IMG/VR virus record: IMGVR_UViG_2711768659_000002 | Location: 6,897 to 70,896 of that record | Reading direction: 5' to 3' (one strand) | DNA length: 64,000 bases | Origin: a virus | Lineage: Duplodnaviria > Caudoviricetes | Shown: positions 1-64,000 of the stretch, piece after piece | How positions within the stretch are numbered: position 1 is the stretch's first letter | Layout of the letters: each line of letters opens with the position of its first letter | Notes under the pieces: model-generated | What the model saw: the letters and a program-made list of their open reading frames with translations, nothing else | What the model was told of the DNA's origin: nothing | The model's database searches: none | Made by a program: the position numbers and the translations under genes

Positions 1-66
1 TACAACTTTACGAAAGCTTGTCAGAAGTTTCATATCGGGCCTGAGTGGTCTTAAGGAGGGGAGAAC

Positions 67-669
67 GTGAAATATTGTTCAAAATGCAAGAAAGTCTATC
101 CGAGTGGAATTGATTGTGAATGTCTTGAAAACAACTATTCGGACAGTTACTTAAGTAAATACAATGCAGAAATGAAAGCAGTTGATTGTGAACCGATTTG
201 CAGGTGCGGATCATCAGAGAGTTTAAAGTACCATCCGCTCCATCAATGGAATTCAATAGGATTAAAAGATGACCCTGCATACTGCACTTGTGCTGAATGT
301 GACAAGAAATTGGAAGCCAGAATCGTCCGGGAAAAGTCAATGAAATATCTCGTATTCGATAGCTGCCAGGACGAAACCAAACTTTGTGATGATACAGACG
401 AGGTTGAGGAATTTCTTGAATATTATGCAAATGATTCTGAATTTGAGTCTGGGCCCTTAAATGATGTACTGATATTGAAGTTGGAGCCTTTTGACGGGAA
501 CTTAAAGGAGTCCGATTTCAAGCCTCAGAGAGATTATAAAGACGGCGAATTCACAAACCGTCCAGAGCCGAATACTCACATTGTAGTTTGGGACGGAGAT
601 ATATACAGAGTTGAGGATGTTATTGTTCCAGAACTGGAATATGACGGAGGGAGGTCGATTAGCTGGTGA
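67..669 (+). CDS. Hypothetical phage protein with Cys-rich (Zn-ribbon-like) N-terminus
   Basis: GGAGGG RBS; CxxC pairs; overlaps next gene (GTGA). Confidence 0.7.
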   Translation: MKYCSKCKKVYPSGIDCECLENNYSDSYLSKYNAEMKAVDCEPICRCGSSESLKYHPLHQWNSIGLKDDPAYCTCAECDKKLEARIVREKSMKYLVFDSCQDETKLCDDTDEVEEFLEYYANDSEFESGPLNDVLILKLEPFDGNLKESDFKPQRDYKDGEFTNRPEPNTHIVVWDGDIYRVEDVIVPELEYDGGRSISW

Positions 670-1178
670 GTGAAGTAAAGATAATTCGTAATGATAGAGG
701 GGTAGATTTCAGGCGCATTGAGAAGTTTTTGGAGTTGTTTCAAGAAAGATGTCGCAAGAAAGCTCAGGTATTTACGCAGCAAGAATCTGAGTTAAAGAAA
801 AAACGTGAAACTGAAGCTTTTGCTTATTTTGGCATTGATTCTGAAATTGAAGAAATTAAGCGAATAGATGCTGAAATTAAAAAATTCAAGGAGTTGAGAA
901 GCCAGCACGAAGAAAAAGTCCGCGATTATACACAGGGAAAGGATAAGGAAAAACGATACAACAGCTATGATTCAATAAGAGAAGGAAGCCCGATTCAGGT
1001 GTTTATTGATGTCGGAATCGCTGATGTCAGTAAAAATAAAGATGAGATTTGGGCCTTGAATCAGCAGCTTTCAAACGAACTCTGGTATGCCAGGAACTTG
1101 GAGCAGGCTATTGAGATTATGCAGGCCTTTCAAAGCAAACTTGATTCAATTAGTTTGGATGGTGATGGTAATGCTTAA
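666..1178 (+). CDS. Hypothetical coiled-coil phage protein
   Basis: ORF coupled to neighbours in the early operon. Confidence 0.7.
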   Translation: MSEVKIIRNDRGVDFRRIEKFLELFQERCRKKAQVFTQQESELKKKRETEAFAYFGIDSEIEEIKRIDAEIKKFKELRSQHEEKVRDYTQGKDKEKRYNSYDSIREGSPIQVFIDVGIADVSKNKDEIWALNQQLSNELWYARNLEQAIEIMQAFQSKLDSISLDGDGNA

Positions 1179-1512
1179 AGAAGGTAAATATTGCGAAATC
1201 CTCAATGAAGATGCTTTAGCGCTAGCGTTGTTAAAAGTATACGGCAACAAAAGTCATAACCTTAAAATCATAGCTACAGACTTTAAAACAGGTGAGTTTA
1301 AATGCGTTGAATTACATTCTGATGGTGAAGTCAAAAGTCTATATCAATTTCTTAAAAAACACTTTGAGGGCGAAGATGGAGAGCGGTTTTCACATAAAGA
1401 TTACCTTGAATTTGTAGCTGCTATGAAATCTGAGAATTGCACAGAGAACGAAATTCCTTCTGAGGTGCAATGGCGGAAAGAACTTGAAGCAGAGTTTGGG
1501 GATGGTGATTGA
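1171..1512 (+). CDS. Hypothetical phage protein
   Basis: ATG at 1171 after GGTGATGG, overlapping the upstream stop; ORF-track start 1087 is probably too early. Confidence 0.65.
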   Translation: MLKEGKYCEILNEDALALALLKVYGNKSHNLKIIATDFKTGEFKCVELHSDGEVKSLYQFLKKHFEGEDGERFSHKDYLEFVAAMKSENCTENEIPSEVQWRKELEAEFGDGD

Positions 1513-1700
1513 AGATGGGTAAATTTCAGGAATATATAGACCAAGCAATTGCAGACCTGAAGAAAAAATATGGTCAGGACGTGGAGTATCTGGTCAACGA
1601 GCACGAAAATGGGTTCGCTGTAATTACGGTGGAGGGTTTCAATAAATTAAAGGCAAGGCAAAAGGGCTTACTGTTGGGGACTTTGAAGGGGGTAAAGTAA
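1509..1700 (+). CDS. Hypothetical small phage protein
   Basis: Coupled ORF in operon. Confidence 0.6.
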   Translation: MKMGKFQEYIDQAIADLKKKYGQDVEYLVNEHENGFAVITVEGFNKLKARQKGLLLGTLKGVK

Positions 1701-1702
1701 AG

Positions 1703-3349
1703 ATGAGCAAAATAAAAAGGCTTGTAACTCGGCAGGCACTGGGAATCGAAGAGTCAGCCTACAATTTTGGAAAAGTTAATGTGATTTCTGGTGGAAATGC
1801 TCGGGGGAAAACAAGCATTCTTGAGATAATCGAAAAGGGTTACTACAACACCGATAGACGAGATAAGTTTGTTCGTACTGGTGCAGATAAGGCCTACATA
1901 GAACTTGAGACAGATGATGGAATGAGGGTTGAAAGGACTATAAACGAGGATGGAACCAGTAGCGTAAAAGTCACCAGGGATGGTATTCCGGTCCGGGCAC
2001 CGCAGACATTTCTTGACCAGTTATTCGGAGTAACTAAGGAGCGTAAAGATGTATTCGCTTTTAATCCGGTGGACTTTATGGACAAGTCACCAAAGGAACA
2101 AAGTAAGATTCTTCTTTCCATGATGCCAATATCCGTAAGCCAGAAGGATATGAATGAATGGTTTGAGGGTAATGTGCCGCCGGTTAACCCCAATATGCAC
2201 GGATTATTAGTGCTGAAAGAATTGGAAAAGTACTGGTATGATGCCCGGCACGAAGCAAATGGGGCCGTCAGAGCTACGTCTGCGGAAGTTGAAGCTTTGC
2301 AGAAGCAGCTTCCTGATAACTATGACGTAACTGAATGGGAAAGTTATTCCTTAATGGAATTGTCAGACAAAATCCGTAAAGGTGAACAGACTAATAATTA
2401 CCGCAAGCAGGCTCAGGTTCTTATTGATGGATTGGATGATAAGAAAAAGTCCATAAATGATAAATACGATCTGCAGGTTAAAGAGCAGGAAGAACTTCGG
2501 GATTTTAAAGTTCAGAGAGCGCAAAAGTCCATTGATGATCAGAAACAGGTTATCAAAGATGAAATTGAGAGCATAAAAGTCGATATTAATTCTCATAGAT
2601 CCGAAATTGAAAGGCTTAGAGCTTTAATCTTTGATGAAGAGACTGCGATTAAGAATTGTGAAACCAAAATCCAGCTCAATCAGAAAGACCTTGATAATTT
2701 TGATAATTCCATACTTGCTACGAAAACTGAATCCATAGCAAACGAAATGAATATTGCAGTTAATGCAATTGAAGAGAACCGCCAGAAGGAAATTGAAGCA
2801 GCCGAGAAACGCGCAAAAGATGCTGAAAATTATCTTGTCGAGAATCTAGAAATAGAGATTATGCCTCTTGAAGAACAATATTCACAAGCTGAGAAAATGA
2901 AAGGTTTTGTTGAGATGGCTCACAACCTTCAGAACGTCCAAACCCGCCTTGAAAATGAAACGGCTGTGGCTGAGAAATACGACAGATTTGTTGAACTATG
3001 CCGTAAGAAACCTGCTGAGCTACTGAAATCCATCAAGCTTCCTGTTGAAGGTCTTTCAATTGGAACAATCAAGAACGGCGATAAAGAGGAAAACATTGTC
3101 CTTTTTGAAGGCCAGACACTTAAGCAGCACAATACAGCCAAGCAGATCACTACCTGTATAAACATCGCCAAAGCCTATGCAAAAGATACGCCACTGAAAC
3201 TTATTTGTGTGGATAGAATTGAATCGCTTGATGAAGATGCTAGAGAAGAATTCTTCCGTCAGATTGAGTCTGATGATGAGTATCAGTATTTCGTTACCTT
3301 GGTAACTCGTGGGGAAATGAAAGTTGAATCGAAAGGGCAGGTAGGGTAA
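1703..3349 (+). CDS. AAA/SMC-Rad50-like ATPase with long coiled coil (phage recombination module)
   Basis: Walker A GGNARGKTS, central coiled coil, Walker B-like ICVDRIESLD; directly upstream of YqaJ-RecT. Confidence 0.85.
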   Translation: MSKIKRLVTRQALGIEESAYNFGKVNVISGGNARGKTSILEIIEKGYYNTDRRDKFVRTGADKAYIELETDDGMRVERTINEDGTSSVKVTRDGIPVRAPQTFLDQLFGVTKERKDVFAFNPVDFMDKSPKEQSKILLSMMPISVSQKDMNEWFEGNVPPVNPNMHGLLVLKELEKYWYDARHEANGAVRATSAEVEALQKQLPDNYDVTEWESYSLMELSDKIRKGEQTNNYRKQAQVLIDGLDDKKKSINDKYDLQVKEQEELRDFKVQRAQKSIDDQKQVIKDEIESIKVDINSHRSEIERLRALIFDEETAIKNCETKIQLNQKDLDNFDNSILATKTESIANEMNIAVNAIEENRQKEIEAAEKRAKDAENYLVENLEIEIMPLEEQYSQAEKMKGFVEMAHNLQNVQTRLENETAVAEKYDRFVELCRKKPAELLKSIKLPVEGLSIGTIKNGDKEENIVLFEGQTLKQHNTAKQITTCINIAKAYAKDTPLKLICVDRIESLDEDAREEFFRQIESDDEYQYFVTLVTRGEMKVESKGQVG

Positions 3350-4344
3350 TGAATACAGAATCAATAACAAGAAATATTAATATTCTTTCTGATGTCAGAA
3401 CTCTCTCAAACGAGCAGTGGCTTACAGTCAGAAAGACTGGAATCGGCGGTAGTGAAATAGCCGCGCTGTTCGGTAAAAGCAATTATGCAAGTCCACTATC
3501 CATCTACATGGATAAAATGTCGGATGAAATCAGAGATGAATCCTCTGAAAATGAATTTTTAGAATGGGGGAAGACTCTGGAACCATTAATCAGAGAAAAG
3601 TTCCCAGCAAAATTCAAAAAAACTACTGGTATCGATATAGAGGTTCGGGAATTTCCATACATAATGCAGTCGCTTGATTGTCAATTCATGCTTGCCAACA
3701 TTGATGGACTTGTTGCTCCGCAGCAGGATTATAAATTCAACGTTCAGGTGTCTGATGGTGAATGGGAAGAATGCTTCATACCTGCTGGATTAACCGGAAT
3801 CCTTGAAATAAAAACAGGCAGCGGCTTTACGGCGAAGAACTGGAAGGAAAATTCACTACCGGACAATTATTTTTTACAGACGCAGAGCTACCTTGGAATT
3901 ACCGGCTTATCGTACGCATTTGTTGTTGCCTTAATAGACAAGCATCTGCTGTGGCGGTACATTCCGAGAGATGATGAAATCATCACAATTATAAAAGAAA
4001 GGGTTCATGAGTTTTGGACTGAAAACATTTTGAAGAAAGTTCCACCGGCTCCGATAGGTAGCGATATTGATACCGGCATCCTGAAATCAATGTATCCTCA
4101 GGAGCTAAAGGACAAAGCGCTGAATCTTGACCATATGGCAGACAAGAGAATTCGTTACAAGCAGCTTGCCGAAGAAATCAAGAATCTGCAAAAAGAGCAG
4201 GACACAATCAAACAGGAATTCATGTCTGTTCTTGGCGATGCAGAAGTGGGATTCTGCGGTGACAAGAAGGTATCTTGGAAAATGCAGGCTGGCAGTACAT
4301 ATACGGTTACCAGACAGCCGCAAAGGATTTTACGAATAGGATAG
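3349..4344 (+). CDS. YqaJ-like viral recombinase / lambda-type exonuclease
   Basis: WLTVRKTGIGGSEIAA, MLANIDG, LEIKT, YFLQTQSYL motifs. Confidence 0.92.
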   Translation: MNTESITRNINILSDVRTLSNEQWLTVRKTGIGGSEIAALFGKSNYASPLSIYMDKMSDEIRDESSENEFLEWGKTLEPLIREKFPAKFKKTTGIDIEVREFPYIMQSLDCQFMLANIDGLVAPQQDYKFNVQVSDGEWEECFIPAGLTGILEIKTGSGFTAKNWKENSLPDNYFLQTQSYLGITGLSYAFVVALIDKHLLWRYIPRDDEIITIIKERVHEFWTENILKKVPPAPIGSDIDTGILKSMYPQELKDKALNLDHMADKRIRYKQLAEEIKNLQKEQDTIKQEFMSVLGDAEVGFCGDKKVSWKMQAGSTYTVTRQPQRILRIG

Positions 4345-4352
4345 GTGCTCTT

Positions 4353-4685
4353 ATGAAAAAAGGTTCAAAGGTTAAGTGCATAAGCACAGACAGAGATCAA
4401 AGCCAATGGGGCGGGAATGATTCTGCAGAAGAATATTTAACCATTGGCGATATATACACATTATCACGTGACCCGGAGGTTCATTCATGGCACACAAAGC
4501 TATACCTTGAGGAAGTTCCAGGAAAGAAATTCAATTCGGTGCAATTTAAAGAGGTACCTATTGAAAAAAATCCACTTTGCATGAGCTGCGGTAGAAAACA
4601 AACAAATCATCCTGATAGCCCTTATTGTCAGGAATGTGAAGATAGGATTGACCGCCCCAAAGAGTGGTTTAGCAGGAGAGCTTAA
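4353..4685 (+). CDS. Hypothetical protein with C-terminal Zn-ribbon
   Basis: ATG at 4353 after AGGTG; CxxC...CxxC. Confidence 0.6.
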   Translation: MKKGSKVKCISTDRDQSQWGGNDSAEEYLTIGDIYTLSRDPEVHSWHTKLYLEEVPGKKFNSVQFKEVPIEKNPLCMSCGRKQTNHPDSPYCQECEDRIDRPKEWFSRRA

Positions 4686-4709
4686 AAATAGATTGGAGGA
4701 TTAACTAAT

Positions 4710-5546
4710 ATGGCACAAGCAGGTAAAGGAAATGAAGAATTAAAGAATCAACTGATAAACAATCAAAATGCAATTCAGAAAGCGCCTACGGTTCAGGGGT
4801 TATTAGAAACTCCGAAATACAAGAAAAGGTTTGAAGAAATCCTTAAACACAGGGCAGCACAGTTTATGGCCAGCATTATAAATGTCTCTCGTGGCATGGA
4901 CGCGGAGCCAAACAGCATCATAATGGCTGCTGCAGTTGCTGCAAGTCTTGACCTTCCGGTTGATAAAAACCTAGGATATGCATGGATAGTGCCGTTTAAG
5001 GAAAAAGGTGTCGCCGTTGCGCAGTTTCAAATGGGTTACAAGGGTTATGTACAGTTGGCATTAAGAACAGCTCAGTACAAAGGTATTGGCGCAGTACCGG
5101 TATATGCTGGTGAAGCCAAATATTATGACGAACTGCTTGGAATATTTGAATATGAGCCTAGGGATGATATTAAGCCAGATGAGAAACCTGTCGGTTATGT
5201 TGCTAAATTTGCCCTTCTGAACGGCTTTGAAAAAGCACTATATTGGACGAGGGAAAGAGTAGAAAAGCATGCCAAGAAGTATAGTCAAACTTATAAGCGC
5301 GGCTTTGGAAGATGGACTGAAGACTTTGATGCAATGGCTCTTAAAACAGTTATAAAAACTCTTCTTTCTAAGTGGGGCATTCTCTCAATTGAGATGCAGA
5401 AAGCGCAGGCAGCTGATGGCGGTGTCATAAAAAATGATGATGTGACGAACCCAGAATCTGTTGAATATCCAGATAACTCCGATGCGATAGAAGTTGAGTA
5501 CACTGCTGAACCTTCGGATGCTCCTGAATTTCTTCAGCAAGATTAA
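4710..5546 (+). CDS. recT: RecT family single-strand annealing protein
   Basis: LGYAWIVPF, AQFQMGYKGYVQLALRT, W..DFDAMALKTV motifs; strong RBS. Confidence 0.95.
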   Translation: MAQAGKGNEELKNQLINNQNAIQKAPTVQGLLETPKYKKRFEEILKHRAAQFMASIINVSRGMDAEPNSIIMAAAVAASLDLPVDKNLGYAWIVPFKEKGVAVAQFQMGYKGYVQLALRTAQYKGIGAVPVYAGEAKYYDELLGIFEYEPRDDIKPDEKPVGYVAKFALLNGFEKALYWTRERVEKHAKKYSQTYKRGFGRWTEDFDAMALKTVIKTLLSKWGILSIEMQKAQAADGGVIKNDDVTNPESVEYPDNSDAIEVEYTAEPSDAPEFLQQD

Positions 5547-5626
5547 GCAACTCCAAACAATTCATATAGATCAGATGGCGGGGCCGGGTCGAGGTCCCTG
5601 TCCATCAATATAAAGGCGGTATGTAA

Positions 5627-6370
5627 ATGGCAAGACGCAGATATATTTCAACTGAAATTTCAATAGATAAAGCAGTTAACCGACTTGCTGTAGAATACGG
5701 AGATTTTGCGGCTCTGCTTTATACATGGATGATTCCCCACGCGGAGGATACTTGCCTGATAACTGCAGATCCATTTGAGATTAAAAACAAGGTTATGCCG
5801 GCCAGAACTGATAAAACAGAGGAAGATGTGCAGCATGCGATTGATGGAATGATAAAATTAGGTCTTGTTTCATTAATAGACGGCAAAATATTGAGTTTCC
5901 CTCCAGAATCCTTCTATAAGTACCAGACCTACATACCGGAAAAGAAACGCCGAACTTCACCGCAAAATACCGAAGAACACCGTTATCCTTCACATTCTCC
6001 TATACCTAACTTAACCTATATAGAAGAAGAGGAAGAACGTGCGCGTGAGGGTGAAGTGTTCAAATTTTTTAACCAAAACATTGGATTAATTACACCGTTT
6101 CAGGCTGAGCATATTACAAAATATTTGGATGAAGATGGTTTTGAACCCAAAATGGTACTTGAAATTCTCCGAGATAGCATAGGCATGGATAACAAATGGG
6201 GTTGGATTAAAGCTGTATTGCATAATTCAGTACTTCAAAATGTCAAAACCCTTGAACAATACCAGTCAAAGAAAGCTGAGAGAGGTAATAAAAAAGGCAG
6301 AGATGCACCCAAAAGAACAGCCAGCTTTTTAGAGATGGCAAAGGAGATGATGGAAGATGAACAAGAGTGA
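5627..6370 (+). CDS. Phage replication initiator (N-terminal DNA-binding domain plus DnaD/DnaB_2-like C-terminal domain)
   Basis: Position after RecT; internal iterons in linker; FFNQNIGLITP..WGWIKAVLHN..VKTLEQ resembles DnaD domain. Confidence 0.8.
   Translation: MARRRYISTEISIDKAVNRLAVEYGDFAALLYTWMIPHAEDTCLITADPFEIKNKVMPARTDKTEEDVQHAIDGMIKLGLVSLIDGKILSFPPESFYKYQTYIPEKKRRTSPQNTEEHRYPSHSPIPNLTYIEEEEERAREGEVFKFFNQNIGLITPFQAEHITKYLDEDGFEPKMVLEILRDSIGMDNKWGWIKAVLHNSVLQNVKTLEQYQSKKAERGNKKGRDAPKRTASFLEMAKEMMEDEQE
5950..5989 (+). repeat. Four phased 10-bp iterons inside the initiator gene (putative ori)
   Basis: ccgaacttca/ccgcaaaata/ccgaagaaca/ccgttatcct; lambda-O-like intragenic origin design. 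Confidence 0.7.
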
Positions 6371-6908
6371 GACACTTGGTATAATGGCTGCTCTTGAAAT
6401 AGCATACCCTAGATTTTATGCCAATAAGACAAAGGACGAAAAGGATGCTGCAATTAATCTATGGTCAAAACTGTTTAAGTCTGATGATGCCAAAATAGTC
6501 ACTGAAGCCGTAAATGCCATGATATGCACTCTTGAGTTCCCGCCAACTATTGCAGATATTAAAAAGAAAATAGCCTTATTGACACAGCCTAAAACCTCCA
6601 CTGAGTTAGAGGCTTGGAATAAAGTTTGGAAAGCTATCCAAGACGCTAATTACAGAGCACAGGAATATTTTGATAGCTTCCCACCACAAATTCAGCAGCT
6701 AGTTGGCAGCCCAGGACAGCTTAGAGAATGGGCATTAATGGACAGCAAGGTTATAAACAGTGTAATACAGTCAAATTTCATGCGAAGTTATAAATCAAAA
6801 ATCGAGCAAGACAAAGAATATTCGATGCTTCCGGAATCTGCGAAAAAACTTATAGCTGACCTTAGTCAGAAAATGTTGATGGATGGTGGGCAGGATGCTA
6901 AGGCCTGA
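6357..6908 (+). CDS. Replisome organiser / helicase loader-inhibitor (SPP1 G39P-like)
   Basis: AYPRF..INLW..LF..D..V.EAV..I..LEFPPTIADI pattern directly after the initiator. Confidence 0.7.
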   Translation: MNKSETLGIMAALEIAYPRFYANKTKDEKDAAINLWSKLFKSDDAKIVTEAVNAMICTLEFPPTIADIKKKIALLTQPKTSTELEAWNKVWKAIQDANYRAQEYFDSFPPQIQQLVGSPGQLREWALMDSKVINSVIQSNFMRSYKSKIEQDKEYSMLPESAKKLIADLSQKMLMDGGQDAKA

Positions 6909-7086
6909 ATACGAAAGCTTTTCCGAGTATTACGAGCATTACAAAGAAATCATTGACAAATGCATTCCCGAGGCAGTTTTAAATAGGCTGTTAGGTCGGA
7001 CGCAAAGCGGAGAGCAAATGGGGGATGCGTGGGAACCAGAGTCTGGCAAATACTACGACGAAAACGGTGAAGAGCTTCCTTTCTGA
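6895..7086 (+). CDS. Hypothetical small protein
   Basis: Coupled ORF ending EELPF. Confidence 0.55.
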   Translation: MLRPEYESFSEYYEHYKEIIDKCIPEAVLNRLLGRTQSGEQMGDAWEPESGKYYDENGEELPF

Positions 7087-7094
7087 GGTGAATC

Positions 7095-7448
7095 ATGGAC
7101 ACGAATTTGATTATAGAGCTTGAAACACTGAAAGGCCGATTGCGGAAGGCTGAAGAATACGAACGTACCAAATATATGACTGATACTCCTGAGAATAGGG
7201 ACAGGGCTGAAAAAGCCTTTCAGGAAGTTATAAAGAGAATGGACGAGATTTGGGAGCAATTGCGTCTGGTTGTTGAGCTTAATGCCAACAAGACCGTGGA
7301 ACAATGGGAACAAGATATACGGGCCTATGCCGGAAGGTTTATGGCTCCAGGGAAGATTATTGTTTACAGAAAGAGTGAGAGGATATTTGTCCGTCTGGAA
7401 CCGCCGGAGTTCTGGAAGGACCCTGTAACAAAAATTATTAATGAGTGA
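7095..7448 (+). CDS. Hypothetical phage protein
   Basis: GAGGTGA RBS; coupled to next gene. Confidence 0.65.
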   Translation: MDTNLIIELETLKGRLRKAEEYERTKYMTDTPENRDRAEKAFQEVIKRMDEIWEQLRLVVELNANKTVEQWEQDIRAYAGRFMAPGKIIVYRKSERIFVRLEPPEFWKDPVTKIINE

Positions 7449-8573
7449 GGTCGCAAATGACACCAGATGAATTTAGGCAAAAACAGAGCTTGCCAACACC
7501 GGCTAAATTTGTGCATGCAGAGATAAAAGCCTATGAATACCGTGATTGGGCAGAAGCTCATGGTTATAACATTTGCGTGAGCATAGGCGGGCTGGATAGC
7601 TTAACGCTTTATTACTTCTTAAAATCCTTAAATATTGATGTAGTTCCGGTATCAGTATCAAGCCTTGAAGATAAAAGTATTCAAAAAATTCATGAGCAAA
7701 TACCTGGAATCCAGATATTAAAACCATATAAAAGCAAAGTTGAAGTCATTGAAGAATTTGGATTTCCTGTTATTAGTAAAGCTAAAGCTCGCAAAATAGA
7801 AAACCTGCAAAAGCCGAATAACCCAAAACAAACTTTTATCCATGCAATAATGACCGGGGATATGGGTGAGCAAGGAAAGTTCCAGCATAGCAACAAAATA
7901 AAACTTCCTGATAAGTGGATTCAATTATTCGGAGGATTATATGCTGAACACAGACCGGAAATACCTTGGGAATATGCGCAATGCAAAGGTTGCGCACCGT
8001 TCAATGTTTCTCCTGAATGTTGCAAATGGATGAAAGAGAAGCCTTGCGAGGACTGGCAAAAGGCTAATAATATGATTCCTTACCTCGGGCTTGGCATCTG
8101 AGGGAGGGCAAAGAGAGCTTGGTTTAACCAAGAATGGATGCAATTATTACAGTGACACAACTATCCGAAGTTGCCCATTTGCTATATTTCAGAGACAAGA
8201 CTTATTGCAGTTAGCAATCAATCTAAAAGTACCGGTTCCAAAGATTTACGGAGAAATCGCAATAGATCGCAATGGTCATTTAAGAACTACCCGGGCACAA
8301 AGAACTGGATGTCAGATGTGTGGTTTTGGTATTCACATGGAAAAGCGACCTCATAGGTTTGATAGGCTTCGACAGGACAATTTTAAAGAATGGGAATTCT
8401 GGATGTACAGGTGCGCTACTGACCAAGTAACTGGTGAAAAGTTCGGATGGGGTAGGGTTTTAGATTATATCGGAGTGAAATGGGAGGATGAATATATTGA
8501 ATATGAGCAAACAAGCCTATTTGACTATTACCCAGATGAGCCGGACTTTGACCCGGATATAGATGAGGAGTGA
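7445..8573 (+). pseudogene. PAPS-reductase-like (PP-loop) protein split by a frameshift near 8092
   Basis: SIGGLDS PP-loop in 7445-8101; C-terminal half (SEGGQRE, RSCPF, RTGCQMCGFG) in another frame 8091-8573; CTT-G-GCA-TCT-GAG appears to lack AT of an expected LMASEGG. Confidence 0.8.
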
Positions 8574-8577
8574 TTAA

Positions 8578-10635
8578 GTGAATTTAACAGATAAAGAAAT
8601 GAAGTTGTACGTCGCGGCATTTTGCTGTGGAGCGGGCGGTCAGACACTTGGCCTTAAGCAATCCCAAAACGAATACAAGGGCATTGCAGGTGGATTTGAG
8701 ATGTTGGCCGGGTATGACAATGACCCGACAGTTATTAAGAATTATGAACGTATAACCGGGAGCAAAGGAATATGCGCCGACCTTTTTACCCGAGAGCAAT
8801 TCGTATTATTCCATGGTGAAGAACCTGGACCTGAGTGGGAAGAGCTGACTGCCGCCAAAGTCCGGGAGCAATGTGGAAAAACTCCGGATGTGGTGGTAAT
8901 GTCCCCTCCATGCAAAGGATTTAGCCGTTTACTTCAGCTACCTGAAAGAGTATTTGACCTGGTTCTTGAGGCATGGTTCGATGACCTACCAGCTATCCTG
9001 CTAATGGAAAATGTTCCTGGAATCAGAGATAAAGGACGTGGGATTGAAACCTTGAAAAAGATAAAACGCAAGCTTGCGTTACGCGGATATGTTTTTCATG
9101 AGGATTTGTACGATTGCGGTGATTGGGGAGGACTCGGGCAACATAGGGTGCGATACCTGCTAATAGCGCGATTACCTGACAAGGTTCCTGACTTTGTATT
9201 CCAGCCTCCGAAACTGCCACTCAAATCCATAGGTGATATTCTTGGTCCGTTGCCTATGCCGGGGGATATGGAAAAGGGCGGTAAAATGCACCGAATCCCA
9301 AACCTTGCATGGAGAACATGGGAACGCCTAGCTCTCATACCGGCCGGAAAGGATTGGAGAGCTCTTGAGAATTTTGGTAGAGATCAATGGAAAGGTGCAT
9401 GGAGAATAGTTCCCTGGGACGAGCCTTCAAATGCAGTCACATCATCAACAAAGGGAGTTGGACAATCAACAGGCGTTTCGGCTGTAGCAGACCCAAGGAT
9501 TGAATTTGTTCAGGGATATGGCAATAAATACAGGGTAGTTTCGGCAGATGAACCAAGTCCAACAGTAACCGGAAGTAGATTAGGCAGTGGAGCCCCAATT
9601 TATGCTGACCCGAATATCCAGAGATTTGCTGAAAGCTTCGGTACGGATTTGTTAGGTGAAATTGAAGATAACGATATAGAACCCGAAAGCATTGGTCCAA
9701 AGGTGCCAAAGTTCGCCGCCAATTCAAGTAAAGTACAGTCATGGGACGAGCCTTCTGGAACCGTAATTGGTGGGGCAGGTGTATCAAATGGTGCTTTGAA
9801 CGTGGCGGACCCACGAATCGAACATCCAACATGGCGCAGGACACAGATAAGAAAAGTGCAGGAATGGGATAAGCCGTCTGGTACGATTACAGGCTCGTCA
9901 AATCCAAGTGGAGCAGGTTCTGGAATCATTGCAGACCCAAGACTGAAATGCGATGCCAGACCAGGAGCATACGGTGTACAAAACTGGGATGATACATCAG
10001 TTACATTGACTTCAAGTATGGATGTTCACAATTTCCCTGCCGCTGTATCCGACCCGAGGTTGAATGAAAGGAATGGACGATATCCAGGTACATATAAAGT
10101 TATTCCCTGGGAGGAACCGTCAACGACAGTCATTGGCCAGACAGATATTCAAAGTGGCGCTCTCAATGTGGCAGATCCACGGAAATGGTCCGGGGCTGGA
10201 AACTACGGCGTAATGGATTGGGGTGAACCAGCAAAGACGGTTACAGCCAGCGGAGATATTCATGCCGGAGCAGCTGCTGTAGCTGACCCGAGGATTCCAG
10301 AACCAGATGATAGAGGTATCTACATAATCATTGCAGCAGATGGCACCTGGCACAGACCAATAACGACTTATGAAATGGCTATGTTGCAGGGATTCCCTAG
10401 GACCATGAGGGACGGCACTCCTTTTGAGCTCATTGATTGCAGCGACGGCAAGGCACGTGAGTATATCGGCAATGCAGTTCCTGTTCAGACAGCAACAGCT
10501 ATAGGGAATGCGCTACTTCAGACGCTTATGCCAAACATGCTGGGTGATGTTCATTGGGGATTCTCCAATTTGAAAATATGGGTAAAAAATAAGTTTGATG
10601 AGGTCAGGAGGTACTTTGATGAAGATAGCAATTGA
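8578..10635 (+). CDS. DNA cytosine-C5 methyltransferase with seven internal W-D-E-P...ADPR repeats
   Basis: Motif I FCCGAGG, catalytic SPPCKGFS, ENVPG, Q.R.R motif VIII, C-terminal LQGFP and IGNAVP. Confidence 0.92.
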   Translation: MNLTDKEMKLYVAAFCCGAGGQTLGLKQSQNEYKGIAGGFEMLAGYDNDPTVIKNYERITGSKGICADLFTREQFVLFHGEEPGPEWEELTAAKVREQCGKTPDVVVMSPPCKGFSRLLQLPERVFDLVLEAWFDDLPAILLMENVPGIRDKGRGIETLKKIKRKLALRGYVFHEDLYDCGDWGGLGQHRVRYLLIARLPDKVPDFVFQPPKLPLKSIGDILGPLPMPGDMEKGGKMHRIPNLAWRTWERLALIPAGKDWRALENFGRDQWKGAWRIVPWDEPSNAVTSSTKGVGQSTGVSAVADPRIEFVQGYGNKYRVVSADEPSPTVTGSRLGSGAPIYADPNIQRFAESFGTDLLGEIEDNDIEPESIGPKVPKFAANSSKVQSWDEPSGTVIGGAGVSNGALNVADPRIEHPTWRRTQIRKVQEWDKPSGTITGSSNPSGAGSGIIADPRLKCDARPGAYGVQNWDDTSVTLTSSMDVHNFPAAVSDPRLNERNGRYPGTYKVIPWEEPSTTVIGQTDIQSGALNVADPRKWSGAGNYGVMDWGEPAKTVTASGDIHAGAAAVADPRIPEPDDRGIYIIIAADGTWHRPITTYEMAMLQGFPRTMRDGTPFELIDCSDGKAREYIGNAVPVQTATAIGNALLQTLMPNMLGDVHWGFSNLKIWVKNKFDEVRRYFDEDSN

Positions 10636-11725
10636 TAAAGGCGAGCTCGTAAAAGCTTTAGATATAGTTTTGAAAGTGGCACCAGTAGGAAAGGTTAATA
10701 CGCAGATTCTTGAGGGGGTTTTGCTCGAGTCGGCTGACAATGGGAAACTTCATTTGACATGCAATAACCTCGAAACGGCGATAAAATTAACGGTTGAATG
10801 TGAAATTATTGAGCCGGGCAATGTAGTTGTTAATTCAAAGCTATTTAGTGAAATCATAAAAAAGATGCCTGATGAAGAAATAGACATTCTTACAAACGAT
10901 AGGGAAATGAATATTGAAGCAGGTAAGACCGTCATGAAACTTCCAATTCTTAAGGGTGAATATCCAGGAATGCAAACAATAACTGAAAAAGGCAGAATGG
11001 TAATAAGTAAATCAATTTTTTCAGAATTAATCAGTAAGGTTGCATTTACGGTATATGACGGTGAGGAAAAGCCAGTATATTCAGGAATAAAAATTGATAT
11101 TTTGGGCGGGAGGATAAATGTCATCGCGACTGATACTTATACTTTTGCCTTACAGCGGAGAAGCATGAATGCACCGGATATAAGTACACTGTTGAACGGG
11201 AAATCTCTTGAAGGTATGTCCAAGGTGTTGTCTGGCGAAGAAAACATATCCTTGTCAATTGGTGAAAATATGGCTGTTCTGTATACAGACAACATCCAAG
11301 CAAATATCAGAACGGTTGAAGGTAGCTTTTTAGATTACAAAAGATGGATATCTATTGCACATGAAACACAAGTAAGCGTAGATAGAAAAAGCATAATGAA
11401 ATCGTTAGAAAGAGCTGCGTTAGTGCTCGAAACTGGCGCAAAGGGGTCGGTGGTCAATGCATTGGAGGTCAGTTCAAATACGGGTGGCTTAACATTGAAA
11501 AGCTCTGGGCAAAAAGGCTCCTTTGATGAAAAAATCCCTGGAGATATAAAGGGTAGTGACTTTAAAAAAATTGGCATTGACCCTCGAAGAGTCATGGATT
11601 GCCTGAAATGCATTGACGACAAAGAAGTGATTTTAAATTTCTCTGGAGAGCAAACACCGTTATTTATAACTCCGGTGGAAGGGGATGATTACATCTACAT
11701 CATTCCGCTTGTCCGGACTAGGTAG
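10619..11725 (+). CDS. dnaN: DNA polymerase III beta sliding clamp (phage-encoded)
   Basis: ILEGVLLE..L.LTCNNLE, GNVVVNSKLFSEIIKK, IATD..FAL, C-terminal YIIPLVR; about 368 aa. Confidence 0.9.
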   Translation: MKIAIDKGELVKALDIVLKVAPVGKVNTQILEGVLLESADNGKLHLTCNNLETAIKLTVECEIIEPGNVVVNSKLFSEIIKKMPDEEIDILTNDREMNIEAGKTVMKLPILKGEYPGMQTITEKGRMVISKSIFSELISKVAFTVYDGEEKPVYSGIKIDILGGRINVIATDTYTFALQRRSMNAPDISTLLNGKSLEGMSKVLSGEENISLSIGENMAVLYTDNIQANIRTVEGSFLDYKRWISIAHETQVSVDRKSIMKSLERAALVLETGAKGSVVNALEVSSNTGGLTLKSSGQKGSFDEKIPGDIKGSDFKKIGIDPRRVMDCLKCIDDKEVILNFSGEQTPLFITPVEGDDYIYIIPLVRTR

Positions 11726-11734
11726 GTGTAACCA

Positions 11735-14254
11735 ATGGGATACTTAGCATTTTTAAAGCGAAAGATGGACATTGCTCCTGAGACCGGGTTTGATATTGAT
11801 ATCTCCGAGGTGAATCCTGCTTTAAAGCCACATCAGAGAACAGCAGTTGTCTGGGGGATAAAGGGCGGCAGACGAGCGATATTCAAATCTTGGGGACTTG
11901 GAAAAACAATAGTTAACCTGGAGATATGCCGGATTATTCAAAAGCATAAAGGCGGCAAGGCACTGATAGTTTTGCCGCTCGGGGTAAAGCAGGAGTTCTT
12001 AAGGGACGCAGTTCGGATTCTCGGGATGGAGCCACCACAATACGTCCGCAATATGGCTGAAATATATGCAACAACTACGGATATTCTCCTTACAAACTAT
12101 GAGCGTGTAAGGGATGGAGATATAGACCCGACATACTTTACAGTTTGTACACTCGACGAAGCAGCCGTATTGAGAAGTTACGGCAGCGATACATATCAGA
12201 CGTTCATGATAAAGTTCAAGGGGGTGAAGTATAAGTTTGCGTTTACTGCCACACCCTCTCCGAACAGGCTAAAAGAGCTTATACATTACGCTGCTTTTTT
12301 GGAGATTATGGATTCAGGGCAGGCCTTAACAAGATTCTTCCAAAGAGACTCAACCAAAGCAAATAACCTCACTCTATATCCCCACCACGAGGACGAATTC
12401 TGGCTTTGGTGCAGCTCATGGGCTTTATGGATAACACAGCCTTCAGACTTGGGTCCCGAATATTCTGACGAAGGATACGACCTGCCACCATTGGAGGTCA
12501 GATATCATGAGATACAGGTAGACCGGGAATTGTATGTAACAGACCGAGATGGCAGGATGAAAATTCAGGATGATGAGGTTGTCTCCTTGCCTGATGCTAT
12601 GAAGGAAAAGCGCAGGAGCATTGATGAGAGAGTCGTAAAGATGGCTGAAATAGTCAATGAGAACCCAGACGACCATTTCATTTTGTGGCACGACCTGGAG
12701 GATGAGCGGAAAGCTATCAAGAAAGCCCTTCCTGATATGGTTGATATTTATGGCAGCCAAGATTATGAGATCCGTGAGCAGAGAGTTATTGACTTCTCAG
12801 ATGGCAAATTCAGGCTGTTTGGCACGAAAAAGGAACTAAGTGGGAGTGGTTGCAATTTTCAGCGGCATTGCCACCGGGAGGTATTCTTAGGTATTGATTA
12901 TGAATTTGAAGATTTCATTCAAGCAATTCACAGGGTCCTTCGTTTCTTGCAAACAGAAAAAGTTATTATCGATATTATACACACCAGCCGAGAGCGCAGA
13001 ATCCTTCAGGTACTGCTGAAAAAGTGGGAACTGCACAAATACCAGGTCAAGAGGATGACGGATATCATTAAGAAATACGGGTTATCCAGCACATCAATGA
13101 TGGAGAAGATGTCTAGGACAATGGGGGTAAAAAGGGTGGAAGTAAAGGGAAAGAACTTTACAGCGGTAAACAACGATTGCATTCTGGAGTTCGAAAGATT
13201 GCCTGATAATTATTTTGATCTGCTGCACACTAGCATACCGTTCGGGAATCACTATGAATATTCAGCCAGTTACAATGATTTTGGATTCAATCCGGACACT
13301 GAGGCATTCTTAGAACAGATGGACTACCTTTCCCCAAACCTTCTCAGAACACTTAAGCCTGGCCGTGTATTTGCCTGCCACGTTAAGGACCGTGTGTTGT
13401 TTGGTAATACAACAGGTGATGGATTCCCCACAATGGAACCATTTCATGCTCTATGCATACAGCACTATATGAAACATGGTTTTAGGTATTTCGGGATGAT
13501 AACAGTAGTTACTGATGTCGTCCGGGAAAATAACCAGACCTACCGCCTTGGATGGAGCGAATGCTGCAAGGACGGAACGAAGATGGGAGTCGGCTGCCCT
13601 GAGTACATATTGCTATTCAGGAAGCTGCCGAGCGATACCAGCAACGCATACGCAGATGTTCCAGTTGTAAAATCTAAGGAAGAATATACCCGGGCACAGT
13701 GGCAAATTGATGCTCATGCCCTTTGGAGATCATCTGGAAATAGGTTATTAACTAAGAAAGAATTATTAGATATCTCGGTGAACAAACTTCAAGCTGCATA
13801 TACAAAGTATTCTCGTGAGACAGTTTACAGTTATGCTGAGCATGTTGAAATATCGAAAAAACTTGATGAAGATGGAAAGCTTCCTGGGAGTTTCATGGTC
13901 GTGGCGCCGGGTAGCTGGACAGACCAAGTTTGGGATGATATCTTACGCTTTAAGACTTTGAATGCGAAACAGACTCAAAAACGTTTACAGAACCATGTAT
14001 GCCCGATTCAGATAGATATTCCCGAAAGAATCATCAACAGATATACCAATCCGGGCGAATTGGTAGGAGACCCTTTCGGGGGACTAATGACAATTCCAAA
14101 CGTAGCATTGGATTTAGGGCGTAAAGGCTGGGGGTGTGAACTAGCTTCGAACTACTTCCGGGATGGAGTAGGCTACCTGCAGGCGGCAGATGCAGATGTA
14201 AGAGTTCCGTCGTTATTTGATTTCTTTGGAGAGGAAATGGAGGACCTGGGATGA
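11735..14254 (+). CDS. SNF2-like helicase fused to N4/N6 amino-DNA methyltransferase
   Basis: WGLGKT, LDEAA, TATPSPN, QAIHRVLRF helicase motifs; HTSIPF, GELVGDPFGGLMT methyltransferase motifs. Confidence 0.88.
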   Translation: MGYLAFLKRKMDIAPETGFDIDISEVNPALKPHQRTAVVWGIKGGRRAIFKSWGLGKTIVNLEICRIIQKHKGGKALIVLPLGVKQEFLRDAVRILGMEPPQYVRNMAEIYATTTDILLTNYERVRDGDIDPTYFTVCTLDEAAVLRSYGSDTYQTFMIKFKGVKYKFAFTATPSPNRLKELIHYAAFLEIMDSGQALTRFFQRDSTKANNLTLYPHHEDEFWLWCSSWALWITQPSDLGPEYSDEGYDLPPLEVRYHEIQVDRELYVTDRDGRMKIQDDEVVSLPDAMKEKRRSIDERVVKMAEIVNENPDDHFILWHDLEDERKAIKKALPDMVDIYGSQDYEIREQRVIDFSDGKFRLFGTKKELSGSGCNFQRHCHREVFLGIDYEFEDFIQAIHRVLRFLQTEKVIIDIIHTSRERRILQVLLKKWELHKYQVKRMTDIIKKYGLSSTSMMEKMSRTMGVKRVEVKGKNFTAVNNDCILEFERLPDNYFDLLHTSIPFGNHYEYSASYNDFGFNPDTEAFLEQMDYLSPNLLRTLKPGRVFACHVKDRVLFGNTTGDGFPTMEPFHALCIQHYMKHGFRYFGMITVVTDVVRENNQTYRLGWSECCKDGTKMGVGCPEYILLFRKLPSDTSNAYADVPVVKSKEEYTRAQWQIDAHALWRSSGNRLLTKKELLDISVNKLQAAYTKYSRETVYSYAEHVEISKKLDEDGKLPGSFMVVAPGSWTDQVWDDILRFKTLNAKQTQKRLQNHVCPIQIDIPERIINRYTNPGELVGDPFGGLMTIPNVALDLGRKGWGCELASNYFRDGVGYLQAADADVRVPSLFDFFGEEMEDLG

Positions 14255-14568
14255 ATGAAGCGCTAAAGGCTATACAAACTCTAAAACAGTTAACTCTCTG
14301 TGGAAATTGCGCTACCGGGGCAGATAAGGAAGGCGGCTGCACTGCTTGTGACAGAATGATAGCTAAATACCAGGCTATTAAGGCCCTTGAAAAACAGATA
14401 TCAAAGAAAGTTATTACCGAATTAATGACAGATTATAACGAATGTGTCAGGGGCCCGTCTTATGAAATATATAAATGCCCTGACTGTATGAAACACATAT
14501 ATGACATAGGTGCTGAATTTTGCGGCAGTTGTGGCAAAAGTCTGGATTGGGGTGATTCTGATGAATGA
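14251..14568 (+). CDS. Hypothetical protein with Zn-ribbons (CPDC...CGSCGKSLDW)
   Basis: Coupled ORF; typical phage Zn-finger C-terminus. Confidence 0.65.
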   Translation: MNEALKAIQTLKQLTLCGNCATGADKEGGCTACDRMIAKYQAIKALEKQISKKVITELMTDYNECVRGPSYEIYKCPDCMKHIYDIGAEFCGSCGKSLDWGDSDE

Positions 14569-14841
14569 AATAGAAAAGACTATCGATTACTGCAAAGGTC
14601 ACATCAAATCCCTTGAAGAAAAGCAGAAGCGGGAACAAGGATGCAAGTATTGTAAAGTACCCTACAAAGATATCATTGACATAATTTTGGGCGAATCAGT
14701 AAACGGGGAAGAAGTTCATTTATTTATAAATACAGATGGTCAAAATCTTAGGCTATATGATAATTTACCGGATAACCCTAAAACCGATACATTAAAATTG
14801 GCTACTGTCCAATGTGCGGAAGGAGGCTAAGTCATGAGTGA
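14561..14841 (+). pseudogene. Small Zn-finger protein (ends YCPMCGRRL) with apparent 1-bp frameshift near 14790
   Basis: The typical tail IKIGYCPMCGRRLSHE* lies in another frame from 14791 and would end with an ATGAGTGA overlap into the next gene. Confidence 0.6.
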
Positions 14842-15028
14842 GCCGGAAGAAAAATGTTGTTACATCTGCGAGAATTACATTGCCTTTCACGGAACAGCAG
14901 GTACATGCAAAATAAAACCCAAGGCAATATTGGTAGACGCTTTGGATATATGTCAGGATTTTAAAGAGTATGGCCGGAAGCAAATCCCGGGTAAGGAGGA
15001 GGCAAACCATGAGAGTACTACTAATTGA
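14834..15028 (+). CDS. Hypothetical Cys-rich small protein
   Basis: GGAGG RBS; CCYICENY...C...C. Confidence 0.55.
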   Translation: MSEPEEKCCYICENYIAFHGTAGTCKIKPKAILVDALDICQDFKEYGRKQIPGKEEANHESTTN

Positions 15029-16013
15029 TGTAGATGGGAAGCTACCAAATCTTGCATTGATGAAGCTCTCAACCTGGCACAAATCCCTTGGCGATGAAGT
15101 ATTCCTGAATGAATGCATCAATCCGGATAAAGTCTACATATCAGTCTTGTTTACATGGAATAGATCAAAAGTCGAAAAAATTATGCTGCTTTACCCGAAT
15201 GCAGAGATTGAAGTCGGCGGCACCGGTTGGGATATTCACAAAACACTTCCGGCAGAAATCGAAGCTTACAAGCCCGACTATAATTTATACAAAGTATCCG
15301 ATATCCTGCCAAGAATTAAAGGCGGTATTGCTACCAAGGAAAGCAAAATTAAAAAGGCTGAGACGATTGTTAATGCTGGCATGGGATTTACTTCCCGGGG
15401 ATGTATCCGAAACTGCGGATTCTGCTTTGTACCGCCAAAGGAAGGTAAATTTCATAGAGTAGGAGAGATTCAAGACCTTATCAATCCAAAGTCAAATGTA
15501 ATTATTCTACTGGACAATAACTTGACTGCCGACCCAGATTGTATAGAAAAGCTGCACGAAATACGGGACAGAGGGCTTGTTGTGGACATTACACAAGGAA
15601 TTGACGTAAGGTTGGTAACACCAGGAATTGCACATGCATTGAGCGAGGTTAAGCATCTTCGAAGTATACATTATGCCTGGGACTTGATGCCATTTGAAAG
15701 ACAGGTATTTGAAGGGATAAAGATACTTTCAGAGCATGTCAAACTGTATAAGCACATCTGCATGATGTTAACCGGATATGATACCACTTTTGAAGAGGAT
15801 ATGTATAGATTCAGAAAACTTATTGAGCAAGGAGTTAAGCCTTATGTAATGCCCTACAACAAAGCATACCCGACAGTAAAACATCAGTGTTTTGCAGGTT
15901 GGGTAAACAGCAGAAAGCATACAGTATGCAGTTTTGAAGAGTTTGAACCATGGGTAAAGTCACAAAACAAAAATCAATTGAACTTATTTGAAGGAGCGTG
16001 GGCGGATGGATAG
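15009..16013 (+). CDS. Radical SAM protein
   Basis: TSRGCIRNCGFCFVP (CxxxCxxC), LLDNN; N-terminal PNLALMKLS resembles truncated B12-binding-type domains. Confidence 0.85.
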   Translation: MRVLLIDVDGKLPNLALMKLSTWHKSLGDEVFLNECINPDKVYISVLFTWNRSKVEKIMLLYPNAEIEVGGTGWDIHKTLPAEIEAYKPDYNLYKVSDILPRIKGGIATKESKIKKAETIVNAGMGFTSRGCIRNCGFCFVPPKEGKFHRVGEIQDLINPKSNVIILLDNNLTADPDCIEKLHEIRDRGLVVDITQGIDVRLVTPGIAHALSEVKHLRSIHYAWDLMPFERQVFEGIKILSEHVKLYKHICMMLTGYDTTFEEDMYRFRKLIEQGVKPYVMPYNKAYPTVKHQCFAGWVNSRKHTVCSFEEFEPWVKSQNKNQLNLFEGAWADG

Positions 16014-16161
16014 ACACCAGTATATCAGTTGGTATAAAGGCCACTACGGCCATATGCCACCACAGAAGTTATTGGACAAGTATTATCCTATTGTCCAGAA
16101 GGAAGATGTGATTCCAGAGCCAACGCTGGAAGAGCGGGAAGCGTTTTGGAGAGAGGAGTAA
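16006..16161 (+). CDS. Hypothetical 51-aa protein (not in ORF track)
   Basis: MDRHQYISW...FWREE; GGAG RBS; overlaps upstream stop. Confidence 0.5.
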   Translation: MDRHQYISWYKGHYGHMPPQKLLDKYYPIVQKEDVIPEPTLEEREAFWREE

Positions 16162-16166
16162 GAAGA

Positions 16167-16760
16167 TTGAAATTTAAAGATTTTGCAGTGGCTATGGTTC
16201 TTGTGTTTATGCTTGTTTTACTGGGGAAGTACAACAGCTTGGCGCTTGAAAACCAGGACAGTATAGGTATTATGAATCAACAAATAGAAGACTTGCAGCA
16301 GCAAATGGAAGCGTTGCCGTCAATATCATCAGATATCAGTGATATTACTGAACAAATCAAAGTGCTATCAGCCAAAATTGAATCCAACCGAAAAGAGCTT
16401 GATAATAAAATATCCCGTGGCAGTGCAGATGTTCGAAAGATGAGAGTAACAGCATATGACCTGTCCGTGGAATCCTGTGGAAAACGGCCCAGCCATCCGT
16501 TGTATGGGATTACGGCCAGTGGTGAACCGGTGAAGGAATGGAGTACAATTGCGACCGGACCAGAGCTTCCATTCGGGACCAGAATATACATACCTTACTT
16601 CCGGGATAAGCCCAACAATGGAATTTTCGTTGTGGCAGACAGAGGTAGCGCAATTAAACGGAATTGTATCGATGTGTATATGGCTGACAGTGATGCTTGC
16701 CAGGAGTTTGGTGTAAAGATGTTTGATGTTTATGTATTGGGGGAGGATGATGAAAAGTGA
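16167..16760 (+). CDS. 3D-domain protein with N-terminal membrane anchor and coiled coil
   Basis: MRVTAY...GITASG..IATGPELPFGTRIYI..VADRGSAIKRNCIDVYM. Confidence 0.85.
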   Translation: MKFKDFAVAMVLVFMLVLLGKYNSLALENQDSIGIMNQQIEDLQQQMEALPSISSDISDITEQIKVLSAKIESNRKELDNKISRGSADVRKMRVTAYDLSVESCGKRPSHPLYGITASGEPVKEWSTIATGPELPFGTRIYIPYFRDKPNNGIFVVADRGSAIKRNCIDVYMADSDACQEFGVKMFDVYVLGEDDEK

Positions 16761-16978
16761 GAGAAATGAGCCTTGAAATGGTTCGTAGCAACAGGGCCAG
16801 AAAGTGCCGGAAATGTGGCGCAATGATTCCTGCGAAGCAGTTTTCTCAAAAGATAACCAAGAAGCAAACCGGTGCAATAAGCCGAACAGAAACTTATTAT
16901 ACGTGTATTAATTGTCCGGAGAAGAATGAAATAAAAGCAGGTAGTTCAGTTCTGCATAAGCCTACAGGTGAAACTTGA
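16757..16978 (+). CDS. Hypothetical Zn-finger protein
   Basis: CRKC...CINC. Confidence 0.55.
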   Translation: MREMSLEMVRSNRARKCRKCGAMIPAKQFSQKITKKQTGAISRTETYYTCINCPEKNEIKAGSSVLHKPTGET

Positions 16979-17147
16979 TTTGTCCTTGGAGTAAACAAGC
17001 CGGAGAATATGGTTTGTATTGCTGGATGGCCACCGTCAGTTGCAAATCTTTCAGATTGTGAGCTTAAAGATATCGGAAATGGAATAACACAGCAAGAAAG
17101 GAAATACCGCGATAATGAATTCGGGCTGAATTGGGAGGAATAAAGGT

Positions 17148-17624
17148 ATGAATAAAGGTGCAATCATAGACGAAACAGGAAAATACAGATACTTGCTCTG
17201 GCGAATATGGGACGAAACAAAGCCATTAGCAGTGTTCATTATGCTGAATCCCTCCACGGCTGATGCAGAGGAGGATGACCCGACAATACGCCGCTGTATG
17301 AATTATGCCCGGAGTTGGGGTTACGGCGGGATAAAGGTTGTAAATCTCTTTGCATACCGGGCTACAAATCCGAAAGAATTGACCAAGGTTATTGACCCCG
17401 TTGGACCTGAAAACCATGGTCATGTTATTAAGGCAATTAATGGGGCTGAGATTGTTATAGCAGCTTGGGGAACTAAAGGAAACTACATGAGTATGCAGAG
17501 CAGTATTATCCAATTGCTAAAGACAACTCCAAAGTTACACTATTTGGGTATTACAAAGGATGGTTATCCAAAGCACCCTTTGTATCTTAAAGCAGATTTG
17601 AAGCCGGTTAAGTGGGCGATATAA
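17148..17624 (+). CDS. DUF1643 family protein
   Basis: YRYLLWRIW, FIMLNPSTAD..DDPTIRRC, VNLFA, AWG, GYPKHPLY. Confidence 0.88.
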   Translation: MNKGAIIDETGKYRYLLWRIWDETKPLAVFIMLNPSTADAEEDDPTIRRCMNYARSWGYGGIKVVNLFAYRATNPKELTKVIDPVGPENHGHVIKAINGAEIVIAAWGTKGNYMSMQSSIIQLLKTTPKLHYLGITKDGYPKHPLYLKADLKPVKWAI

Positions 17625-18043
17625 AGGAGGTTTATGTTTTGATTAACAACAAAGACATCGGTTCTCTTAAAGATTATTTTTGTGGTCTTGACCACTCTGT
17701 GTTTGGACATCAAGTAAAAACAATGGCGCGGCATGGCAAGGAATTAATTGAGGTTATCGAAGCTCAGCAACAAGAAATTGATAAGTTGAAAAAATATGAG
17801 AGTGAATATCCAGGGCTTAAGGTGAAATACCGTGTATTTAAGGCAAGGAACAACGAGCCTGTGGAAGGATGTTTCGTCCTTAGACCAGATAAAGATTTGG
17901 CGGCCAGAACTGCATTAAGAGCATATATGCATGCGACTGATAATTATGTGCTGCAACAAGACTTGAAGAAGTGGATTGCGGAATTGGAAGGAGGAGATGG
18001 CCTTGCAACAAATAATAGATGTTCTCAAAACTCTTCGGATTAA
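17612..18043 (+). CDS. Hypothetical phage protein
   Basis: KYRVFK..FVLRPDKDLAARTALRAY pattern; coupled ORF. Confidence 0.6.
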   Translation: MGDIKEVYVLINNKDIGSLKDYFCGLDHSVFGHQVKTMARHGKELIEVIEAQQQEIDKLKKYESEYPGLKVKYRVFKARNNEPVEGCFVLRPDKDLAARTALRAYMHATDNYVLQQDLKKWIAELEGGDGLATNNRCSQNSSD

Positions 18044-18365
18044 TCCAATCAATGAAGAATTTGACCTCCAGGCCGAAATTGAAAAGTTGCTGATAGCAGC
18101 AGGCATTACGCATGAAAGAGAGTGCTATCTTGGTAGAGGAAACAGGGTTGACTTTCTCACTTCAAATGATGGGATTGCTATTGAAGTTAAGAAAGGCAAG
18201 CCAAATAAAATGCAGGCAATAAGTCAACTTCGAAGATACTCTGAATTTGACCGAGTAAAGGGAATTATTCTTGTTATAGAAAAGAATATGGACATTCCAA
18301 AGATATTGAACGGCAAACCTTGTGTTTCCCTGGGATTAAATAAACTGTGGGGGATTGCACTATGA
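17997..18365 (+). CDS. PD-(D/E)xK-like nuclease-fold protein
   Basis: E..L..GNRVDFL...IAIEVKK..Q.RRY motif. Confidence 0.6.
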   Translation: MALQQIIDVLKTLRINPINEEFDLQAEIEKLLIAAGITHERECYLGRGNRVDFLTSNDGIAIEVKKGKPNKMQAISQLRRYSEFDRVKGIILVIEKNMDIPKILNGKPCVSLGLNKLWGIAL

Positions 18366-18640
18366 TCAATACAATTAATCCAAAAGTCGCAAAATTATAT
18401 AATAGAGATATTGAAGGCAATTTACAGGAGATTCCGAACTTAATTCAAGATATAACTCTTTCATTCAATGAATCTGAAACAGAGCATAGCGACTTGACTC
18501 CACCATTAGAATGCTCAATTGAAATGTCTATTACCTTTATATCCGCTAAAGAGATAAATGTCGTAGTTGGCTTTGATGCATTTAAGCATAAATCAAATAA
18601 TTGGCGAAAGATGCATGGCCTCCCCATGAGCAGGAGGTAA
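18362..18640 (+). CDS. Hypothetical protein
   Basis: Coupled ORF ending NNWRKMHGLPMSRR. Confidence 0.6.
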   Translation: MINTINPKVAKLYNRDIEGNLQEIPNLIQDITLSFNESETEHSDLTPPLECSIEMSITFISAKEINVVVGFDAFKHKSNNWRKMHGLPMSRR

Positions 18641-18643
18641 TCC

Positions 18644-20392
18644 ATGATTCCAGCATATTTAAACAAAATAGAGACTGCTGACTATTTTTATGGCTCACTT
18701 GAGTATGAGCAGGATACCGATTCTTGGGTAATAGAAGGCGAACCTTGTATTATTGACATGGCAAAAAGGATATTCCCCGGATGCTCAGGCAAGGGTTCAG
18801 GATTGGCCAGATTCCAGAACACAAAACGAATCAACGGGGATTTAAACTGGCTGATGCAGAGATATCCTCTTCAAATTAAGCAACCAGAGCTATGGAATTC
18901 GTCATATGAGCAAGCTGTTGAGCATGTTATAAAGCGGCAGGAACTCAATGAGCGTCCGTATAGGGTAAGGCCTTCCATGGACTTTATTGGCGAACTGAAG
19001 GGGTTTCAAGAGGAAGGGCATACTTTCATGCTTCATAATAGTCGAACACTTTTGGCAGATGAAATGGGTTTAGGAAAGACTGTTCAGGCAATTGCTTTTC
19101 TTGCATCTACTCAAAGCTATCCTGCTCTGCTTATAGTCCCCCCGCATTTAATACGCAATTGGCAGAAAGAGATAAACAAATTTTTGAAGCTCCCTCGAAA
19201 AGTGGTTTCCTTATTTGAAGAAAACGAGAAAGAGTCTGTGCATGTTATTAAGGGATTAAGACCGTACAAGTTGCCAGAGGCAAGTATATATATCATCCAT
19301 TACCTTTTGCTTAGGGGCTGGAAAAATGTTCTGCCTGAAATTGGATTCAAGGCTATCATATTGGATGAAATCCAAGAGCTGCGCCATACCGGCACCGAGA
19401 AATACAGTGCGGCATCCCTGGTAGCTTCCAGATGTGAAAATGTAATAGGCCTATCGGGTACTCCAATATACAACAGGGGCGGTGAAATTTGGAGTGTAAT
19501 GAATATAATAGAGTACCACTGCTTAGGTGACTGGGACAGTTTTACACGGGAATGGTGCTTTGGTTATGGTTCAGATGTAGTCAAGAATCCAGACTTATTG
19601 GGTGACTATCTCAGGCGCGAAGGACTTATGCTCAGGCGGCGAAAGGCAGACGTGCTTAAAGAACTTCCTCCAAAACGCCGGGTTGTTCAGACGATTGATT
19701 TTGATACCGGCACCTACAGTAACCTTATTCAGTCTGCTGTAAGCAAGGCCAAAATGATTGATAGTATCAATGATCGTTTTGAAAAAGGGAGAATGTCCAG
19801 GGATATTGTAAATGAAACCAGACAGGCCATTGGTATTGCAAAGGCTCCATATGTGGCTGAGTTTGTCAAAATGCTACTGAATGCCGGGGAACGAATTCTG
19901 CTTTTTGCTTATCATCATGCGGTCTGGGAAACGTTCAAGGAAGAGCTGGAGGAGTTTCATCCAGTATTCATTACGGGAAAAGAAACTTTAAATCAAAAAG
20001 ATGAATCCGTATGGGCTTTCAAAAACGGAGAGACGAACCTGTGCTGCGTTTCTCTCCGAGCTGCAGCAGGTATTGATGGATTGCAAGGTGCTTCTTGCGT
20101 TGTTTTCGGTGAACTGGACTGGTCGCCAGCAATACACAGCCAAGCAGAAGATAGGGTACAAAGAATTGGCGTAGACGAAAACAAAGATTCTATCCTGTGC
20201 TATTACCTTGTGGCTGAGGAAGGCACAGATGAAACCATTCAAGAATTCCTTGGCCTGAAGGTTTCTCAATTCGTTGGAATCATGGGGGACAAGACAGAAA
20301 CTGAGGAAGATAAAATGCTGGCTCAACAGAAGGCAACGGAACATATGAACAAGATAGTTGAGAAGTTGAAAGGGGGAGTGACATATCAATAA
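18644..20392 (+). CDS. SNF2-family DEAD/DEAH helicase
   Basis: LADEMGLGKT, ILDEIQ, LSGTP, QAEDRVQRIG. Confidence 0.92.
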   Translation: MIPAYLNKIETADYFYGSLEYEQDTDSWVIEGEPCIIDMAKRIFPGCSGKGSGLARFQNTKRINGDLNWLMQRYPLQIKQPELWNSSYEQAVEHVIKRQELNERPYRVRPSMDFIGELKGFQEEGHTFMLHNSRTLLADEMGLGKTVQAIAFLASTQSYPALLIVPPHLIRNWQKEINKFLKLPRKVVSLFEENEKESVHVIKGLRPYKLPEASIYIIHYLLLRGWKNVLPEIGFKAIILDEIQELRHTGTEKYSAASLVASRCENVIGLSGTPIYNRGGEIWSVMNIIEYHCLGDWDSFTREWCFGYGSDVVKNPDLLGDYLRREGLMLRRRKADVLKELPPKRRVVQTIDFDTGTYSNLIQSAVSKAKMIDSINDRFEKGRMSRDIVNETRQAIGIAKAPYVAEFVKMLLNAGERILLFAYHHAVWETFKEELEEFHPVFITGKETLNQKDESVWAFKNGETNLCCVSLRAAAGIDGLQGASCVVFGELDWSPAIHSQAEDRVQRIGVDENKDSILCYYLVAEEGTDETIQEFLGLKVSQFVGIMGDKTETEEDKMLAQQKATEHMNKIVEKLKGGVTYQ

Positions 20393-20402
20393 AACAATAC
20401 TC

Positions 20403-20813
20403 ATGGGTCGCCTTACTAAGGAGCCTGAACTCAGATATACAACAGGTAACAACACAGCAGTCGCAAGTTTTACTCTGGCTGTAAATAGGAGATTTGCGCA
20501 AGAGGGTCAGCCAAAGGCAGATTTCATAAACGTTGTGGCATGGAGTAAAACGGCTGAGTTTGTGGGAAAGTACTTCACAAAGGGAATACAGGTAGCTATA
20601 GTTGGCAGAATCCAGACAAGGACCTGGGATGACAACGAGGGTAAGAAGCACTATGTTACGGAGGTTGTAGCGGAGGAGGCTTATTTTGCAGATAGTAAGA
20701 GAAGCGGAGAGACGGGGGGCGGAAGTCCGGCACCCAGAACCTATTCCGAGAATCCTCCATCATCGGGAGATGGTTTCTATCCAATTGACGAGGATGATGA
20801 GCTTCCATTTTGA
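20403..20813 (+). CDS. ssb: Single-stranded DNA-binding protein
   Basis: GRLTKEPELRYT, ADFINVVAW, GRIQTRTW, acidic DDELPF tail; conserved N-terminus extends in frame to ATC at 20385. Confidence 0.95.
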   Translation: MGRLTKEPELRYTTGNNTAVASFTLAVNRRFAQEGQPKADFINVVAWSKTAEFVGKYFTKGIQVAIVGRIQTRTWDDNEGKKHYVTEVVAEEAYFADSKRSGETGGGSPAPRTYSENPPSSGDGFYPIDEDDELPF

Positions 20814-20829
20814 AAGGATGGTGTAAAGG

Positions 20830-21006
20830 ATGATAAAGAAAAAATCACGGTTTAAGCAATTGCTTTGTAAGCACAACTTTATACATGCAAGAAAAGAGAG
20901 CATGTATCATTCTATATCTGGTGAAACAATTTATATAGTCTGTGAGCATTGTGGGAAAGTTAAGTCCTCATATTACAGAGAATATGAGGGGATGGGATAT
21001 AAATAA
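20830..21006 (+). CDS. Hypothetical 58-aa protein (CKH...CEHCGK)
   Basis: AAGGA RBS; not in ORF track. Confidence 0.5.
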   Translation: MIKKKSRFKQLLCKHNFIHARKESMYHSISGETIYIVCEHCGKVKSSYYREYEGMGYK

Positions 21007-21137
21007 AGGATATTAGGCTATTACGTAAAGGAGTGAGGTAATTGGTTGATGCTGATAAACTCAAAAGTTTTGATTTTGATTCAGGAATTGGAAAAAGAAT
21101 CAGATAATTCGTGAAATGAATAGGAGGTGTGATATAA

Positions 21138-21293
21138 ATGAGTTTAAATTATTGCTGTGATTGCAGATTTATCAATTATTCAGAATTGAATCAAGAATGG
21201 CAATGCTGGAAGGATAACGGCTTCAACGAGGGATGCCCTTTAAATTATTCTCAAAGGGGTTGTAACGAATTTGAGCCCAAAGACATACAGTAG
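21138..21293 (+). CDS. Hypothetical 51-aa Cys-rich protein
   Basis: AGGAGGTG RBS. Confidence 0.5.
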   Translation: MSLNYCCDCRFINYSELNQEWQCWKDNGFNEGCPLNYSQRGCNEFEPKDIQ

Positions 21294-21295
21294 TA

Positions 21296-21529
21296 CTATT
21301 TTTTACTGGTTAAGTCTTTAGCAGTGGACGCTAGGTCAAAAATATCTCCCGCAATCCTGGATTTTTTTCGGGCAGACCTTCTACTATCTCCTGCTACTAA
21401 TGCAAATCTATATACTAACTTGCGGATTATTAATTTAATGATAGCCGGAACAAGCATTACAGCAAAAATCGGGAGAAATACCATTATGGGTTCCCGAAAA
21501 GCTTTTATAACCACAAATATATCAAACAT
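21296..21529 (-). CDS. Small membrane protein moron, antisense to the early operon
   Basis: AGGAGA RBS, own sigma-A promoter, one TM segment and basic tail. Confidence 0.75.
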   Translation of the reverse strand: MFDIFVVIKAFREPIMVFLPIFAVMLVPAIIKLIIRKLVYRFALVAGDSRRSARKKSRIAGDIFDLASTAKDLTSKK

Positions 21530-21561
21530 TTTGTTCTCCTATTCATGTAAATTTTACAAAT

Positions 21562-21590
21562 ATTATACAGCAGCCGACAAGTAATGTAAA
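21562..21590 (-). promoter_or_regulatory. Sigma-A promoter of the antisense moron
   Basis: TTTACA-17 nt-TATAAT on minus strand. Confidence 0.75.
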
Positions 21591-21642
21591 GCAGGGACAA
21601 GGAGATTCCAGTTCACATTCAAAGCATAGAAACATAGAAAGG

Positions 21643-22125
21643 GTGATTTATTTGAAAGCAATAACCATTTGGCAACCGTGGGCATCACTTATTGCTTGCG
21701 GAGCTAAAAAATATGAAACCAGGTCATGGCCGACCAAATACCGTGGGCCGATAGCAATACATGCAGCGGCACAGAAGCCAAGTAGTATAAGGGAAACCAT
21801 AAGATATATCATCGATAAAGTAAGGGCGGAACTTGGCATAATAGAACTGGATGATTTACCCAGGGGATGTATTATCGCCACGGCTGAGCTTATCGGCTGT
21901 TATCGGGTGTATGATACTTTAGATAATGGACTTCATATCGTGAAATGCCCGAATACTGCCTATGATTTTGACAAGGTGGAATATATACCACGTCAAGAGC
22001 AAAGCTTTGGCGATTGGGGAGAAGGTCGCTTCGCTTGGGAATTGGCAAACGTCAAGATGCTGCCGGAACCTATCCCTGCAAAAGGCCAACAAGGCCTTTG
22101 GAACTGGGAAGGTGATTCAGAATGA
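21643..22125 (+). CDS. ASCH domain protein
   Basis: ITIWQPWASLIACGAKKYETRSW..YRGPIAIHAA; PAKGQQGLWNW. Confidence 0.9.
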   Translation: MIYLKAITIWQPWASLIACGAKKYETRSWPTKYRGPIAIHAAAQKPSSIRETIRYIIDKVRAELGIIELDDLPRGCIIATAELIGCYRVYDTLDNGLHIVKCPNTAYDFDKVEYIPRQEQSFGDWGEGRFAWELANVKMLPEPIPAKGQQGLWNWEGDSE

Positions 22126-22688
22126 ATCCATTTAGTATAAGTGGGCATTGGAGGATAGACCCTGACAACCGGCAGGATAGAAAAGATGGAAGATGCCTTA
22201 TAAGAAAAATGACGCCAGAAGAAGTGAAAGAATACGGGCCTGCTACTGTTCAAGTTGAAAAAAGGAAATCAGAGATTGCCGCCATCCCGGGGATGGTCAG
22301 AAAGGACATATTCATGAAGAAGATTAAGAAAGAAAGACTTATTGAAATATGCAGTGAGCACGGATTCACTGCTGAAGCTTATAAAATAGCAGCAAAAGAA
22401 TTTGCTGTGTCTATAAGTAGCGTAAAGAATTATGTGTCTACAAACAATCTGAAAAGTGATGTGGTAGCCAAGAAGCTTCATGGTACAGAAGAATCATCAC
22501 TGGCGCAGCACAAGCCAGACATCTTGGCCGAGACACCATGTAGTGCAAATGAAGAGCTTGAGATTATTACGAGGATAAAATCAATCCTTCAGGAAAATCA
22601 TTCGCTAACTGGAGAGAATACAGCTCTGAAAGAAAATATGTCCAAGGTTAAGGCTGCCCTTGAAGACATACTAAAACTTATAGCCTAA
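22122..22688 (+). CDS. Hypothetical protein, possible HTH plus coiled coil
   Basis: Coupled ORF. Confidence 0.6.
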   Translation: MNPFSISGHWRIDPDNRQDRKDGRCLIRKMTPEEVKEYGPATVQVEKRKSEIAAIPGMVRKDIFMKKIKKERLIEICSEHGFTAEAYKIAAKEFAVSISSVKNYVSTNNLKSDVVAKKLHGTEESSLAQHKPDILAETPCSANEELEIITRIKSILQENHSLTGENTALKENMSKVKAALEDILKLIA

Positions 22689-22707
22689 AGGAAACGGGGT
22701 CATAAAT

Positions 22708-23238
22708 ATGTTAATACGGCCAGAAGAAATGAAGCATCTTTTGAAAAGCTTACCGGTTATAACAGTGGCCTGCGAGAGCATGAAACGAGGACTTGAAACA
22801 CTTGTGGAGGATGCAGACGAAGATATATATTCAGCCTGTATGAACGGCCCTGTTGTCGGGGGCGGTCTTCCAGGGCTCGGAGCAATATCAAACAAAACTG
22901 CCAGAATAGCCATGGAGTTTAGGTATGCTTCTAGGGAGAATGTGAAGCAGCTACAGAGAGATGTTACAACATTATGTAATGTCATTGAAGGCTTGAATTC
23001 AGGCATAAAAACGCTTACGAGAATGCAGAGAACGATATTAGGCTTCCGATACCAGGAAGGAGCCGAAACGCCGTGGAAAGATGTGGCGGTTGAACTCAAA
23101 AAAGCCGAGGTATTTATTAGCGTCAGCCATGCGAAGAGGATTTTTAATTACAGCATAGCACGGCTGATATCGGCGGCACAGATTTCAGTTGAAACGTACC
23201 AGGAAGTCATGGGGATAATGAAGGGGAGGGGCGAATAG
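22708..23238 (+). CDS. Probable late transcriptional activator (ArpU/RinA-like, sigma region-4-type HTH)
   Basis: Last gene of early operon; L..L...QR.IL..RY.......W..VA..L pattern. Confidence 0.65.
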   Translation: MLIRPEEMKHLLKSLPVITVACESMKRGLETLVEDADEDIYSACMNGPVVGGGLPGLGAISNKTARIAMEFRYASRENVKQLQRDVTTLCNVIEGLNSGIKTLTRMQRTILGFRYQEGAETPWKDVAVELKKAEVFISVSHAKRIFNYSIARLISAAQISVETYQEVMGIMKGRGE

Positions 23239-23247
23239 CCCCTTTTT
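23227..23247 (+). terminator. Intrinsic terminator ending the early operon
   Basis: aggggc-gaata-gcccct followed by T-run. Confidence 0.75.
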
Positions 23248-23343
23248 AGTTGATTGTACTCTTGGTTTTTACCTCATGTATCATCCAGGTAAGAGAAACA
23301 ACATTTATATCACTTGACAATAATAAAAAAATCTTCCCTCATA

Positions 23344-23373
23344 TTGACATTAGTATGTATTATATGGTAGTAT
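23344..23373 (+). promoter_or_regulatory. Sigma-A promoter of the toxin/peptidase operon
   Basis: TTGACA-18 nt-TAGTAT with extended -10 TG. Confidence 0.6.
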
Positions 23374-23409
23374 ACTTGCATAACTAATCAGTGCTATTTG
23401 GAGGTGCGC

Positions 23410-24063
23410 ATGAGTGATTTTAACGGTAAAGAGTTATTAGGGCAAGATTTCCCAAGGAAAATTCGAACAGAGTTTGTCAGAACAATTAAGCAATCATATA
23501 AAATTGTCAAAGTACTTGAAGGTGATTGGGATTATCTGGGTTCAATACTTGGGAGAAATATTATTACTTCTTTTAGCGATATAGTTGTTGAATGTGAATT
23601 CATGCGAAAAATTGACGAAGGAGAGTTGCCGTTTACATATAAAATACTTCCAAATAAAGCAGGGAGTCATTTTCACACAGAATTTTTGTCTGAGAATTTC
23701 ATATTTACAATAAGCCAAATCAATAGAAATGGCAAGTTGCCTCGAAAAGCAGATTTTCGTATAAATAACAGTCTTAATAATCAGATGTCAATATTTGAGG
23801 CATTCGAAAATGATTTAAAGCAAAGATATTATGCAATACTAACTCACGGCAAATATATAAGGGGTTTGAGCTTCGTTAACTTAGGAATACCTGACAATCA
23901 AAATGGAAACTGGTTAAATGATTGTTTAATGAGGTTAATGCCTGAACCATTTATTATAACAGAACCAGAAGCTGACTTAGTACCAGAAGAAGAGATAACT
24001 GATGAACGAATAGTATCGGCAAAGAAATATCTTAAAAAAAGGATGACAGGAGATGTCAAATAA
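23410..24063 (+). CDS. Putative toxin of a RosmerTA-like two-gene system
   Basis: AT-rich; overlaps HTH-peptidase gene; LPRKADFR..NQMSIF..YAILTHG..F..LGIP pattern recalled from partners of ImmA/IrrE-type genes. Confidence 0.6.
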   Translation: MSDFNGKELLGQDFPRKIRTEFVRTIKQSYKIVKVLEGDWDYLGSILGRNIITSFSDIVVECEFMRKIDEGELPFTYKILPNKAGSHFHTEFLSENFIFTISQINRNGKLPRKADFRINNSLNNQMSIFEAFENDLKQRYYAILTHGKYIRGLSFVNLGIPDNQNGNWLNDCLMRLMPEPFIITEPEADLVPEEEITDERIVSAKKYLKKRMTGDVK

Positions 24064-25201
24064 AAAAGTAATCCCTGAAAGGATAAGAGAAGCCAGAATA
24101 TCCAGAGACTTAACTACTACTCAATTAGCTGAATTATTGGGGATAACAAGGCAGTGCGTTTCTCAGTATGAATTAGGACATTCAGAGCCAACTCATTTAA
24201 TTTTAAGAAAAATGGTCGAGATTTTTGAATTTCCTGTAGGGTTTTTCTACAAACCGCTGCCTAGAACAAATGGGTTGGAGAGCATTACCTTTTATAGTCC
24301 TGCTTTTTTTAGAAGTTTAAAAGCGGCTAAAAAAAGCGGTAAAAACAAAGTAACAGTTAGAACAGATTGGCTAGAAGAGATATATCTATATTTAAAACAA
24401 CATGTGGATTTCCCAGAAGTTAAAGCTCCTGAAATGAGCAATTTTTTAACTGGTCAGGAATTAAGCCAAGACGAAATAGAAGATATAGCGGAGCATGTTC
24501 GGAGAAGCTGGGGGCTTGGAATAGGACCTATAAGTAATGTTCTGTTGCTATTAGAAAAAAACGGCTTTGTTGTTGCAAGAAACTCAATTAAAGACAAAAA
24601 AATTGATGCATTCTCCCAATGGAAAGGGGAAACTCCATATGTTTATTTAAGTTCAGATAAAGATTGTGCTGTAAGAACAAGGTTTGACGCCGCTCACGAA
24701 TTAGGGCATCTTTTGTTACACATTGATTCGGATCAACATAATTATGATGATGAAAATTATATAAAAACTATTGAAAAGGAAGCAAACAGATTTGCAGGTG
24801 CTTTTCTCCTTCCCAGAAACAGTTTTGGTCAAGAGGTAATGTCTACATCATTAGACCATTTTATTAATTTAAAACGTCGCTGGAAAGTATCTATTCAGGC
24901 AATGATTTGTAGATGTTCGGACCTTGGAATTCTTAATGAGAATCAAATTTTATATTTAAGAAAACAGATATCAATAAGGAAAATGAGGACAAATGAGCCT
25001 CTGGACGATGAACTTATTCCTGAAAGTCCGGTAATGCTAAAACAAGCAGTAGAAATAATGCTTGAAGATAACAGTCTTAATAATGAAAAAATTGTGGAGG
25101 ATTTATGTTTGCCAATAGAAGAAATAGAAGCATTAACTAATCTACCAAGAGGCACACTATCACTATCAGGTCATATTATCCCATTAAGATTAAAAAAGTA
25201 A
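24053..25201 (+). CDS. XRE-HTH plus ImmA/IrrE (Peptidase_M78) Zn-metalloprotease
   Basis: ERIREARISRDLTTTQLAELLG HTH; RFDAAHELGH (HExxH); EKEANRFAGAFLLP. Confidence 0.92.
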   Translation: MSNKKVIPERIREARISRDLTTTQLAELLGITRQCVSQYELGHSEPTHLILRKMVEIFEFPVGFFYKPLPRTNGLESITFYSPAFFRSLKAAKKSGKNKVTVRTDWLEEIYLYLKQHVDFPEVKAPEMSNFLTGQELSQDEIEDIAEHVRRSWGLGIGPISNVLLLLEKNGFVVARNSIKDKKIDAFSQWKGETPYVYLSSDKDCAVRTRFDAAHELGHLLLHIDSDQHNYDDENYIKTIEKEANRFAGAFLLPRNSFGQEVMSTSLDHFINLKRRWKVSIQAMICRCSDLGILNENQILYLRKQISIRKMRTNEPLDDELIPESPVMLKQAVEIMLEDNSLNNEKIVEDLCLPIEEIEALTNLPRGTLSLSGHIIPLRLKK

Positions 25202-25276
25202 GAATTGTCAGATCTTGTTTAAATACAAGGTCTGTTTTTTCCTATTTCCAAGGAATTCAAATATATTTTACAGCTA

Positions 25277-25304
25277 TTTACAATATTACTAATATTGATA
25301 TAAT
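25277..25304 (+). promoter_or_regulatory. Sigma-A promoter of secreted-protein moron
   Basis: TTTACA-16 nt-TATAAT with TG extension. Confidence 0.6.
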
Positions 25305-25326
25305 ATTCATAAAGGAGGGCGATTCC

Positions 25327-25932
25327 ATGAAAAAGTACATATCCGGATTACTCACAGGGTTAATAATAACAGTTCTGTCACTTGGAGCTTTTGCTGCGGC
25401 GGTAAAACTTGAAGCAGTGCCAAGTCCATTCCCAATACTGATAAACGGCTCAAAAGCCGATATACAAGCTTATAGCATAAAGGGTTCAACATATATAAAG
25501 TTGGCCGACCTGAAGGCTGCAGGTGTTGATGCTAAGTTCAATAGCCAGAAAAAGCAGATTGAGATAAGCCCTATGGCCAAGTCAACCACCGAACCTGCTG
25601 TCAGTGTTGGTTTGCCTGATTATACGGTTCCGGAGATTGATGGGTCTAAGCTTTACTATAATGTGACTGTTCTTGGTGATGAGGATGTGGAAGTAACTAC
25701 CTACGGCAGATATAGTGCAGTCAGATACAATGGCGATATTTACGTGGTTGAACGTGATCTGCATAAATTTAATAAAATAACAGTAAAAATTGAAAAATTA
25801 GGAGTAAGAAAGATATACATGGACGGGACACTGATTTTAGAAACTCGTAATGCCGACCCATTCAATTACGTAAATTATAACGGCACACCTTATTATAATA
25901 TAAAGTTCTTAGGAGAATACCTAGAGGAATAA
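25327..25932 (+). CDS. Secreted protein with copper-amine-oxidase N-terminal-like (stalk) domain
   Basis: Signal peptide MKKYISGLLTGLII..AFA; ILING.....AY.IKGSTYIKLADL. Confidence 0.7.
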   Translation: MKKYISGLLTGLIITVLSLGAFAAAVKLEAVPSPFPILINGSKADIQAYSIKGSTYIKLADLKAAGVDAKFNSQKKQIEISPMAKSTTEPAVSVGLPDYTVPEIDGSKLYYNVTVLGDEDVEVTTYGRYSAVRYNGDIYVVERDLHKFNKITVKIEKLGVRKIYMDGTLILETRNADPFNYVNYNGTPYYNIKFLGEYLEE

Positions 25933-25946
25933 CCCCTAGGTATTCT

Positions 25947-27707
25947 TTAATATATATTATGGGTTAATTCAAATCCTCCACTAGCAGACCATGTAACCAT
26001 ACCATTGACTGCGCCAGTTGCAGGGTCTACTGTTGCAATATGAACCCCAGGGCCAATGCCGTGATTATGTGGAGGTTGTAAGTGATTTTCTACAAGAATG
26101 CCATGTATTCTTCCACCAGAAGCTCTTTTGGGAGATAGGTAAATATCAGAATCTGACGATAGATCAATGCTTTTGCCATTCCGCGAATACAAAGACATGG
26201 CATCACTGGTATTATACTGCAGGCCGCCTTGCAGAGTATTATTGTGGTAGTATTGCAAATCTCCGAGGCCAATAGAACTGTCATTGGTGATTGATATTCC
26301 TGTCTTAACCAAACCTGTAGAATAGCTTGACAGACCATTGGTGGTTATTTCAAGTCTATTGCCGCTGCTGGATGTTCTGAGCAGCGCGCCAGTGATGGTC
26401 GTACCATTTATCGCTCCTCCATTGATTGTTGGTGATGTGATACTAATTGTCGCGTTGATAGTTCCGGCTGTAATTTTGTTTGCAGAGAGGTCATTAATTT
26501 TTGCGTTGGTGATGGTCAGATTCTCTATGCTATAACCGCTTATCTGTCCATTACCTTTGAAGGTATTATCAATAAATGAATTAGTCTCAAATGAAGCCTT
26601 AAGATTCTCTACAAGTCTTTCAACCGGGTCGCCAATTTCAAGTTCGCAAATCCAGGGTTTGAACACATTATATTTGTGCCGGTACAACCTCACCCGGGGT
26701 GTCTCTGGTGCAACCGATTCATCAGCCACATCAACCAAATCTCCGACAGCAAAGTCTTCATGGGAGTACTCGGGAAGAGTTCTGATGTCAACCATTTTGA
26801 CAGAGTATTTGTATCGAGGACGGCAGTTCATTAAAAGCTCAGCAGTACCTTTTTCTTTAAGCTCCTGGGCATTATATATGTCCTGGTTTTTATAAACACC
26901 GACATACTCTCTTGGAGTATAGCTGTTATTGGTCAGAAACTTCACGCCGCCATTCACAGAGGATATATCAAGGTCGTCATGTCCAAAGCAGTAAAGCTTA
27001 GTAACGAGCCGGTTACTTTGCGTACGGGTGATATGCTTCAAATTCTTTTTATACCTCACCTGAAATCCAGTATAATTCTGCCATTGTGAGCTATCCCTGA
27101 GATGCACAATCTTATTAACTGAGTCCCAAACCAGATGGCCTCCCCACAGGTTTTGTATCTGGCGTATGATAGTGAGCCGGTTATCCTTTTCCATTTCAAG
27201 GTCGTGTGTTCCCGGGACATCACAGATGCCGAGAGACCACCCAGAGCCCTGGAGCACAGCACGAAGGGCATGGGCCGCCGAACCTGTAGGGTATATGCCT
27301 CCGGATAAGTTTGTGCCGCCACCGACTATTATTACGGTGAGATCAGCAGGGTGGGGGATAGTTGGGTCATTTGTTATGTATGGCTCTACAAAGCTGGTTT
27401 CGAGGTTCTTCCATCTTTCGACCGCCATATACTTTGCCCACAGTCTGTTTTTATCATCACGGGTAGTGTCAGATGACTCAGATATCAACAGCGAATAAAC
27501 TCTGCCCCCGGCCCATATCTGACATTCCGGGGTAAGTTCAGAAATCTTCTCAGATGTTGCAGGTATCATGAATTCAAGTGTGCTTTCGGCATTCAGGCGG
27601 CAATCAATAAAACAGTCTTTTATGCTATCTTCATCATCATTTGGTGATAAAAAAGCGGCCCTTTGGCCGCTGCTTGTTTTCACCTCAATATATTTTGGTA
27701 TCTCCAT
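25947..27707 (-). CDS. Baseplate hub / tail-associated (Tal, prophage tail endopeptidase-like) protein
   Basis: YKKNLKHITRT...VTKLYCFG..L.I..VNGG...L.N pattern; follows Dit-like gene; GGAGG RBS at 27707 start. Confidence 0.8.
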   Translation of the reverse strand: MEIPKYIEVKTSSGQRAAFLSPNDDEDSIKDCFIDCRLNAESTLEFMIPATSEKISELTPECQIWAGGRVYSLLISESSDTTRDDKNRLWAKYMAVERWKNLETSFVEPYITNDPTIPHPADLTVIIVGGGTNLSGGIYPTGSAAHALRAVLQGSGWSLGICDVPGTHDLEMEKDNRLTIIRQIQNLWGGHLVWDSVNKIVHLRDSSQWQNYTGFQVRYKKNLKHITRTQSNRLVTKLYCFGHDDLDISSVNGGVKFLTNNSYTPREYVGVYKNQDIYNAQELKEKGTAELLMNCRPRYKYSVKMVDIRTLPEYSHEDFAVGDLVDVADESVAPETPRVRLYRHKYNVFKPWICELEIGDPVERLVENLKASFETNSFIDNTFKGNGQISGYSIENLTITNAKINDLSANKITAGTINATISITSPTINGGAINGTTITGALLRTSSSGNRLEITTNGLSSYSTGLVKTGISITNDSSIGLGDLQYYHNNTLQGGLQYNTSDAMSLYSRNGKSIDLSSDSDIYLSPKRASGGRIHGILVENHLQPPHNHGIGPGVHIATVDPATGAVNGMVTWSASGGFELTHNIY

Positions 27708-27732
27708 AAAAACATCTCCTCCTATTATTTTT

Positions 27733-28803
27733 TTATAACCATCTATCCTTCCAGCGGATAGTAACATTTTCTCCTGCTGTAACATTTGTTTCCCCGGGCG
27801 GCAGGGAAGGGAATGCTCCGTTATATCCAGACATAGCATTTGCTCCAGCTAACTTAGCAGTACCTGAACTTCCTTTTGAGATTATAACAAGGGTCTGGCC
27901 AGACGGGACCGTACCTGTATACGAAATGGTTTGGCCACCAATTGTTAACGAGGGGTTGATTACGGGACCGGCTATTTCAATTGTAATCGGGGTCTCAAAT
28001 GTCCCCCTATTAACAAGTATACCGCTGCCAGTAAGGGCATTCTCAAACGAACCCATTATAAAAGGGTTCGACATTTTAAAAGGTATTGTAAACTCAAACC
28101 ACGTTGGATACTGAGTAGGGTCAATTTTACCTGAGTACTTTACTACGTACGTTTTTTCGATATCATCAGAGAATATTAATGTCTTGGCACCTTTAGTAGG
28201 GTCAAGATACTTTGCAAAAAGTCTTTGGAGCTGGGCCTTTTCTAAAGGTGAATAGCCTTCATCTGTTGCAACGTGTAGGTCGAAAGCTCGGGAATTGAAT
28301 TCACTCCCAAAATCAAACTCACCATGCATACCCGGGATTTCATCAGTACTGTCCCTGGTGGATGGGATAAGTTCAAATCGGCTATCTCTTAGAACCATGA
28401 CTCCGAGAGGCTGAAAAATATCATTTGAATCTATAACAAAGAAGGCGCCTGCTACATTGGCATTATCAACGCCGTTTGCAGTCTCATTTACCTCAACCAT
28501 AGCCTTTATAGGGGATATGGTGTCGTCCCCGTTTGCCTCGTCAGATACACTTACAGTGGATGTTATAGACACTAATTCGCCAACGGAAGTTGACTGCTCC
28601 TTAAATTCGATATTTGCAATAAGAACTATAGAGTCTGCTCCTAATGCATCATCTGTAACATTTACTGCCGAAATAATATTTTTAACTTCATCTATTCCAT
28701 AGCCGGAATCCAATACTATTATTACAAATGGAGCAGAGTTATAACTTGCGCCTCCGTTTGCTATCCTTCGATTGTAAATTCTTCCTGAGTTATAATTCGC
28801 CAT
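27733..28803 (-). CDS. Distal tail protein (Dit-like) with N-terminal extension
   Basis: EIPGMHGEFDFG..F.SR.F.L, KTLIFSDD.EKTY.VKYSG, F.IPFKMSNPF, GTFETP..IEIAGP..NP. Confidence 0.8.
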   Translation of the reverse strand: MANYNSGRIYNRRIANGGASYNSAPFVIIVLDSGYGIDEVKNIISAVNVTDDALGADSIVLIANIEFKEQSTSVGELVSITSTVSVSDEANGDDTISPIKAMVEVNETANGVDNANVAGAFFVIDSNDIFQPLGVMVLRDSRFELIPSTRDSTDEIPGMHGEFDFGSEFNSRAFDLHVATDEGYSPLEKAQLQRLFAKYLDPTKGAKTLIFSDDIEKTYVVKYSGKIDPTQYPTWFEFTIPFKMSNPFIMGSFENALTGSGILVNRGTFETPITIEIAGPVINPSLTIGGQTISYTGTVPSGQTLVIISKGSSGTAKLAGANAMSGYNGAFPSLPPGETNVTAGENVTIRWKDRWL

Positions 28804-28855
28804 TTCTATCTCACCCCCGTTATTTCTTAGTAGACCTTAAATCAATATCAGAATA

Positions 28856-28999
28856 TTATCCAATGGCGCTTAAGATCTCCATCTTTTCTGACTCTATAAG
28901 TGCAGCATAATCTTGAATGATTTCTTCCGCCGTTCTTTGCTCCTGTGACATCCTGGCTTTAATAGCGTTTACAAATATGTTTTTCTTCCAAGTAAGCAT
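28856..28999 (-). CDS. Small 47-aa tail-region protein
   Basis: GGAGGTG RBS; MLTWKKNIFVNAIK...; typical tail-module tailpiece. Confidence 0.55.
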   Translation of the reverse strand: MLTWKKNIFVNAIKARMSQEQRTAEEIIQDYAALIESEKMEILSAIG

Positions 29000-29003
29000 A
29001 ATA

Positions 29004-29291
29004 TTATGTAGCACCTCCTATAATTGCTGCTATAGCCACAGTAAGGTCGTTAACTTGTTGCTGTAAACTATTTATTTGCAATTGTTTTTCTAAAAGCTCT
29101 ATTTGAATAATGCCAATTGCGGGATATATACTATAGCCATTTCCCGTGGGCTTATAACAATAATTAAGTATTCGGATATCGGAAAAGTCACCAAAAACCA
29201 TATATCTATCAACCTCTACTTGCGTAAGAGTACTGTCCGATATGCTGTTAATCTGCATTATTTCAAAATTTGAATTTATACCTATCAGCAT
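29004..29291 (-). CDS. Tail-region protein (possible fibre chaperone)
   Basis: C-terminal coiled coil SLQQQVNDLTVAIAAIIGG. Confidence 0.6.
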   Translation of the reverse strand: MLIGINSNFEIMQINSISDSTLTQVEVDRYMVFGDFSDIRILNYCYKPTGNGYSIYPAIGIIQIELLEKQLQINSLQQQVNDLTVAIAAIIGGAT

Positions 29292-29303
29292 AGAACCTCC
29301 TTT

Positions 29304-29828
29304 TTATTCAATCCATACTTTTGTTACATTTACGTTGAATCCATTGATACAAGAAAGAGTCACGAATAAACTTTGATTATTTATATTGGTGATATCAAAC
29401 AATATTGTTGTAATGCCTCCTGTGGTTTTTAGTTGTGCTGCTGCCAGGTGCGAAGGATTTGATGTTCCTGTTGGTCTCGAAGAGCTAAGAAAAATTTCAA
29501 AATAATCCGCAGCGCTCCCGCCTGTATTGGTTGATTGTGATAAGGTTACTCTTAGAGTTGTTACTGCTCCTAAGGGCACTGCAACTGCTGTTGAATAACA
29601 AGAAAAATTATACCCAAAGAGTCCACTGTTACCCGCAAATGCACTATTTATAAAAACATTATTGGCATTTTCTACTACTCCGCCACTTCCGCCGGTTACT
29701 CTATCCCATCCGCCCGTTAAGCCTACGCATTCATTACCAGCATCATAAAGGTATTTTTTATTATTGCTTGATACTCCACTTAATTTACCATTGCTAATAA
29801 GGCCCTGGCTCAATAAACCTCTGCTCAT
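29304..29828 (-). CDS. Tail fibre / receptor-binding candidate
   Basis: YLYDAGNEC..TGGW beta-rich domain; AT-rich. Confidence 0.55.
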   Translation of the reverse strand: MSRGLLSQGLISNGKLSGVSSNNKKYLYDAGNECVGLTGGWDRVTGGSGGVVENANNVFINSAFAGNSGLFGYNFSCYSTAVAVPLGAVTTLRVTLSQSTNTGGSAADYFEIFLSSSRPTGTSNPSHLAAAQLKTTGGITTILFDITNINNQSLFVTLSCINGFNVNVTKVWIE

Positions 29829-30145
29829 TAAGTGATCACCTCATTTACTCCCCAAATATAATAATCCATATCCGTTGCAACTTCGCCAGTTGCCTTTATT
29901 GTTTTGCCCGCTGTTACAGGTATATTTAAATTATCCTGTAATAACGTATCAAGTGTTGGCACCGGCCTTGCAGCAACAAATCTCTTGTCATCTATTTTTA
30001 GCGTTGCTTTTTTATCGGCGGCATTGCTATTGCTTATCCAAAATCCTCGCATGACAAAAGTAGTATTTGCTGATATTGTTGCAATTGTAACTTCACTTGC
30101 TGTTAGAGTACCGGAGTAAACTTGGTCTGTATATGTTTTAGCCAT
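29828..30145 (-). CDS. Tail structural protein
   Basis: Beta-rich; coupled in tail module. Confidence 0.6.
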   Translation of the reverse strand: MAKTYTDQVYSGTLTASEVTIATISANTTFVMRGFWISNSNAADKKATLKIDDKRFVAARPVPTLDTLLQDNLNIPVTAGKTIKATGEVATDMDYYIWGVNEVIT

Positions 30146-30743
30146 TATATCTTATCCCCCTTACTTTTAAATATTGTATATCTGCCATATGTTTCTCTAT
30201 ATCCAATAAATGCGAGTCAAGATCCTGTTTAATATCTATAACTTTAGTTTCGATGTCTGTTCCAGACATGATAATCATATTGGCAGGAAGAGTTTCTGGA
30301 AGGATGTATTTGTTTGCTTCTGATTCAATACCGGCCAGCTTGTTTTTATCAGCGGTGGAATAATCTTCGCTGGATAATTGCTTATTTAACACTTGAGAGG
30401 TATGCGAGACATCAGCAGTCATTATATCAGTCTCTAAAATTGGAGTGTTAAATATTATAGCTCCGCCACCATAATCGATTTCAAAGTCAGCAGTTATTGT
30501 TACGCCGTTTTGTTTTATCACTGGGGCAGGGGAGGATAGCCAATTCCTTTGGCCTTCAGGGGCTTGATATATTCTGGATCTATCATCATTGGAAATGAAA
30601 ACTTCTGATAATGGAATGTCAAGTTCAGACACGGCTTGGATTCCAATTGATTGTTCTATTTTGCCGACGGCCTCTTGAAGTCCAGACATGTGTGTAGAAC
30701 GTATTTCTCCAGATCCTGGGTCTTGCCAATTTGTTTTAGACAT
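30138..30743 (-). CDS. Tail fibre-like protein
   Basis: KTNWQDPG N-terminus; LSSEDYSTADKNKLAGIE fibre repeat motif. Confidence 0.65.
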   Translation of the reverse strand: MSKTNWQDPGSGEIRSTHMSGLQEAVGKIEQSIGIQAVSELDIPLSEVFISNDDRSRIYQAPEGQRNWLSSPAPVIKQNGVTITADFEIDYGGGAIIFNTPILETDIMTADVSHTSQVLNKQLSSEDYSTADKNKLAGIESEANKYILPETLPANMIIMSGTDIETKVIDIKQDLDSHLLDIEKHMADIQYLKVRGIRYNG

Positions 30744-30758
30744 ATTACACCACCCACC

Positions 30759-31499
30759 TTATGATATCGCGACCAAAAGTTGTACCACCCAGGTATCAGG
30801 TTCAACCTTCACCCTGGCAGCAGTTTCAACTTTTCTGTTTAAATTTTTGCCGCTGTCGCTATTAGAATTTGCAACGGTGAATTCCCGCCACTCATGATTT
30901 CCTGCTGTAGGTCCGAATGTGGACCGAAAAGTCATTGTATTGCCTGAGACTTGGGGAAAAGTTGCGTCCATAGGAGCATAGGTTTTATTAATGGTTGCCT
31001 GTAATCCCGTCTGAGTGGATACGGCGGCAGCTATCCTCACAGCCACTCCGCTACCGCCAGATTTAGAGTATGGTGCTGATAACGTAATTGAGGTATTGCT
31101 ACTAACCGATTGAACCTGCGCAATTGCTCCATCTGCTGTTAAGCCAATAAAATCGCCAACAGTTATTTGAGATGAAAAAGAGGTTCCTGAACCAGTTACT
31201 GCTGTTGAACCGTTTGTAAAAGTTATAGTTCCAGATAAGTTTGTGGGTCCTCCGTCACCAATTCCTATATAGGCATTTGCATTGCTAAAGGTTGTTGCGG
31301 ACCCACCGATAAGCAGTGTGAACAGTTCTGTTATGCCTTCATTCAATAGTAAGTTCCCGTCTATTTCTTCGACGTCATATAGTCTCATGTTTCCGTCGTA
31401 TTTTTCTATAATCCATTTTGGTTGCCATTTTGCATGCTCGTTAATTCCCACGCCTGCACCAATAGCAACGGTATCTTTTCCAAATCCATTCTCGCGCAT
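30759..31499 (-). CDS. Tail/baseplate structural protein with Ser/Thr/Gly-rich insert
   Basis: GNLLLNEG...IGIGDG...FGPTAGNHEWRE; GTITFTNGSTAVTG insert. Confidence 0.65.
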   Translation of the reverse strand: MRENGFGKDTVAIGAGVGINEHAKWQPKWIIEKYDGNMRLYDVEEIDGNLLLNEGITELFTLLIGGSATTFSNANAYIGIGDGGPTNLSGTITFTNGSTAVTGSGTSFSSQITVGDFIGLTADGAIAQVQSVSSNTSITLSAPYSKSGGSGVAVRIAAAVSTQTGLQATINKTYAPMDATFPQVSGNTMTFRSTFGPTAGNHEWREFTVANSNSDSGKNLNRKVETAARVKVEPDTWVVQLLVAIS

Positions 31500-31576
31500 A
31501 ATATCGTCTCCTTCTGTGCAATATTAAAGCCGCCCCACGCATGTGTTTGGAACGGCTTTCTATTGCATAAATTTGT

Positions 31577-31939
31577 TTAATCCCAAATATTTTTATCTTT
31601 TAATCCTTTGGCGGCATCTTTAAATGCCACAACAAGGCCAATGACCGGGTGTATTACATTGCTTCCGAAGGATGCAAGCAGACCAATCAGTATCTGCTGG
31701 GCAGCAGGAGGAACGCCAGATAGGGGAGATACCTCTTGAACGCCCAAGAACCCTGCGGTAAGAACCAATAGTGGCCCTATGAGTATTGTAATTGCAATTT
31801 TCTCTGAACCGGTAAGCTCAGTGAATTTTTTCTTTGTGAGGCTGCTCTTGACCATCAGAAACAATGGCTTAACCAATTCGACAAGCCTTTCAACAGTGAC
31901 AGCCACAGCCAGGATAGTACCCAAAACAGGGTCAATCAT
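31577..31939 (-). CDS. Holin-like membrane protein
   Basis: Three hydrophobic segments; AVTVERLVELVK...GLLASFGSNVIH; overlaps endolysin stop. Confidence 0.65.
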   Translation of the reverse strand: MIDPVLGTILAVAVTVERLVELVKPLFLMVKSSLTKKKFTELTGSEKIAITILIGPLLVLTAGFLGVQEVSPLSGVPPAAQQILIGLLASFGSNVIHPVIGLVVAFKDAAKGLKDKNIWD

Positions 31940-32646
31940 TTTACCACCTGCTTTCCGGTTACAGCCTCATACAGCTTAACCATCAATACTGCTGCTTGTT
32001 CCCGGGTCAATGTGCCAGATGGATTAAAAGTGCCATCCGGATTACCGGAAATTAACCCTAACTCTTTTGCAGCAGCAATGTGTTTTGCCGACCATCTGCT
32101 ATCTTCCACATCTTTAAATACTTTACCCATGCTTAATTCCTCCTTCACGTAGGTTACAAAAGGACATTCCAGCCAATGTGTCCATGCATTAGCACCGATT
32201 CCCTTTAGTGGAGTTTTGACCACACCGTTTTTTGTACCCTTGGATTCAATAACCCAGCCGTTCCCGACATATACACCAATGTGACCAGGTTTATGAACGC
32301 CAAGTCCCGGAACCTCGGGAAGGGAAGAGAGAGAACCCTTGATTTTTGCTGCATTATACATGCCGTCAGCGTTTAAGTCGGTTTTGGCATCATATATAGG
32401 CCCTGCAGGTGTCCACCAGAAATAAGACTTAAATAAGCCAATACAATCCACTGTACGCTGCCCGAGCCAGTGTTCTTTAATAAAATCAAGATACTGTTCT
32501 ACCCCAGCTCCGAGTTGCTTGCGTTTTTGTTCTAAAATTGTAGGAGTAAGCACTTGGCCCCAGGTCCCCAGCACATATCCCCATTTTTGAGACAGAGCCA
32601 TTTCGGCATGTTCGGCAAGCCCTAGATTGGTTTTAGATGCGCTCAT
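31936..32646 (-). CDS. Endolysin: NlpC/P60-CHAP-like catalytic domain plus C-terminal SLH domain
   Basis: DCIGL, GHIGVYVGNG.VIES; FKDV..RWS..HI..AKELGLISG.PDGTFNP...LTREQAA. Confidence 0.88.
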   Translation of the reverse strand: MSASKTNLGLAEHAEMALSQKWGYVLGTWGQVLTPTILEQKRKQLGAGVEQYLDFIKEHWLGQRTVDCIGLFKSYFWWTPAGPIYDAKTDLNADGMYNAAKIKGSLSSLPEVPGLGVHKPGHIGVYVGNGWVIESKGTKNGVVKTPLKGIGANAWTHWLECPFVTYVKEELSMGKVFKDVEDSRWSAKHIAAAKELGLISGNPDGTFNPSGTLTREQAAVLMVKLYEAVTGKQVVK

Positions 32647-33136
32647 TATTATTCACCTCCGGTTGCTGTTTTTGTTCTAAAACAGCAGATTCTTTCTTTT
32701 TTACCCAAAATAAAAGGGGCTTCAAATAATCTGCCCCTGCGTCTATAAGGTTCTCTATGTTGCTTGCAAATTCCCGGAAGAAGAGAAAGGCATATACTAC
32801 TGTTGCCACAACATTACTAATGTAGGGTATAGAAATAAACCTCATAGATAGCCCTGCAAGAATCTGTATCACCAAATAAGCAACAATTTTTATAGCGGTC
32901 TTGTTGAACATGGTTTCAGAGTTCCAAGCCTTAGTCTTCAAAGCCCTCGTAATTCCACCGCTTTTAGAAAAGATAGCAAACCACCTCGTAAGTAAATCAA
33001 GTATGACTGCTACCCACAGAGCAATGCACCACGCCACAAAACTTTGTTCCGGGAATATCAAATACGTTATCCCCGCCCACAAAAGAGCTACGGCGGGCTT
33101 GACCGTATCAAAAACCTTGTTGAATAACTCATACAT
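32633..33136 (-). CDS. Phage holin (holin_4-type)
   Basis: LDLLT..., REFASNIENL..AG motifs; TM segments. Confidence 0.8.
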   Translation of the reverse strand: MYELFNKVFDTVKPAVALLWAGITYLIFPEQSFVAWCIALWVAVILDLLTRWFAIFSKSGGITRALKTKAWNSETMFNKTAIKIVAYLVIQILAGLSMRFISIPYISNVVATVVYAFLFFREFASNIENLIDAGADYLKPLLFWVKKKESAVLEQKQQPEVNNNERI

Positions 33137-33152
33137 ATTACACCTTCTTTCG

Positions 33153-36100
33153 TTATATTTTTACAACAACTCTTGCTAGTTCACCAGCCAAACTCTGTTC
33201 GTCGGCATTGTCTTCAAATACTGTTTTTTCAGAATTAAACAGAGGAGCGTTAAAAATTACTCGCCTGTCTGTATTGTTCGAAACGCCTGGAGATGTCATT
33301 GGTCCCGATGAATTTGCTCTCAGTGCGGTCATGACCTGCTCTAAAGTCGCTGATAGATTTGGAGGAAATACAATTTCGCCTTTATGTAGTGCCGCAAATC
33401 CGTCTGATAAAGCTTTGCCACCGCCATCAAAAGTAGGATATTCACCCTTAGCGGGGTCCTTTCCATATTTAGCCCGAAGAGCATCATTAGCAGTATGAAG
33501 CGACTTCATATCTGTACTATTAAATTCTTTATAGCCTTGTGATTGGAGAGCAGCCCATTGTTCTCCATTGGCTTTAAAGGCTTGGTAATCAGCATCTGAC
33601 ATCCCCCAATCATGAGAGGGGAGAGTGGAAATTGAATTGTCAAGAACTCCTGAACCAGATGCAAAGCTTGAGAGATTACCGGAATTCAAAGCAGTTTGAA
33701 GCGGAGTAAGATAGTTGTCTACCCACTGCCGGTATGCCTCCTTGGACATTACGCCAGCTCTGGCTACTATATCTGCGCTATGTTCATCAAATGCTTTTTC
33801 GATAAGCTTATAGGATGATTCCCATTTTTCTTTTTCCTCATTTGCAGCTTTTTCAATTGCATCTATGGCATCTTGAGCAGTTTGCTTTTTGTCCTCAAGG
33901 GTCTGTTTTTGAAGCTCTACCTCGTGGTCGTGCTCCTTTTCGGCTATCTGCTTATTGAGATCTGCAACATTTTTACGAGCTTCCTCTGAGGTTCTGACAC
34001 TCCAGTATGCAAGCTGCTCCCTAAGGTCGGCCATCTCATTTGCATAGTCATGCTCGCCTTCTAGTCGGTCAAGTGCCTTTTCCTCAGCTTCAATTCCCCT
34101 GATTATTTCCTCCTGAGCCTCTTTTTTCTTCTTAGCCTCATCCTCAATTTGCTTTATTCTTTCGTCATAAGCATTCTTAATGGATTTTTGCTGTTCATCC
34201 AGGAGATTCTTATAAAGCCCGAACAGATTCTCAGTGCGCTTGTATTCTTCAGCCTGGTCTTTGGCTTTAACTTTGTAAAGCTCGCGGTATTTATCAATTT
34301 GCTGCTGAATACTATAGATGCCAAGCTTAGCCCAGTGCTCAATACTGTTCTCTTCCTTCTGGGCCGTTTCTTCAGCGAGCTGGGTTCTTAGCTTGTAAAG
34401 ATTTAGGGTCGCCTGTTTTATAGCCTCCTGATTATTTGCCTGTGTTTTGAGGACTTTTTCCCAAGCGGCGATTTCCTGAGCCACAGACATCTTACCGAGT
34501 TCTTTTTGCTCAGATATCCAATCAACAGAGATCTGAAGTCGCTTGTCTTTAAGGCGTTTTTCAGTATCGTAAATACGCTCAGACATATCATTATGCTCAT
34601 CGGCCGTTTTTGCATAAGCAGCATCAATTCTTTGGAGTTCCTTAAGTTCAGCCTGGATTGACGAAATAGTTTCTTCCGAAATCTTTTTGCGGTGTTCAAG
34701 GGCCTTGAGTGCATTATTTAAAGCTTTGTTCTCTTTTGAACCGCTTTTTGAAGTTACCCCATAGCTAGGATTTGATAACTTATCTTGAAGGGAATTTATT
34801 AAGTCCAGGGCTTCTCCGTAATCATATAGAGTTTGTTTTAGGTTATCAGAACTTTTAAAAGCCTCGTCAGGAATGATTCCGCGTAAATTTTCAGGAGGGC
34901 TAGTAATGTTTGCTGCCGCCACTCGCGCGTCGCTTAAAGTTTTGATGGCACTTATTTCAATGCCATATGCTTTTAACCTAGTGCCGAGTTCTCTTGATGT
35001 AGTTTCAGTTATCCCGAGTTCAGCCTTTAGTGTTTCAGTTTGCTGCTTTATCTTTGCTTGTCTTAGTGTCTCAATCGCATCAAATTCTACTGTATATCCT
35101 TCAGCGGTCTTATTAATTGCACCAATAAGCTCAGGATATTGTACAAGCAACTCAGTAATTTGTTCGGCAGTTATTGAATTGCCTTTATTTACGCTGTCTC
35201 TTATTTGGTTCAGGTTCTTTAGTTCATTGTTGAATTTATAAAGTTCACCTTTATTGTCAAAGAAAGATTGAGACAAAGCATCAATTCCTGCTTTGAAGGA
35301 AGGAAGCTCATTTTTAGCTTGACTTATTGTTGAACTATTACCAAACATTGATTCCATGGTTAAAACAAAGTTGTCCAGTTCAGGTTTACCGGCAGCAAAT
35401 GTATGAACCAAATCCAAAATCGACTTTGAAGCGCTATCAATGCCAGCGGTATCGCCTTTGGCTTTAAAATCGTTGTACTTCTGAATTGCTTCATCAAAAT
35501 TCGAATTGTTCAGCTGCTCTATGAACCCTTTTAACGCATCTCTTTGTGATTGTATATCCTTAGGCTGCAATGCTAACGATTTTGTGAATTCAGCGGCGAA
35601 TGCCCGGGTTGAATCAGATACCTTCGTGCCACTTTGTTGAAGCTGTTTAAAGATGGATTCTGCATCGTTTTTAAGTAACTGCTGACGGTCTTTTGAGATA
35701 TCAGATATTTTACTGTTAAATTCGATGTATGTTTGCTCTATTTCTGAAGCTACTTGACTATAAGATTGAATAGATGATTTCAACCACTTTGCTTGTTCAG
35801 GGTTAGAAGCGTCATATACAATTCCTGAACCAAGATTGATTTTCCCTTTAGTTTCAAGTGCTTTTTGCATATCAGCAATTTTTTGTTGAGTCTCCTGGAG
35901 GCTTTTATAGGCAGCATCTCGCTTTTTAATTGAACCCTCTAATTTCGAAACATCATCGTTATCTTTAGCACGGACAGCAGTCTCAAGCCTTTTTTGTTCT
36001 ACGGCAAGTTCATCTTCAAGAGCCTTTGTTCTGAGTTTAATCATTTCTATAGAATCTGAATAAGCTTCGCCTTCAGCGTTGATGCCGGTAATTGAAACTC

Positions 36101-38498
36101 CATATTGGGAAACAAGCTCTTTTTGAACTTCTAGTAGCCTCAGTTTTTCGTCAGCGGTTGCTGTTAAATTCTGTTCTTTACTTTTCAGGGTCTCGTACTC
36201 AAAAGAAAGTCCCTTAAGCCCAGATTGTTGATCGGATAGACTTTCAATATTTTTCTTGGTAGTTTCAATAAATTGCTTTTGCTCTTCATTTGCCCTTTTT
36301 ACTGCTGCCGTAATTGCCACAGTAGCCGCGACAACTCCGGTTATTGCAAGCAATGGCCAGTTTGCGACAAAGAAACCTTTAACGCTGGCAGTAAGCCCAA
36401 TAACTCCAGCTTTCAAACCTGCAATGCCCGTTGTAAGAGAAGTAACCACCGGTAAAGTAATTCCAAAGAGCTTTAATGCAGATTGCGTAGTTTTTATGGC
36501 AATTGCAAGTTCTCCCCACAATACAACAAAGTTTCGTAAGTTGGGGTCCATAGAGTTAAGCAGTCCCAATGCTTCGGTGCCTGAATCAGCTAACCCTTTT
36601 AAGATACCCGTCATTCCTGCATCACCCATAGCTACGGCTAATTGAGTAGCCGCCGCTTGCAATGATTGATATTTCTTTTCCAGGGTATCCATGGTTCGTT
36701 CGTTTTCTGCCATGGAATACCCTGCGGCATCAGTCATGTTGTTAAGAACTTCCTGAGCTCCGGATAACCTTTCAATCATACCAATAAAATAATTTCTACG
36801 ATAAACACCGGCAGCAGCCTGAGAGATGTCTCTTTGCTGCAAATCGTTCCATTCCTGCTGAGTTCCGATTGCAGACGCCAATTCTTCATTGTATAAACCA
36901 GCATCATCAGCAGCTTTGACAAAACCATCTTGAATGTCTGCGCTCAAAGTACCCCATCTTGATGCAATATCTTGGAATATATCCATAACATTTCTGAATT
37001 GAGTTTTGGCAGCATCAGTGAACACTTGAATACCTAACCCCTCAAGGGTTTTGATTGCAATTGGCCTTTGTATATATGACAGAATAGAATTGAGAGCGTT
37101 ACCAACTTCACGGCCCGTCCTCCCAGATGCTTCACGCATAACTGTTAGTAGGGAAATGGTTTGTTCAATTGACAATCCCATTATTTTTGCGGCTCCGGAT
37201 GAACGCAGCAGCCCGTCAACGAGGTCTTGAGATGTAACAGTAAAGTCATCAGCAGTTTTATTAATTTCGTCAAGTATCAGGGGAAGGTCTTTTGAAGTTA
37301 ACTGCCACTGAGCCATAATACCGATTAAATCTTCAGTTGCTGCTTTAGCATCCAATTCAGCAGTATTTAAGGCGAGCAAAGAAATCTTTGTATTTTCCAA
37401 ACTGTCCGAAACATTATATCCAGCTTGAGCCCAGCGCAAAGCTATGTCCTGGTCATTATCAAATGTCTGGCCATAGTCAACGCCAAATTGGAGGATGGCA
37501 TCTCTATACTTGTTAAATTGAAAGCTAGAATCTTCCATAACACGGGCAATTTCGGTTATGCCCATTTCAACATCAGATATTGCTTTAACTGCATCTTTGG
37601 CGCCATTGGTAACTCCAAAGAAAAGGCTTCCAGTCATAAACCATTCAGTACGGCGCTGGAAGCCCTGGGCAAATATGTTCGGGTTATTTATTCCATCGGA
37701 GGAACTTGTTCTGGTTTGAGAACGGAGAATGCTTAACTGCTCTTTTAATTGAACAGTCTGTGCAACTTCCTCGGCAGATAATTTACCTTCTATGGATAAC
37801 CTTCGCTGCAGCTCCGTTAGCTGATTGCGAATCAATGTTGCCTGTAACTTGTATTCTTCGCTCAGTCCTTTTGCAGAAACCTTCTGTTGAACCGCTGAGG
37901 CTTGTGCTTCCATGGATGCCAAAGTGCTTTGTTTAACTTCCTGCCCCATTTCGGCCTTAGTGGCTTTGATTGCGTTTTCAGATTTGAGTTTTTCATCAAG
38001 TACCTTCCGGTGCTCGGTTTCGGCTTTAGTGAGTTCCTGGACAAGTTTTATCTGCTCCTGCTTTTGAAGAGAATTCCAAGTGGAAGAATCGGTCCTGAAC
38101 GGCGAAGCATTATCAACAAAGTTCTGCGCGTCAATCTGCTGTGTTTTGCGTAGATGAATAAGGTCAGCCAACTCCTTGTTGAGCTTTGCCTGTTTATTTT
38201 TTGCATCTTCGGCTTTCTTTCCGACTTCAATCAGGGTATTGCCGTATTGATCAAGTATGGTTTTTGATTGGGCTATATCCTTAACCGATATGCCAAGCCC
38301 CTGGGTTTTAAGCTTACTCAGTTCGGCAACAAACGAGGTGTTTATATCTTTCGCTGTTTGACCTGCGGTAGATTTCAGAGCAATAAGTTGAGCCTGAAGA
38401 TCTGTTACGTTCTTTTCAAATTTTATGGTAGCCTGAATTGCAGGGTTATAGTCCAAACCCAATGCTTCCATTATTTTGACCATTGAATCGTCAGCCAT
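33153..38498 (-). CDS. Tail tape measure protein (1781 aa)
   Basis: Long helical protein; SGAAKIMGLSIEQTISLL..GREVGNALNSI TMP core; follows tail chaperones. Confidence 0.92.
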   Translation of the reverse strand: MADDSMVKIMEALGLDYNPAIQATIKFEKNVTDLQAQLIALKSTAGQTAKDINTSFVAELSKLKTQGLGISVKDIAQSKTILDQYGNTLIEVGKKAEDAKNKQAKLNKELADLIHLRKTQQIDAQNFVDNASPFRTDSSTWNSLQKQEQIKLVQELTKAETEHRKVLDEKLKSENAIKATKAEMGQEVKQSTLASMEAQASAVQQKVSAKGLSEEYKLQATLIRNQLTELQRRLSIEGKLSAEEVAQTVQLKEQLSILRSQTRTSSSDGINNPNIFAQGFQRRTEWFMTGSLFFGVTNGAKDAVKAISDVEMGITEIARVMEDSSFQFNKYRDAILQFGVDYGQTFDNDQDIALRWAQAGYNVSDSLENTKISLLALNTAELDAKAATEDLIGIMAQWQLTSKDLPLILDEINKTADDFTVTSQDLVDGLLRSSGAAKIMGLSIEQTISLLTVMREASGRTGREVGNALNSILSYIQRPIAIKTLEGLGIQVFTDAAKTQFRNVMDIFQDIASRWGTLSADIQDGFVKAADDAGLYNEELASAIGTQQEWNDLQQRDISQAAAGVYRRNYFIGMIERLSGAQEVLNNMTDAAGYSMAENERTMDTLEKKYQSLQAAATQLAVAMGDAGMTGILKGLADSGTEALGLLNSMDPNLRNFVVLWGELAIAIKTTQSALKLFGITLPVVTSLTTGIAGLKAGVIGLTASVKGFFVANWPLLAITGVVAATVAITAAVKRANEEQKQFIETTKKNIESLSDQQSGLKGLSFEYETLKSKEQNLTATADEKLRLLEVQKELVSQYGVSITGINAEGEAYSDSIEMIKLRTKALEDELAVEQKRLETAVRAKDNDDVSKLEGSIKKRDAAYKSLQETQQKIADMQKALETKGKINLGSGIVYDASNPEQAKWLKSSIQSYSQVASEIEQTYIEFNSKISDISKDRQQLLKNDAESIFKQLQQSGTKVSDSTRAFAAEFTKSLALQPKDIQSQRDALKGFIEQLNNSNFDEAIQKYNDFKAKGDTAGIDSASKSILDLVHTFAAGKPELDNFVLTMESMFGNSSTISQAKNELPSFKAGIDALSQSFFDNKGELYKFNNELKNLNQIRDSVNKGNSITAEQITELLVQYPELIGAINKTAEGYTVEFDAIETLRQAKIKQQTETLKAELGITETTSRELGTRLKAYGIEISAIKTLSDARVAAANITSPPENLRGIIPDEAFKSSDNLKQTLYDYGEALDLINSLQDKLSNPSYGVTSKSGSKENKALNNALKALEHRKKISEETISSIQAELKELQRIDAAYAKTADEHNDMSERIYDTEKRLKDKRLQISVDWISEQKELGKMSVAQEIAAWEKVLKTQANNQEAIKQATLNLYKLRTQLAEETAQKEENSIEHWAKLGIYSIQQQIDKYRELYKVKAKDQAEEYKRTENLFGLYKNLLDEQQKSIKNAYDERIKQIEDEAKKKKEAQEEIIRGIEAEEKALDRLEGEHDYANEMADLREQLAYWSVRTSEEARKNVADLNKQIAEKEHDHEVELQKQTLEDKKQTAQDAIDAIEKAANEEKEKWESSYKLIEKAFDEHSADIVARAGVMSKEAYRQWVDNYLTPLQTALNSGNLSSFASGSGVLDNSISTLPSHDWGMSDADYQAFKANGEQWAALQSQGYKEFNSTDMKSLHTANDALRAKYGKDPAKGEYPTFDGGGKALSDGFAALHKGEIVFPPNLSATLEQVMTALRANSSGPMTSPGVSNNTDRRVIFNAPLFNSEKTVFEDNADEQSLAGELARVVVKI

Positions 38499-38518
38499 TT
38501 ATGTATATCACCACACTT

Positions 38519-38803
38519 TTAATGTATTCCGCCGAACATACCGGCAAGAGCAGCGAATTGACTTACTTTTGGAGGGCCGCTACCTGGAGGTGGGGCAGAG
38601 GAGGGCGTAGGACTATTTCCGAAGATGTTTGGGATATTAACTTTTATCTCGGACCATTCTCCGAGAATGGCTTTAATCTGAGGCAGTGTTCTCTTGGGGA
38701 TTTCATCATATCTGAGACCTGCGTCAAGAAGCCGAGTATAAGTAACGCCCCAATCGGTGGGGGGCGGTTTTTCGGCCCCTCCCTTGCCATCAGAAGGGGC
38801 CAC
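38519..38803 (-). CDS. Tail assembly chaperone, downstream (gpT-like) ORF
   Basis: In the -1 frame relative to the upstream chaperone; YDEIPKRTLPQI. Confidence 0.65.
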   Translation of the reverse strand: MAPSDGKGGAEKPPPTDWGVTYTRLLDAGLRYDEIPKRTLPQIKAILGEWSEIKVNIPNIFGNSPTPSSAPPPGSGPPKVSQFAALAGMFGGIH

Positions 38804-38805
38804 CG

Positions 38806-39132
38806 TCAGCCCGATATATCAACCAGCTTTTTTACAAATTGTTTTAAATGAACAACATTCCAATTGTCAGCGGTTATTTTCTCAATTGACATTGGCTCAT
38901 TGTTCTCATCAGTACAGTACCTGGACAAGTATTCATCAAGCTTTGCTTTTGCCTTTTTGTTGCCAAGGTTAAACAACTGGACATCTATAAACAAGCCATC
39001 TTCGGCAAATTTTAAGGCATCACCAACAAGCATAGGCTTAACGGTATACGATTTTTCTCCAACGCCAAAAGACTCGCCATCCCCACTCATGACTGAAAAG
39101 GGAATGGGAGTTTTCCCATCAATTTTACTCAT
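38806..39132 (-). CDS. Tail assembly chaperone (gpG-like)
   Basis: Position between tail tube and tape measure. Confidence 0.75.
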   Translation of the reverse strand: MSKIDGKTPIPFSVMSGDGESFGVGEKSYTVKPMLVGDALKFAEDGLFIDVQLFNLGNKKAKAKLDEYLSRYCTDENNEPMSIEKITADNWNVVHLKQFVKKLVDISG

Positions 39133-39146
39133 GGATTAGACCTCCC

Positions 39147-39932
39147 TTATTCAATAGGTGTTACCGTATAATCAACGGCCCTGTTGTTGCCGCGAGGCTT
39201 CAGAATAGTAAATGTGACAGTAACAGGCTGTGGAGTTCCACCTTGCTGAGGGGGATTGATTGAGCCCATTACCTTGCACTTATCAACTACGATTGCAGCC
39301 TCATACAAAGTTTCATCTTCTCCGGCAGCTTCACTTGATACGATGAGTTCATAAGTAGGCCTCACAGGAGTTTTGGGAAGACCAAAGCGTGTAGCCTTTG
39401 CAGCCTGATAATCGTAAGAAACAAACAGAGCCTTTCCAGCGTCTGCGGCGACAAATTCAAGCTCGTCCCCATCAAGGATATATTTACCGGATGCAGGAGT
39501 CTCGTCAGTCTCATCCCATGGCTTTGCATTTTTATCAACAAGGATGAATGTAGTATCTAAAGGTTCGTGCTTAAGCTTGACTATATACTTGCCTCCCGTA
39601 GGCTCCATGGGAACTGTGATTTCCTCGTCGACAATAGGAAATGGAGTATTGGTCAATTCCTCCGAGGTATCGCCCATAATGAAAGCATAAAGTTCAGGTG
39701 GCATGAAGCCGAGTTGCACGGCCAAAGTTCCTTCAATTGAAGTATCTGGATTAGCAGCATTCCATAAGCTGTTACCATCAGCGATGGGCGAACCATTGAT
39801 TGTGATGTTTGGCGTTATTTGCTGGACAGCGCCATTGCGGAAATATGAAGTGGTAGCACTCCTGACAGGTATACCATTCACGTACTTGTTAAGCTGGAGT
39901 TTGCCAGCCTTTGAAAAATAAATAGGTTGCAT
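39147..39932 (-). CDS. Major tail tube protein
   Basis: Position and size; beta-rich, acidic. Confidence 0.75.
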   Translation of the reverse strand: MQPIYFSKAGKLQLNKYVNGIPVRSATTSYFRNGAVQQITPNITINGSPIADGNSLWNAANPDTSIEGTLAVQLGFMPPELYAFIMGDTSEELTNTPFPIVDEEITVPMEPTGGKYIVKLKHEPLDTTFILVDKNAKPWDETDETPASGKYILDGDELEFVAADAGKALFVSYDYQAAKATRFGLPKTPVRPTYELIVSSEAAGEDETLYEAAIVVDKCKVMGSINPPQQGGTPQPVTVTFTILKPRGNNRAVDYTVTPIE

Positions 39933-39946
39933 TAAAACAACTCCTT

Positions 39947-40375
39947 TCATAAATTCCGATGGAATTTGTACCTACTCCCACAACAAAAAAAGCCCGACAT
40001 GGTGGGGAGTTCACCAAGCGGAGGCTCTGCATAAAGGTATCTGTTGTTGACTTTCTTTTTGTGAAGCAATTTAAATATCTGCTCTTGTACCAACCATGCC
40101 TTGTAATCTTCGGTGGCAGGGACATGGCAATCAATTTCCATGACTTCCTCAAAAAAACTTTCATTGCGTACCTTACGGGCAGGGAGGAAGTAAACACAAA
40201 GCCTTTTGTCACTTCCAACAAGGTCGCTCCATTGACTTCGCTTGATGATTCGCTTTGCGATATTCACCGGTGTCGCACCTGTGAGGTCGAGCAGAGAAAG
40301 TATGGATGTGTCAGATTTTAAAATCGTCTGTACCGCCGTTAAGTCTTGCGAAGGATTGTACAAAAGCACCACCAC
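39947..40375 (-). CDS. Tail terminator-like protein
   Basis: Position upstream of tail tube; EIDCHVP motif. Confidence 0.6.
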   Translation of the reverse strand: MVVLLYNPSQDLTAVQTILKSDTSILSLLDLTGATPVNIAKRIIKRSQWSDLVGSDKRLCVYFLPARKVRNESFFEEVMEIDCHVPATEDYKAWLVQEQIFKLLHKKKVNNRYLYAEPPLGELPTMSGFFCCGSRYKFHRNL

Positions 40376-40410
40376 CTTTCAGGGCATAAAAATAACCCCA
40401 GGAAGGGGGT

Positions 40411-40905
40411 TTACTTCTTTGAAACAATAATAAACTTACCAAAAGGGAAAGCTTTAACTGTTTGTTGAATCAATTCTCTCATCCTACCATGCCGCATCCA
40501 CCGCATAGCTGTTTCAATGGCATGTGAGGGAGGCTGTGGTTCAAACTTTCCACCCAGCTTTTCCAGGTCAACTCCGGCTACGTTGGAACGAGATTGCACT
40601 TGTTCACCAAAGATATTGGTATAAGTCCCGCGCTTTCGGCTACGAATCGTAAGGTCGGTTCCCCTGGTAGGATTCCATAAAGAGCTGCCGACATAATCTT
40701 TAAGTGCAGGGTTGAAGCGGTCCATCAGTGAACCAGTTCCAAATTCGTCCATTGCTGCCCAAGCACCACCTGAAATTCCGGCAATAATAACTCCAGCAAT
40801 ATCCTGAATATCTTCATCATGTAGACTATCTGCGCCTTCAGGTGTGAGCATGCCTTGTTTAGCCTCGGCAAGCAGCTCTTGCTGGAGTTGCTTCATGGAT
40901 GTCAT
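40411..40905 (-). CDS. Neck / tail completion protein
   Basis: [11 protein letters not shown]..., [11 protein letters not shown]; HK97 gp10-like position. Confidence 0.6.
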
Positions 40906-40949
40906 GAGTTCAAGCTTTAGTGCAGCAATACAGCCGGTTGAATCAAACC

Positions 40950-41348
40950 TTATCCCATACGCCCCAGTCCCTCCATAAGTAGATTTGCTTTCTGCATATA
41001 GCCAGCCTGTTTTTTGTCCCAGGGCTTTTTATATTTTTGAATATTAAATGGTGGGGCAGAGGTACGACTTTTCATAGCCATGCAGAGAATTCCGGCAAGA
41101 TAATACAAAGCGGCTGATTGAAGCTGGTTCCATTTCTTTTCATCGTCGATTTTGTTGCCCATCATCCCCATTCTCTCTAAAGCAGGAGCGATGAGCCGTT
41201 TCATACCACCGATGTTCAGGTCGGCGTCAATAATCCGATTGGGGAGAAGAGCTTCATCAGCAGTAAGCATGTGTCGCAGTTTGGCATGATAACCTTCTCC
41301 GAGATACTCAGCATATAATTCTTTTTCTTCCATAAAATTCGCCTCCAA
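40950..41348 (-). CDS. Head-tail connector-like protein
   Basis: [14 protein letters not shown] pattern similar to 41942-42367. Confidence 0.55.
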
Positions 41349-41355
41349 ATTTTAT

Positions 41356-41940
41356 TTATGGCCGGGTATCCGATTCTAATTGAATTCTTGATACACCAGA
41401 CATTCCTATTTCATCAATACTCGAAACTTTGTACTTGTTATCTTTGCCTTCGCCATATACAAATCTGTCAAGCAAGACAACTCCCAGTGATTTCGGCACC
41501 TGAAAAGTATATTTTGTACTATCCAATAATCCAGGGTCCTCTTGTCGGAGCCGGTAGGTTATGATTTCACCATAACAAGACACATCAGCGTGAAGTGTCT
41601 GCCACTCCTGAATTACATTGTTGTTTTCGTCAGTATCCTCAACAAACCGCATATGCTGAATAACAGCATTGCATTTGGCTGAGAAAAAGGCTGTTTCCCC
41701 AGAAGCCGGGTCGGCATTGGCTGACTGTACCAGATATTTATTTCCCAGAATATCGAGGACTTCGCCGCTTTGCAAAGCAGCATCAGCAAGAATCAAGCCT
41801 TCCCAATAGGCCTCCCTTGAACCAAGGTCTCTTGATGAACGAGTAGAACGCTTTATTGATACCTTTGAGTTGACAGGAATATCCCGGAGGATAGTACAAG
41901 TCTGGCCACGGGATTTAAGGAAGTTTCCTGCGTATGACAT
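41356..41940 (-). CDS. Head closure / head-tail joining protein
   Basis: Position; beta-rich. Confidence 0.55.
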   Translation of the reverse strand: MSYAGNFLKSRGQTCTILRDIPVNSKVSIKRSTRSSRDLGSREAYWEGLILADAALQSGEVLDILGNKYLVQSANADPASGETAFFSAKCNAVIQHMRFVEDTDENNNVIQEWQTLHADVSCYGEIITYRLRQEDPGLLDSTKYTFQVPKSLGVVLLDRFVYGEGKDNKYKVSSIDEIGMSGVSRIQLESDTRP

Positions 41941-41941
41941 G

Positions 41942-42367
41942 CTACCACCTCCGGGGCCTTGTTACAGTAAAATGTAGCAGGGAGGGAGTGACAATATCGG
42001 GGGAAGCCAATTCAATAACCTTTCCGATATACTCATCTCGCTCCACTTCAAGGTTTGCCTGTTTCTTATTCCAATCAACATTCAATTCATAGCCTTCATG
42101 AGGGCCGTTTTCTTTTGTCGGTAGCCGGGCAGGAAGAGACGAACATAATAAACGAGAGCACTCACAAACCACAGCAGCCTCGAGATAGACTTTTGCATCA
42201 TCTTCAAGGCTGCCATAATCGGGCAATTGTGATATTATGTTCGCCTCAGCCACGGTTATGTTTTCAGGTTGTTCAATAACGGAATCTGGGAGATAGGCAG
42301 CATCTATACCGAGCTTATCCCGGATACGTTGTTGCCAACCGGCTTCAGTTAAAATTCTGTTCGCCAT
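41942..42367 (-). CDS. Head-tail adaptor protein
   Basis: Directly after capsid; IRDKLG...YLPD..I...LEAAVV. Confidence 0.65.
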   Translation of the reverse strand: MANRILTEAGWQQRIRDKLGIDAAYLPDSVIEQPENITVAEANIISQLPDYGSLEDDAKVYLEAAVVCECSRLLCSSLPARLPTKENGPHEGYELNVDWNKKQANLEVERDEYIGKVIELASPDIVTPSLLHFTVTRPRRW

Positions 42368-42385
42368 AGGGGAAACACCCCCTTC

Positions 42386-43477
42386 TTATTCCAGCGTCAA
42401 AATGCGAGCACTGTTCTTTGTCATCTTCATGAAACCGCTATTCTCCGTTACGGTAAAAATTTCTGTTTGGTTTTTAATGAACCTATCAGCTTCATTGATG
42501 AGTGAACCTACTTCTACCAGTTCCGTAATACATCTGTCCCTATTAAGGGCAATAATAGCTTCTTTGTTGTTGATTTTCTCAACGTCAGGACTGTATAACA
42601 GGGTTACGGTATTTATCAGGTTTTGTGGCATCTGGACGCTCACGGTTAAACCGTTTGCAAGCAATTCGTCCATGACTCCGGCAGTCGAAACGGTTGGGTA
42701 TAAAACAGCGAGTATTTGCAGCAGACCATCAATATTGGCAACAATAGTATTTGCACCGCCATTTCTGTAGAACTGAAGTAAAAATCTTACCCATACTTCT
42801 CTGTCCAAAGATGTTTTTCCAGAAACGAGTTCGCTTGATTTTACAGTAGGTGCAGCATTGTCGTTTCCATCACCATCTTTGATAGTTGCCAATATCTCAG
42901 TCGATTTATTTTCAGCAGCGGCGTCAGCAACCTCTTCCAGCCAGACTCTGACTAAGTCCAGCGCTGACCTTCTCAGTACTTCATAAGATACCTGGAGGCC
43001 TCTGCCGTACTTATAAAACTCTACAGATGACTTACCGGGAGTTATTTTAGCCAGCGGAATATCCGAAGCCTCAGTAATTCTCCTATGCTCCACAGCCTTC
43101 TTGTTCTTCGGTTCCGTCATATCGATATAAGCACCTTTGTATGTGTTACCGTCAATCGGAGTTCTGCTCGCAACAAGGTATCTGTACAGTGGGAATTCTC
43201 TCATCCTGTTCACAACTACACGACTTGTGTACTCAGGAAACAGGGCTTTGTTTTCAGTAGTTCTCAAGAATGCTTCTCCGGTTGAAGGATAAATATTCCT
43301 TTCCGGTATTGCTTGGGTGATTATACCTCCTTCTTTAAGGAGCCTTCCGAATGCATCAATTTTACTACCCTCTGGAGAAGGATCATTCATTTCCAAATAA
43401 GAAGAGAGGGTTAATCCATTGGAAAAAGCCTCTCTGTAAGTGTCGATATTTAAATTCTGTAAAGCAATTTTTGGCAT
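42386..43477 (-). CDS. Major capsid protein
   Basis: About 363 aa after decoration protein; ITEASDIP...KYGRGLQVSYE HK97-fold pattern. Confidence 0.85.
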   Translation of the reverse strand: MPKIALQNLNIDTYREAFSNGLTLSSYLEMNDPSPEGSKIDAFGRLLKEGGIITQAIPERNIYPSTGEAFLRTTENKALFPEYTSRVVVNRMREFPLYRYLVASRTPIDGNTYKGAYIDMTEPKNKKAVEHRRITEASDIPLAKITPGKSSVEFYKYGRGLQVSYEVLRRSALDLVRVWLEEVADAAAENKSTEILATIKDGDGNDNAAPTVKSSELVSGKTSLDREVWVRFLLQFYRNGGANTIVANIDGLLQILAVLYPTVSTAGVMDELLANGLTVSVQMPQNLINTVTLLYSPDVEKINNKEAIIALNRDRCITELVEVGSLINEADRFIKNQTEIFTVTENSGFMKMTKNSARILTLE

Positions 43478-43496
43478 ATTTTCATCTCCTCTCTGA

Positions 43497-43892
43497 TTAA
43501 CCCAAAAATACGGTTGCGGTTTTTGCCGTACTGTCAACCTCGATAAATATCGGGCTTCTTAATTTTGCGGTAGTTGCGCTATCTTTGACTTTGCCAGCAC
43601 CATCCAAAGCAGCAATTTTACCGACAGTTGGTGCTGTTGCGGTTGTTATTATATCAGTCCTGTATCCTGCATATTGAACACTGCAATATCCATCATTCTC
43701 ATAAACGTCGATAAAACCAAATACGGTATCGCCATCTGCTCCAAAGTCAACTGTCTGTGCTGAGCTTACAACAACAGGCAATCCGACAACAGCATCTCTA
43801 TCTGCCGCTGCTACAAGAGCTTTAATGCCTGCACCTGCTTTGAAAGCAGCAGCAGCAAATCCTATGCCTTCGTATGAAAGTCCACCTCTCAT
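43497..43892 (-). CDS. Head decoration / capsid cement protein
   Basis: 131 aa Gly/Ala-rich between scaffold and capsid. Confidence 0.7.
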   Translation of the reverse strand: MRGGLSYEGIGFAAAAFKAGAGIKALVAAADRDAVVGLPVVVSSAQTVDFGADGDTVFGFIDVYENDGYCSVQYAGYRTDIITTATAPTVGKIAALDGAGKVKDSATTAKLRSPIFIEVDSTAKTATVFLG

Positions 43893-43962
43893 GTAAACAC
43901 TTCCTTCCCGCCCTTTAGGGCATAAAAATACCGCTCTTTAGCGGTTCAAATAGATTTTCGAA

Positions 43963-45243
43963 TTATACTCTAAAAGCCTCATCAGGGATTGACTGCGCCT
44001 GCTTCTGCTGTCCAGCCTCAGGATTTGTAAATCTGCCAGCCGGTATTTCAGCTTTTGCCTGAGCCTCAAAGGTTTTCATGATGTCTTTAATAGCTCCTGT
44101 TCCCATAGTTGAGAATGTAGTTTTCCAGGTTTCAGCAGGAAAGCCATTTCCTTGGGCACGTACGCCCATTGCTATTGCTTCATCAACAACCTGTTTGTGA
44201 TAGTCCAGGCCTTCCTTGGCAAGCTTTAGGACTTCATCAGCAGAGAGTTCTTTGCCGAGTTTTTCCTTGGCATGTTCCTCAGTCATGTAGGAATCAACTT
44301 CACCTTCCTTTGCTTCAACTTGGGGAATTGCAGCCCATTTTTCTGCAAGCTGATTGCACAATTCTTCAAAGGTTGTTTTACCTTCCTCATAAGCTACGCC
44401 AAGGGTTCCAAGCATATTTTTTAACTTTTCATTCATTGGGTTTTCACCACCTTTCAATGCAAACACTTTTTTGTGATCCGATTTTTTAACCATGGTAGTT
44501 AATTTGCCGTTATAATATTGGCCCAATACAACTGTACCGGCGTTAAGGCTTTTATAATCATCAATAACCACAAACTTTCCATTTGGATTTTCAATGACAT
44601 CTCCGTCATTCGAAAGGCTGGCACCTGGATAAGCGCCATCCCAAACAATGGATTCTTCATATAAATTTGTGTTGGAATTCTGAAGGATAACACTACTTGG
44701 CATTGCCAGAACAGTACATTTCTTTTTAGTTCCGTCAGCCATTTCATATGTAGCACCCTTCCAATGACTACATTTACCGCCGTAGTAGTTCATTCCACAA
44801 ATAGAGCAGACCATTGTATCAGTTCCCCAGCCTATAGAGGTATCTGAAAGTACGCCTGTTTCGATACGTTTTATAAGTGCATTTGCTGAAACACCGTCTA
44901 CAGCTTCATCATCACGAATAATATATTTATCCAGCGACATTGATATTGTTTCGCCGTTTTCTGTGTCCGGCTGCGTCCGACCGTCAAATACTTTACCATA
45001 AGGAACACCTTTAGAACCAAATTGGCTCCAACTATGGTTAAACATGAAGCTTACCCCAAATTGTGCATCTTTCACGCATTGCTGAAGAAACTCAGGACTC
45101 AACCTGATGGACCTTCCGGGGATTAACATATCACCAGCTGATTTATTCGAAAATGCGAATACTTCATCTTTTGATAAGTTCCTTCTGGCGAATTTCTGTA
45201 TTCTTGACAATCGCTGGTCGGTAATTTCTAAGATTTCACTCAA
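43963..45243 (-). CDS. Prohead protease plus scaffold
   Basis: FMFNHSW..PYGKVF, DTSIGW...CSICG..Y..C.H..G, EESIVWDGAYPGA; coiled-coil C-terminus; TTG start after GAAGGTGA. Confidence 0.8.
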   Translation of the reverse strand: MSEILEITDQRLSRIQKFARRNLSKDEVFAFSNKSAGDMLIPGRSIRLSPEFLQQCVKDAQFGVSFMFNHSWSQFGSKGVPYGKVFDGRTQPDTENGETISMSLDKYIIRDDEAVDGVSANALIKRIETGVLSDTSIGWGTDTMVCSICGMNYYGGKCSHWKGATYEMADGTKKKCTVLAMPSSVILQNSNTNLYEESIVWDGAYPGASLSNDGDVIENPNGKFVVIDDYKSLNAGTVVLGQYYNGKLTTMVKKSDHKKVFALKGGENPMNEKLKNMLGTLGVAYEEGKTTFEELCNQLAEKWAAIPQVEAKEGEVDSYMTEEHAKEKLGKELSADEVLKLAKEGLDYHKQVVDEAIAMGVRAQGNGFPAETWKTTFSTMGTGAIKDIMKTFEAQAKAEIPAGRFTNPEAGQQKQAQSIPDEAFRV

Positions 45244-46648
45244 ATTTATCACCTTCTTTCGAATTGGATTTTGCAGACTTCTCAGTTCGTAACATGCTGT
45301 TCCCGCCACCTGAACTGAAACTTGCACGGATGTTTTCGCTTGGTTTCCCGGTAGCTTTTTGTACCTTCATAACTTCCTGGGCAGCCACATCGTTATCAAT
45401 CCAGCCCATCAAAACAGCAATCGCGTAAAACTCCTGCTTCATCTTTTCGACGGTCATTCGCTGTTCTTCGGAATTCCAATCAACAGTGTTATGTTTAAAA
45501 TGGGGAATGGCTTGAATACCTTTTATTCTCAACCACAGGCGCATAGTTTCTTCAACAAGACGCTTGCTGCCACGTTGACAAGAAGCGATACCAGAGCAGA
45601 AAATACGGAACTGAACAGTACCCCAAGATTCAGTAACACCCTGATTTCTGTTCATAAAAATAGCCATCTGTTTCAAACCAGATAGCGTCTGAGTATCAAC
45701 CAATTCAGTTACAGCTCTTACGTCAAGGCTTCGAGCAGCATTTGCACCTTGATTCATATTTATTATTGTGTCGCTGAAATGAACATAGTCTGCATCAGGA
45801 TTCATTGTTTCCAGGGCATGAATCATGTTATCAAGTTGCTTTTGAAACCATTGTTCAAGCTTTACGGCATCATTTTTTATGTGGGCAGGACAGAGAGCAT
45901 ACATTTGCGTTATGTCCATAGAAACATCAATTTTGGGATAACCTTGGTGATGGAGAACAGCTTGCAGGTCTTGAAGTATTTGCATTTGAAAATCAATAGC
46001 TTGAAGTACCGGCGTCATGTTTAGTGTTCCTGTAGGGTCTCCAATTTCCGGGTCAGCAGGTACCCAAAAGAAGTTTGCCTGACCAGGACCAAGGTAAACT
46101 TTCTCAGTCATATTCCATTGAAACGGAACATACTTCTTTCGGCCCTTTACTTCCATTAGCTCCCATTCAATGGTCTGTGGGATTACAGGGTGAACATCAT
46201 AAATATCATTGCGCCGTTCATTGACCTCAACTTCCCAGCCCATGGCACCTCTGAAAAAGTGACTTCCGTGAACCTGGTCAAGTAAACCATCCAGGCCAGA
46301 ATTACTTATTTCATTTATCCGAGCTGCAAACTCACGCCACTGGCTTTCGACATCAGTAAGTCTGGTTTTACCATCCAATGCATAAAATTGAGCTTCATGC
46401 CCTTGATTCGCCAACCGAATAAAGTTCCACCCGGCCATTGATACATCAGGATTTACCCTTTTAAGAAAGTTGATAGCTTCAGCTTCCTCAGGAATATGTC
46501 GCAATGTTTTAAGCGTATCATATGTCCTTGATTTATGAGGAGATAAGGTTGAGTTGAATCCATTTCCGATTTGTGTACGTCTGCCCGGGGGAATATTTGT
46601 AGGTGCATCTCTTGATTTTTTTGCAAACATTTCGTTCCAAAAGGCCAT
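45236..46648 (-). CDS. Portal protein
   Basis: 470 aa between terminase and protease; P.IGDP.G...PVLQAI. Confidence 0.8.
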   Translation of the reverse strand: MAFWNEMFAKKSRDAPTNIPPGRRTQIGNGFNSTLSPHKSRTYDTLKTLRHIPEEAEAINFLKRVNPDVSMAGWNFIRLANQGHEAQFYALDGKTRLTDVESQWREFAARINEISNSGLDGLLDQVHGSHFFRGAMGWEVEVNERRNDIYDVHPVIPQTIEWELMEVKGRKKYVPFQWNMTEKVYLGPGQANFFWVPADPEIGDPTGTLNMTPVLQAIDFQMQILQDLQAVLHHQGYPKIDVSMDITQMYALCPAHIKNDAVKLEQWFQKQLDNMIHALETMNPDADYVHFSDTIINMNQGANAARSLDVRAVTELVDTQTLSGLKQMAIFMNRNQGVTESWGTVQFRIFCSGIASCQRGSKRLVEETMRLWLRIKGIQAIPHFKHNTVDWNSEEQRMTVEKMKQEFYAIAVLMGWIDNDVAAQEVMKVQKATGKPSENIRASFSSGGGNSMLRTEKSAKSNSKEGDKFE

Positions 46649-46658
46649 TTAATCACCT

Positions 46659-46931
46659 TCAATCCTTCAACATTTCTATTTTTTCAAGCAGTTGCGCCTT
46701 AGCCAAATCAATAAAACTCTGGTTCTTTTTTATAAGGTCAGAAATAAAGGCTGCATCATCCTTGGTTATCTCAATTTCACCGGTTTTAATCAAGTCATAA
46801 GCCCATGCCATTGTTTGAGCTGGTCGGTTTGTGCTTGATGTTGCCAAAATATCAGCTAATATTTCGCACAGGCGGTCATTCTGTGGAACTCCTATTAAAT
46901 CGAGGAGATTATCATCAAGATTTAGTTTCAT
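46659..46931 (-). CDS. Hypothetical protein
   Basis: GGAGG RBS before ATG 46931. Confidence 0.6.
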   Translation of the reverse strand: MKLNLDDNLLDLIGVPQNDRLCEILADILATSSTNRPAQTMAWAYDLIKTGEIEITKDDAAFISDLIKKNQSFIDLAKAQLLEKIEMLKD

Positions 46932-47325
46932 TTGGTTGGCCTCCGTATTTATTTTTCTGATTCGGCAATTCGCCATTCAGGGCCTTATCAACAAGTTTAC
47001 TTCCCATGGCATAAAACTTCTGGAATTCAGGATTCTCGGGGTCATGATTCCATCCAAGATATTCTTTCGGAGGTTTATTCAGTGCCTTACCGTACATTGA
47101 GCAAATCCCGCCATCAAGGTTTAATTTCCTGATGAATTCGGGTGGCATTTTGCCTTCAACATATAACTTCGTTAATTCGTGGTTTACCAGATTAAGTACC
47201 CCAGTCATAACCAGAACTGAATACCGAAGTTCCTCGTAGTCCGGTCTGGCATTTGATTTGCAGTCCTCAATAATTTCTGATAGATTTCTCATAAAATCAT
47301 CCTCCATTCTATTTGAATTTTTCAA
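46915..47325 (-). CDS. Hypothetical protein
   Basis: Coupled ORF in late operon. Confidence 0.6.
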   Translation of the reverse strand: MKNSNRMEDDFMRNLSEIIEDCKSNARPDYEELRYSVLVMTGVLNLVNHELTKLYVEGKMPPEFIRKLNLDGGICSMYGKALNKPPKEYLGWNHDPENPEFQKFYAMGSKLVDKALNGELPNQKNKYGGQPNETKS

Positions 47326-47548
47326 TTATCCAGCCTTGTTTCTCAAGCCTTAGGATAGCTCTTTTAAGGCCAAATTTTGTGAGCTTTTCTGCGAGCATTG
47401 TCCGGCGCTCAACAGACCATACTATATATCCACTGGGCATTTTAAATATAACCGCCCGTCTGTACCAATTCTGAACCGGTTCACCTTTTCTTGGCGGTAA
47501 TACTGGCGGGTAACACATCAAACTCGGAATATTGGTTAAGTCAATCAT
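47309..47548 (-). CDS. Hypothetical protein
   Basis: GGAGG RBS. Confidence 0.55.
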   Translation of the reverse strand: MIDLTNIPSLMCYPPVLPPRKGEPVQNWYRRAVIFKMPSGYIVWSVERRTMLAEKLTKFGLKRAILRLEKQGWIIEKFK

Positions 47549-47662
47549 TGCAGATACCTCCACATAAAATATGTAAAAGCATGCCGCACGTAGGAAGGAT
47601 GGCCTGGAGGTTTAGGCCGGACCCATAACTAAGTCCCCGTTATTCACGGCATGCAAAATTTA

Positions 47663-48214
47663 TTAACTTGATGCTTTTAAAGCTTCTTCCGAATAGGGTA
47701 AATATTTAGCTCTTGCTTCAATCACAGCCTTTTCAGCTACTTTGATATCTGTAAAACGTCCAAGGTAAATTGTTTTACCTCCAACCCGACAATCTGCAAC
47801 ATAAACACCAGGTGTATTTTTGACGGGATATACTCCTCGGATTCCAGTTTGACTTTTTCTTGTGGCTTGCTTTCTGTTCTGAATGTTTTTCCCAACAGGA
47901 ACAGCACGTAAATTACACCTTCTATTGTCAAGCGTGTTATGATTTATATGGTCAATATCATAACCCGGCTTAGCGTTCATAATCAGCCTATGCATTTGAA
48001 GGAATTTTCTTTTTTCTCCAATAACATAAGTACGCCCTGTAGCATATAAATTTCGGCGCCTTTTATTTTGACTACCATTTACAGTCCATTTCATAGGGAC
48101 ACTACCGACAAGTTCAAAATCAGCAGTATCTATTAAAACCTCGAGACGACTACCATCTATTTTGTCAATAAATATTGTCGTGACATCTCCGCGAATTTCA
48201 TATTTATTTCTCAT
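47663..48214 (-). CDS. Free-standing HNH endonuclease with C-terminal AP2 domain
   Basis: MHRLIM...IDHINHNTLDNRRCNLR; GIRGV..Y.A..IYLGRF....A..A....R..Y. Confidence 0.9.
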   Translation of the reverse strand: MRNKYEIRGDVTTIFIDKIDGSRLEVLIDTADFELVGSVPMKWTVNGSQNKRRRNLYATGRTYVIGEKRKFLQMHRLIMNAKPGYDIDHINHNTLDNRRCNLRAVPVGKNIQNRKQATRKSQTGIRGVYPVKNTPGVYVADCRVGGKTIYLGRFTDIKVAEKAVIEARAKYLPYSEEALKASS

Positions 48215-48312
48215 ATTTGTCGCTCCTCTCAATAGCGCTCCCAAATTTTAAGCATAAGAAAAGGACGGGGGAGCGAATTCCCGTCCTGTCAGTGTTGCAA
48301 CACTGTCTTATG
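48215..48312 (-). ncRNA. Structured 5' leader (three-way junction plus loop-RBS pseudoknot) of the HNH-AP2 gene
   Basis: Outer stem CAUAAGA/UCUUAUG; hairpins CAGUG/CACUG and AGGACGGG/CCCGUCCU; loop UCGCUCC complementary to RBS GGAGCGA. Confidence 0.7.
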
Positions 48313-48326
48313 TAATATTTGTAATA

Positions 48327-49889
48327 TCAACTTGCCCTTACAACTCCAGTCATTCGGAACATACCTGGTAGCACAAGAGCTGGAGCTTGAAAATCGGCAA
48401 AGCAGAAATATAAAGCACTAACAATATCGTCGTAGTCTGAATCTGTTCCGTTATGGTATTGTGTTGATTGTCCTGGCCGGTTAACCGAGATATATCCTTT
48501 TAACTGATTTTCTGTTTCCTGGCTCCATGGAATCTCACACCACTGTTGCTCAACCACAATTGAGAAATCATCAACAAGCTTTTCTTTATTACGGCCTTGC
48601 TCGTTAATAGGGAAGACGGTTAATCCTCTTTTGACAAGCTGGGAACCTATTGTTTCACCGATACCGGTTTGACCGAAGTTAACTGAAGCTCCGTTATATA
48701 GCCGGGAATAGAAAGCTATTCTATCCCACTGCGAATCCCAGCCAAGTCCAATCATTTGGTCAATTTTAACAACACGACCTTTACTGTTTCTTATTACAAC
48801 AGGTTTACCATCACCTTTGGAAGCTGGATCATGTCCGAGAGTGTATGTCTCAAACGGCTCAGGTTCTTCCCACAGTCTCCAGAACTCATTAACTTGCTCA
48901 TCAGTCAGACCGGCAGGAGCTTTCCTTAAAACTCTTTCGTAATTCGGGAAAACGGAATTAATATCTGCAATAAACTCAGCAAGATAATCCTGACGATACC
49001 GGTTCTTTGACATTCTGCGCTCGAGGTTTTCTCTATAAATACGGCCGTTCTTTGTAACTTCGTTTCCTCGGACCGCCATATATGGATTATCCCAGGTAGT
49101 AAACTTCCATGACTCCCAATCAGGGTCCCAATCAGAAGTACCTTTTTGCCCCCAGCGCCACATTTTATAAAAATAATTCATGCCGAGTGGGGAAGAGTTA
49201 ATCAGTGCAACGCCGCCTTTACCTTCAAGACCGCGGCCAGGAGAATTAAGACGTGCCTCAAGGTTTGACCATACATCTTCCATATCTGAAATTCTGGCAG
49301 CTTCCGTGATAGTTACAAGGTCAAGACCGACACCGACCAAAGCTTCAGGGTCATAGGCAGAATGAACTTCAATAACACCGCCATTTACTGTTTCAATTGT
49401 TCTTGTCGTTTTTGAAACATCGACAACTATTTCTTTCGGTAGGTTATGCGTAAGCTCACGCCAGTTCTGGTTAGCTACCTTCTCTGTAGGAGCAATTATC
49501 CACCAAAGCGCATAAGGAACCATGTCAGAACCACGATCTTCATTAAGGCATTTAATAAAGTAATCAATGCCTTCCATGATTGAGCAACGGTCCTTACCCC
49601 ATCTGGCGCCACATGCCAATACTTTGAATCTTGCTTCACTATTGTGAACCAGTTCCTGCCCCCAATGAGGAGTATAGTCGGCAGAGATATTGATACCGCC
49701 TCTGGCATTTGCCATTCGACATTCAGGGCAGGTCTTAAAGGAAGTATAAGACTCGTACTCAGGGCGCCAGATTTGAGAGAATGGCCTGCCGCATTGCTCA
49801 CACATTGAAACTCTATCGCTGGTCGAGTGTTGTATTAACTTTTCATTTTTTTGTTGGATTATTGAGACTGAACCGCCTTTTCGGGGCAT
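48327..49889 (-). CDS. terL: Terminase large subunit with N-terminal Zn-finger
   Basis: CGARWGKD Walker A, LVTITEAA Walker B, GHDPASKGD nuclease and DDIVSAL motifs. Confidence 0.9.
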   Translation of the reverse strand: MPRKGGSVSIIQQKNEKLIQHSTSDRVSMCEQCGRPFSQIWRPEYESYTSFKTCPECRMANARGGINISADYTPHWGQELVHNSEARFKVLACGARWGKDRCSIMEGIDYFIKCLNEDRGSDMVPYALWWIIAPTEKVANQNWRELTHNLPKEIVVDVSKTTRTIETVNGGVIEVHSAYDPEALVGVGLDLVTITEAARISDMEDVWSNLEARLNSPGRGLEGKGGVALINSSPLGMNYFYKMWRWGQKGTSDWDPDWESWKFTTWDNPYMAVRGNEVTKNGRIYRENLERRMSKNRYRQDYLAEFIADINSVFPNYERVLRKAPAGLTDEQVNEFWRLWEEPEPFETYTLGHDPASKGDGKPVVIRNSKGRVVKIDQMIGLGWDSQWDRIAFYSRLYNGASVNFGQTGIGETIGSQLVKRGLTVFPINEQGRNKEKLVDDFSIVVEQQWCEIPWSQETENQLKGYISVNRPGQSTQYHNGTDSDYDDIVSALYFCFADFQAPALVLPGMFRMTGVVRAS

Positions 49890-49925
49890 AAAAATCACCT
49901 GCCATAAGCAGGCTCAAAGGCTCAT

Positions 49926-50066
49926 TCAAATATTAATTTCAACTTCTTTTTTGCAGTGTTTGCACCATAGGTAAATTTTATGAGCTTTACTACCTGTTAT
50001 TAACCGGCATAGCTTCTGTCCACATTCTGGGCATGTACTCCAGATTATATCTATATCCTCTGGCAT
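49926..50066 (-). CDS. Small Zn-ribbon (Com-like) protein
   Basis: CPECGQKL...LWCKHCKKEVEI. Confidence 0.65.
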   Translation of the reverse strand: MPEDIDIIWSTCPECGQKLCRLITGSKAHKIYLWCKHCKKEVEINI

Positions 50067-50098
50067 CTTAGATGATTCATCTAAGTAAATATAATTGC

Positions 50099-50407
50099 TC
50101 AAAATATCAACCCCCTTACCGGAAGCCCCGAAGCTTTGAGCTGTTGCCAAATTTGAAGGAAAAAGCTTCTGAACCATAGTGAATATTTAATGATATGGGG
50201 TGAATCGCAAAAATTAATAGGCTCTTCCATGTTTAGTGGCTCACCTTCGGATAATGCAAGTTTAACAGAATAAGCTAGAGTTTTTCCAGACTGTCTACCT
50301 CCAAACCAGTAAGGACCGTCATGAAATAAATATTCAGTTTGTCCTGGGTAAAGTTTTATGTCCAAAGCCTTTTCAATTAAGGGAATGGTTTCTTCGGTTA
50401 TTTTCAA
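50099..50407 (-). CDS. Small protein resembling the N-terminus of a terminase/helicase ATPase
   Basis: LYPGQ plus GGRQSGKT P-loop with no downstream Walker B. Confidence 0.6.
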   Translation of the reverse strand: MKITEETIPLIEKALDIKLYPGQTEYLFHDGPYWFGGRQSGKTLAYSVKLALSEGEPLNMEEPINFCDSPHIIKYSLWFRSFFLQIWQQLKASGLPVRGLIF

Positions 50408-50425
50408 TTTGACCGCCTCCGATAC

Positions 50426-50590
50426 CTATTCTTCGCGTTTGCAGCTCTCACATCGTAATATGGTTCTTTTGTCAGTCACCAGATAACCCTGCTCCATAAG
50501 CGCTTGTTCAATAATAAGACATTCTGAATCACATTTTTTACATATTATCTTGATTTTTTTTGGTTTTCGAGCAACCAGGTCCTTAAACAT
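50426..50590 (-). CDS. Hypothetical 54-aa Zn-ribbon protein
   Basis: CKKC...CESC; ATG overlaps upstream stop. Confidence 0.5.
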   Translation of the reverse strand: MFKDLVARKPKKIKIICKKCDSECLIIEQALMEQGYLVTDKRTILRCESCKREE

Positions 50591-51104
50591 GGCAATAGTT
50601 CCTCCAATGTTCCCTCACAAAGCCCCTCATACCAGCACCGGGATTATATTCCGGATACACTTTCAAAAACTCGGCTTCGCAATCTTCCAGCGTTTCGCCT
50701 TTGATAATGCCATTCTTGATGAGATATAGCAGACAAATGGATGCTGACCTGCTCTCACCCTGATTGCAATGCACCAAAACTTTGCAGCCTTCAGATAATT
50801 TCTTTTCAATGAAGTCCAGAGCCTTGTCAATCATTCTTTTATCAAAAAAATCAGGCTTTGGGGCATCGACGATATTTAATGCCAGCCTATTTCCACGTTC
50901 AGACCATAGATATTCGGGAGAATCTTTTGGACAACCACGGCCAGTATAACCTACAAATTGCCTGTGGTGTGATTCTTTGCAGGCATGCAAAACTGCCCAT
51001 CCGTTTGTTGGCTGATCAACTTCTCTACCAGGAATGTGTTCTTTTTCAAGATTTAGATAATCATGATCGTTGCCACAGAATAAATTTTTAAATATTTCTC
51101 TCAT
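50583..51104 (-). CDS. Dual-specificity / tyrosine phosphatase family protein
   Basis: VLVHCNQGESRSAS (CX5R). Confidence 0.85.
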   Translation of the reverse strand: MREIFKNLFCGNDHDYLNLEKEHIPGREVDQPTNGWAVLHACKESHHRQFVGYTGRGCPKDSPEYLWSERGNRLALNIVDAPKPDFFDKRMIDKALDFIEKKLSEGCKVLVHCNQGESRSASICLLYLIKNGIIKGETLEDCEAEFLKVYPEYNPGAGMRGFVREHWRNYCHV

Positions 51105-51181
51105 AATGACCTCCAATTATATATTAATAAAATAAAAATAAACGCATTGCAAAAACCTCGAAACACTGATGTATCAATGTG

Positions 51182-51210
51182 TTGACGGAAAACAAGTTTT
51201 ATAGTATAAT
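51182..51210 (+). promoter_or_regulatory. Near-consensus sigma-A promoter antisense to the late operon
   Basis: TTGACG-17 nt-TATAAT. Confidence 0.8.
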
Positions 51211-51272
51211 CTTTTTTAGAGTTAAAAATATTGAGTTACATGGCCATGTACTCCCGGAAAGGAGTACAAATT

Positions 51273-51353
51273 ATGAAAATAAAATATAAATTAATAATTG
51301 CATTAATAATCATTTTGATTTTGATAATTTTGTCAGTAGAGCCTGTATACTAG
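51273..51353 (+). CDS. 26-aa hydrophobic peptide, type I toxin-like (not in ORF track)
   Basis: MKIKYKLIIALIIILILIILSVEPVY*; AGGAG RBS locked in an 8-bp hairpin; own promoter; downstream hairpin at 51365-51383. Confidence 0.65.
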   Translation: MKIKYKLIIALIIILILIILSVEPVY

Positions 51354-51420
51354 AAATAGTAGGGCAGAGGTTATTAACCTCTGTACCTCACAAATAATAT
51401 TAATATAATTAATATTATAA

Positions 51421-51570
51421 TTACTCAGTATTTTCATCATCCTTAACATCAAAAATACAACCTTTACCCGAATTTTTAATATAAAAGTCAAAGAAATCTT
51501 TATAAGTCTTAAGCTCAACAACCTCAAGATTTTGCCATTCATGCCATTTGCAGAAACATAACTTTATCAT
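51421..51570 (-). CDS. Hypothetical 49-aa protein
   Basis: MIKLCFCKWHEW...; weak RBS. Confidence 0.4.
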   Translation of the reverse strand: MIKLCFCKWHEWQNLEVVELKTYKDFFDFYIKNSGKGCIFDVKDDENTE

Positions 51571-51583
51571 ATATTCTTGTCCC

Positions 51584-51739
51584 TTACAATTTTTTCTCAA
51601 TAACGCTAGATATTCCAGCCCAGGGTATAAAGAGTAGAATCAATAATGGATTATCATAGTGTGAACTAAGAAGTATAAATATACCTAGTGCAAACATATC
51701 AATTCGCCCGAATATTCCTTTAAAAAGCCATTTAATCAT
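51584..51739 (-). CDS. Hypothetical 51-aa membrane protein
   Basis: GGAGG RBS; two hydrophobic stretches. Confidence 0.5.
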   Translation of the reverse strand: MIKWLFKGIFGRIDMFALGIFILLSSHYDNPLLILLFIPWAGISSVIEKKL

Positions 51740-51755
51740 TACATTCAACCTCCAA

Positions 51756-52301
51756 TCATTTATGTAATAAAAAATTCCTGAGGTAGTAATAAAACGACAG
51801 ATAAATAAACTGTCCAGAGCATTTTTTATCTTTCATAAAATAAAAGGGAATATCATATCGCTCGCTGAAACTATGCAAAGTAGCCAAAAATGACTCGGGC
51901 TTGTATTCAGTTCTGTAATTATGCTTAAGAATATCAGTGTATTCAGCATCTTCAATTAAAAGCAGCATTTTACCCTTCTTCCGAATGAATTCCGATTCAA
52001 TCCGGAGCCGGTCATTCGTGAAGTTTCCCGAGAGCTCAACTAAATCACCTTTGCGCTCGATGCTGATTTTATCCGTAAAATACAAATCCCTGACTATTCC
52101 TAATTCAGGAGCAGCAGGGAGGAAGAAGCTGTAATCACCAGATTCGATTTTCTGAGTGACATATGGAATTTTCTTTTCAGTCAGCCATTTAGTAATATGG
52201 CCAAAAACAGTTTCTCTACTATCAATAATAATTGTCATGCTTTTAAGTAATAATTGTAATTCTTTATCACTATATCTATAAAAGCTAACCATAGTTGCCA
52301 C
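51756..52301 (-). CDS. ERCC4-domain nuclease
   Basis: IIIDSRE...GDYS...SIERKG..EL..N...R...E. Confidence 0.88.
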   Translation of the reverse strand: MATMVSFYRYSDKELQLLLKSMTIIIDSRETVFGHITKWLTEKKIPYVTQKIESGDYSFFLPAAPELGIVRDLYFTDKISIERKGDLVELSGNFTNDRLRIESEFIRKKGKMLLLIEDAEYTDILKHNYRTEYKPESFLATLHSFSERYDIPFYFMKDKKCSGQFIYLSFYYYLRNFLLHK

Positions 52302-52914
52302 CTGCCTTATCAGTGAGTTGGTCAGTGTAAATCAGAATTTTTCCTTCTCGGTTTTTATCATAAAAATCTTGAAGTGGGTACCAAACAAAAAAATCTTCAT
52401 CATCTTTTGAGGCATTACATCTTCTGCAAGCGCATACAATATTGGACTTTGTGTAGTTGCCACCTTTTACTAATGGTATGAAATGGTCGTTTTCAAGCTT
52501 GACTTTTTCACCGCAATAAGCGCATAAATTATTGAAATATTTAAGACATTCTTTCCAATCGGTGCTAGTAAAATTATTTAATAGATTCTTTAGCCTTTCT
52601 CGCCTTTTTCTAACAGATTCAAGTCGCATCTGATGACCTTTTTCAGTCTTTTCCCATGCCTTAGAGGTTTCTTTATCTCTTTCTTTATTTTTTATTCTAT
52701 AATCGCGGACATAGTTTTTGTTTTCTTTTGTCCATTTCCGTTTTCTTAGAATAAGTTTGTCGTGATGTTTCGCCATATACTGTTTATAATCATCACTGCA
52801 ACATTGTTTACATCTGTACTGTAAACCATCTTTGTAGTTTTTGTTTTTCGAGAAATACTCAGAAGTTGCAGGCTTTAACTGATTACATTTGTTGCATCTT
52901 TTTAGTTCTTCCAT
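52285..52914 (-). CDS. HNH endonuclease with N-terminal Zn-binding domain
   Basis: CNKC..KP..YF...C..C; CAYCG...DHFIPL.KGG....NIVCACRRCNASK. Confidence 0.9.
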   Translation of the reverse strand: MEELKRCNKCNQLKPATSEYFSKNKNYKDGLQYRCKQCCSDDYKQYMAKHHDKLILRKRKWTKENKNYVRDYRIKNKERDKETSKAWEKTEKGHQMRLESVRKRRERLKNLLNNFTSTDWKECLKYFNNLCAYCGEKVKLENDHFIPLVKGGNYTKSNIVCACRRCNASKDDEDFFVWYPLQDFYDKNREGKILIYTDQLTDKAGGNYG

Positions 52915-53018
52915 GATTTTCGCACCCTTTCAGTATTCGCACCATATGTATAAAAAGACATAAGAAAAGCGAGGTAGGTGCGTATACCTCGCTATCAGCC
53001 CGTCGGCTGTCTTCTGCC
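52915..53018 (-). ncRNA. Structured 5' leader of the second HNH gene (same architecture as 48215-48312)
   Basis: Outer stem GGCAGAAGA/UCUUAUGUC; hairpins CAGCC/GGCUG and AGCGAGGU/ACCUCGCU; loop CGCACC complementary to two GGUGCG, one at the RBS. Confidence 0.7.
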
Positions 53019-53026
53019 ATATTTAA

Positions 53027-53575
53027 CTATTCATCATCTGAATTATCAATCTGTATTGCTCCCTGGACTGTCCCGGAGCTCTTGAACATGAAATTAATCT
53101 TCTGCTTTTTCTTGGTACCGAATTCGTCCGTAGAATTTCGGTTCATAAGATTTTTTAGAGTGCCAGTTAATCGTTCAGCAGCTTCAGCCATGAATTTCAT
53201 GTCCATAGGAGTGTTTATGTTTTTTGATACACGGTCCAGGGTTTCTTTTGAAAGAACAGAATCAATTATCTTCTCAACAGCTCCGACTGTTTTTCTGGCA
53301 GTATCGAGCTTCTTATTATCAACCTCTAGCTCAATCTGCTGCCGTTTGACTGCCAACTGCTGCTTATTTATCTGCGCCAGAGACTCTATATCGGTTATCA
53401 TTTGGACTCTTTGTTCAGTTTCATCATTTACGGTTATAATAGGCGATTGCAGGAGGGGATTAACCGGTAGAAGTTCGTTTTCCAGAGGGCTAGGTTCGAA
53501 GATGTCTACTTCTACAGGGTCTGATTTCTGTTTTGCAGGTGTTTTTTTAGTTTTATGAGATTGTTTAGCCGACAC
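53027..53575 (-). CDS. Hypothetical helical protein, candidate terminase small subunit
   Basis: Size, helical core and position near the start of the late operon; no diagnostic motif. Confidence 0.35.
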   Translation of the reverse strand: MSAKQSHKTKKTPAKQKSDPVEVDIFEPSPLENELLPVNPLLQSPIITVNDETEQRVQMITDIESLAQINKQQLAVKRQQIELEVDNKKLDTARKTVGAVEKIIDSVLSKETLDRVSKNINTPMDMKFMAEAAERLTGTLKNLMNRNSTDEFGTKKKQKINFMFKSSGTVQGAIQIDNSDDE

Positions 53576-53600
53576 GATATCACCTGCTTTCGGGGGAAAG

Positions 53601-53627
53601 AAAAAGCACCCTTGATTTTAAGGTGCT
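53601..53627 (-). terminator. Intrinsic terminator after the 93-aa moron
   Basis: agcacc/ggtgct stem plus T-run on minus strand. Confidence 0.65.
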
Positions 53628-53651
53628 CAAATCACATGCTATATCTTTTGA

Positions 53652-53933
53652 TTAGGTTTCTTTCAGGTATGTATCTCTCAGGTTAGCGAGTAAAACATTA
53701 CCTCTGGCTATTTCGCCGTTATAATTATAAACAATAAAATCATATCCAGGGTATTGTTTTTTTAGTTTTTCCTTTAAAAATGACACATTAGCAGAGTTCA
53801 TTGTTGCATATTTTGCGTTATAGTTATATGGCAAATCAACTTCACTTCTTACGTTCTTCCCATTTTTAACAAAGTCTACTCGGACACCTTCAATTTCAAA
53901 AATAGTTTTCTCAACATAGGCAACTGTTGGCAT
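53652..53933 (-). CDS. 93-aa moron protein of unknown function
   Basis: AGGAGG RBS; own promoter TTGAAG-17-TATAAT (53958-53986); own terminator. Confidence 0.8.
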   Translation of the reverse strand: MPTVAYVEKTIFEIEGVRVDFVKNGKNVRSEVDLPYNYNAKYATMNSANVSFLKEKLKKQYPGYDFIVYNYNGEIARGNVLLANLRDTYLKET

Positions 53934-53997
53934 ATTAGCACCTCCTTTTTATGTTAAATTATACATAAAGAAGTGTAATGCTTCAAGTTATTACAAT

Positions 53998-54573
53998 TTA
54001 TTTTAAATTTGGGCGTCTATCTATAAATTCCTGATAAGCGATAAAACGAGCCTGCCTATATGAAATCTTCATGTGTGGAGCTGCCTTGTTCGCATTATCT
54101 ACCACACGCTTAAATTCTGTTGCTAATTCTTTTGGTATCCAATCATTCCAGTTTTCACAATTCTCAGGCTTTGTCTTTGGCCTGCCAGAGCTCACCTTTG
54201 GAACTCTCCCGGTCCGCTGCCATTTATCAAAGTGACTTTTCTTTATAGCCCATGTCTTGCGGCCTTCTTCTTCAAAACAGACAAAGAGGTGGGCAATAGG
54301 GGCAAGTTCACTTACACCAGAGGGATTGCTTTTATCAAATTTGGCAACGGTTGCTTTTGGGATACCTAACATGCGAGCGACACCAAATAAACTGTAAAAG
54401 GATTCTGGCGCTTTAAGCATGGCCATCACCACCAGTGGCAGCTTTTTGAGCTTTCCTGAATTGATATATTTTACGTCTGATTGCACGTCGGCGCTCTTTA
54501 AAAGCTTCGCATTGCTTTCTCTGTCTGTATTTATCGCAACCAATACAATTTTTTTGACACTCCATAAAACCAC
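53998..54573 (-). CDS. Hypothetical, probably DNA-binding, protein
   Basis: GGAGG RBS; basic; GRPK AT-hook-like motif. Confidence 0.6.
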   Translation of the reverse strand: MVLWSVKKIVLVAINTDRESNAKLLKSADVQSDVKYINSGKLKKLPLVVMAMLKAPESFYSLFGVARMLGIPKATVAKFDKSNPSGVSELAPIAHLFVCFEEEGRKTWAIKKSHFDKWQRTGRVPKVSSGRPKTKPENCENWNDWIPKELATEFKRVVDNANKAAPHMKISYRQARFIAYQEFIDRRPNLK

Positions 54574-54587
54574 CTCCAGGGAACTAA

Positions 54588-54702
54588 ATATGCGGGCAGG
54601 GATTTACACCCTGCATGTGATGCTTCCGTTAAGTCTATGCACCACTTAATTTGATGTGTTACCACCAAAAGCCATGCGTCTACCTATTCCGCCACCGCAT
54701 AT
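54588..54702 (-). ncRNA. tRNA-like RNA (Leu-type D-arm, T-like arm, expanded central domain)
   Basis: AUAUGCGG/CCGCAUAU acceptor; UGGCGGAAUAGGUAGACGC D-arm; GCAGGG-UGUAAAU-CCCUGC T-like arm; no canonical anticodon arm or CCA. Confidence 0.65.
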
Positions 54703-54892
54703 TCAACCATTTCTTTCAGGCTGCCATCTTGAGCAAAACTGCCCCAGGACAACCACCGCGCCTTTCAAGCCGGGAGCTACTTAGGCATCACTCAAGCTAA
54801 AGGCTGCTTATGCCTGATGTACTCACAACAGGCTTCTGACATCTTATATCCATTCATCATTATTTATGCTAAGGCTCTGTGGCCGATTAGCT

Positions 54893-55447
54893 TTATTTTA
54901 TAACTTGAAATTTTGGTCGAAGTTCGATTGCCTCTTCCAGAAATTTGTCAATTACCCATTTTGGCAGGACCTTTTTAAATTCTTCCTGGAAGAACAGGAA
55001 AACATTTAATGTCAGTCGCTTTTCCTTGAAGCCATACAATGGATTGAATACAAAGTAAACAAGGCCGTCAAAGGAGATTTCTGTTATAACGCTGGCCCGT
55101 TTCATTTTTTTTATTAAGGCCTTGCATTGTCGATCACTCATATCAAGAACTTTACTCATTTCAATAGTGGTAATTGGTTTAATAGTATTGCCACTCCTAT
55201 AAACGAGAAATTGATTGTCTTTTAAAATATAATGCTTTAACTCATGAATCCGACCTTTTTCTGCCCAAGTAAATTCCTCAGGGAGTGGAACCTCTAAAAA
55301 GGTCTTTACATTTGCCTTGCGGCTCCAGAATAAATAACCCTCATCATCAAATTGTAAGTCCACCCATTGAACTTTTTCGCTGAATTCGCCAGTTGATTGG
55401 TTAGTATACCGTGTAATTTTCTTTGCTTTTTGTTCCATATTCATCAC
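54893..55447 (-). CDS. RepL-like HTH protein, first gene of the late transcript
   Basis: NQSTGE N-terminus; ITTIEMSKVLDMSDRQC..LIKKM HTH; FVFNPLY. Confidence 0.6.
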   Translation of the reverse strand: MMNMEQKAKKITRYTNQSTGEFSEKVQWVDLQFDDEGYLFWSRKANVKTFLEVPLPEEFTWAEKGRIHELKHYILKDNQFLVYRSGNTIKPITTIEMSKVLDMSDRQCKALIKKMKRASVITEISFDGLVYFVFNPLYGFKEKRLTLNVFLFFQEEFKKVLPKWVIDKFLEEAIELRPKFQVIK

Positions 55448-55669
55448 CTACAATTTTTTTGTCAAAAACAGGTCATTTTTAACACTTTTTTTGTAAAACG
55501 AAAAAGTCCGATAACCATTGATAAACAATAGATACAAGACTTTTATGGGGGCAATTTTGATACGAGATATTATATAGCATTATATATACATGTCGCATCA
55601 AAACGAAAATAGTAAAGGCACCAGCTCTTAACCAGTGCCTATCAATTCCTACTTGCTCCGCTAGTATAA

Positions 55670-55698
55670 ATTATAGCACAGTACTTGTACTTTGTGTG
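55670..55698 (-). promoter_or_regulatory. Probable late promoter (extended -10, poor -35)
   Basis: TGcTATAAT at 55670-55678; GTCACA at the -35 position, abutting an 11-bp repeat array. Confidence 0.6.
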
Positions 55699-55763
55699 AC
55701 TCATATTTGTAGCAATATTGACTCATGGGAGTATCACGGTTGTATCATATTTGTATCATTTTT
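55698..55763. repeat. Six tandem 11-bp repeats upstream of the late promoter
   Basis: gactcatattt/gtagcaatatt/gactcatggga/gtatcacggtt/gtatcatattt/gtatcattttt. Confidence 0.7.
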
Positions 55764-56027
55764 ATTTTCCGATAAGTTTTTGAATAAAACTTGGTGAAAA
55801 TACAAGTCTTTTTCTGACCTTTTTACTGCGTTTCAGGGTGAAAATGCCATCGACTTATTAATAAATACCAAACTGGAGGGGAAGGCGCACGGAATGCTGG
55901 GTTGACCGGCTTATAGGAAGGGGATATTTTTACGAGAGGTAACTCTCCCGCCCAAGCCCCGACAGCCCCCCAGGGGTCCCCAAATCCTGCAAAAACAGGC
56001 CGAAAGCATGTGCAAAACTGGCAAAAG

Positions 56028-56054
56028 TTATCCACATACCACTATATGTTGTGG
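56028..56054 (+). promoter_or_regulatory. Perfect DnaA box adjacent to an NrdR-like box
   Basis: TTATCCACA (56028-56036) and CCACTATATGTTGTGG (56039-56054). Confidence 0.5.
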
Positions 56055-56134
56055 TTGGCTATCAATCAGGGCTGTGAGGGTACATAAAATACAAATACAG
56101 TACCGAAAATATACAAAAACGGTACTGTGTATGC

Positions 56135-56213
56135 AAATGAGAATGATTATCATTTAAGGGAGAAATGGGAGGGTATGGGCTGGTGTGAATATAAATGAGA
56201 ATCATTATCATTT
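56135..56213. promoter_or_regulatory. Two Fur/PerR-like boxes
   Basis: AAATGAGAATGATTATCATTT (56135-56155) and AAATGAGAATCATTATCATTT (56193-56213); 7-1-7 TGATAAT-N-ATTATCA with one mismatch each. Confidence 0.6.
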
Positions 56214-56720
56214 AGAAAGGGTTTATTCCGGGGCTCGGATACTGCCTGTCAAGTACTTTTACTTTACACAATAACAATACACTTGCACCCTGAACCCCAG
56301 CAGTACAAGGCACTACACAGGCTTGTCAAGTAAAACACCTTTACACACATCCCGTTATGGCCTAAAGCATACTGTTAGCACGACACATAAGGCACAGGTA
56401 AACACCTTGAAACCATTGGAAACAGCGGTGTTTGAATGTATTGTAAACCAAAACATAATATTAAGTTGACAATGAAAAAATCAGTAAAAATGATTTTAAT
56501 TGAAAAGGCTGCTGCCGGCAGCATGATTAAGTAAGAAACATTAATCCAGATCCGATAACCTAACCGCAATCATGTGCCAGCCGGACAAGGAACGAAAAGC
56601 GTGGAGGAGGGGGAGGAAAACCCCCTGAGAATCCTTTGTAATGAATTGCCTGATATATATAACAGTGATATTGATAATATGTTGTAAAGGGTATACAATA
56701 GGTATACAAAAGAACAAGGG

Positions 56721-56936
56721 GTGATTGTATTGACTAAAGCAAATAGAGAGAACCAGACACCTTTTAGGTTTGCACCAATAGTTAAGGAAAGACTGAAGAA
56801 GATAGCACATTACCAAGGTGTTGACATGGTTGTGGTTGTCTCCATGTTGATAAACAAAGAGTATACGGATAACCGGGAGCAAATAGAAGAATACTTGAAG
56901 GATTATCCAATTGATACGGAAAACGCAGATAAATAG
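56721..56936 (+). CDS. Ribbon-helix-helix-like repressor
   Basis: QTPFRF (strand) - VKERLKKIAHYQG - DMVVVVSMLINKEY; operator-like repeats upstream. Confidence 0.6.
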   Translation: MIVLTKANRENQTPFRFAPIVKERLKKIAHYQGVDMVVVVSMLINKEYTDNREQIEEYLKDYPIDTENADK

Positions 56937-56980
56937 AGAAATATTAAGTATCTAATAGATATATAATAGATGTACAGTAT

Positions 56981-57026
56981 AATACCGAATTTCTGAGGAA
57001 TTTACAGATTTTCGGTATTATTTTTG
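56981..57026 (+). terminator. Hairpin/terminator after the RHH gene
   Basis: aataccgaa...ttcggtatt followed by T-run. Confidence 0.55.
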
Positions 57027-57028
57027 AT

Positions 57029-57057
57029 TTGAATTGTATACCCATTGGATATATAAT
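57029..57057 (+). promoter_or_regulatory. Sigma-A promoter of the rightward small-gene cluster, with operator in the spacer
   Basis: TTGAAT-17-TATAAT; TTGTATACCC overlaps the -35 and spacer. Confidence 0.7.
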
Positions 57058-57091
57058 AGATATATAAACAAACGAACCGGAGGGCATGAAC

Positions 57092-57283
57092 ATGAAAGGA
57101 CATTATGCAATCGAAATAATAGGCTGCCGGAAACAAAGGTTTGTTATCAAAAAAGTAGCTGTAACCGGTTTAATCCTTCCGGTAAACGGGAAAGCATACC
57201 GAACATTAGAAAAGGCTCAGACCGCAGCTGCTGATCTGGGATTGATAATAGAAAAAGTTGGAGATTGCTACGAGATTCTATGA
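57092..57283 (+). CDS. Hypothetical early protein
   Basis: GGAGG RBS. Confidence 0.65.
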   Translation: MKGHYAIEIIGCRKQRFVIKKVAVTGLILPVNGKAYRTLEKAQTAAADLGLIIEKVGDCYEIL

Positions 57284-57296
57284 GGAGGGCGCGGAA

Positions 57297-57530
57297 ATGA
57301 AAAATAATTACACATTGCTGGGAATAGGCGCTAAAAGCGAAAAGCCAAATATATTATCACACGGATGTATGCATAAAAGCGTAGGGGTAAAGATCGAGGA
57401 AACTCGCCAGGAAGGTACACCCCTGATATACAACATTTGCATGACCGTCTGGATAGATGAAAACGGAGAGTATATTGATTTTACGAATACCAGATTTAAG
57501 GAATCATATGGGAAGGTGTATTTAAATTAA
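57297..57530 (+). CDS. Hypothetical early protein
   Basis: GAGGAGG RBS. Confidence 0.6.
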   Translation: MKNNYTLLGIGAKSEKPNILSHGCMHKSVGVKIEETRQEGTPLIYNICMTVWIDENGEYIDFTNTRFKESYGKVYLN

Positions 57531-57623
57531 ACAGCTTTAGGCTGGATATTGCTGTGGCAAAGGCAAATACCCCGTGAACATATTTGAATTTATCTTAATC
57601 AGAATCAGAAGGAGGATTGAAAG

Positions 57624-57806
57624 ATGAAAAATAGACTTTTGAAATTAGCTGCAGTTTTAATATTAATGGTGGCTACAGCGGTAATCACCTGGCACATAAC
57701 AATTCTTACGCTGAAAATAGAGGTCAACGAGGACACCGCATATATTACCAGCTTCGGTCAGACAGATGAATTTGATTATATGCCGTTGTGGCACACCGGG
57801 GACTAA
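57624..57806 (+). CDS. Small membrane-anchored early protein
   Basis: AGGAGG RBS; N-terminal TM. Confidence 0.7.
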   Translation: MKNRLLKLAAVLILMVATAVITWHITILTLKIEVNEDTAYITSFGQTDEFDYMPLWHTGD

Positions 57807-57815
57807 AACCTCCGG

Positions 57816-57866
57816 CCGTCTGCGGGTACCGCACTGATGATGGTCTCTGAAATGAGGCCGAAACGG
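57816..57866 (+). ncRNA. Type III hammerhead ribozyme
   Basis: ccGUC | ugcgg-gua-ccgca CUGAUGA u ggucuc-ugaaau-gaggcc GAAA cgg; predicted cleavage after C57820. Confidence 0.8.
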
Positions 57867-57886
57867 AAAGTGTAAAGGAGGTTCAT

Positions 57887-58333
57887 ATGATGAAAAAATC
57901 TTATTTTAATTGTGACAGAGGATTTGCCGAAATGCTGCAATATAACCACAAGACCTTGGCGGACGAAGTCGTTGATATTTTAAAATCTGAATTCTTGAGG
58001 CTGGGCGTCCTGCCAGAAGACCGCAATGAATACACAGAGAACTGCATCAAGAGCATAAAAGAAGCAATCCAGTACTGGAACATAGGAACCGAAGCCATTG
58101 AACACATGAACGAGGCCATAGAAAGCCTTGAAGCATACCTGGAAGAAACAGAGGCCGCTAAATCATGTGAAGAGTTAAAAAATGCATTGCTCCACTTAAA
58201 AGATGCTTTTATTGGTGTCTTGCAGGCCAGTGATTACGAAACAGAGTTTGACGGCCTTAAATACCCGTTTGACTGCAATTTTAAAGAGATGGTAAACAAA
58301 GTCATCGACTGGGTTGACTTTGAGATAATATAG
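57887..58333 (+). CDS. Hypothetical acidic early protein
   Basis: AAGGAGG RBS right after the hammerhead. Confidence 0.75.
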   Translation: MMKKSYFNCDRGFAEMLQYNHKTLADEVVDILKSEFLRLGVLPEDRNEYTENCIKSIKEAIQYWNIGTEAIEHMNEAIESLEAYLEETEAAKSCEELKNALLHLKDAFIGVLQASDYETEFDGLKYPFDCNFKEMVNKVIDWVDFEII

Positions 58334-58439
58334 CAGCCTGGCACCGACCAAAGTACACAGGCTGCTACGAATACACAACCAACAACGGGCCGTGTGACTA
58401 TATTTTAGCACGGCTCCCCACGAAAGGGGAAGAAATATT

Positions 58440-58808
58440 ATGATTAACACAAATTTAAAGGCAACAGCCATATTTGATAATGGCGGAGGATTAACTCTCC
58501 AATTAGGTGATAATTACGGTCACTACTATCCACACAACATGCAACAGGCCGCAGAGGACTACGCTCAATACCTGGCAGATCAGGACACCAGTTGGTGGGA
58601 GGGCAACGAGGATGACGCAAGAGAGCTGGAGCCTGAGCTGGAGCAAATCCGTAACGGTGGATATAAGGTTTATAATGCGTCAGATATCGCCGGGTTACTC
58701 CCAATGATTGATACCCAGCAGTTTAAAGAGGATGGATATATTACGGGTTGGTATAATGTTGACGAGTTTGTAACGGCCCTGTCGGCATTGACTAATGTAA
58801 GTATTTAG
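58440..58808 (+). CDS. Hypothetical early protein
   Basis: ORF after a structured spacer. Confidence 0.7.
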   Translation: MINTNLKATAIFDNGGGLTLQLGDNYGHYYPHNMQQAAEDYAQYLADQDTSWWEGNEDDARELEPELEQIRNGGYKVYNASDIAGLLPMIDTQQFKEDGYITGWYNVDEFVTALSALTNVSI

Positions 58809-58858
58809 GTTTATCAACAACAATTTTGATTCCCGGTTTTCGGGAGAATGGAGGATAT

Positions 58859-59170
58859 ATGACTAAGCTCAATAAATGGTTTGATATGACAAATGATGGT
58901 GAATTGTATACAACGTATACGCGCGATTCTTGGGAAGTTCCCGAGGAGGGAACAGAAATATGGTGTACTGGATGGCCTCGCGGGCAGACGATTAAACCCT
59001 ATGGTGATGGGTGTCATGTTGTGGTAGGGCTGAGCATCTACCACTGTGATCAGCTGATGGAAATTCTTATGCGTTTAGAATCTGAGGGTCACAAATGGGG
59101 TATTGACGGCGTAACAGCCAAACGTGAGCAGCAGATAGGCGGTTATTGGGTACCTGTTCATATCTCATAA
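58859..59170 (+). CDS. Hypothetical early protein
   Basis: GGAGG RBS. Confidence 0.65.
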   Translation: MTKLNKWFDMTNDGELYTTYTRDSWEVPEEGTEIWCTGWPRGQTIKPYGDGCHVVVGLSIYHCDQLMEILMRLESEGHKWGIDGVTAKREQQIGGYWVPVHIS

Positions 59171-59247
59171 TTTTGCAGATGGGCGGCCTTATGGCCGTTA
59201 ATGCGCTCCCGGATACCGGGAACCCGTCCAAAGCCGGGAAGCATGAC
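59166..59247 (+). ncRNA. Circularly permuted (type P5-like) twister ribozyme
   Basis: GCA-GA-UGG-GCGGCC-uuau-GGCCGU-UAA-UGC-GC-[P3]-A-CCCG-UCCAAAGC-CGGG; both pseudoknots pair; predicted cleavage U59199/A59200. Confidence 0.8.
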
Positions 59248-59262
59248 AGGAGGGTTTATCAG

Positions 59263-59565
59263 ATGGGAAGTTTATCACAGCTCAAAAAAGAATTGCAAAA
59301 GGGCAAAAGGTTTATAGTGCTTGACCATCAAAAGCCAGACTTAATTGGAACAGTCAGAGAGGTAAGCACCGTTCAAGGCAATGCCATTTATACCAAAATA
59401 GCAGACAATCCCGAACATAAGCATTCCATATGCAATGGCGGCAGAGGTTTGAGAATGGATTACGCAAAAGCAAGCTGCTATGAGTTTGGCGACAGCATCA
59501 AATGGTTTGCGGCTCCTATCGGAACTGACGATAACAGGCTGATTATGGAATTTAAGCTGCTATAA
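59263..59565 (+). CDS. Hypothetical early protein
   Basis: AGGAGG RBS right after the twister. Confidence 0.7.
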   Translation: MGSLSQLKKELQKGKRFIVLDHQKPDLIGTVREVSTVQGNAIYTKIADNPEHKHSICNGGRGLRMDYAKASCYEFGDSIKWFAAPIGTDDNRLIMEFKLL

Positions 59566-59616
59566 GGCTTTATCAGCGGCCCGGCAAATCCGGGCCTGAA
59601 AGGAGGATATAATAAC

Positions 59617-59805
59617 ATGAATATCAAAAAGAAAAACCTGAAGGACCCGCCTGATTTTTGCTTCTGCTGCGGGAGAAGACTGGAAATCACGGAATACGTT
59701 CTTGATCTCGGAACAGCTGGGTCTACATTTGAACTGTGCAGAAGCTGCCTTAATAGGCTTAAAATAAAGGCAGAAAAAGCATTAATTAAGGATGGGCCCG
59801 GTTAA
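59617..59805 (+). CDS. Small Zn-finger early protein
   Basis: CFCC...CRSC; AGGAGG RBS. Confidence 0.65.
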   Translation: MNIKKKNLKDPPDFCFCCGRRLEITEYVLDLGTAGSTFELCRSCLNRLKIKAEKALIKDGPG

Positions 59806-59832
59806 TTCCGGGTCTAAAAGGAGGTTTATCAA

Positions 59833-60045
59833 GTGGCACAAGAAAAACTCTATCATTGTTGCAATACCTGTAAGCATAAAGCGAATAATTTTTATGATTG
59901 CACTATCCCGAAAGAATGCCTTAATGGGTTTAGCGCTTACGAGCCAAACGAAGAAATGGCGAAGCAAGAAGCGGAAGAGGCTTTATCAGTACTCAAAAAT
60001 ATGCCGAGCCCGGCGGTAATTCCGGGCGGAAGGAGCAGATTATGA
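59833..60045 (+). CDS. Small Cys-rich early protein
   Basis: AGGAGG RBS; CNTC. Confidence 0.6.
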   Translation: MAQEKLYHCCNTCKHKANNFYDCTIPKECLNGFSAYEPNEEMAKQEAEEALSVLKNMPSPAVIPGGRSRL

Positions 60046-60320
60046 TACGACAAATGGAAGTAATAAATAGATATCCATATGGAGTACCAACAGCCACAAG
60101 CTTTATCAAGGTAACAGGCGAGGATGGCGTATTTTATGACATTGTTAGGTCATTCGACAGCCAGAAACACAGAGGAATGTTGCAGGATGAAGGCTATGAA
60201 GCCGAGGTTGTGCCACCAAAGGTTGTGCCTTCCTGTACAATGAGAGATTTTACAAATGGTCTTGGAAGTTATATGCCTGTTGTGTTTAGAGATGGCGGGG
60301 ATTTTTACCATAAGCCGTAA
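60042..60320 (+). CDS. Hypothetical early protein
   Basis: AAGGAG RBS; ATGA overlap. Confidence 0.6.
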   Translation: MIRQMEVINRYPYGVPTATSFIKVTGEDGVFYDIVRSFDSQKHRGMLQDEGYEAEVVPPKVVPSCTMRDFTNGLGSYMPVVFRDGGDFYHKP

Positions 60321-60543
60321 TGCAGATTGGTATATATGGGCATCCAACAGGATTTACCCTCTGGCAAGTTCCCAGCTTCGGCAACTTTATCAAGCACACT
60401 GATAGAGGCGAGAGGGCAGTAATGGGTTTATCAGCGGTCCGGTTAATTCCGGGAAAGGGTATATAATAATTTCAATCCACACTTTTCCCGTGACAACCTT
60501 GGTTTACCAAATTCATAATTTTATTTCAAGGAGGAATTGCAAC

Positions 60544-61368
60544 GTGAGAGCAGCTATTTACACACGCGTAAGCACCGAGGAGCAGGCTCGTGAAGGCTAT
60601 TCCCTGGCAGCCCAGGAAAAAGTTTTGCGTGATTATTGCGAGCTTAAAAATATAGAGGTTATAGAAGTATATTCAGATGAGGGCATTTCCGCAGGAACTA
60701 TGATAAAACGTCCGGACATGCTAAGAATGCTTTCAGATGCGAGGGAGTATAAATTCGATTTTATTCTTGTTTGGAAATTGACCAGGTTTAGTAGAAATTT
60801 AAAGGATTTGCTTAATACTTGTGACGAACTCGAAAGACACGGAGTTTATCTGCAAAGTTTTTCTGAAAACTTTGACGGCAAAACACCCGCAGGACGACTA
60901 ATGCGCGGAGTGTTGGGCCTTATGGGGCAATTTGAAAGAGAGGTCTTATCTGAAAATGTTATTCTCGGTTTAACTGAGCGTGCATATGGGGGTGCAAGGA
61001 CATGCAGTCAACTTCTTGGCTATGATGTAATCAAAGGTGGCAGTATGACTGTTAATCAAACTGAGGCAGAGATAGTCAAATTTATTTTTAGTACATACCT
61101 GAAGTACAAAAATTTAACTGAGGTTGCGTCATTATGTCGCCAAAAGGGTTTCCGTGGCAAACGTGGCAGGAAATTTGATGCATTCAAGATTGAGGTAATA
61201 CTTACCCGTTTTGTATATGCGGGGTTTTACAATTGGCATAATAAGCCACTAAAAGGAGATTTCGAGCCAATCATTAGTATCAAAACATACAACAAGACAC
61301 AACAATTGTTAAAGGCTCAAGGTTCAATCGTCGGCAGAAATCGTAAACACGAACTCGTATTTTTGTAG
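60544..61368 (+). CDS. Serine recombinase (catalytic plus recombinase domain; no Zn-ribbon/coiled coil)
   Basis: AAIYTRVSTEEQ..GYSL..Q, DEGISAG...RP, KLTRFSRN, GYD; only about 274 aa. Confidence 0.9.
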   Translation: MRAAIYTRVSTEEQAREGYSLAAQEKVLRDYCELKNIEVIEVYSDEGISAGTMIKRPDMLRMLSDAREYKFDFILVWKLTRFSRNLKDLLNTCDELERHGVYLQSFSENFDGKTPAGRLMRGVLGLMGQFEREVLSENVILGLTERAYGGARTCSQLLGYDVIKGGSMTVNQTEAEIVKFIFSTYLKYKNLTEVASLCRQKGFRGKRGRKFDAFKIEVILTRFVYAGFYNWHNKPLKGDFEPIISIKTYNKTQQLLKAQGSIVGRNRKHELVFL

Positions 61369-61550
61369 TGATGGCTTTAGATTCTCACTCATAGGTTTAT
61401 CTGTGCTTAAAATAATTCGGGGCAATTCCCCACGCGCGCGTACTACACATATTTAAGTTTTTATATTTATTTTATTATATATTACTAAGGGTATATACCT
61501 TCTCCTTCTCCTAACCTACTATATTTAAATATAGTATATATTATATATGT

Positions 61551-61630
61551 AGGTTAACGGCGTTTTGCGGTGAAATGCGGCGTTCTTCGGTGATGTTCGG
61601 TGATTGTCGGTGATGTTCGGCGTTTTGCGG
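61551..61630 (-). repeat. Eight phased 10-bp iterons matching those in the initiator gene, followed (on minus strand) by an AT-rich tract
   Basis: Minus strand: ccgcaaaacg/ccgaacatca/ccgacaatca/ccgaacatca/ccgaagaacg/ccgcatttca/ccgcaaaacg/ccgttaacct. Confidence 0.85.
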
Positions 61631-61665
61631 TGTTACAAATATTTACAGTGAAAGGATGTGATTCT

Positions 61666-61857
61666 ATGACGAATGCACAGGCTCAGGGATATGCTGTTGT
61701 AGCGTTAAGCCGGTTAATTGCAGCAGGACGCATTAAAGGCAATCGGGCAGAATTATGCCGCCTGCTCGACCGGAAGATGTATGATCTGATGGATATCATG
61801 TTTGAAGAAGAGGCCGAGGAAAAAGCCGGAAGAATTTTAGAGGGGAGAGTGGTTTAA
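61666..61857 (+). CDS. Hypothetical 63-aa protein
   Basis: AAGGATGTG RBS; directly abuts the recombinase. Confidence 0.65.
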   Translation: MTNAQAQGYAVVALSRLIAAGRIKGNRAELCRLLDRKMYDLMDIMFEEEAEEKAGRILEGRVV

Positions 61858-62442
61858 ATGCTTAAACTACCAAAAATTATTGACCAAAAGTCTGTCAAAA
61901 AAATGCTGGCACAGATCAACGCCGACTGCCCAACCGGCGCCAGAAACTATGCAATAATCATTATGATGTATCGTGCTGGCCTGCGTGTACAGGAGATATG
62001 CGATTTAGGTTTATCTGACTGCAATTTTGAAACGGGGCTAATATACGTCCAGCAGGGCAAAGGTGGCAAGGACCGGTATGTGCCTATGGATGATGACATT
62101 GAAAAATCATTAAAGGCCTGGTTTGCTGTCCGGCCAGAAAGCCAGTTAGTATTTTGCACGCTTGAAGGCGGTCAGTTGATGCAGAGATACATTAGGGAAG
62201 TCTGCTACAGAATATCTGAGAAAGCCGGCGTATTTATCCAGGACGGCGCTGTAAAAAAGCCTGTAAGCCCTCATAAGCTTAGACATACCTTTTTGACAGA
62301 GGTTTTGAGAGAAGGCACTGTAAACATCCGAGAGGTGCAGGAGCTGGCCGGACACAGTAGCTTAAACACAACAATGGTATATACCCATGTGGTTATGGAT
62401 GAGCTGCAGGAGAAAATTAAGAAAAGGAAGGGAATTACCTGA
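61858..62442 (+). CDS. Short tyrosine recombinase (catalytic domain only, FimB/Xer-like size)
   Basis: YRAGLRVQEICDL, GKGGKDR, PHKLRHTF, LAGHSSLNTTMVY; 194 aa. Confidence 0.92.
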   Translation: MLKLPKIIDQKSVKKMLAQINADCPTGARNYAIIIMMYRAGLRVQEICDLGLSDCNFETGLIYVQQGKGGKDRYVPMDDDIEKSLKAWFAVRPESQLVFCTLEGGQLMQRYIREVCYRISEKAGVFIQDGAVKKPVSPHKLRHTFLTEVLREGTVNIREVQELAGHSSLNTTMVYTHVVMDELQEKIKKRKGIT

Positions 62443-62477
62443 TTTAGTCGACATGAGAGAATTCCCAACGCTTGGAA

Positions 62478-62741
62478 TTACATTTTGTATAGAAACCACT
62501 TGCAAGAAGCAATCTCATACTTCAACTCATATATTTTTTCTGTATTGTCAACAACGCTTTGACATTTATATAAATACATACGGTTTCCTGCAATCTTCTC
62601 TTCCTCCACAGTTATGATTCTGCCCACTCTTATTATAATGCAATCATCACCGTCGGATGCAAACTTAAATTTAACAGGATTAGGTTTTCCTGCCGTTGTA
62701 AACCACGCTATCATTTCTACCGGCCTCATTAAAACTTTCAT
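62478..62741 (-). CDS. Small accessory protein downstream of the Y-family polymerase
   Basis: 87 aa coupled to dinB-like gene; occupies the YolD/UmuD-partner position. Confidence 0.65.
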   Translation of the reverse strand: MKVLMRPVEMIAWFTTAGKPNPVKFKFASDGDDCIIIRVGRIITVEEEKIAGNRMYLYKCQSVVDNTEKIYELKYEIASCKWFLYKM

Positions 62742-62752
62742 TCTGCACCTAC

Positions 62753-64000
62753 CTATAATATACTGGTCATCATTGTATACTCTTCTGCCGGAACTCCTCC
62801 ACTTACAGGAGAATATCCGGAATGTAAAAAACAGGAACGAAACACGGACCGGGTTCCATGCTGCATACGGATACTATCTATGGCAGCATCCAGTTGCTTT
62901 TTCTTCTCATCGTATTTTTCAAATAATGACAGCTGTACAAAATCATTTCCGCAAAACTCACTAACTCTTACTCCAAGTTTACGTATATTTTGCCCTTGCC
63001 ATAACTGATTGAAGAGCATGCATGCAGCCTGATATATATCATTAGTACAATCGGTAGCAGCGGCGAATTTGTGCTGGTGCCCGCAGTGTACAAATTCATT
63101 ACTGGTTATTGATACAGCAACCAAACGTGCACAGTATTTTGCTTGCCTGAGTCTCATACAAACGGTTTCTGTGAGGGATAATAGCACTTTATATGCATCT
63201 TCTCTGCTGTCTACATCATGTCCGATAGTTGTGGAATTTCCAATGCCTTTCATAGGCGGACGGCCGTCAGAAGCAACATCTGAGCTTTCGATTCCGTTTG
63301 CATACTCGCGCATAACTTTCCCGTAACTTTTAAAATAATACGACAGAACTGAAGGGTCTGCCTGAGCTAACTGCCCAATAGTGTATATCCCAAGTTTATG
63401 CAATTTAGGGATAGTAGCACGTCCTATTCCATACAGGTCACCTACCGGTAAGGGCCACATTTTTTTAGGTATTTCATCCTTCCACAACGTATGTACCATA
63501 TCCGGTTTCTTTAAATCTCCTGCGATTTTAGCAAGCAGTTTGTTGTTGGATATACCGATATTTACTGTAAATCCCAACTCCTGCTTTATCCGGTCCTTGA
63601 TTGTATGAGCAGCAGCAGCAGGGTCGGGCCAAATACGCTCCATACATGTGAAATCCAGAAAGCATTCATCAATACTAAAAATTTGGATATTAGGTGAGTA
63701 CTCTTCTAAGAGCCGTATCATAGCTGCACTGCATTGCATATAGAGGTCATACCTGGGTGGAACGACGACTATACTTGGACACCGTTGCCGTACTGCATAA
63801 AGAGATTCACCAGTCTGTATTTGATAAGCTTTAGCTGGAATGCTCTTGGCCAAAACAATTCCATGCCTGGAAGTCTCATCGCCGCCCACGACAGAGGGTA
63901 TCTTCCGGAGATCAACAGTATCTCCGTGTTGAAGTCTCCATGTGGCCTCCCAAGATAAATATGCACTATTAACATCGATATGAAAAATAATCCTATCCAT
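62753..64000 (-). CDS. dinB: Y-family DNA polymerase (DinB/UmuC-like)
   Basis: FHIDVNSAYLS, SIDECFLD, IGISNNKLLAKIA, LYGIG; C-terminal QLSLF clamp motif. Confidence 0.95.
   Translation of the reverse strand: MDRIIFHIDVNSAYLSWEATWRLQHGDTVDLRKIPSVVGGDETSRHGIVLAKSIPAKAYQIQTGESLYAVRQRCPSIVVVPPRYDLYMQCSAAMIRLLEEYSPNIQIFSIDECFLDFTCMERIWPDPAAAAHTIKDRIKQELGFTVNIGISNNKLLAKIAGDLKKPDMVHTLWKDEIPKKMWPLPVGDLYGIGRATIPKLHKLGIYTIGQLAQADPSVLSYYFKSYGKVMREYANGIESSDVASDGRPPMKGIGNSTTIGHDVDSREDAYKVLLSLTETVCMRLRQAKYCARLVAVSITSNEFVHCGHQHKFAAATDCTNDIYQAACMLFNQLWQGQNIRKLGVRVSEFCGNDFVQLSLFEKYDEKKKQLDAAIDSIRMQHGTRSVFRSCFLHSGYSPVSGGVPAEEYTMMTSIL

Follow-up and report, generated by a model that had tools for sequence, protein, structure and literature searches.

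The question raised by this locus is whether a phage that encodes a sliding clamp among genes for DNA-modifying enzymes uses a clamp to hold those enzymes on its DNA and, if it does, whose clamp that would be. In bacteria, sliding clamps are known to act as tool-belts that serve polymerases and repair proteins. In the stretch of DNA analysed here (64,000 nucleotides, the window), the clamp gene belongs to a tightly packed block of five genes, which encode a PP-loop enzyme, a C5 methyltransferase, a beta-clamp, a fusion of an SNF2-type ATPase with an N6/N4 methyltransferase, and a radical SAM enzyme. This cluster, first described in a model's reading of the letters (the sequence-only reading), is confirmed: all five genes are on the + strand, and their ends overlap or abut. 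The features discussed below are:

7457..8573, +, PAPS-reductase-like PP-loop gene, in two consecutive pieces (phrog_424)
8508..8522, +, QTSLF motif in the PP-loop tail (from the translation)
8578..10635, +, C5 cytosine DNA methyltransferase, 685 aa (PF00145, E 6e-23; phrog_116)
10619..11725, +, phage-encoded beta sliding clamp, DnaN (PF00712, PF02767, PF02768; TIGR00663)
11735..14254, +, fusion of SNF2-type ATPase and N6/N4 DNA methyltransferase, 839 aa (PF00176, PF01555; phrog_16, E 1e-110)
14204..14224, +, VPSLFDF motif in the helicase-methylase tail (from the translation)
14251..14568, +, zinc-ribbon protein of only 105 aa (weak hits to Pfam zinc ribbons; phrog_10714, E 3e-10)
15009..16013, +, radical SAM enzyme, 334 aa (CIRNCGFC; phrog_9298, E 1e-72)
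15975..15989, +, QLNLF motif in the radical SAM tail (from the translation)

Phage replication genes (DnaD-like, G39P-like loader, SSB and RecT) share an operon with the block, within which no promoter- or terminator-like sites were found above shuffle expectation. The block is best explained, with moderate confidence in the explanation as a whole, as that part of a Ruminiclostridium prophage's early (replication) operon which is devoted to DNA modification. Neither a phage clamp loader nor a polymerase was seen within the block, and no near-identical DNA was found among GenBank phages. The clamp is identified as a DnaN by its match to TIGR00663, which at 185 bits exceeds the cut-off (137.65), and is 29% identical to the host DnaN (contig 39 of the host genome, 7761-8855, - strand). 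The C5 methyltransferase, which contains a repeat-rich insert, passes the PF00145 cut-off (82 bits versus 22). It carries no clamp-type tail, and the C-termini of nine relatives read ...RRYFDExxN. The fusion polypeptide passes both of its cut-offs (55 bits versus 26.7 for PF01555, and 25.9 versus 24.9 for PF00176), and its homologues in cultured phages are annotated as DNA helicase/methylase.

The AF2 model of the radical SAM enzyme (pLDDT 91.2) has a Rossmann-like domain at the N-terminus and a radical SAM core after it, and Foldseek matches the model best to MtaB, MgmA, TsrM and MiaB (core fold probability 1.0). Its CIRNCGFC sequence is a CxxxCxxC motif in which all three cysteines are invariant, and the PF04055 score of the protein is 26.5 bits, below the 29.5 cut-off. 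The only invariant cysteines of the family are C132, C136, C139 and C251; none is conserved in residues 1-120, so the three-Cys auxiliary [4Fe-4S] site of the MiaB type is missing, and the protein ends too soon past the core to include a C-terminal TRAM domain. The N-terminal domain resembles those of MgmA, TsrM, TokK and OxsB in fold and is not matched by PF02310. NCBIfam and the ESM Atlas provided no functional name. A fixed partner gene was also considered and rejected, as the neighbours vary (HNH, ParB-like, VRR-NUC, sigma factors, NA37 and DUF5131).

The PP-loop gene is broken in the window. Two open reading frames (7445-8101 and 8091-8573) together cover it, and a DNA alignment with two otherwise 98%-identical relatives places a 2-nt deletion at about 8092/8093, where CT--TGG replaces CTTATGG; the frameshifted copy is a pseudogene unless the deletion is an error of assembly. 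An intact homologue (P0397, 372 aa) is 91% identical to the window's protein. Its AF2 model (pLDDT 89.8) has PAPS/APS reductases as its best PDB matches (probability 1.0), and the PP-loop, of the SGGxDS type, is conserved as SxGGLDS with S42, G44, G45 and S48 invariant. Proteins of the window's type, even intact, are not matched by PF01507. Conserved cysteines, including a C-x-x-C pair, lie near the C-terminus.

The acidic ending of the PP-loop proteins, ...PDFDPDIDEE, was considered as a second docking motif, and the DNA there is nearly identical between phages. Because of that near-identity, and because the last codons, GAGGAG, also provide the ribosome-binding site for the gene that follows, the ending may be a mosaic junction.

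Three of the enzymes end in candidate clamp-binding tails. The published clamp motif is Q-phi-x-[L/M]-[F/L] or Q-phi-x-[L/M]-x-[F/L] (PMC11139829), and QLNLF in the radical SAM tail fits it. Translation places this motif where the sequence-only reading had put it, and the same is true of QTSLF, although the PP-loop gene that encodes the latter was not recognised as broken. The second position of QTSLF is a threonine and not aliphatic as in the consensus. Across homologues, the radical SAM and PP-loop tails are often exactly QLSLF, QLNLF or QMSLF. Clamp clients of the host carry QLSLFE (two DinB proteins) and QLDLFE (MutS), which may be set beside QLNLFE and QTSLFD in the phage tails. A DinB with QLSLF, previously listed alongside the phage proteins, is indeed present, but it is a host gene on the - strand, running from about 62756 to beyond 64000, the right end of the window.

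Conservation in homologues, the check proposed along with the sequence-only reading, was strongly positive for all three enzymes. For the radical SAM and PP-loop enzymes a strict pattern, Q[LMIV][STDN][LMFI][FLIM] within the last 20 residues, was counted and compared with tail shuffles that preserve composition. Per 120 homologues, 68 radical SAM tails were observed against a shuffled mean of 0.29 and 33 PP-loop tails against 0.26; for the motif of the helicase-methylase, the count was 111 against 0.6. Unrelated phage open reading frames have the strict pattern in 5 of 1229 cases (background 0.4-0.7%). Within the 64-kb window, these three are the only open reading frames of at least 100 aa with a motif in the last 25 residues.

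The looser form Q-x-x-h-h is found in 89 of the 120 close radical SAM homologues and in 99 of the 120 PP-loop homologues, following linkers that vary in both length and sequence. The motif is carried at 23 of 25 viral radical SAM loci, and distant relatives have it in 7 cases out of 141 only. At the PP-loop tail site, Q-x-x-[LMFIV]-x occurs in 99/120 homologues, and in one subgroup the sequence is Q-x-[ST]-M-E, with the terminal hydrophobic residue replaced. Both tails are predicted to be disordered, as pLDDT declines from 66 to 50 in the radical SAM tail and from 67 to 42 in that of the otherwise confident P0397 model.

The tail of the helicase-methylase is of a somewhat different kind. VPSLFDF, initially regarded as a partial motif, is kept family-wide: x-P-[TS]-L-F-D is present in 118 of 120 homologues, with proline and aspartate invariant (118/118), and an LFD-type motif is present in all 70 complete copies among 71 viral loci. 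The form [MV]P[STD]LF[DA] occurs in cultured phages of Mycobacterium, Arthrobacter, Flavobacterium, Pseudanabaena and Pseudomonas, and the hosts span five bacterial phyla. VPSLF lacks the glutamine of the consensus, which appears in subclades with QPSLF or QPTLF. Among known clamp motifs, the LF pair is able to bind alone, the delta subunit has AMSLF without a glutamine, and MutL has the proline-containing variant QPLLI (PMC11139829).

Given these patterns, the three tails are probably clamp-docking motifs that place the enzymes on freshly copied phage DNA. The C-terminal tails would insert into the peptide pockets of clamps that remain on newly replicated DNA, and docking would concentrate the enzymes on nascent phage DNA, such that modification could occur before host nucleases meet it.

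In the sequence-only reading, the phage loads its own clamp to deliver the enzymes. In its stronger form this would make the phage clamp a dedicated platform and a private tool-belt, with three tails that have adapted to it and not to the clamp of the host. This version is possible but doubtful. The clamp gene does lie between the C5 methylase and helicase-methylase genes in all nine clamp-bearing phages that were found, and it begins before the C5 methylase gene has ended; Arthrobacter phage Anekin has a similar helicase/methylase - clamp - methyltransferase neighbourhood. The peptide pocket is also distinctive. In E. coli numbering, all nine clamps have K152, M/T176, D320 and R/K323, the clade has V/M/F177 as well, and of the canonical residues R152, R176, L177, N320, Y323 and R365 only R365 is kept. 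By contrast, the host clamp and other phage-borne clamps retain canonical pocket residues, as do cellular Clostridia clamps (n=66), with R152 in 61/66, R176 in 66/66, N320 in 64/66 and Y/F323 in 63/66. The substitutions N320D and Y323R (and R176M/T) alter residues that hold the motif glutamine in E. coli, and the phage clamp may be unable to bind canonical motifs. The pocket is more conserved than the rest of the protein among phage clamps (majority fraction 0.92 versus 0.80, the window's copy excluded), which points to a working binding site. The tails of clamp-bearing phages have features of their own: the helicase-methylase uniformly ends in VP[ST]L[FL]DFFG, and the radical SAM protein does not stop at its motif but continues into an EG-x-W-type extension.

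However, the great majority of relatives without a phage clamp keep the same motifs. No dnaN is found nearby in 69 of 71 helicase-methylase loci or in 23 of 25 radical SAM loci, and the locus L128 likewise has no phage dnaN. A tie between the motif and a phage dnaN was rejected on these counts: the motifs are equally conserved without a co-encoded clamp, which is not needed. The tail variants, for their part, are inseparable from shared ancestry. As a marker of clamp-bearing phages, the EG-x-W extension holds only in part and is confounded by that ancestry, and one radical SAM protein (P0014) ends in ...LFEGGL with no clamp gene in the 12.3 kb of contig read. The clamp itself is rare. A search of viral contigs with the single clamp sequence found nothing, an alignment-based search recovered only the three known relatives and four distant clamps, and no close relative (E <= 1e-60) occurs in 400 genomes of the class; the clamp is thus an accessory and not part of the core of the system. 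With no clamp loader in the block, loading would in any case still depend on the host.

What survives of the proposed delivery by a phage clamp is the docking itself, with which motif conservation, tail disorder, the match to host clients and clamp synteny are consistent; the dependence on a phage dnaN does not survive. Since the motifs are kept in loci that lack a phage dnaN, the host clamp would be the platform of wider use, and it is probably the usual one. For most phages with these enzymes the platform would have to be the host clamp, as they encode none of their own. In the small clamp-bearing clade, the altered-pocket clamp may supply further platforms on phage DNA, or one that is partly private. 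An unlikely extension of the latter idea is that the phage clamp works as an orthogonal tool-belt, whose remodelled glutamine subsite (K152, M176, D320, R323) would prefer phage tails and pass over the polymerases and repair proteins of the host, and that the two methylases, the radical SAM enzyme and the PP-loop enzyme would jointly install a modification beyond m5C, m6A and m4C.

A different alternative is that the tails are real linear motifs or structural elements with a partner other than a clamp, such as a replisome or nucleoid hub or an intramolecular site, while the phage clamp independently serves replication or interferes with host clamp clients. The helicase-methylase is the main reason to consider this. 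In the 120 closest homologues its motif keeps a constant distance of 8 residues from the final conserved helix, and given this spacing and the lack of glutamine it could be part of the protein's structure or serve to bind a different partner; together with the invariant proline and aspartate, these features are tighter than known clamp motifs require (PMC11139829). The replication genes in the same operon would also make a replication role for the clamp natural. However, the radical SAM and PP-loop tails closely match both the clamp consensus and the motifs of host clients, and it is difficult to find another reason why three unrelated DNA enzymes beside a clamp gene should converge on LF[DE]-type tails. 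We know of no other bacterial hub that reads Q-L-x-L-F, which also counts against a partner other than the clamp, and this alternative seems improbable. Chance matches to a short degenerate pattern, a reasonable suspicion when pentapeptide patterns are so short and the sequence-only reading had a single sequence per protein, are refuted by the conservation counts, the background in open reading frames and the uniqueness of the three tails in the window, and have a negligible probability.

Clamp docking of this kind, mostly on the host clamp, would be an addition to what is known of clamp clients. A 2024 review of beta-clamp partners does not include DNA-modification enzymes among the clients, and the word methyltransferase is absent from it (PMC11139829). 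A literature search for clamp-binding DNA methyltransferases, radical SAM enzymes or PAPS-like enzymes in bacteria or phages found no paper. If the tails bind DnaN, phages would couple protective DNA modification to replication, as eukaryotes do with DNMT1 and PCNA, and two large uncharacterised families, the phrog_9298 radical SAM and phrog_424 PP-loop proteins, would be placed firmly on DNA. The tail would then be a simple handle for finding more DNA-acting phage enzymes. The altered-pocket clamp would offer a natural test case for the evolution of clamp-client specificity. The idea is directly testable because tractable cultured phages carry the helicase-methylase motif, among them Mycobacterium phage BigPhil (gene 63) and Arthrobacter phage Anekin (genes 77-81).

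Several known systems resemble parts of this one. Class B radical SAM methylases and MiaB, RimO and MtaB share with the phage enzyme an N-terminal Rossmann-like domain that precedes the radical SAM core. The phage enzyme, an uncharacterised phrog_9298 member, differs in its low identity to them (10-19%), its much shorter length (334 aa), its lack of an auxiliary three-Cys cluster or TRAM domain and its clamp-type tail. Similarly, the DNA-phosphorothioation enzymes of the DndC and BREX type 4 kind share with the phage PP-loop protein a PAPS-reductase fold, C-terminal cysteines (C-x-x-C) and a presumed DNA substrate, but the phage protein has no PF01507 match and has a clamp-type tail. DndC acts together with DndA, DndD and DndE, whose genes accompany its own; among the annotated genes in and around the block, no dnd or brx partner could be recognised.

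For the tails, the nearest parallels are the bacterial beta-clamp clients (Pol II, Pol IV/DinB, Pol V, MutS, MutL, Hda and delta), which likewise have Q-phi-x-[L/M]-[F/L] in a disordered terminal tail. The phage candidates, known from sequence, differ in being DNA-modifying enzymes and not polymerases or repair proteins. Phage clamps can also serve as tool-belts, as T4 gp45 does for gp43, gp33 and gp55 through C-terminal hydrophobic motifs (LDFL; PMC9690074). However, gp45 is trimeric and has its own loader and polymerase, whereas the clamp here is a DnaN homologue and neither partner is seen in the block. In phage Mu, MuC binds the host clamp via QHDLF and the C-terminal QPDLF and so couples a phage function to replication; for MuC and Mor, family-wide conservation of the near-consensus motifs was used as an argument, as here, and QPDLF has a proline at position 2, as do QPSLF and MPTLF of the helicase-methylases (PMC12867686). 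MuC activates transcription and Mu has no clamp, whereas the cargo here consists of DNA-modification enzymes and the clade of the window has a clamp. Although DNMT1 employs a PCNA clamp, a PIP box and non-homologous tails, and performs maintenance methylation and not protection of phage DNA, it is a DNA methyltransferase with a clamp motif that allows efficient methylation of newly replicated DNA, much as is proposed here (PMC9690074).

The early/replication operon of this prophage occupies the + strand of the window from 1 to 26 kb. Its genes specify a YqaJ exonuclease, RecT, a DnaD-like initiator and a G39P-like helicase loader. A modification block comes next, and 3' of that block lie genes for a 3D-domain protein, DUF1643, an SNF2 helicase, SSB and an ASCH protein. 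The prophage resides in a Ruminiclostridium, whose chromosomal DnaN shares 95-96% identity with the R. cellobioparum protein.

Genes of the modification block (window coordinates)
7457-8573, + strand, PAPS-reductase-like PP-loop gene
8578-10635, + strand, C5 methyltransferase
10619-11725, + strand, DnaN-type clamp (TIGR00663, 185 bits; three domains)
11735-14254, + strand, SNF2 and N6/N4 methyltransferase fusion (helicase-methylase)
15009-16013, + strand, radical SAM gene

Two small ORFs separate the last two genes. Because the block genes overlap or abut, and no promoter- or terminator-like sites were found in the block above shuffle expectation, co-transcription is plausible. The first 17 nt of the clamp gene overlap the end of the C5 methylase gene (10619-10635), and relatives have the same overlap, which suggests translational coupling of the clamp to a methylase that itself lacks a clamp-type tail. 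At 685 aa this methylase is unusually long (relatives range from 655 to 739 aa), with repeated W-D-E-P-S...ADPR modules (9400-10293).

The sequence-only reading held that the modifying enzymes bear clamp-binding tails and are delivered by the phage's own clamp. The motifs lie where it placed them (QTSLF, 8508-8522; VPSLFDF, 14204-14224; QLNLF, 15975-15989), and across the whole window clamp-type tails occur in just three ORFs of at least 100 aa, the PP-loop, helicase-methylase and radical SAM genes. The strict pattern, Q[LMIV][STDN][LMFI][FLIM] in the last 20 residues, is matched by 5/1229 unrelated ORFs from the same phage loci. A few unrelated ORFs (viral loci L001-L101) end in perfect clamp-type pentapeptides (...SQMSLF, ...EQLSLF, ...GQVSLL), and may represent further clamp clients among phage proteins.

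Conservation across homologues, the check that reading proposed, lies far above that of shuffled tails for the radical SAM and PP-loop proteins. In 120 radical SAM homologues (61-100% identity), ...EPWVKAQ is followed by 5-12 variable residues and then Q-[LMIV]-[S/T]-[LMFI]-[FILV], which forms the extreme C-terminus in 58. The strict pattern is found in 68/120, against a mean of 0.29 with each tail shuffled, and 23 of the 25 viral contigs encoding the enzyme have the motif. Since it is mostly absent from distant members (7/141; the family has 3388 representatives), the tail is a clade-specific acquisition. Such gains are usual for short linear motifs. Clamp-bearing phages add a few residues after the motif: EGAWADG, EGGWA, EGSWA or EGSWT (window 15990-16013; loci L116, L124, L125, L006, L001 and L126). 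In most clamp-less phages the protein ends at the motif; one clamp-less case reads EGGL. This association is confounded by ancestry.

Full-length PP-loop homologues (n = 120) read ...GWGRVLDYIGVxWE, a variable linker and then Q-x-[S/T]-[LMFI]-[F/E/...], with variants such as EQLSLF, QMSLFG, QISLFDF and QLSFF. A loose Q-x-x-h-h pattern occurs in 99/120 and the strict one in 33/120 (0.26 in shuffled tails). In the window, two separate ORFs cover this gene. Its nearest uninterrupted homologue (P0397, 372 aa, 91% identical) spans the break as ...YLGLMASEGGQRE, and DNA alignment with two relatives places 2 missing bases (CT--TGG for CTTATGG) within an otherwise 98% identical stretch, so that the window's copy is either a pseudogene with a frameshift or an assembly artefact. 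An acidic tail, ...PDFDPDIDEE, is shared by PAPS-reductase-like proteins of two distinct families, one of the 372-aa type and one of about 430 aa, and ends the protein in 6/6 clamp-bearing phages having such a gene (window 8529-8573; L112, L125, L116, L126, L006). Its DNA is near-identical between phages, and the final codons, GAGGAG, double as the next gene's ribosome-binding site. The tail may mark a mosaic junction or act as a second docking peptide.

In the helicase-methylase, x-P-[TS]-L-F-D-[FLY] is conserved in 118/120 homologues. Every complete copy in 71 viral loci has an LFD-type motif (QPSLFD, NISLFD or NLCLFD), and cultured Mycobacterium, Arthrobacter, Flavobacterium, Pseudanabaena and Pseudomonas phages keep it in such forms as MPSLFDLED, VPTLFDLL, VPTLFDTV and MPDLFALLE. 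Most of these motifs lack Gln and have Pro at position 2. Because the motif in close homologues keeps a constant spacing from the last conserved helix, its reading as a clamp-binding motif is less secure. In the cultured actinobacterial Arthrobacter phage Anekin (PQ362682.1, 1166-6182) the genes run helicase/methylase, HTH, beta sliding clamp, hypothetical protein, DNA methyltransferase, and the helicase/methylase ends in ...MPSLFDLEDLADAS.

Clamp-binding motifs are defined as Q-phi-x-[L/M]-[F/L]; the Gln is helpful rather than essential, an LF pair alone can bind, and delta (AMSLF) and MutL (QPLLI) are among the proteins that naturally depart from the pattern (PMC11139829). The host genome has QLSLFE in two DinB homologues and QLDLFE in MutS, compared with QLNLFE in the phage radical SAM protein and QTSLFD in the PP-loop protein. 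The DinB noted earlier with QLSLF is indeed present, as a DinB-like host Y-family polymerase (about 62756 to beyond 64000, - strand) whose QLSLFE lies some 60 residues from the C-terminal end; the second DinB and MutS are encoded elsewhere in the genome. AlphaFold models of the radical SAM protein (pLDDT 91.2) and the intact PP-loop homologue (pLDDT 89.8) are confident except at the tails, which in both models have the appearance of docking peptides. The clamp-type tails are well supported as a sequence pattern, and the clamp interaction is putative.

Although genuinely homologous to DnaN, the phage clamp shares only 29% identity with host DnaN. It is rare, with no relatives at E <= 1e-60 in 400 genomes of the class. 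Nine syntenic clamp-bearing phages were found (the window, L001, L006, L079, L112, L116, L124, L125 and L126), all with the order C5 methylase, clamp, helicase-methylase. Within the neighbouring DNA examined, the clamp is absent from 69/71 helicase-methylase and 23/25 radical SAM loci, and locus L128 has a 133-aa ORF in its place and still has the tails QISLF and TPTLFDY. Since these loci keep the motifs, the motifs are independent of the phage clamp. The host clamp, with a pocket conserved across bacteria (PMC11139829), would be the natural general partner.

Pocket residues (PMC11139829) were mapped by alignment with E. coli DnaN, whose numbering is used. The host clamp and 66 cellular Clostridia clamps retain R152 (61/66), R176 (66/66), L177, N320 (64/66), Y/F323 (63/66) and R365; the nine phage clamps without exception have K152, M/T176, V/M/F177, an aromatic 247, D320 and R/K323. 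Four other phage-borne clamps, including Anekin's, have a canonical pocket. Among the nine, the window's clamp has diverged furthest (Y155, T174, T176, F177, W247). Because the pocket positions are altered yet more conserved among phage clamps than the remaining protein, the site probably still works but with altered chemistry, particularly where the motif's Gln would bind. This leaves room for a sharper form of the original idea, in which the phage clamp would be an orthogonal platform; that it serves another purpose is equally allowed.

By family, both methylases are ordinary. The radical SAM enzyme (phrog_9298; relatives from cultured phages are remote and uncharacterised) combines a Rossmann-like domain at its N-terminus with a radical SAM core. 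Structurally it is closest to the methylthiotransferases MtaB, MiaB and RimO and the cobalamin-type methylases MgmA and TsrM, and it lacks the auxiliary three-Cys site and any extra C-terminal domain. The PP-loop enzyme has a PAPS/APS-reductase fold with conserved Cys pairs as in DndC-type enzymes. For both, the clamp-type tail argues for action on DNA. DUF5131 (Gp37/Gp68) and DUF1643 genes recur beside or instead of the radical SAM gene (L112 17910-19195, where DUF5131 is present and the radical SAM gene absent; L125 11782-13058; L002, L003, L006, L024; window 17148-17624). Mom-family genes (PF25680) share early operons with the radical SAM gene (L116 15620-16072; L129 6647-7153), which suggests that these phages have additional DNA-modification functions.

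A literature search found no paper in which DNA methyltransferases, radical SAM or PAPS-like enzymes of bacteria or phages are described as clients of the beta-clamp. MuC, an experimentally validated phage case on the E. coli host clamp, has a C-terminal QPDLF with Pro at position 2, as in the helicase-methylase motif (PMC12867686); other clamp tool-belts are gp33 and gp55 on T4 gp45 and DNMT1 on PCNA (PMC9690074). The proposed mechanism is this known tool-belt with new cargo.

Follow-up and report, generated by a model that had tools for sequence, protein, structure and literature searches.

We suggest that a structured leader RNA, present in front of two different HNH endonuclease genes in the window (the whole 64,000-nt stretch of viral DNA analysed here), acts in cis as a two-state control of translation. 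An anti-Shine-Dalgarno (anti-SD) segment in a hairpin loop would pair either with a decoy box (R1) or with the true Shine-Dalgarno (SD) sequence of the downstream gene (R2), with probable partial termination of transcription at the same hairpin (P2). We put the probability of this reading at about 55%. Judging from the predicted structure, the leader most likely sets the amount of nuclease made. Selfish nuclease and methylase genes need low or timed expression, as they otherwise harm the phage, and to our knowledge the means of such control are largely unknown outside the T-even phages. The control element described here appears to be portable: it moves with the gene, suits unrelated cargo, and its specificity can seemingly be rewritten by simple compensatory changes. 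On our model, known ideas, namely control of selfish nucleases at the ribosome-binding site (RBS) and SD / anti-SD / anti-anti-SD logic, are combined in a portable pseudoknot module that Rfam misses. If the two-state model is true, it would explain the orphan int-alpA motif of Rfam (discussed below), offer synthetic biology a small, programmable device for throttling translation, and help annotators to recognise cassettes that entered a phage genome recently.

Two leaders and their cassettes in the window

Copy 1 of the leader is located in the late/packaging operon of the prophage, between the terminase and portal genes, and consists of the following parts, listed together with the neighbouring features:

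48327-49898, minus strand: TerL gene (phrog_2)
47663..48326, minus strand: inserted cassette, leader plus HNH gene, between the TerL stop and the resident structured element
48306..48312, minus strand: P0 5' strand CAUAAGA, pairing with UCUUAUG at 48259-48253
48290..48305, minus strand: P1 hairpin, 6 bp, loop UGCA, read from the sequence and the minimum free energy (MFE) fold
Between P1 and P2, minus strand: joiner AC, two unpaired bases
48262..48287, minus strand: P2 hairpin, 8 bp (48287-48280 with 48269-48262), -14.1 kcal/mol
48279-48270, minus strand: P2 loop AAUUCGCUCC, 10 nt, of which nucleotides 4-10 are the putative anti-SD segment
48253..48261, minus strand: UU joiner and P0 3' strand UCUUAUG
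48236..48242, minus strand: R1 "decoy" box GGGAGCG, complementary to the P2 loop, after a 10-nt A/U linker behind P0
48220..48226, minus strand: R2 box GGAGCGA, the SD of the HNH gene, with 5 nt separating it from the start codon (ATG, 48214)
47663..48214, minus strand: HNH_3 endonuclease gene, 183 aa, cassette cargo (PF13392, E = 2.2e-6)
47579-47654, minus strand: resident structured element after the HNH gene, found directly behind the TerL stop in relatives L290, L291, L299, L301 and L306

P0 begins 14 nt past the TerL stop codon TGA (48329-48327), and the N-terminus of the HNH protein is consistent with that of a homologue in L307. The unconstrained MFE fold of copy 1 is exactly a three-way junction of P0, P1 and P2 (span 48312-48253), with an energy of -31.9 kcal/mol (z = -3.3) that was equalled by 1 of 200 shuffles, and the SD region is essentially open in both the nested MFE and the centroid folds. 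Nucleotides 4-10 of the P2 loop pair with R2 and nucleotides 5-10 with R1, giving duplexes of -12.3 and -10.0 kcal/mol, respectively; a second site of equal quality was found in none of 500 shuffles of the tail. The original prediction had described the outer stem CAUAAGA/UCUUAUG, the inner hairpin and the 8-bp stem with its 10-nt loop much as they appear in the sequence and the MFE fold, and its proposal that the loop complements the RBS GGAGCGA as well as the upstream GGGAGCG agrees with the two duplex energies. The single A that it placed between the hairpins is the two-base joiner AC, a trivial correction to an otherwise accurate description and set of coordinates. The final U of P2, the UU joiner and the P0 3' strand together read UUUUCUUAUG, a terminator-like U-tract.

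The second leader is found some distance away, in front of an unrelated HNH gene:

52915..53016, minus strand: copy 2 of the leader, preceding the HNH_5/HNH gene 52914-52285
53016-53010 with 52965-52959, minus strand: P0
53009-52996, minus strand: P1
52993-52968, minus strand: P2, loop UACGCACC, -14.0 kcal/mol
52943-52938, minus strand: R1, GGUGCG
52926-52921, minus strand: R2, GGUGCG

Its predicted topology is that of copy 1. The two copies are ~75% identical in alignment, with AAGACAG, CUGA and UUUUCUUAUG common to both, which makes them homologous elements and not independent inventions. At the same time, P1, the P2 stem, the loop and both boxes differ between the copies in a mutually consistent manner. 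The gene at 52914 had been singled out as an instance of the same geometry with different sequence, i.e. of natural covariation within one genome, and we arrive at the same view: the loop (CGCACC) and both boxes (GGUGCG) have changed together.

Comparison with relatives delimits both inserts. In phages with related TerL genes (60-93% identity) the stop codon is directly followed by the resident element, a different and larger conserved structure, in all five relatives listed above, and the insert is therefore window 48326-47663, leader plus HNH gene. For copy 2, a complete 74-kb relative (G154) has flanks that are 81-85% identical and a 10-nt spacer replacing window 52293-53025, and our covariance model R1 (see below) matches nothing in its whole genome. 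Leader and gene are thus one inserted cassette, for which close relatives have empty sites.

Some further details of the junctions were observed. At window 52285-52301 (minus strand) the end of the copy-2 HNH gene overlaps the ERCC4-domain gene downstream in its start region (ATG..TAG), and the SD of the latter gene (GGUGG) sits within the HNH coding sequence; the cassette has thus taken the place of the 10-nt spacer originally present and provides the RBS of its neighbour. The copy-1 cassette is flanked in the window by CAAGTTGA at the TerL end (48326-48335) and CAAGTTAA at the HNH end (47663-47672). In the cassette-free relative L290 (5560-5590, plus strand) CAAGTTAA occurs twice in tandem, and in other relatives once; this repeat could be a footprint of cassette gain or loss.

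Members of the family and covariation

Further members were sought in public collections by pattern matching, and the matches were then sifted with a covariance model derived from four sequences (model R1, not to be confused with box R1). Seven were found beyond copies 1 and 2, five of them in viral contigs (L004, L008, L017, L154 and L156), one in a metagenome contig (L208) and one in a genome of the host's genus (L143, in G027). A weaker member is present in L294, and by the sequence definition the family comes to about 11 members. Matches of the first collection pattern in genome contigs were mostly due to chance, among the matches listed, and a second pattern, applied to metagenome and genome contigs, re-found the known members with L208 as the sole addition. 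A search of 38 family genomes and 149 order genomes with model R1 gave L143 as the one convincing extra member; the locus L144 was a doubtful match to the model and resembles a plain terminator. Whole records of five member contigs carry one leader copy apiece, and blastn of window 47000-54000 against the phage collection returned no match.

The stems of these members covary. In a nine-member alignment, fitted to model R1 and hence biased toward structure, 95.6% of cells are paired, compared with 77% in shuffles and 41-54% in controls with slid partners. Changes on both sides are seen in 11 of the 21 pairs, and none of 500 shuffles of the nine members reached any of the measures. The original prediction had named a lack of further covarying examples as grounds for giving it up; with these seven members and their compensatory pairs, such examples are at hand. 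Broken down by helix, P0 is 90% paired with one compensatory GC<->UA pair, three of the six P1 pairs show changes on both sides, and seven of the eight P2 pairs are compensatory; the changes in P1 and P2 can be recognised in the alignment by eye. The UUGCAA motif of P1 is kept in eight of nine members. Further to that, G-U pairs occur in P2 of L208 and L008, in P1 of L017, and between the loop and R1 of L208 (GGAGUGA) and also of L154, indicating that selection acts on this RNA strand.

Pairing between the loop and the boxes was scored for each member by duplex scripts; MAFFT misaligns the two boxes. Four specific combinations were seen: CGCUCC with GGAGCG-type boxes (copy 1 and L208), CGCACC with GGUGCG (copy 2), CGACACCC with GGGUGUCG and GGUGUC (L017), and UUGGCUUC with GAAGCCAA and AGAAGC (L008). 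L004, L143 and L154 have the generic loop AACUCCA (CUCC class), which fits any GGAG and thus any SD, so that complementarity in these three is weak evidence when taken alone. In a cross matrix of loops and tails the best partner for each loop is its own tail. The best two non-overlapping sites for the loop are R1 and the SD in every member. Of eight members whose tails were shuffled 500 times, six never produced an equally good second site, and two did so in 6-7 of the shuffles. Covariation of R2 with the loop extends past the SD core, to GCG in copies 1 and 2, UGUCG in L017 and GCCAA in L008.

The position of the paired segment within the loop is likewise regular: in seven of eight members the loop keeps 1-4 unpaired nucleotides at its 5' side, and the segment ends at the 3' strand of P2 or one nucleotide before it. 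As modelled, this is the arrangement of a classical H-type pseudoknot. The first box lies at +8 to +15 after P0 (+26 in L008) and the second at +22 to +37. Between the R1 and R2 duplexes the energy gap is 0 to 4.4 kcal/mol, and its sign varies by member: the loop pairs more strongly with R2 in copy 1, L017 and L008, and R1 is the better complement in L208, L004, L143 and L154. Such near-equal energies are consistent with competition between the boxes.

The genes behind the leaders, whose classes the original prediction had proposed to survey with a covariance model, are HNH_3 in four members (copy 1, L004, L143 and L154, with an AP2 DNA-binding domain in the protein of L004), HNH_5/HNH in copy 2 and MT-A70 in L008 and L017. 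The earlier idea that the leader travels with endonuclease cassettes therefore stands as regards travelling, since leader and gene are both missing from the empty sites, and fails as regards endonucleases, since methylases are carried too. Only short ORFs follow the leaders of L208 and L156, and these two loci may be remnants. At the same TerL site as copy 1, L295 carries an N6_N4 DNA methylase gene behind a simplified leader that lacks P1 (L295:5552-5600, plus strand): it retains a CAUAAG remnant, a P2-like hairpin and a tail UUUUCUCAUAC, and its loop matches GGUGAG at the start codon. HNH homologues that were retrieved by protein (L307-L310) have no leader of this kind. As a separate observation, the distant copy-2 HNH homologues L311 and L312 have a long near-perfect hairpin ~90 nt upstream of position 1501 with the SD (AGGAG) in its 3' strand, which by analogy appears to be the simple, T4-style form of RBS sequestration.

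Proposed mode of action and its alternatives

On the two-state model, the leader would fold into the three-way junction on the mRNA, and the 3' part of the P2 loop would act as an anti-SD sequence. Pairing of the loop with R1, an SD-like decoy 10 nt past the junction, would create an H-type pseudoknot and leave the true SD free, while the alternative pairing with R2, the true SD, would block binding of the 30S subunit. As both pairings are nearly iso-energetic, the leader could throttle translation of the cargo gene, or switch it, between two states. P2 together with UUUUCUUAU would probably form a partial intrinsic terminator, insulating the cassette from upstream transcription. What the sequences establish is the fold, the covariation within the stems and between the loop and both boxes, a geometry suited to a pseudoknot, the limits of the cassettes and the kinds of cargo; three roles, repression of translation by R2 pairing, competition of R1 with R2 and termination at P2, we infer from the predicted structures. 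Should R1 always win co-transcriptionally, the SD would simply be free and the device would have no obvious effect.

The terminator part of the proposal is based on anatomy. P2 is GC-rich, 8-9 bp long (-14.1 and -14.0 kcal/mol in copies 1 and 2, respectively) and directly followed by UUUUCUUAU; a hairpin with such a U-tract has the features of an intrinsic terminator, and P0 is built from the same U-tract. A terminator scan flags the hairpin of copy 2 and misses that of copy 1 because its loop exceeds the 8-nt limit of the scan. Given the location of copy 1 between terminase and portal, a P2 that terminated efficiently would impose a cost on the phage, and we would expect either partial termination at P2 or read-through by an antiterminated polymerase. 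A further terminator-like hairpin is present immediately upstream of the junction in L143, L154 and L008. A sigma-70 scan, which does not reach phage-specific late promoters, found no sigma-70-type promoter in or before the leader of either copy, and AT-rich -10-like hexamers upstream of P0 are at background level.

Two other uses of the conserved sequences were considered and rejected. A leader peptide would start at the AUG that is conserved in the 3' strand of P0, but this codon lacks an SD, and its frame ends variously or enters the main ORF. R1 could be the SD of an alternative start in copy 1 (in-frame UUG) and L017 (a 6-codon ORF) only, and such a function is not general.

Of the other explanations, a trans-acting sRNA, which we regard as unlikely, would have its transcript end at P2 and the U-tract, with the tail pairing back as P0 and the loop serving as antisense to R1 and R2 of read-through cassette mRNAs. 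The logic would be that of phage P1 c4 RNA and would fit the sRNA label that Rfam gives to int-alpA. P2, with 8-9 bp and about -14 kcal/mol ahead of UUUUCUUAU, is suited to this, P0 pairs exactly with bases of the would-be terminated 3' tail, and the upstream terminator-like hairpins of L143, L154 and L008 mean that the junction could start a new transcript. However, neither copy is preceded by a sigma-70-type promoter, the loop and its targets share one strand and are always separated by 20-45 nt, so that pairing in cis should dominate on read-through RNA, and the downstream operon genes (portal, ERCC4-like) need read-through at both copies. We rank next, and also consider unlikely, an activating pseudoknot, in which the loop:R1 pairing would be the ground state that organises the initiation region or protects the 5' part of the mRNA, allowing efficient translation of the cargo anywhere, with the similarity of R2 to the loop a by-product of R1 being SD-like. 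Activating pseudoknots between a loop and the RBS region are known from repZ of plasmid ColIb-P9, as are SD-like 5' stabilisers from Bacillus, and both count in its favour. The four members in which R1 is the better complement also agree with it, as does the fact that the first box belongs to the conserved int-alpA model. A by-product, however, would not explain why R2 and the loop covary past the SD core (GCG, UGUCG, GCCAA), and in copy 1, L017 and L008 the loop pairs better with R2 than with R1.

It is improbable, in our view, that the element is a mere intrinsic terminator or a stabiliser of RNA 3' ends, with the loop/box matches reflecting how common anti-SD-like loops and SDs are. The terminator anatomy, the generic CUCC loops of L004, L143 and L154, and the likewise terminator-like resident element after TerL and hairpin at 40019 (see below) all point in that direction; against this, covariation outside the SD core is found in four loop classes and always at two sites, P0 and P1 are conserved although a plain terminator does not need them, and the element is absent from the empty sites of relatives, which have an intergenic structure of their own. 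Far less credible still is a reading in terms of DNA, with the three 6-8-bp copies of the box (one inverted, two direct) as protein sites, either an operator or a mimic of the homing site of the nuclease. There is precedent in I-TevI, whose operator resembles its homing site and which represses its own synthesis (PMC2988022), and HNH_3 proteins often carry an AP2 DNA-binding domain, as in L004. Yet the same design accompanies two HNH and two methylase families, the boxes differ among cassettes of the same protein family, the G-U wobbles at R1 of L208 and L154 are tolerable only in RNA, and the inverted copy is always found in a hairpin loop adjoining the 3' strand of the stem.

Known RNAs and related designs

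The leader had not been assigned to any named Rfam family in the original prediction, and our scans agree: no Rfam match was obtained for it in the window or, at E <= 1, in six member loci. The closest likeness is to int-alpA (RF02996, cut-off 35.8 bits); a search of the whole genome with that model gave nothing at E <= 10. In Rfam, int-alpA has the type "Gene; sRNA", and a search of the literature on its function found no describing paper. We compared the leader with five int-alpA examples above the Rfam cut-off, from one Serratia genome and three other Enterobacterales genomes; none were found in E. coli K-12 CP4-57, CFT073, O157 Sakai or phage P22.

The RF02996 consensus shows the same three-way junction, with a closing stem P0 around P1 and then P2. 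Its second hairpin has the loop AACCUUA and its tail ends in AAGG, which places the first box inside the 3' tail of the Rfam model. In the examples the P2 loop (AACCUUA, CACCUC, UAACCCUAA) complements a purine box (+8 to +12) and, farther on, the SD (+20 to +25), and the U/A-rich linker is of equal length to that of the leader. In contrast, the junctions are CUAG, CGAAAA and CUGG in int-alpA and none, AY and UU in the leader family, P2 is 5 bp with a U-tract after a GC-rich P0, whereas P2 of the leader family is 8-9 bp and the U-tract itself forms P0, and the examples come from Proteobacteria and precede DUF6387 and unassigned proteins, whereas the leader family belongs to phages of Bacillota with nucleases and methylases as cargo. 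Model R1, run with filters off, detected none of the int-alpA examples. With the same topology, spacing and logic, but with different junctions, P2 length and U-tract and no mutual detection, we class the leader as int-alpA-like in architecture, without counting it as part of that family; the likeness may be due to common descent or to convergence.

Three mutually complementary elements including the SD, only two of which can pair at once, are the basis of SD / anti-SD / anti-anti-SD switches, such as the tac, ucb and fbi elements of hok mRNA and the expression platforms of riboswitches. The leader is similar to these, except that its anti-SD lies in a hairpin loop (predicted pseudoknot) and that no ligand domain, processing step or leader peptide was identified as a trigger. 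The c4 antisense RNA of phages P1 and P7 (RF01695) is processed out and acts in trans through two loops (a' and b'). As with the leader, this RNA lies upstream on the same transcript, and its loops complement repeated boxes, including a set that spans the RBS of a downstream gene; the leader differs in having a single loop and two boxes, both downstream, and no Rfam match to c4.

Homing-endonuclease genes of T-even phages (I-TevI, I-TevII, I-TevIII, segB and mobE) are kept in check by RNA structures in which the RBS is sequestered (PMC2988022). This is similar to what we propose in that a structured leader targets the SD of a selfish nuclease gene inside a phage operon, which it directly precedes, presumably so that nuclease synthesis stays low or timed. 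In T4, however, the SD is within a simple local hairpin and is relieved by a late promoter inside that hairpin (PMC2988022), whereas the SD behind our leader is unpaired in the nested fold and would be reached by a hairpin loop as a predicted pseudoknot. Other differences from T4 are the presence of a decoy box, the lack of an internal promoter in the sigma-70 scan, and the use of one module with unrelated cargo.

Designs that resemble the leader occur elsewhere in the prophage. A generic scan for hairpins whose loop complements two sites farther downstream, of which the second precedes a start codon, gave four matches in the window, both leaders included, compared with 0-1 in ten block shuffles; the match at 16112 is probably due to chance. 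A plain terminator-like hairpin at 40019-39992 (minus strand), with a U7 tail, the loop AACUCCC and no three-way junction, has in that loop a complement of GGGAGU, 12 nt farther on, and of the SD (GGAGUU) of the gene behind it. That gene (ATG at 39932, 261 aa) belongs to the structural region and has no Pfam family, and this, together with the methylase cargo, means that the design is not specific to endonucleases. The resident element behind TerL has a long closing stem with compensatory changes in 8 of 23 pairs, an apical loop with CCUCC and a U-rich tail. Relatives have two GGAGG(C) boxes between it and the next gene, and the window has one only; the element (47579-47654) has no Rfam match.

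Tentatively, with odds below even, we consider that the leader, int-alpA and the plain two-box terminator hairpins with anti-SD loops in this prophage may be forms of one widespread programmable module with which phages of different bacterial phyla insulate horizontally acquired genes and meter their translation. If this is so, the loop, decoy and SD would be rewritten together on a constant scaffold, and the orphan Rfam family would acquire a function, with a general rule for the domestication of morons or selfish genes in phage operons.

A match to a ribozyme of a known class also lies in the window. The Rfam scan at gathering thresholds returned Twister-P5 alone, a type-P5 twister ribozyme at 59174-59238 on the plus strand, with 44.7 bits against a gathering score of 37.6.

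What the first reader, a model, noticed from the sequence alone, without database searches (positions are those of the whole stretch)
52915..53018. Conserved RBS-sequestering leader RNA in front of an HNH endonuclease (copy 2)
Outer stem GGCAGAAGA/UCUUAUGUC, hairpin CAGCC-GACG-GGCUG, A, then 8-bp AGCGAGGU/ACCUCGCU with 10-nt loop AUACGCACCU, then UUUCUUAUG as in copy 1. Loop CGCACC matches two downstream GGUGCG, the second forming the RBS (AAGGGUGCGAAAAUCAUG). Loop and both targets have changed together relative to copy 1 (CGCUCC/GGAGCG).
Basis: partly seen in the sequence, partly recalled or inferred. Interest (0 to 1): 0.7.

Follow-up and report, generated by a model that had tools for sequence, protein, structure and literature searches.

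The report
Pseudoknot leader RNA of mobile nuclease genes
A small three-armed RNA fold in front of this prophage's HNH nuclease gene has a loop that matches both the gene's ribosome-binding site and a nearby decoy copy of it. It belongs to an uncatalogued family of portable leaders that travel with selfish nuclease and methylase genes in phages and most likely throttle their translation.

Summary
On the minus strand, 53018-52957 folds into a three-way junction (P1, P2, P3). The P3 loop core CGCACC is complementary to two GGUGCG repeats: T1 at 52943-52938 and T2 at 52926-52921, which overlaps the Shine-Dalgarno of the HNH gene (ATG 52914).

Copy 1 (48312-48253) has the same geometry with the code CGCUCC/GGAGCG. 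I found about 20 further members in viral, genome and metagenome contigs. P2 and P3 covary. Eleven different loop codes are each matched by both downstream targets.

The leader is not specific to HNH genes. It precedes HNH, HNH_3/AP2 and LAGLIDADG endonuclease genes and ParB-MT-A70 methyltransferase genes.

A syntenic prophage in a sister species lacks both leader+HNH units at precise boundaries, so the leader is part of a mobile cassette.

Best reading: a cis-acting translational throttle or switch in which the P3 loop alternates between the decoy T1 and the ribosome site T2. The role of T1, the palindromic P2 and the terminator-like P3 are unexplained.

Nothing in Rfam 15 matches, and int-alpA (RF02996) was also tested directly and does not match. 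Earlier notes of this scan describe the same kind of leader on other DNA. The closest published concept is the RBS-sequestering hairpins of T-even homing endonuclease genes.

The parts
53010..53018 (-). P1 5' strand (GGCAGAAGA) of leader copy 2
   Evidence: P1 pairs are 95% standard in the family alignment
52996..53009 (-). P2 hairpin CAGCC-GACG-GGCUG
   Evidence: 4 of 5 P2 pairs show compensatory changes
52968..52993 (-). P3 hairpin. Loop is 52985-52976 and the code CGCACC is 52982-52977. It is followed by UUUUCUUAU, so it is also terminator-like.
   Evidence: 7 of 8 P3 pairs show compensatory changes
52957..52965 (-). P1 3' strand (UCUUAUGUC), which is U-rich
52938..52943 (-). T1: upstream (decoy) copy of the loop target, GGUGCG
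   Evidence: 1/2000 shuffles reach the two-site score
52921..52927 (-). T2: loop target (G)GGUGCG overlapping the Shine-Dalgarno, ending 6 nt before the ATG
52285..52914 (-). HNH endonuclease gene (209 aa; PF01844/PF14279). Its stop overlaps the ATG of the ERCC4-nuclease gene (ATGGTTAG, 52292-52285).
52293..53026 (-). Approximate extent of the leader+HNH cassette, which is absent from the syntenic prophage of G004
48253..48312 (-). Leader copy 1 three-way junction (P1 CAUAAGA/UCUUAUG; P2 palindrome 48305-48290; P3 48287-48262 with loop AAUUCGCUCC)
   Evidence: 82 bits
48220..48242 (-). Copy 1 targets: T1 GGGAGCG (48242-48236) and T2 GGAGCGA (48226-48220); ATG at 48214
47663..48214 (-). HNH_3 endonuclease gene behind copy 1. 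Leader plus gene (about 48326-47669) are inserted between the TerL stop and a conserved non-coding element.

Best explanation
This is the 5' leader of a promoter-less mobile gene cassette (leader plus homing-endonuclease or orphan-methylase ORF). The mRNA folds into a compact three-way junction. The 8-12-nt loop of arm P3 (L3) carries a 6-8-nt 'code' that can base-pair, as a pseudoknot, with either of two identical downstream words. T1 lies a fixed ~10 nt after P1. T2 covers the Shine-Dalgarno/spacer 1-8 nt before the start codon. When L3 sits on T2 the 30S subunit cannot bind and the DNA-cutting or DNA-modifying protein is not made. When L3 sits on T1 the ribosome site is free. The leader therefore throttles translation of a potentially toxic selfish gene wherever the cassette lands, and may switch it. 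Shown here: the fold, its covariation, the two-target complementarity, the gene association and the cassette boundaries. Inferred: repression, the alternation between T1 and T2, and the near balance of the two states.
For: Fold: z = -4.35 and -4.85 for the two copies. Family: a covariance model finds exactly two copies in the 4.9-Mb genome, at 82 and 65 bits. It finds 21 members in the fetched loci. Helix covariation: 94% of cells are paired, 13/21 pairs have compensatory changes, and 0/500 shuffles reach the observed values. P3 covaries at 7/8 pairs and P2 at 4/5. Pseudoknot: all members have two downstream sites complementary to L3. In 19 of 21 members at most 3% of 2000 leader shuffles reach the score, and most give 0/2000. 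The cognate weaker-site score is 6.0 against 2.65 for leaders with a different code. There are about 11 distinct codes. G.U wobbles at T1 and in P1 sit on the sense strand, which points to RNA. Geometry: T1 starts 6-10 nt (one case 14) after the junction, and T2 ends 1-8 nt before the start codon. Energetics: L3:T2 averages -12.3 kcal/mol against -10.9 for L3:T1, and T2 is stronger in 13/16 members. Genes: HNH, HNH_3/AP2, LAGLIDADG and ParB+MT-A70. Mobility: both leader+HNH units are missing at exact boundaries from the syntenic prophage in G004. Precedent: RBS-sequestering RNA structures control T-even homing endonuclease genes (PMC2988022).
Against: There is no expression, structure-probing or toeprint data, so repression is inferred from complementarity only. 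T1 would weaken simple sequestration, so its purpose is unproven. Two members (L002, L077) have only a generic anti-SD loop (CUCCA), with 4-6 bp sites that are not significant on their own. P3 plus the U-tract looks like a terminator, which could be the primary role. P1 and the base of P2 look invariant partly because my DNA patterns required them. Many members are close relatives, so the counts overstate independence.
Confidence: 0.6

Rival explanations
1. The element is mainly a transcription insulator. P3 plus UUUUCUU is an intrinsic terminator that keeps upstream transcription out of the cassette, so the gene is read only by antiterminated or rare read-through polymerases. The loop-target pairing is secondary. 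This is not mutually exclusive with the best explanation.
For: P3 of copy 2 passes the terminator scan. Every member, and the distant variants L082, L084, L085 and L090, has a GC-rich stem followed by a U-run. Several members carry a further terminator hairpin just upstream. T4 mobE and segF also carry terminators (PMC2988022).
Against: Copy 1 lies between TerL and portal, where an efficient terminator would cut off head genes. The 8-12-nt loops are long for terminators. Termination does not explain why the loop sequence must match two downstream words in 11 different codes.
Confidence: 0.15
2. It is a factor-responsive ON switch with riboswitch-like logic. The three-way junction plus the L3:T1 pseudoknot forms a defined tertiary fold bound by a phage or host protein or a small ligand. 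Binding locks L3 on T1 and frees the ribosome site; without the factor L3 falls onto the stronger T2.
For: T1 is at a fixed distance from P1 while T2 is fixed relative to the start codon, as expected for an aptamer and an expression platform. T2 is the enthalpically stronger partner and T1 the closer one. The P1/junction sequence is conserved.
Against: The junction has only 0-3 unpaired nucleotides per strand and no conserved purine-rich core typical of ligand pockets. Distant variants have unrelated P1 and P2 sequences. No candidate factor was identified.
Confidence: 0.1
3. It is an exoribonuclease-blocking or mRNA-stabilising knot, analogous to flavivirus xrRNA. The three-way junction with the L3-to-3'-tail pseudoknot stops 5'-to-3' decay (RNase J-type) and preserves the cassette mRNA.
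For: The order of elements is the same: P1-P2-P3-P1', then a tail pairing with L3. The only Rfam near-hit for copy 1 is the tick-borne flavivirus xrRNA (17.7 bits, E = 0.17).
Against: The score is far below the gathering cut-off of 46.5 bits, and copy 2 has no such hit. No 5'-end/junction pseudoknot is evident. This model does not explain why T2 at the RBS must repeat T1.
Confidence: 0.06
4. It is a new self-cleaving ribozyme, suggested by its position near a twister ribozyme (and a first-reader hammerhead call that did not reach Rfam's gathering score) in the same prophage.
For: A Twister-P5 match lies at 59174-59238. New ribozyme classes have been found near such genes (my own knowledge, Weinberg et al. 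2015).
Against: No match to any ribozyme family. There is no conserved unpaired core. Conservation is in helices and in a freely re-coded loop.
Confidence: 0.03
5. It acts at the DNA level, as a protein operator, recombination site or homing site made of inverted and direct repeats.
For: P2 is often a perfect palindrome. The leader marks the 5' boundary of a mobile cassette.
Against: G.U (G.T) wobbles occur on the sense strand only, at T1 and in P1. The complement of the targets always sits exactly in a hairpin loop. T2 tracks the start codon.
Confidence: 0.04

Closest known systems
RBS-sequestering RNA structures of T-even phage homing-endonuclease genes (I-TevI, I-TevII, I-TevIII, segB, Aeh1 mobE; reviewed in PMC2988022)
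   Same: It sits directly 5' of free-standing homing-endonuclease genes inserted between phage genes. The ribosome-binding site is placed in an RNA helix. The presumed purpose is to keep a selfish nuclease at low level.
   Different: Those are simple local hairpins without a shared sequence family, and they are relieved by an internal late promoter. Here there is a conserved, portable three-way junction with a loop-to-RBS pseudoknot, an obligatory second (decoy) target and freely re-coded loop/target words. No sigma-70-like promoter lies inside the leader. The leader also serves methyltransferase genes.
Rfam int-alpA RNA motif (RF02996), named as a relative of similar leaders in earlier notes of this scan
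   Same: According to those notes (unchecked), it is phage-associated and has a junction-type leader whose loop can pair with a parking site or the RBS.
   Different: Neither window copy, nor any of 10 member loci, nor the whole host genome matches RF02996. I could not obtain an int-alpA example to compare architectures.
c4 antisense RNA of phages P1/P7 (Citron & Schuster 1990, cited in PMC8198154; details from memory)
   Same: A small structured RNA is encoded upstream in the same operon as its target. Its loops pair with short words, one of which overlaps an RBS. Specificity differs between phages through co-varying loop and target bases.
   Different: c4 is cut out by RNase P and acts in trans through two different loops on two different words. 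Here one loop has two identical words in cis. There is no Rfam C4 match.
Flavivirus exoribonuclease-resistant RNA (xrRNA, e.g. RF03536)
   Same: The topology is identical: a three-way junction whose P3 loop pairs with the tail just 3' of P1.
   Different: There is no significant model match (17.7 against 46.5 bits). The host biology differs, and the second target at the RBS has no counterpart.

Membership tests
T-even-type RBS-sequestering leaders of homing endonuclease genes | Lies immediately 5' of a homing-endonuclease gene inserted between phage genes | tested here: met
   HNH, HNH_3 and LAGLIDADG genes lie downstream. Both units are insertions relative to G004.
T-even-type RBS-sequestering leaders of homing endonuclease genes | The Shine-Dalgarno/RBS is base-paired within the leader structure | tested here: met
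   This is complementarity and covariation only: T2 ends 1-8 nt before the start codon and matches L3 in all members.
T-even-type RBS-sequestering leaders of homing endonuclease genes | An internal (late) promoter gives transcripts that lack the inhibitory strand | tested here: inconclusive
   No sigma-70-like site lies between L3 and T2 in either copy. The late-promoter type of this phage is unknown.
Rfam int-alpA (RF02996) | Covariance-model score at or above the gathering cut-off (35.8 bits) | tested here: not met
   No match at E <= 10 in either leader region or in the whole genome. No match at E <= 0.1 in 10 member loci.
Flavivirus xrRNA (RF03536 and relatives) | Covariance-model score at or above gathering (46.5 bits) | tested here: not met
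   Copy 1 scores 17.7 bits, E = 0.17. Copy 2 has no hit.
Flavivirus xrRNA (RF03536 and relatives) | Three-way junction with an L3-to-3'-tail pseudoknot | tested here: met
   (topology only)
Flavivirus xrRNA (RF03536 and relatives) | Blocks a 5'-to-3' exoribonuclease | not testable with these tools
   Needs an enzymatic assay.
Intrinsic (Rho-independent) terminator | GC-rich hairpin directly followed by a U-run | tested here: met
   Copy 2 P3 is listed by the scan (9 pairs, 5 GC, tail TTTCTTATGT).
Intrinsic (Rho-independent) terminator | Transcripts actually end there | not testable with these tools
   Needs 3'-end mapping.
Known self-cleaving ribozymes (twister, hammerhead, pistol, hatchet, twister-sister) | Match to the family model or a conserved catalytic core | tested here: not met
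   No ribozyme family appears at E <= 10 at either leader. The only gathering-level ribozyme in the window is Twister-P5 at 59174-59238.
c4 antisense RNA (P1/P7) | Match to the Rfam C4 model; RNase P processing | tested here: not met
   No C4 hit. No tRNA-like call by ARAGORN. Processing is not testable here.

The most novel reading that the evidence does not exclude
The leader is a programmable two-state RNA device. One loop is poised almost iso-energetically between a nearby decoy (T1: closer, weaker, tolerates G.U) and the ribosome site (T2: farther, about 1.4 kcal/mol stronger). This would act as a co-transcriptional timer or a sensor that allows only a short burst of nuclease or methylase synthesis per mRNA. 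The loop/target 'codes' are kept different between cassettes in the same phage (three of three co-resident pairs differ) so that leaders do not cross-repress. It would be a natural counterpart of engineered orthogonal translational repressors, carried as the standard 5' module of selfish DNA-acting genes.
Probability: 0.3. Interest if true: 0.8.

Novelty: new variant of a known kind. Interest (0 to 1): 0.6.

Why it matters
It adds a well-supported, uncatalogued RNA family. Evidence includes helix covariation and an unusually clear 'coded' pseudoknot.

It extends what is known about how homing endonucleases and orphan methylases are tamed outside T4-like phages. It shows that unrelated selfish genes share one portable regulatory module, which suggests how such cassettes can land between essential genes such as terminase and portal without killing the phage.

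The obligatory decoy target is a design not explained by the classical sequestration model. The diversity of codes offers ready-made orthogonal parts for synthetic translational control.

Tried and rejected
- BLASTN of the locus against deposited phages: no match. TerL is only ~26% identical to any deposited phage.
- Pattern TAAGACAG..TTGCAA..CTGA in IMG/VR: no new true members. A relaxed 3' pattern: nothing new.
- Most of the 53 genome-contig pattern hits were chance matches without the fold.
- Covariance-model scans of 37 congeneric genomes, and of 149 genomes of the host order in all (which include them), gave one more true member, L077, and several terminator-like false positives: L078, L079, and the unexamined weak hits L080 and L081.
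- The weak model hit at window 29175-29243 is not a member.
- Close homologues of the HNH protein in IMG/VR carry no leader. Genome-contig relatives of the ParB-methyltransferase: 16 of the 57 loci went into a model scan that gave no new members.
- Exact-protein contig look-up: none on record.
- uORF idea: a start codon follows T1 in only about half of the members, so it is not a defining feature (read).
- sigma-70 promoter inside the leader: none.
- The P2 palindrome as a repeated operator elsewhere in the window: not enriched.
- tRNA-like reading: ARAGORN finds nothing.
- int-alpA membership: rejected by model score. An attempt to obtain an int-alpA example failed (phylum sample, E. coli CP4-57 int-alpA region).
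It was re-run from references.
- Host organism name: not obtainable with the tools used.

Full report
**1. What is there**

All genes in this part of the window run on the minus strand. Read on that strand, 53018-52957 is GGCAGAAGA, then the hairpin CAGCC-GACG-GGCUG, then AU, then the hairpin AGCGAGGU-AUACGCACCU-ACCUCGCU, then UU, then UCUUAUGUC.

- RNAfold gives exactly this three-way junction: -27.2 kcal/mol, z = -4.35, 0/200 shuffles as good.
- Downstream lie GGUGCG at 52943-52938 (T1) and at 52926-52921 (T2). T2 is followed by AAAAUC and the ATG of a 209-aa HNH protein (PF01844/PF14279).
- The loop core CGCACC (52982-52977) is the exact complement of both words.
- Copy 1 (48312-48253) has the same geometry with loop AAUUCGCUCC and targets GGGAGCG and GGAGCGA. 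It sits before an HNH_3 gene whose real start is the ATG at 48214.

**2. It is a family, and the helices covary**

Rfam 15 has nothing for either copy at E <= 10, apart from an insignificant 17.7-bit resemblance of copy 1 to a flavivirus xrRNA.

Members came from several routes:
- A DNA pattern taken from the two copies picked out true homologues among chance hits in IMG/VR, GTDB genomes and JGI metagenomes.
- A covariance model (R1) found only the two copies in the 4.9-Mb host genome.
- The model found one diverged copy in a congeneric genome, L077, with P1 re-coded to CAUAAUAAA/UUUAUUAUG.
- It found two more in front of methyltransferase genes fetched by protein similarity.

On the 21-member model alignment, 94% of cells are standard pairs. 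Thirteen of 21 pairs show changes on both sides, and 0/500 shuffles and none of the slid controls come close. P3 covaries at 7 of 8 pairs and P2 at 4 of 5.

P1 looks nearly invariant, but my patterns required it. Members found by other routes vary it with compensation. The second copy on L221 has a compensated one-pair insertion, GCAUAAAGA/UCUUUAUGC.

Architectural variants with unrelated stem sequences keep the same plan (L082, L084, L085, L090).

**3. The pseudoknot 'code'**

In every member the P3 loop is complementary to two downstream words. I count about 11 different codes:
- CGCUCC
- CGCACC
- CCGUACC
- GACACC(C)
- CCGCAC
- CGCACUC
- CCUCAC
- UAGCACC
- GGCUUC
- AAGCACC
- the generic CUCCA

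Using a fixed 60-nt downstream window and scoring the weaker of the two best sites, 19 of 21 members are reached by at most 3% of 2000 leader shuffles, and most by 0/2000. Cognate pairs score 6.0 on average, against 2.65 for leaders with a different code. L002 and L077 (CUCCA) are not significant on their own.

The geometry is regular:
- T1 begins 6-10 nt (one case 14) after the junction.
- T2 ends 1-8 nt before the start codon.
- The T1-T2 gap varies from 7 to 17 nt.
- Duplex energies average -10.9 kcal/mol for L3:T1 and -12.3 for L3:T2. T2 is stronger in 13 of 16 parsed members.
- All G.U wobbles are in T1 (6/16 against 0/16). These represent about three independent events, so this is suggestive only.

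G.U pairs on the sense strand, also seen at the last P1 pair in six members, point to RNA rather than duplex DNA.

As my own inference, the extra ~1.4 kcal/mol of T2 is about what is needed to offset the entropic cost of its roughly three-fold longer tether (1.75 RT ln 3, about 1.2 kcal/mol). The two states may therefore be nearly balanced.

**4. What it is attached to**

The downstream genes fall into four types:
- HNH (this copy; also L264 by similarity of the N-terminus)
- HNH_3 with AP2 (copy 1, L002, L077, L232, L238)
- LAGLIDADG (L242/L259)
- ParB-N plus MT-A70 DNA methyltransferases (L003, L004, L050, L086, L096, L221, L222 and others)

Nearly identical leaders head an MT-A70 gene in L050 and an HNH_3 gene in L232. 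The leader with its two targets is therefore a module, and the ORF behind it is exchangeable.

Contigs can carry two leaders, and the co-resident codes differ in all three cases seen: the window, L221, and G149 contig 2.

**5. It is part of a mobile cassette**

A sister species (G004) holds a syntenic prophage with proteins 40-83% identical.

- There the TerL stop is followed directly by a conserved non-coding element. In the window, about 660 bp (leader copy 1 plus the HNH_3 ORF, about 48326-47669) are inserted exactly between them. The 101 nt after the insertion are 93% identical.
- Likewise, the 182-aa gene and the ERCC4-nuclease gene abut in G004. In the window they are separated by leader copy 2 plus the HNH ORF. 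The HNH stop overlaps the ERCC4 start (ATGGTTAG, 52292-52285).

Both units are thus free-standing, promoter-less homing-endonuclease cassettes that bring their own leader.

**6. How it most likely works**

The best-supported reading is a cis-acting translational throttle. L3 on T2 occludes the Shine-Dalgarno/spacer; L3 on T1 leaves it free.

This fits the published logic for T-even homing endonuclease genes, whose ribosome sites are buried in RNA structures (PMC2988022). It also fits the toxicity risk of nucleases and methylases.

T1 is obligatory and sits at a fixed distance from P1, which simple sequestration does not explain. I favour a decoy or competitor role that sets the repression level or provides a kinetic window.

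Alternatives, listed with what would refute each:
- a factor-stabilised ON state
- an xrRNA-like protective knot
- a terminator/insulator role for P3, which passes a terminator scan
- a new ribozyme
- a DNA-level site

None of these accounts for the two-target code as well as the switch model does. The terminator role may well coexist with it.

**7. Unexplained**

- P2 is very often a perfect palindrome. Its apical tetranucleotides are UGCA, GUAC, GGCC, AGCU, AAUU or GCGC, against the non-palindromic GACG, AAUA, UCGCU and one 9-nt loop. That is roughly 6 of 10 loop types where 1 in 16 is expected. A hairpin does not need this, so dimerisation, a protein site or a template-switch origin are open possibilities.
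- A terminator-like P3 between TerL and portal is also odd unless late transcription is antiterminated.

**8. Relation to known families and to earlier notes**

Earlier notes of this scan describe the same kind of leader before nuclease genes on other DNA. These include a 'decoy copy', a self-complementary loop and, for AT-rich variants, a link to Rfam int-alpA (RF02996).

I tested that link. RF02996 matches neither leader, nor the host genome, nor ten member loci. This subfamily therefore cannot be filed under int-alpA, and I could not retrieve an int-alpA example to compare architectures.

The c4 antisense RNA of P1/P7 is a looser analogue (covarying loops and RBS-overlapping targets in one operon), recalled from memory and cited via PMC8198154.

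**Verdict**

This is a real, conserved, uncatalogued leader RNA: a new variant of a known regulatory idea. Its mechanism has not been tested.

Noticed in passing
window 47575-47655 (-): The non-coding element directly after the copy-1 HNH gene is 93% identical to the sister prophage in G004, while neighbouring proteins are only 60-72% identical. It folds as a closed multi-branch structure (GCAUGCCG.../...CGGCAUGC, then UUUU), z = -3.3. There is no Rfam match. It is a candidate structured RNA or packaging-related site between TerL and portal.
   Followed up: partly
window 59174-59238 (+): Twister-P5 ribozyme match at 44.7 bits, above the gathering score of 37.6. It is the only gathering-level Rfam hit in the window.
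   Followed up: no
window 52285-52292 (-): The HNH stop codon overlaps the start of the ERCC4-type nuclease gene (ATGGTTAG). The insertion therefore preserves a start context for the downstream gene. The likely ERCC4 start is ATG 52292, not the GTG at 52301 listed by the ORF finder.
   Followed up: partly
P2 of family members (window 48290-48305; L221, L251, L086, L084, L085, L090): The P2 arms are mostly perfect palindromes with self-complementary apical tetranucleotides (UGCA, GUAC, GGCC, AGCU, AAUU, GCGC). Near-identical leaders L235 and L238 differ almost only in this loop (AAUA against GACG).
   Followed up: partly
L090 (-) around position 1844 of the reverse strand; L082, L084, L085 upstream of MT-A70 genes: These are sequence-unrelated leaders with the same plan: a three-way junction, a U-run, and a loop complementary to two downstream repeats, the second at the start codon. 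The design class is therefore wider than the covariance model reaches.
   Followed up: partly
window 48323-48329 and 47663-47670 (-): The copy-1 cassette is flanked by a short direct repeat, CAAGTTGA at the TerL end and CAAGTTAA at the HNH end. The empty site in G004 reads GAGTTAA. This is a possible microhomology used for insertion.
   Followed up: no
L077 2056-2126 and 2404-2465 (+): Two tRNA genes lie about 0.5-0.9 kb downstream of the HNH_3 gene (ORF 997-1560) that follows the diverged leader in the congeneric genome G027.
   Followed up: no

Follow-up and report, generated by a model that had tools for sequence, protein, structure and literature searches.

The 64,000-nucleotide stretch of DNA that was analysed (the window) contained, in a gap between two small prophage genes, an RNA element that belongs to the Twister-P5 ribozyme family (RF02684) by every criterion that could be tested on its sequence. 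This element is very probably an active type P5 twister, carried in a polycistronic prophage message, that cuts itself between U59199 and A59200 and, with a putative hammerhead ribozyme in the same operon, splits the transcript into shorter mRNAs. This interpretation was based on the Rfam match, the intact conserved nucleotides, the covariation among relatives, the position of the element in an intergenic gap, the lack of an internal terminator, the clustering of such ribozymes in related loci, and the prophage setting with its recombinase genes.

Identity and structure of the twister

The whole 64-kb window was scanned against 4227 Rfam families. RF02684 gave a plus-strand match of 44.7 bits, compared to a gathering score of 37.6 bits, with an E value of 4.7e-6 for the window. 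The alignment was full length (model positions 1-58 of 58), and RF02684 was the sole family to score at or above its own cut-off within the window. The host genome (4.9 Mb, 100 contigs) contained a single twister, which was this one. The coordinates of the element, its parts and the features that surround it are listed in Table 1.

Table 1. Coordinates of the twister, its structural parts and associated features, as positions of the window.
Feature	Position	Strand	Description
Best promoter-like site ahead of small-ORF operon	57029-57057	+	TTGAAT-17-TATAAT; consensus scan only
Putative hammerhead core	57813-57869	+	RF00008, clan CL00010; predicted cut after C57820
Hairpin with 14-nt loop	58334-58427	+	Loop UGACUAUAUUUUAG; in gap between ORF 57887-58333 and ORF 58440-58808
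Upstream ORF	58826-59170	+	114 aa from TTG, or 103 aa from ATG 58859; stop TAA 59168-70
Type P5 twister ribozyme, whole Rfam match	59174-59238	+	RF02684
P2	59175-59177 with 59202-59204	+	GCA/UGC, 3 bp; read from sequence
Pseudoknot T1	59180-59182 with 59228-59230	+	UGG/CCA; partner in P4 loop
P1 hairpin	59183-59198	+	GCGGCC 59183-88 / GGCCGU 59193-98, 6 bp including one G-U; loop UUAU 59189-92; read from sequence
UAA cleavage site	59199-59201	+	Predicted scissile bond U59199|A59200; aligned with invariant UAA of Rfam consensus
Pseudoknot T2	59205-59206 with 59233-59234	+	GC/GC
P3, optional stem	59207-59221	+	UCCCGG 59207-12 / CCGGGA 59216-21; loop AUA
P4	59223-59238	+	CCCG 59223-26 / CGGG 59235-38, 4 bp; 8-nt loop UCCAAAGC 59227-34
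Downstream ORF with Shine-Dalgarno	59248-59565	+	AGGAGGG 59248-54; ATG 59263, 100 aa

An initial annotation, made by reading the sequence, had described a circularly permuted twister at this site and had suggested a scan with the Rfam twister-P5 model; that scan returned the full-length, above-threshold match reported here, and every structural feature named in the annotation was present. P1 with its UUAU loop, the UAA site, P2, P3, and P4 with its 8-nt loop were all found at the positions that had been assigned to them, and both proposed pseudoknots, CCA/UGG and GC/GC, were complementary in the window, with the partners of both held by the P4 loop. All upper-case positions of the Rfam consensus were present except for the T1 pair, which was compensated, and the base in the window was the family base at 14 of 14 invariant and 5 of 5 nearly invariant columns of an alignment of relatives (A3, see below).

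The further claim that the chain opens at P5 was upheld for the topology, since loops close both P1 and P3 (UUAU and AUA, respectively) and the two ends of the chain fall at P5, but not for the pairing of the flanks. The additional flanks that had been included as P5 (59166-73 and 59239-47) gave a duplex energy no better than that of shuffled flanks (RNAduplex, z = +0.47), and the flank-to-flank duplex energies of 37 related twisters had a mean z of +0.15 against the same kind of control. Neither a P5 helix nor anti-Shine-Dalgarno pairing between the flanks was found in these comparisons, and both were rejected. The element is therefore designated type P5 by its topology only. A P5 helix is optional among twisters (PMC5408937).

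Covariation among relatives

A core-pattern scan of viral and genome collections gave 50 loci, and the full architecture was present in 36 of 52 distinct matches. Further twisters were added from the same loci, using Rfam, and from relatives of the host. Alignment A3 comprised 49 distinct twister sequences, mostly from phage contigs, and was parsed allowing for the register of P2.

P1, P4, T1 and T2 covaried across the 49 relatives. The outer four pairs of P1 were formed in 45-49 sequences with many pair types, compared to 23-26 in shuffles, and the first three pairs of P4 were formed in 45-48 with four to seven pair types, compared to 20-25. All three T1 pairs were formed in every relative, in the covarying combinations UGG/CCA, GUG/CAC, GGG/CCC, GCA/UGC and GGA/UCC, a level of pairing reached by none of 1000 shuffles. 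The T2 pairs were formed in 47-48 relatives with compensatory changes: the first pair was A-U in 22, G-C in 18, C-G in 4 and G-U in 4, and a homologue from the same genus (G027) had CG/CG where the window has GC/GC. Taken together, the pairing values of T1 and T2 were matched by 0-4 of 1000 shuffles, confirming the two pseudoknots that the initial annotation had named.

The UAA was invariant throughout the alignment. P2 was paired in all 49 relatives, with one change from G-C to A-U; P3 showed a compensatory swap in one locus (L014, CCGGG/CCCGG) and a change from C-G to U-G in another (L005). The annotation had contrasted the 3-bp P2 with the 4 bp of reference twisters. The Rfam consensus does have 4 bp, but the shorter helix is not unusual; it was the commoner form, present in 34 of the 49 relatives.

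Occurrence of the twister in the host genus was sporadic. It was detected in two of 36 other genomes sampled (E ≤ 0.001), and two same-genus homologues scored just under the cut-off, at 37.1 and 34.3 bits. Homology of the small-ORF operon to other operons was patchy and mosaic, and this, together with the sporadic distribution of the twister, is consistent with carriage on mobile phage DNA.

Genomic setting

The host was a Clostridia species whose RpoB fragment shared 80% identity with the RpoB of an Acetivibrio sp. MAG. Its genome (G000) also encodes an RtcB-type RNA ligase (contig C13, 126252-127325, minus strand). Genes for a tape-measure protein, a major head protein, a portal, a large terminase and tail proteins were located on the minus strand at 26-55.5 kb of the window, and this block was therefore interpreted as part of a siphovirus-like prophage. 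A run of about 10 small ORFs, divergent from the structural block, was located on the plus strand at about 57.09-60.3 kb and was followed by genes encoding a serine recombinase (60490-61368) and then a tyrosine recombinase (61858-62442). The small ORFs had no convincing Pfam or PHROG match, and the operon DNA had no match among GenBank phages. As judged by consensus scans, which are also the basis for placing the promoter and the operon limits, no terminator-like site was present on the plus strand between the best promoter-like site and position 60276.

The twister occupied exactly the space between two small ORFs of the same orientation; it starts 3-4 nt past the TAA of the upstream ORF and ends 24 nt ahead of the ATG of the downstream ORF. 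Neither of these ORFs had a Pfam or PHROG match. The nearest ESM Atlas clusters for the downstream protein were viral hypothetical proteins, and no close relatives of it were found in the genome and viral collections; for the upstream protein the ESM Atlas gave nothing usable. The same placement was common in a positional survey of 37 twister loci (L005-L054). In about 27 of the 37, the upstream stop codon lay -2 to +5 nt from the position at which the twister begins, often overlapping it (for example, UAGCAG), and the next start codon lay 10-53 nt past P4 in 31 of the 36 loci for which a downstream start was called.

Two other sequence patterns were observed in this region. The motif BTTTATCAR occurred in eight copies on the plus strand within 1.6 kb (58809-60434), mostly in or adjoining intergenic gaps; the whole window had 21 matches on both strands, compared to 7.5 expected. 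Most copies at 58.8-60.4 kb had the context of a Shine-Dalgarno-to-start spacer, and those at 59254 and 59824 were immediately ahead of start codons. Two gaps (59563-59620 and 60420-60460, plus strand) contained a CCGG-rich hairpin, then GGAGGAUAU, then a start codon. One of these was 85% identical to a stretch of contig C202 of genome G004 and another resembled a stretch of L022; comparison loci for the arrangement were L022 (6272-6325) and L063.

A putative hammerhead and ribozyme clusters in related loci

The second ribozyme of the operon, judged from its sequence, is a putative hammerhead. It scored 36.4 bits (E = 6.5e-5), compared to the Hammerhead_3 cut-off of 48.5, and shared 83% identity with a hammerhead of locus L026 whose own score is 55.3 bits. 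The hammerhead core (GUC triplet, CUGAUGA and GAAA) was present, with a stem III of only 4 bp, and stems I and II covaried with two homologues, L026 and contig C202 of G004 (alignment A2). These results agree with the statement in the initial annotation that two ribozyme classes are present in one operon. The hammerhead starts 7 nt past a stop codon and the twister lies 1.3 kb downstream of it, so that the prophage has a ribozyme-punctuated layout in which both elements are on the same strand, each 3-7 nt past a stop codon. No other Rfam ribozyme was detected in the remaining gaps of the operon at E ≤ 10. Pairing of CCUCC (57809-13) with GGAGG (57877-81), which would hide the ribosome-binding site on the hammerhead side, was considered and rejected, as it was not conserved in L026 or G004.

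Related loci carried up to six ribozymes of three classes, with twister-P5, hammerhead II/III, pistol and twister-sister elements clustered on one strand. Four twister-P5 elements, one pistol and one hammerhead II were found on one strand in L022, four twister-P5 elements inside 1.6 kb in L027, a twister, a hammerhead II and a twister-sister in L014, and a twister and a twister-sister (391-462 and 1500-1555) in L003. In other genomes and on phage contigs (L003, L014, L022 and L050), Twister-P5 was located within approximately 1 kb of a twister-sister or pistol on the same strand.

A leader-type hairpin in the gap at 58331-58442

The gap at 58331-58442 folded far better than shuffled sequence (z = -5.3), and its hairpin had no Rfam match. 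A hairpin with the UGACUAUAUUUUAG loop and a covarying stem recurred in about 22 Bacillota and phage contigs (among them L062, at 1501-1596, and L183, L215, L219, L226, L247, L163, L206, L271 and L273). At most of these loci a micro-ORF of 16-21 codons, with its own Shine-Dalgarno sequence, ran through the loop and ended in ...(R/G)R-V-T-I-F-stop. Variant hairpins kept V-T-I-L-stop with other codons and another stop codon, which suggests that the peptide itself is constrained. The AGGAGG that encodes RR pairs with a CCUCC located past the micro-ORF stop, and the Shine-Dalgarno sequence of the main gene follows 8-10 nt later. The genes downstream encoded class I methyltransferases, GNAT acetyltransferases, an APH-type phosphotransferase, DJ-1/PfpI, DUF4037 and ArdC-like proteins. 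In G004 the hairpin element was directly 3' of a hammerhead.

The copy in the window had no start codon in the micro-ORF frame. No partner complementary to the UGACUAUAUUUUAG loop was found elsewhere in the window beyond chance, and no further copies of the hairpin were found in the host genome. The element is likely to be an uncatalogued leader-peptide translational control element, as judged from these sequence comparisons. Its relationship to this leader-peptide hairpin family makes it unlikely that the gap holds a further ribozyme.

Conservation of the ribozyme with its leader

Window positions 59173-59267 were 87% identical to G004/L056, and the adjacent ORFs had no similarity. When compared to L056, the ribozyme was 88% and the leader 78% identical, with the flanks at background. 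A similar pattern was seen within single phage contigs (L017, L033 and L027), where the twister copies of one contig shared 40-nt downstream leaders that were 90-100% identical; the 150 nt upstream of these copies, and the sequence beyond 40 nt downstream, were at background identity. The twister and its leader of roughly 40 nt, which includes the ribosome-binding site, thus appear to be kept as a cassette-like unit. Since the conserved unit comprises the ribozyme and about 40 nt of downstream leader, and not upstream sequence, the ribozyme would seem to be linked to the start of the message that follows it.

Proposed mode of action and alternative explanations

The twister would be transcribed within a polycistronic message (plus strand, roughly 57.06-60.3 kb) that spans some 10 small genes of the prophage. 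The RNA would fold into P1, P2, P3 and P4, with pseudoknots T1 and T2 holding the structure in place. The backbone would then be cut constitutively at the U59199-A59200 bond through internal transesterification, the twister cleavage chemistry being as described in PMC5408937. A 2',3'-cyclic phosphate is predicted at the end of the upstream fragment, which would terminate with the G+C-rich hairpin P1, 29 nt past the stop codon of ORF 58826-59170. The downstream fragment would begin with a 5'-hydroxyl and retain P3 and P4, with the Shine-Dalgarno sequence and ATG of ORF 59263-59565 no more than 63 nt away. Combined with the hammerhead cut, cleavage by the twister would give rise to shorter mRNAs that could differ in stability and translation. 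Clustered prophage hammerheads have been shown to cut polycistronic transcripts of about 2 kb in vitro, and their processing to single-gene mRNAs was proposed (PMC3088659); processing of polycistronic phage transcripts by ribozymes is also a general proposal in PMC6765202. For the operon in the window, we infer that the genes are co-transcribed and that cleavage takes place in vivo and affects expression.

The sequence data were also compared with explanations in which cleavage does not occur or has other consequences. A decayed or chance look-alike, in which the hairpins act as passive RNA stabilisers, might be suggested by a score only 7 bits over the cut-off and by the two same-genus homologues just below it. 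Such an explanation is very improbable given that all of the family-invariant nucleotides and both pseudoknots are intact, that the E value for the window is low (as above), and that the loss in score is due to natural variation, namely the insertion of P3 and the shortness of P1. It is nearly as improbable that cleavage is conditional, with an alternative fold, or pairing of the 5' flank with the Shine-Dalgarno sequence, inactivating the ribozyme or the ribosome-binding site so that cleavage acts as an on or off switch for the translation of ORF 59263. The sequence CCGGGAA is present twice (59216-59222 and 59234-59240), and UCCCGG at 59207-12 is able to pair with either copy. In the nested minimum-free-energy fold of 59150-59262, a calculation unable to include pseudoknots, it pairs with CCGGGA at 59234-39, replacing P3 and P4, and CCUGUU (59153-58) pairs with GACAGG (59245-50), adjoining the Shine-Dalgarno sequence. 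However, the repeat is absent from L014 and L020, the flank duplexes of the window and of its 37 relatives were no better than shuffled ones, and homologues of the hammerhead do not keep the comparable CCUCC/GGAGG pairing that surrounds it.

Two further explanations accept cleavage and differ in what follows from it. The hammerhead and twister cuts would free an RNA of 1379 nt (U57821 to U59199) with three ORFs, a 5'-hydroxyl and a 2',3'-cyclic phosphate. RtcB joins 2',3'-cyclic-phosphate and 5'-OH ends such as those left by ribozymes; the end chemistry of both classes would suit the RtcB homologue encoded by the host genome, which could rejoin or circularise the freed RNA. That outcome is highly unlikely: no pairing that would bring the two RNA ends together was found, and when Perreault et al. 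searched for splicing or circularisation products of hammerhead clusters in prophages, they detected none (PMC3088659). There is a better, but still doubtful, possibility that selection acts on a portable intergenic cassette, some 100 nt long, with the twister as its 5' half and the leader of about 40 nt with its ribosome-binding site as the remainder. Copied between gene junctions, such a cassette might give unrelated genes the same standard, processed 5' end and ribosome-binding site, and might also serve as a DNA joint, or crossover point, for phage recombination and the mosaic exchange of small accessory genes. The identity of 59173-59267 to G004/L056 between dissimilar ORFs, the near-identical leaders within single phage contigs in surroundings at background, and the patchy homology between operons would all be expected of such a cassette. 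On the other hand, the sample is small, the leaders consist of a Shine-Dalgarno sequence and an A/U-rich spacer and would be convergent anyway, and the crude global alignment that was used has a high background identity (50-60%). The cassette is compatible with self-cleavage of the twister, to which it adds a layer.

Relationship to known systems

The element agreed with Twister type P5 (RF02684) as set out by Roth et al. (2014) and in a review (PMC5408937). It has the same P1, P2 and P4, the optional P3, the T1 and T2 pseudoknots and chain ends at the P5 position, as well as the same conserved L1 and L4 nucleotides and the U-A cleavage site, with a score over the family cut-off. Nothing essential differed. 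The P2 helix has 3 bp rather than the 4 bp of the Rfam consensus, as in most of the relatives, no P5 helix was detectable in the window, and the first T1 pair is U-A where the consensus has G-C, a difference that is compensated.

The operon also resembles the ribozyme-punctuated operons of phages. Clustered prophage hammerheads that flank single genes and lie near integrases were reported by Perreault et al. (2011; PMC3088659), and the gene neighbourhood of twisters and hammerheads led Weinberg et al. (2015) to the discovery of twister-sister, pistol and hatchet, as summarised in PMC6765202. In such operons, as here, several self-cleaving ribozymes of different classes share a strand, each in a gap that separates small hypothetical genes of the phage, with a recombinase or integrase nearby. 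In contrast to the published operons, there are only two recognisable ribozymes in the operon of about 10 genes analysed here, and one gap (58334-58427) has a non-ribozyme, leader-type hairpin. The layout with two classes in one operon has been known in phages since 2011-2015, and this locus is a further clean example of it rather than a new phenomenon.

The proposed mode of action is shared with engineered insulators and polycistron splitters, such as the twister-based pRAP system (PMC9872166), in which a cut between cistrons uncouples the messages and defines the downstream 5' end. Those constructs are synthetic and have measured effects, whereas the benefit of the natural arrangement is one that we infer. 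The initial annotation had argued that the presence of two classes in one operon suggests selection for cleavage itself and not for one RNA family. The reasoning is sound and the conclusion a reasonable one; it is not new, having been published previously (Roth et al. 2014; Weinberg et al. 2015), almost word for word in PMC6765202.

The locus leaves existing knowledge unchanged and provides a well-documented natural example that bears on why phages put self-cleaving ribozymes between small accessory genes. Its twister, hammerhead and third kind of RNA device occupy three consecutive gaps, and the operon would offer a compact test bed if the host can be grown.
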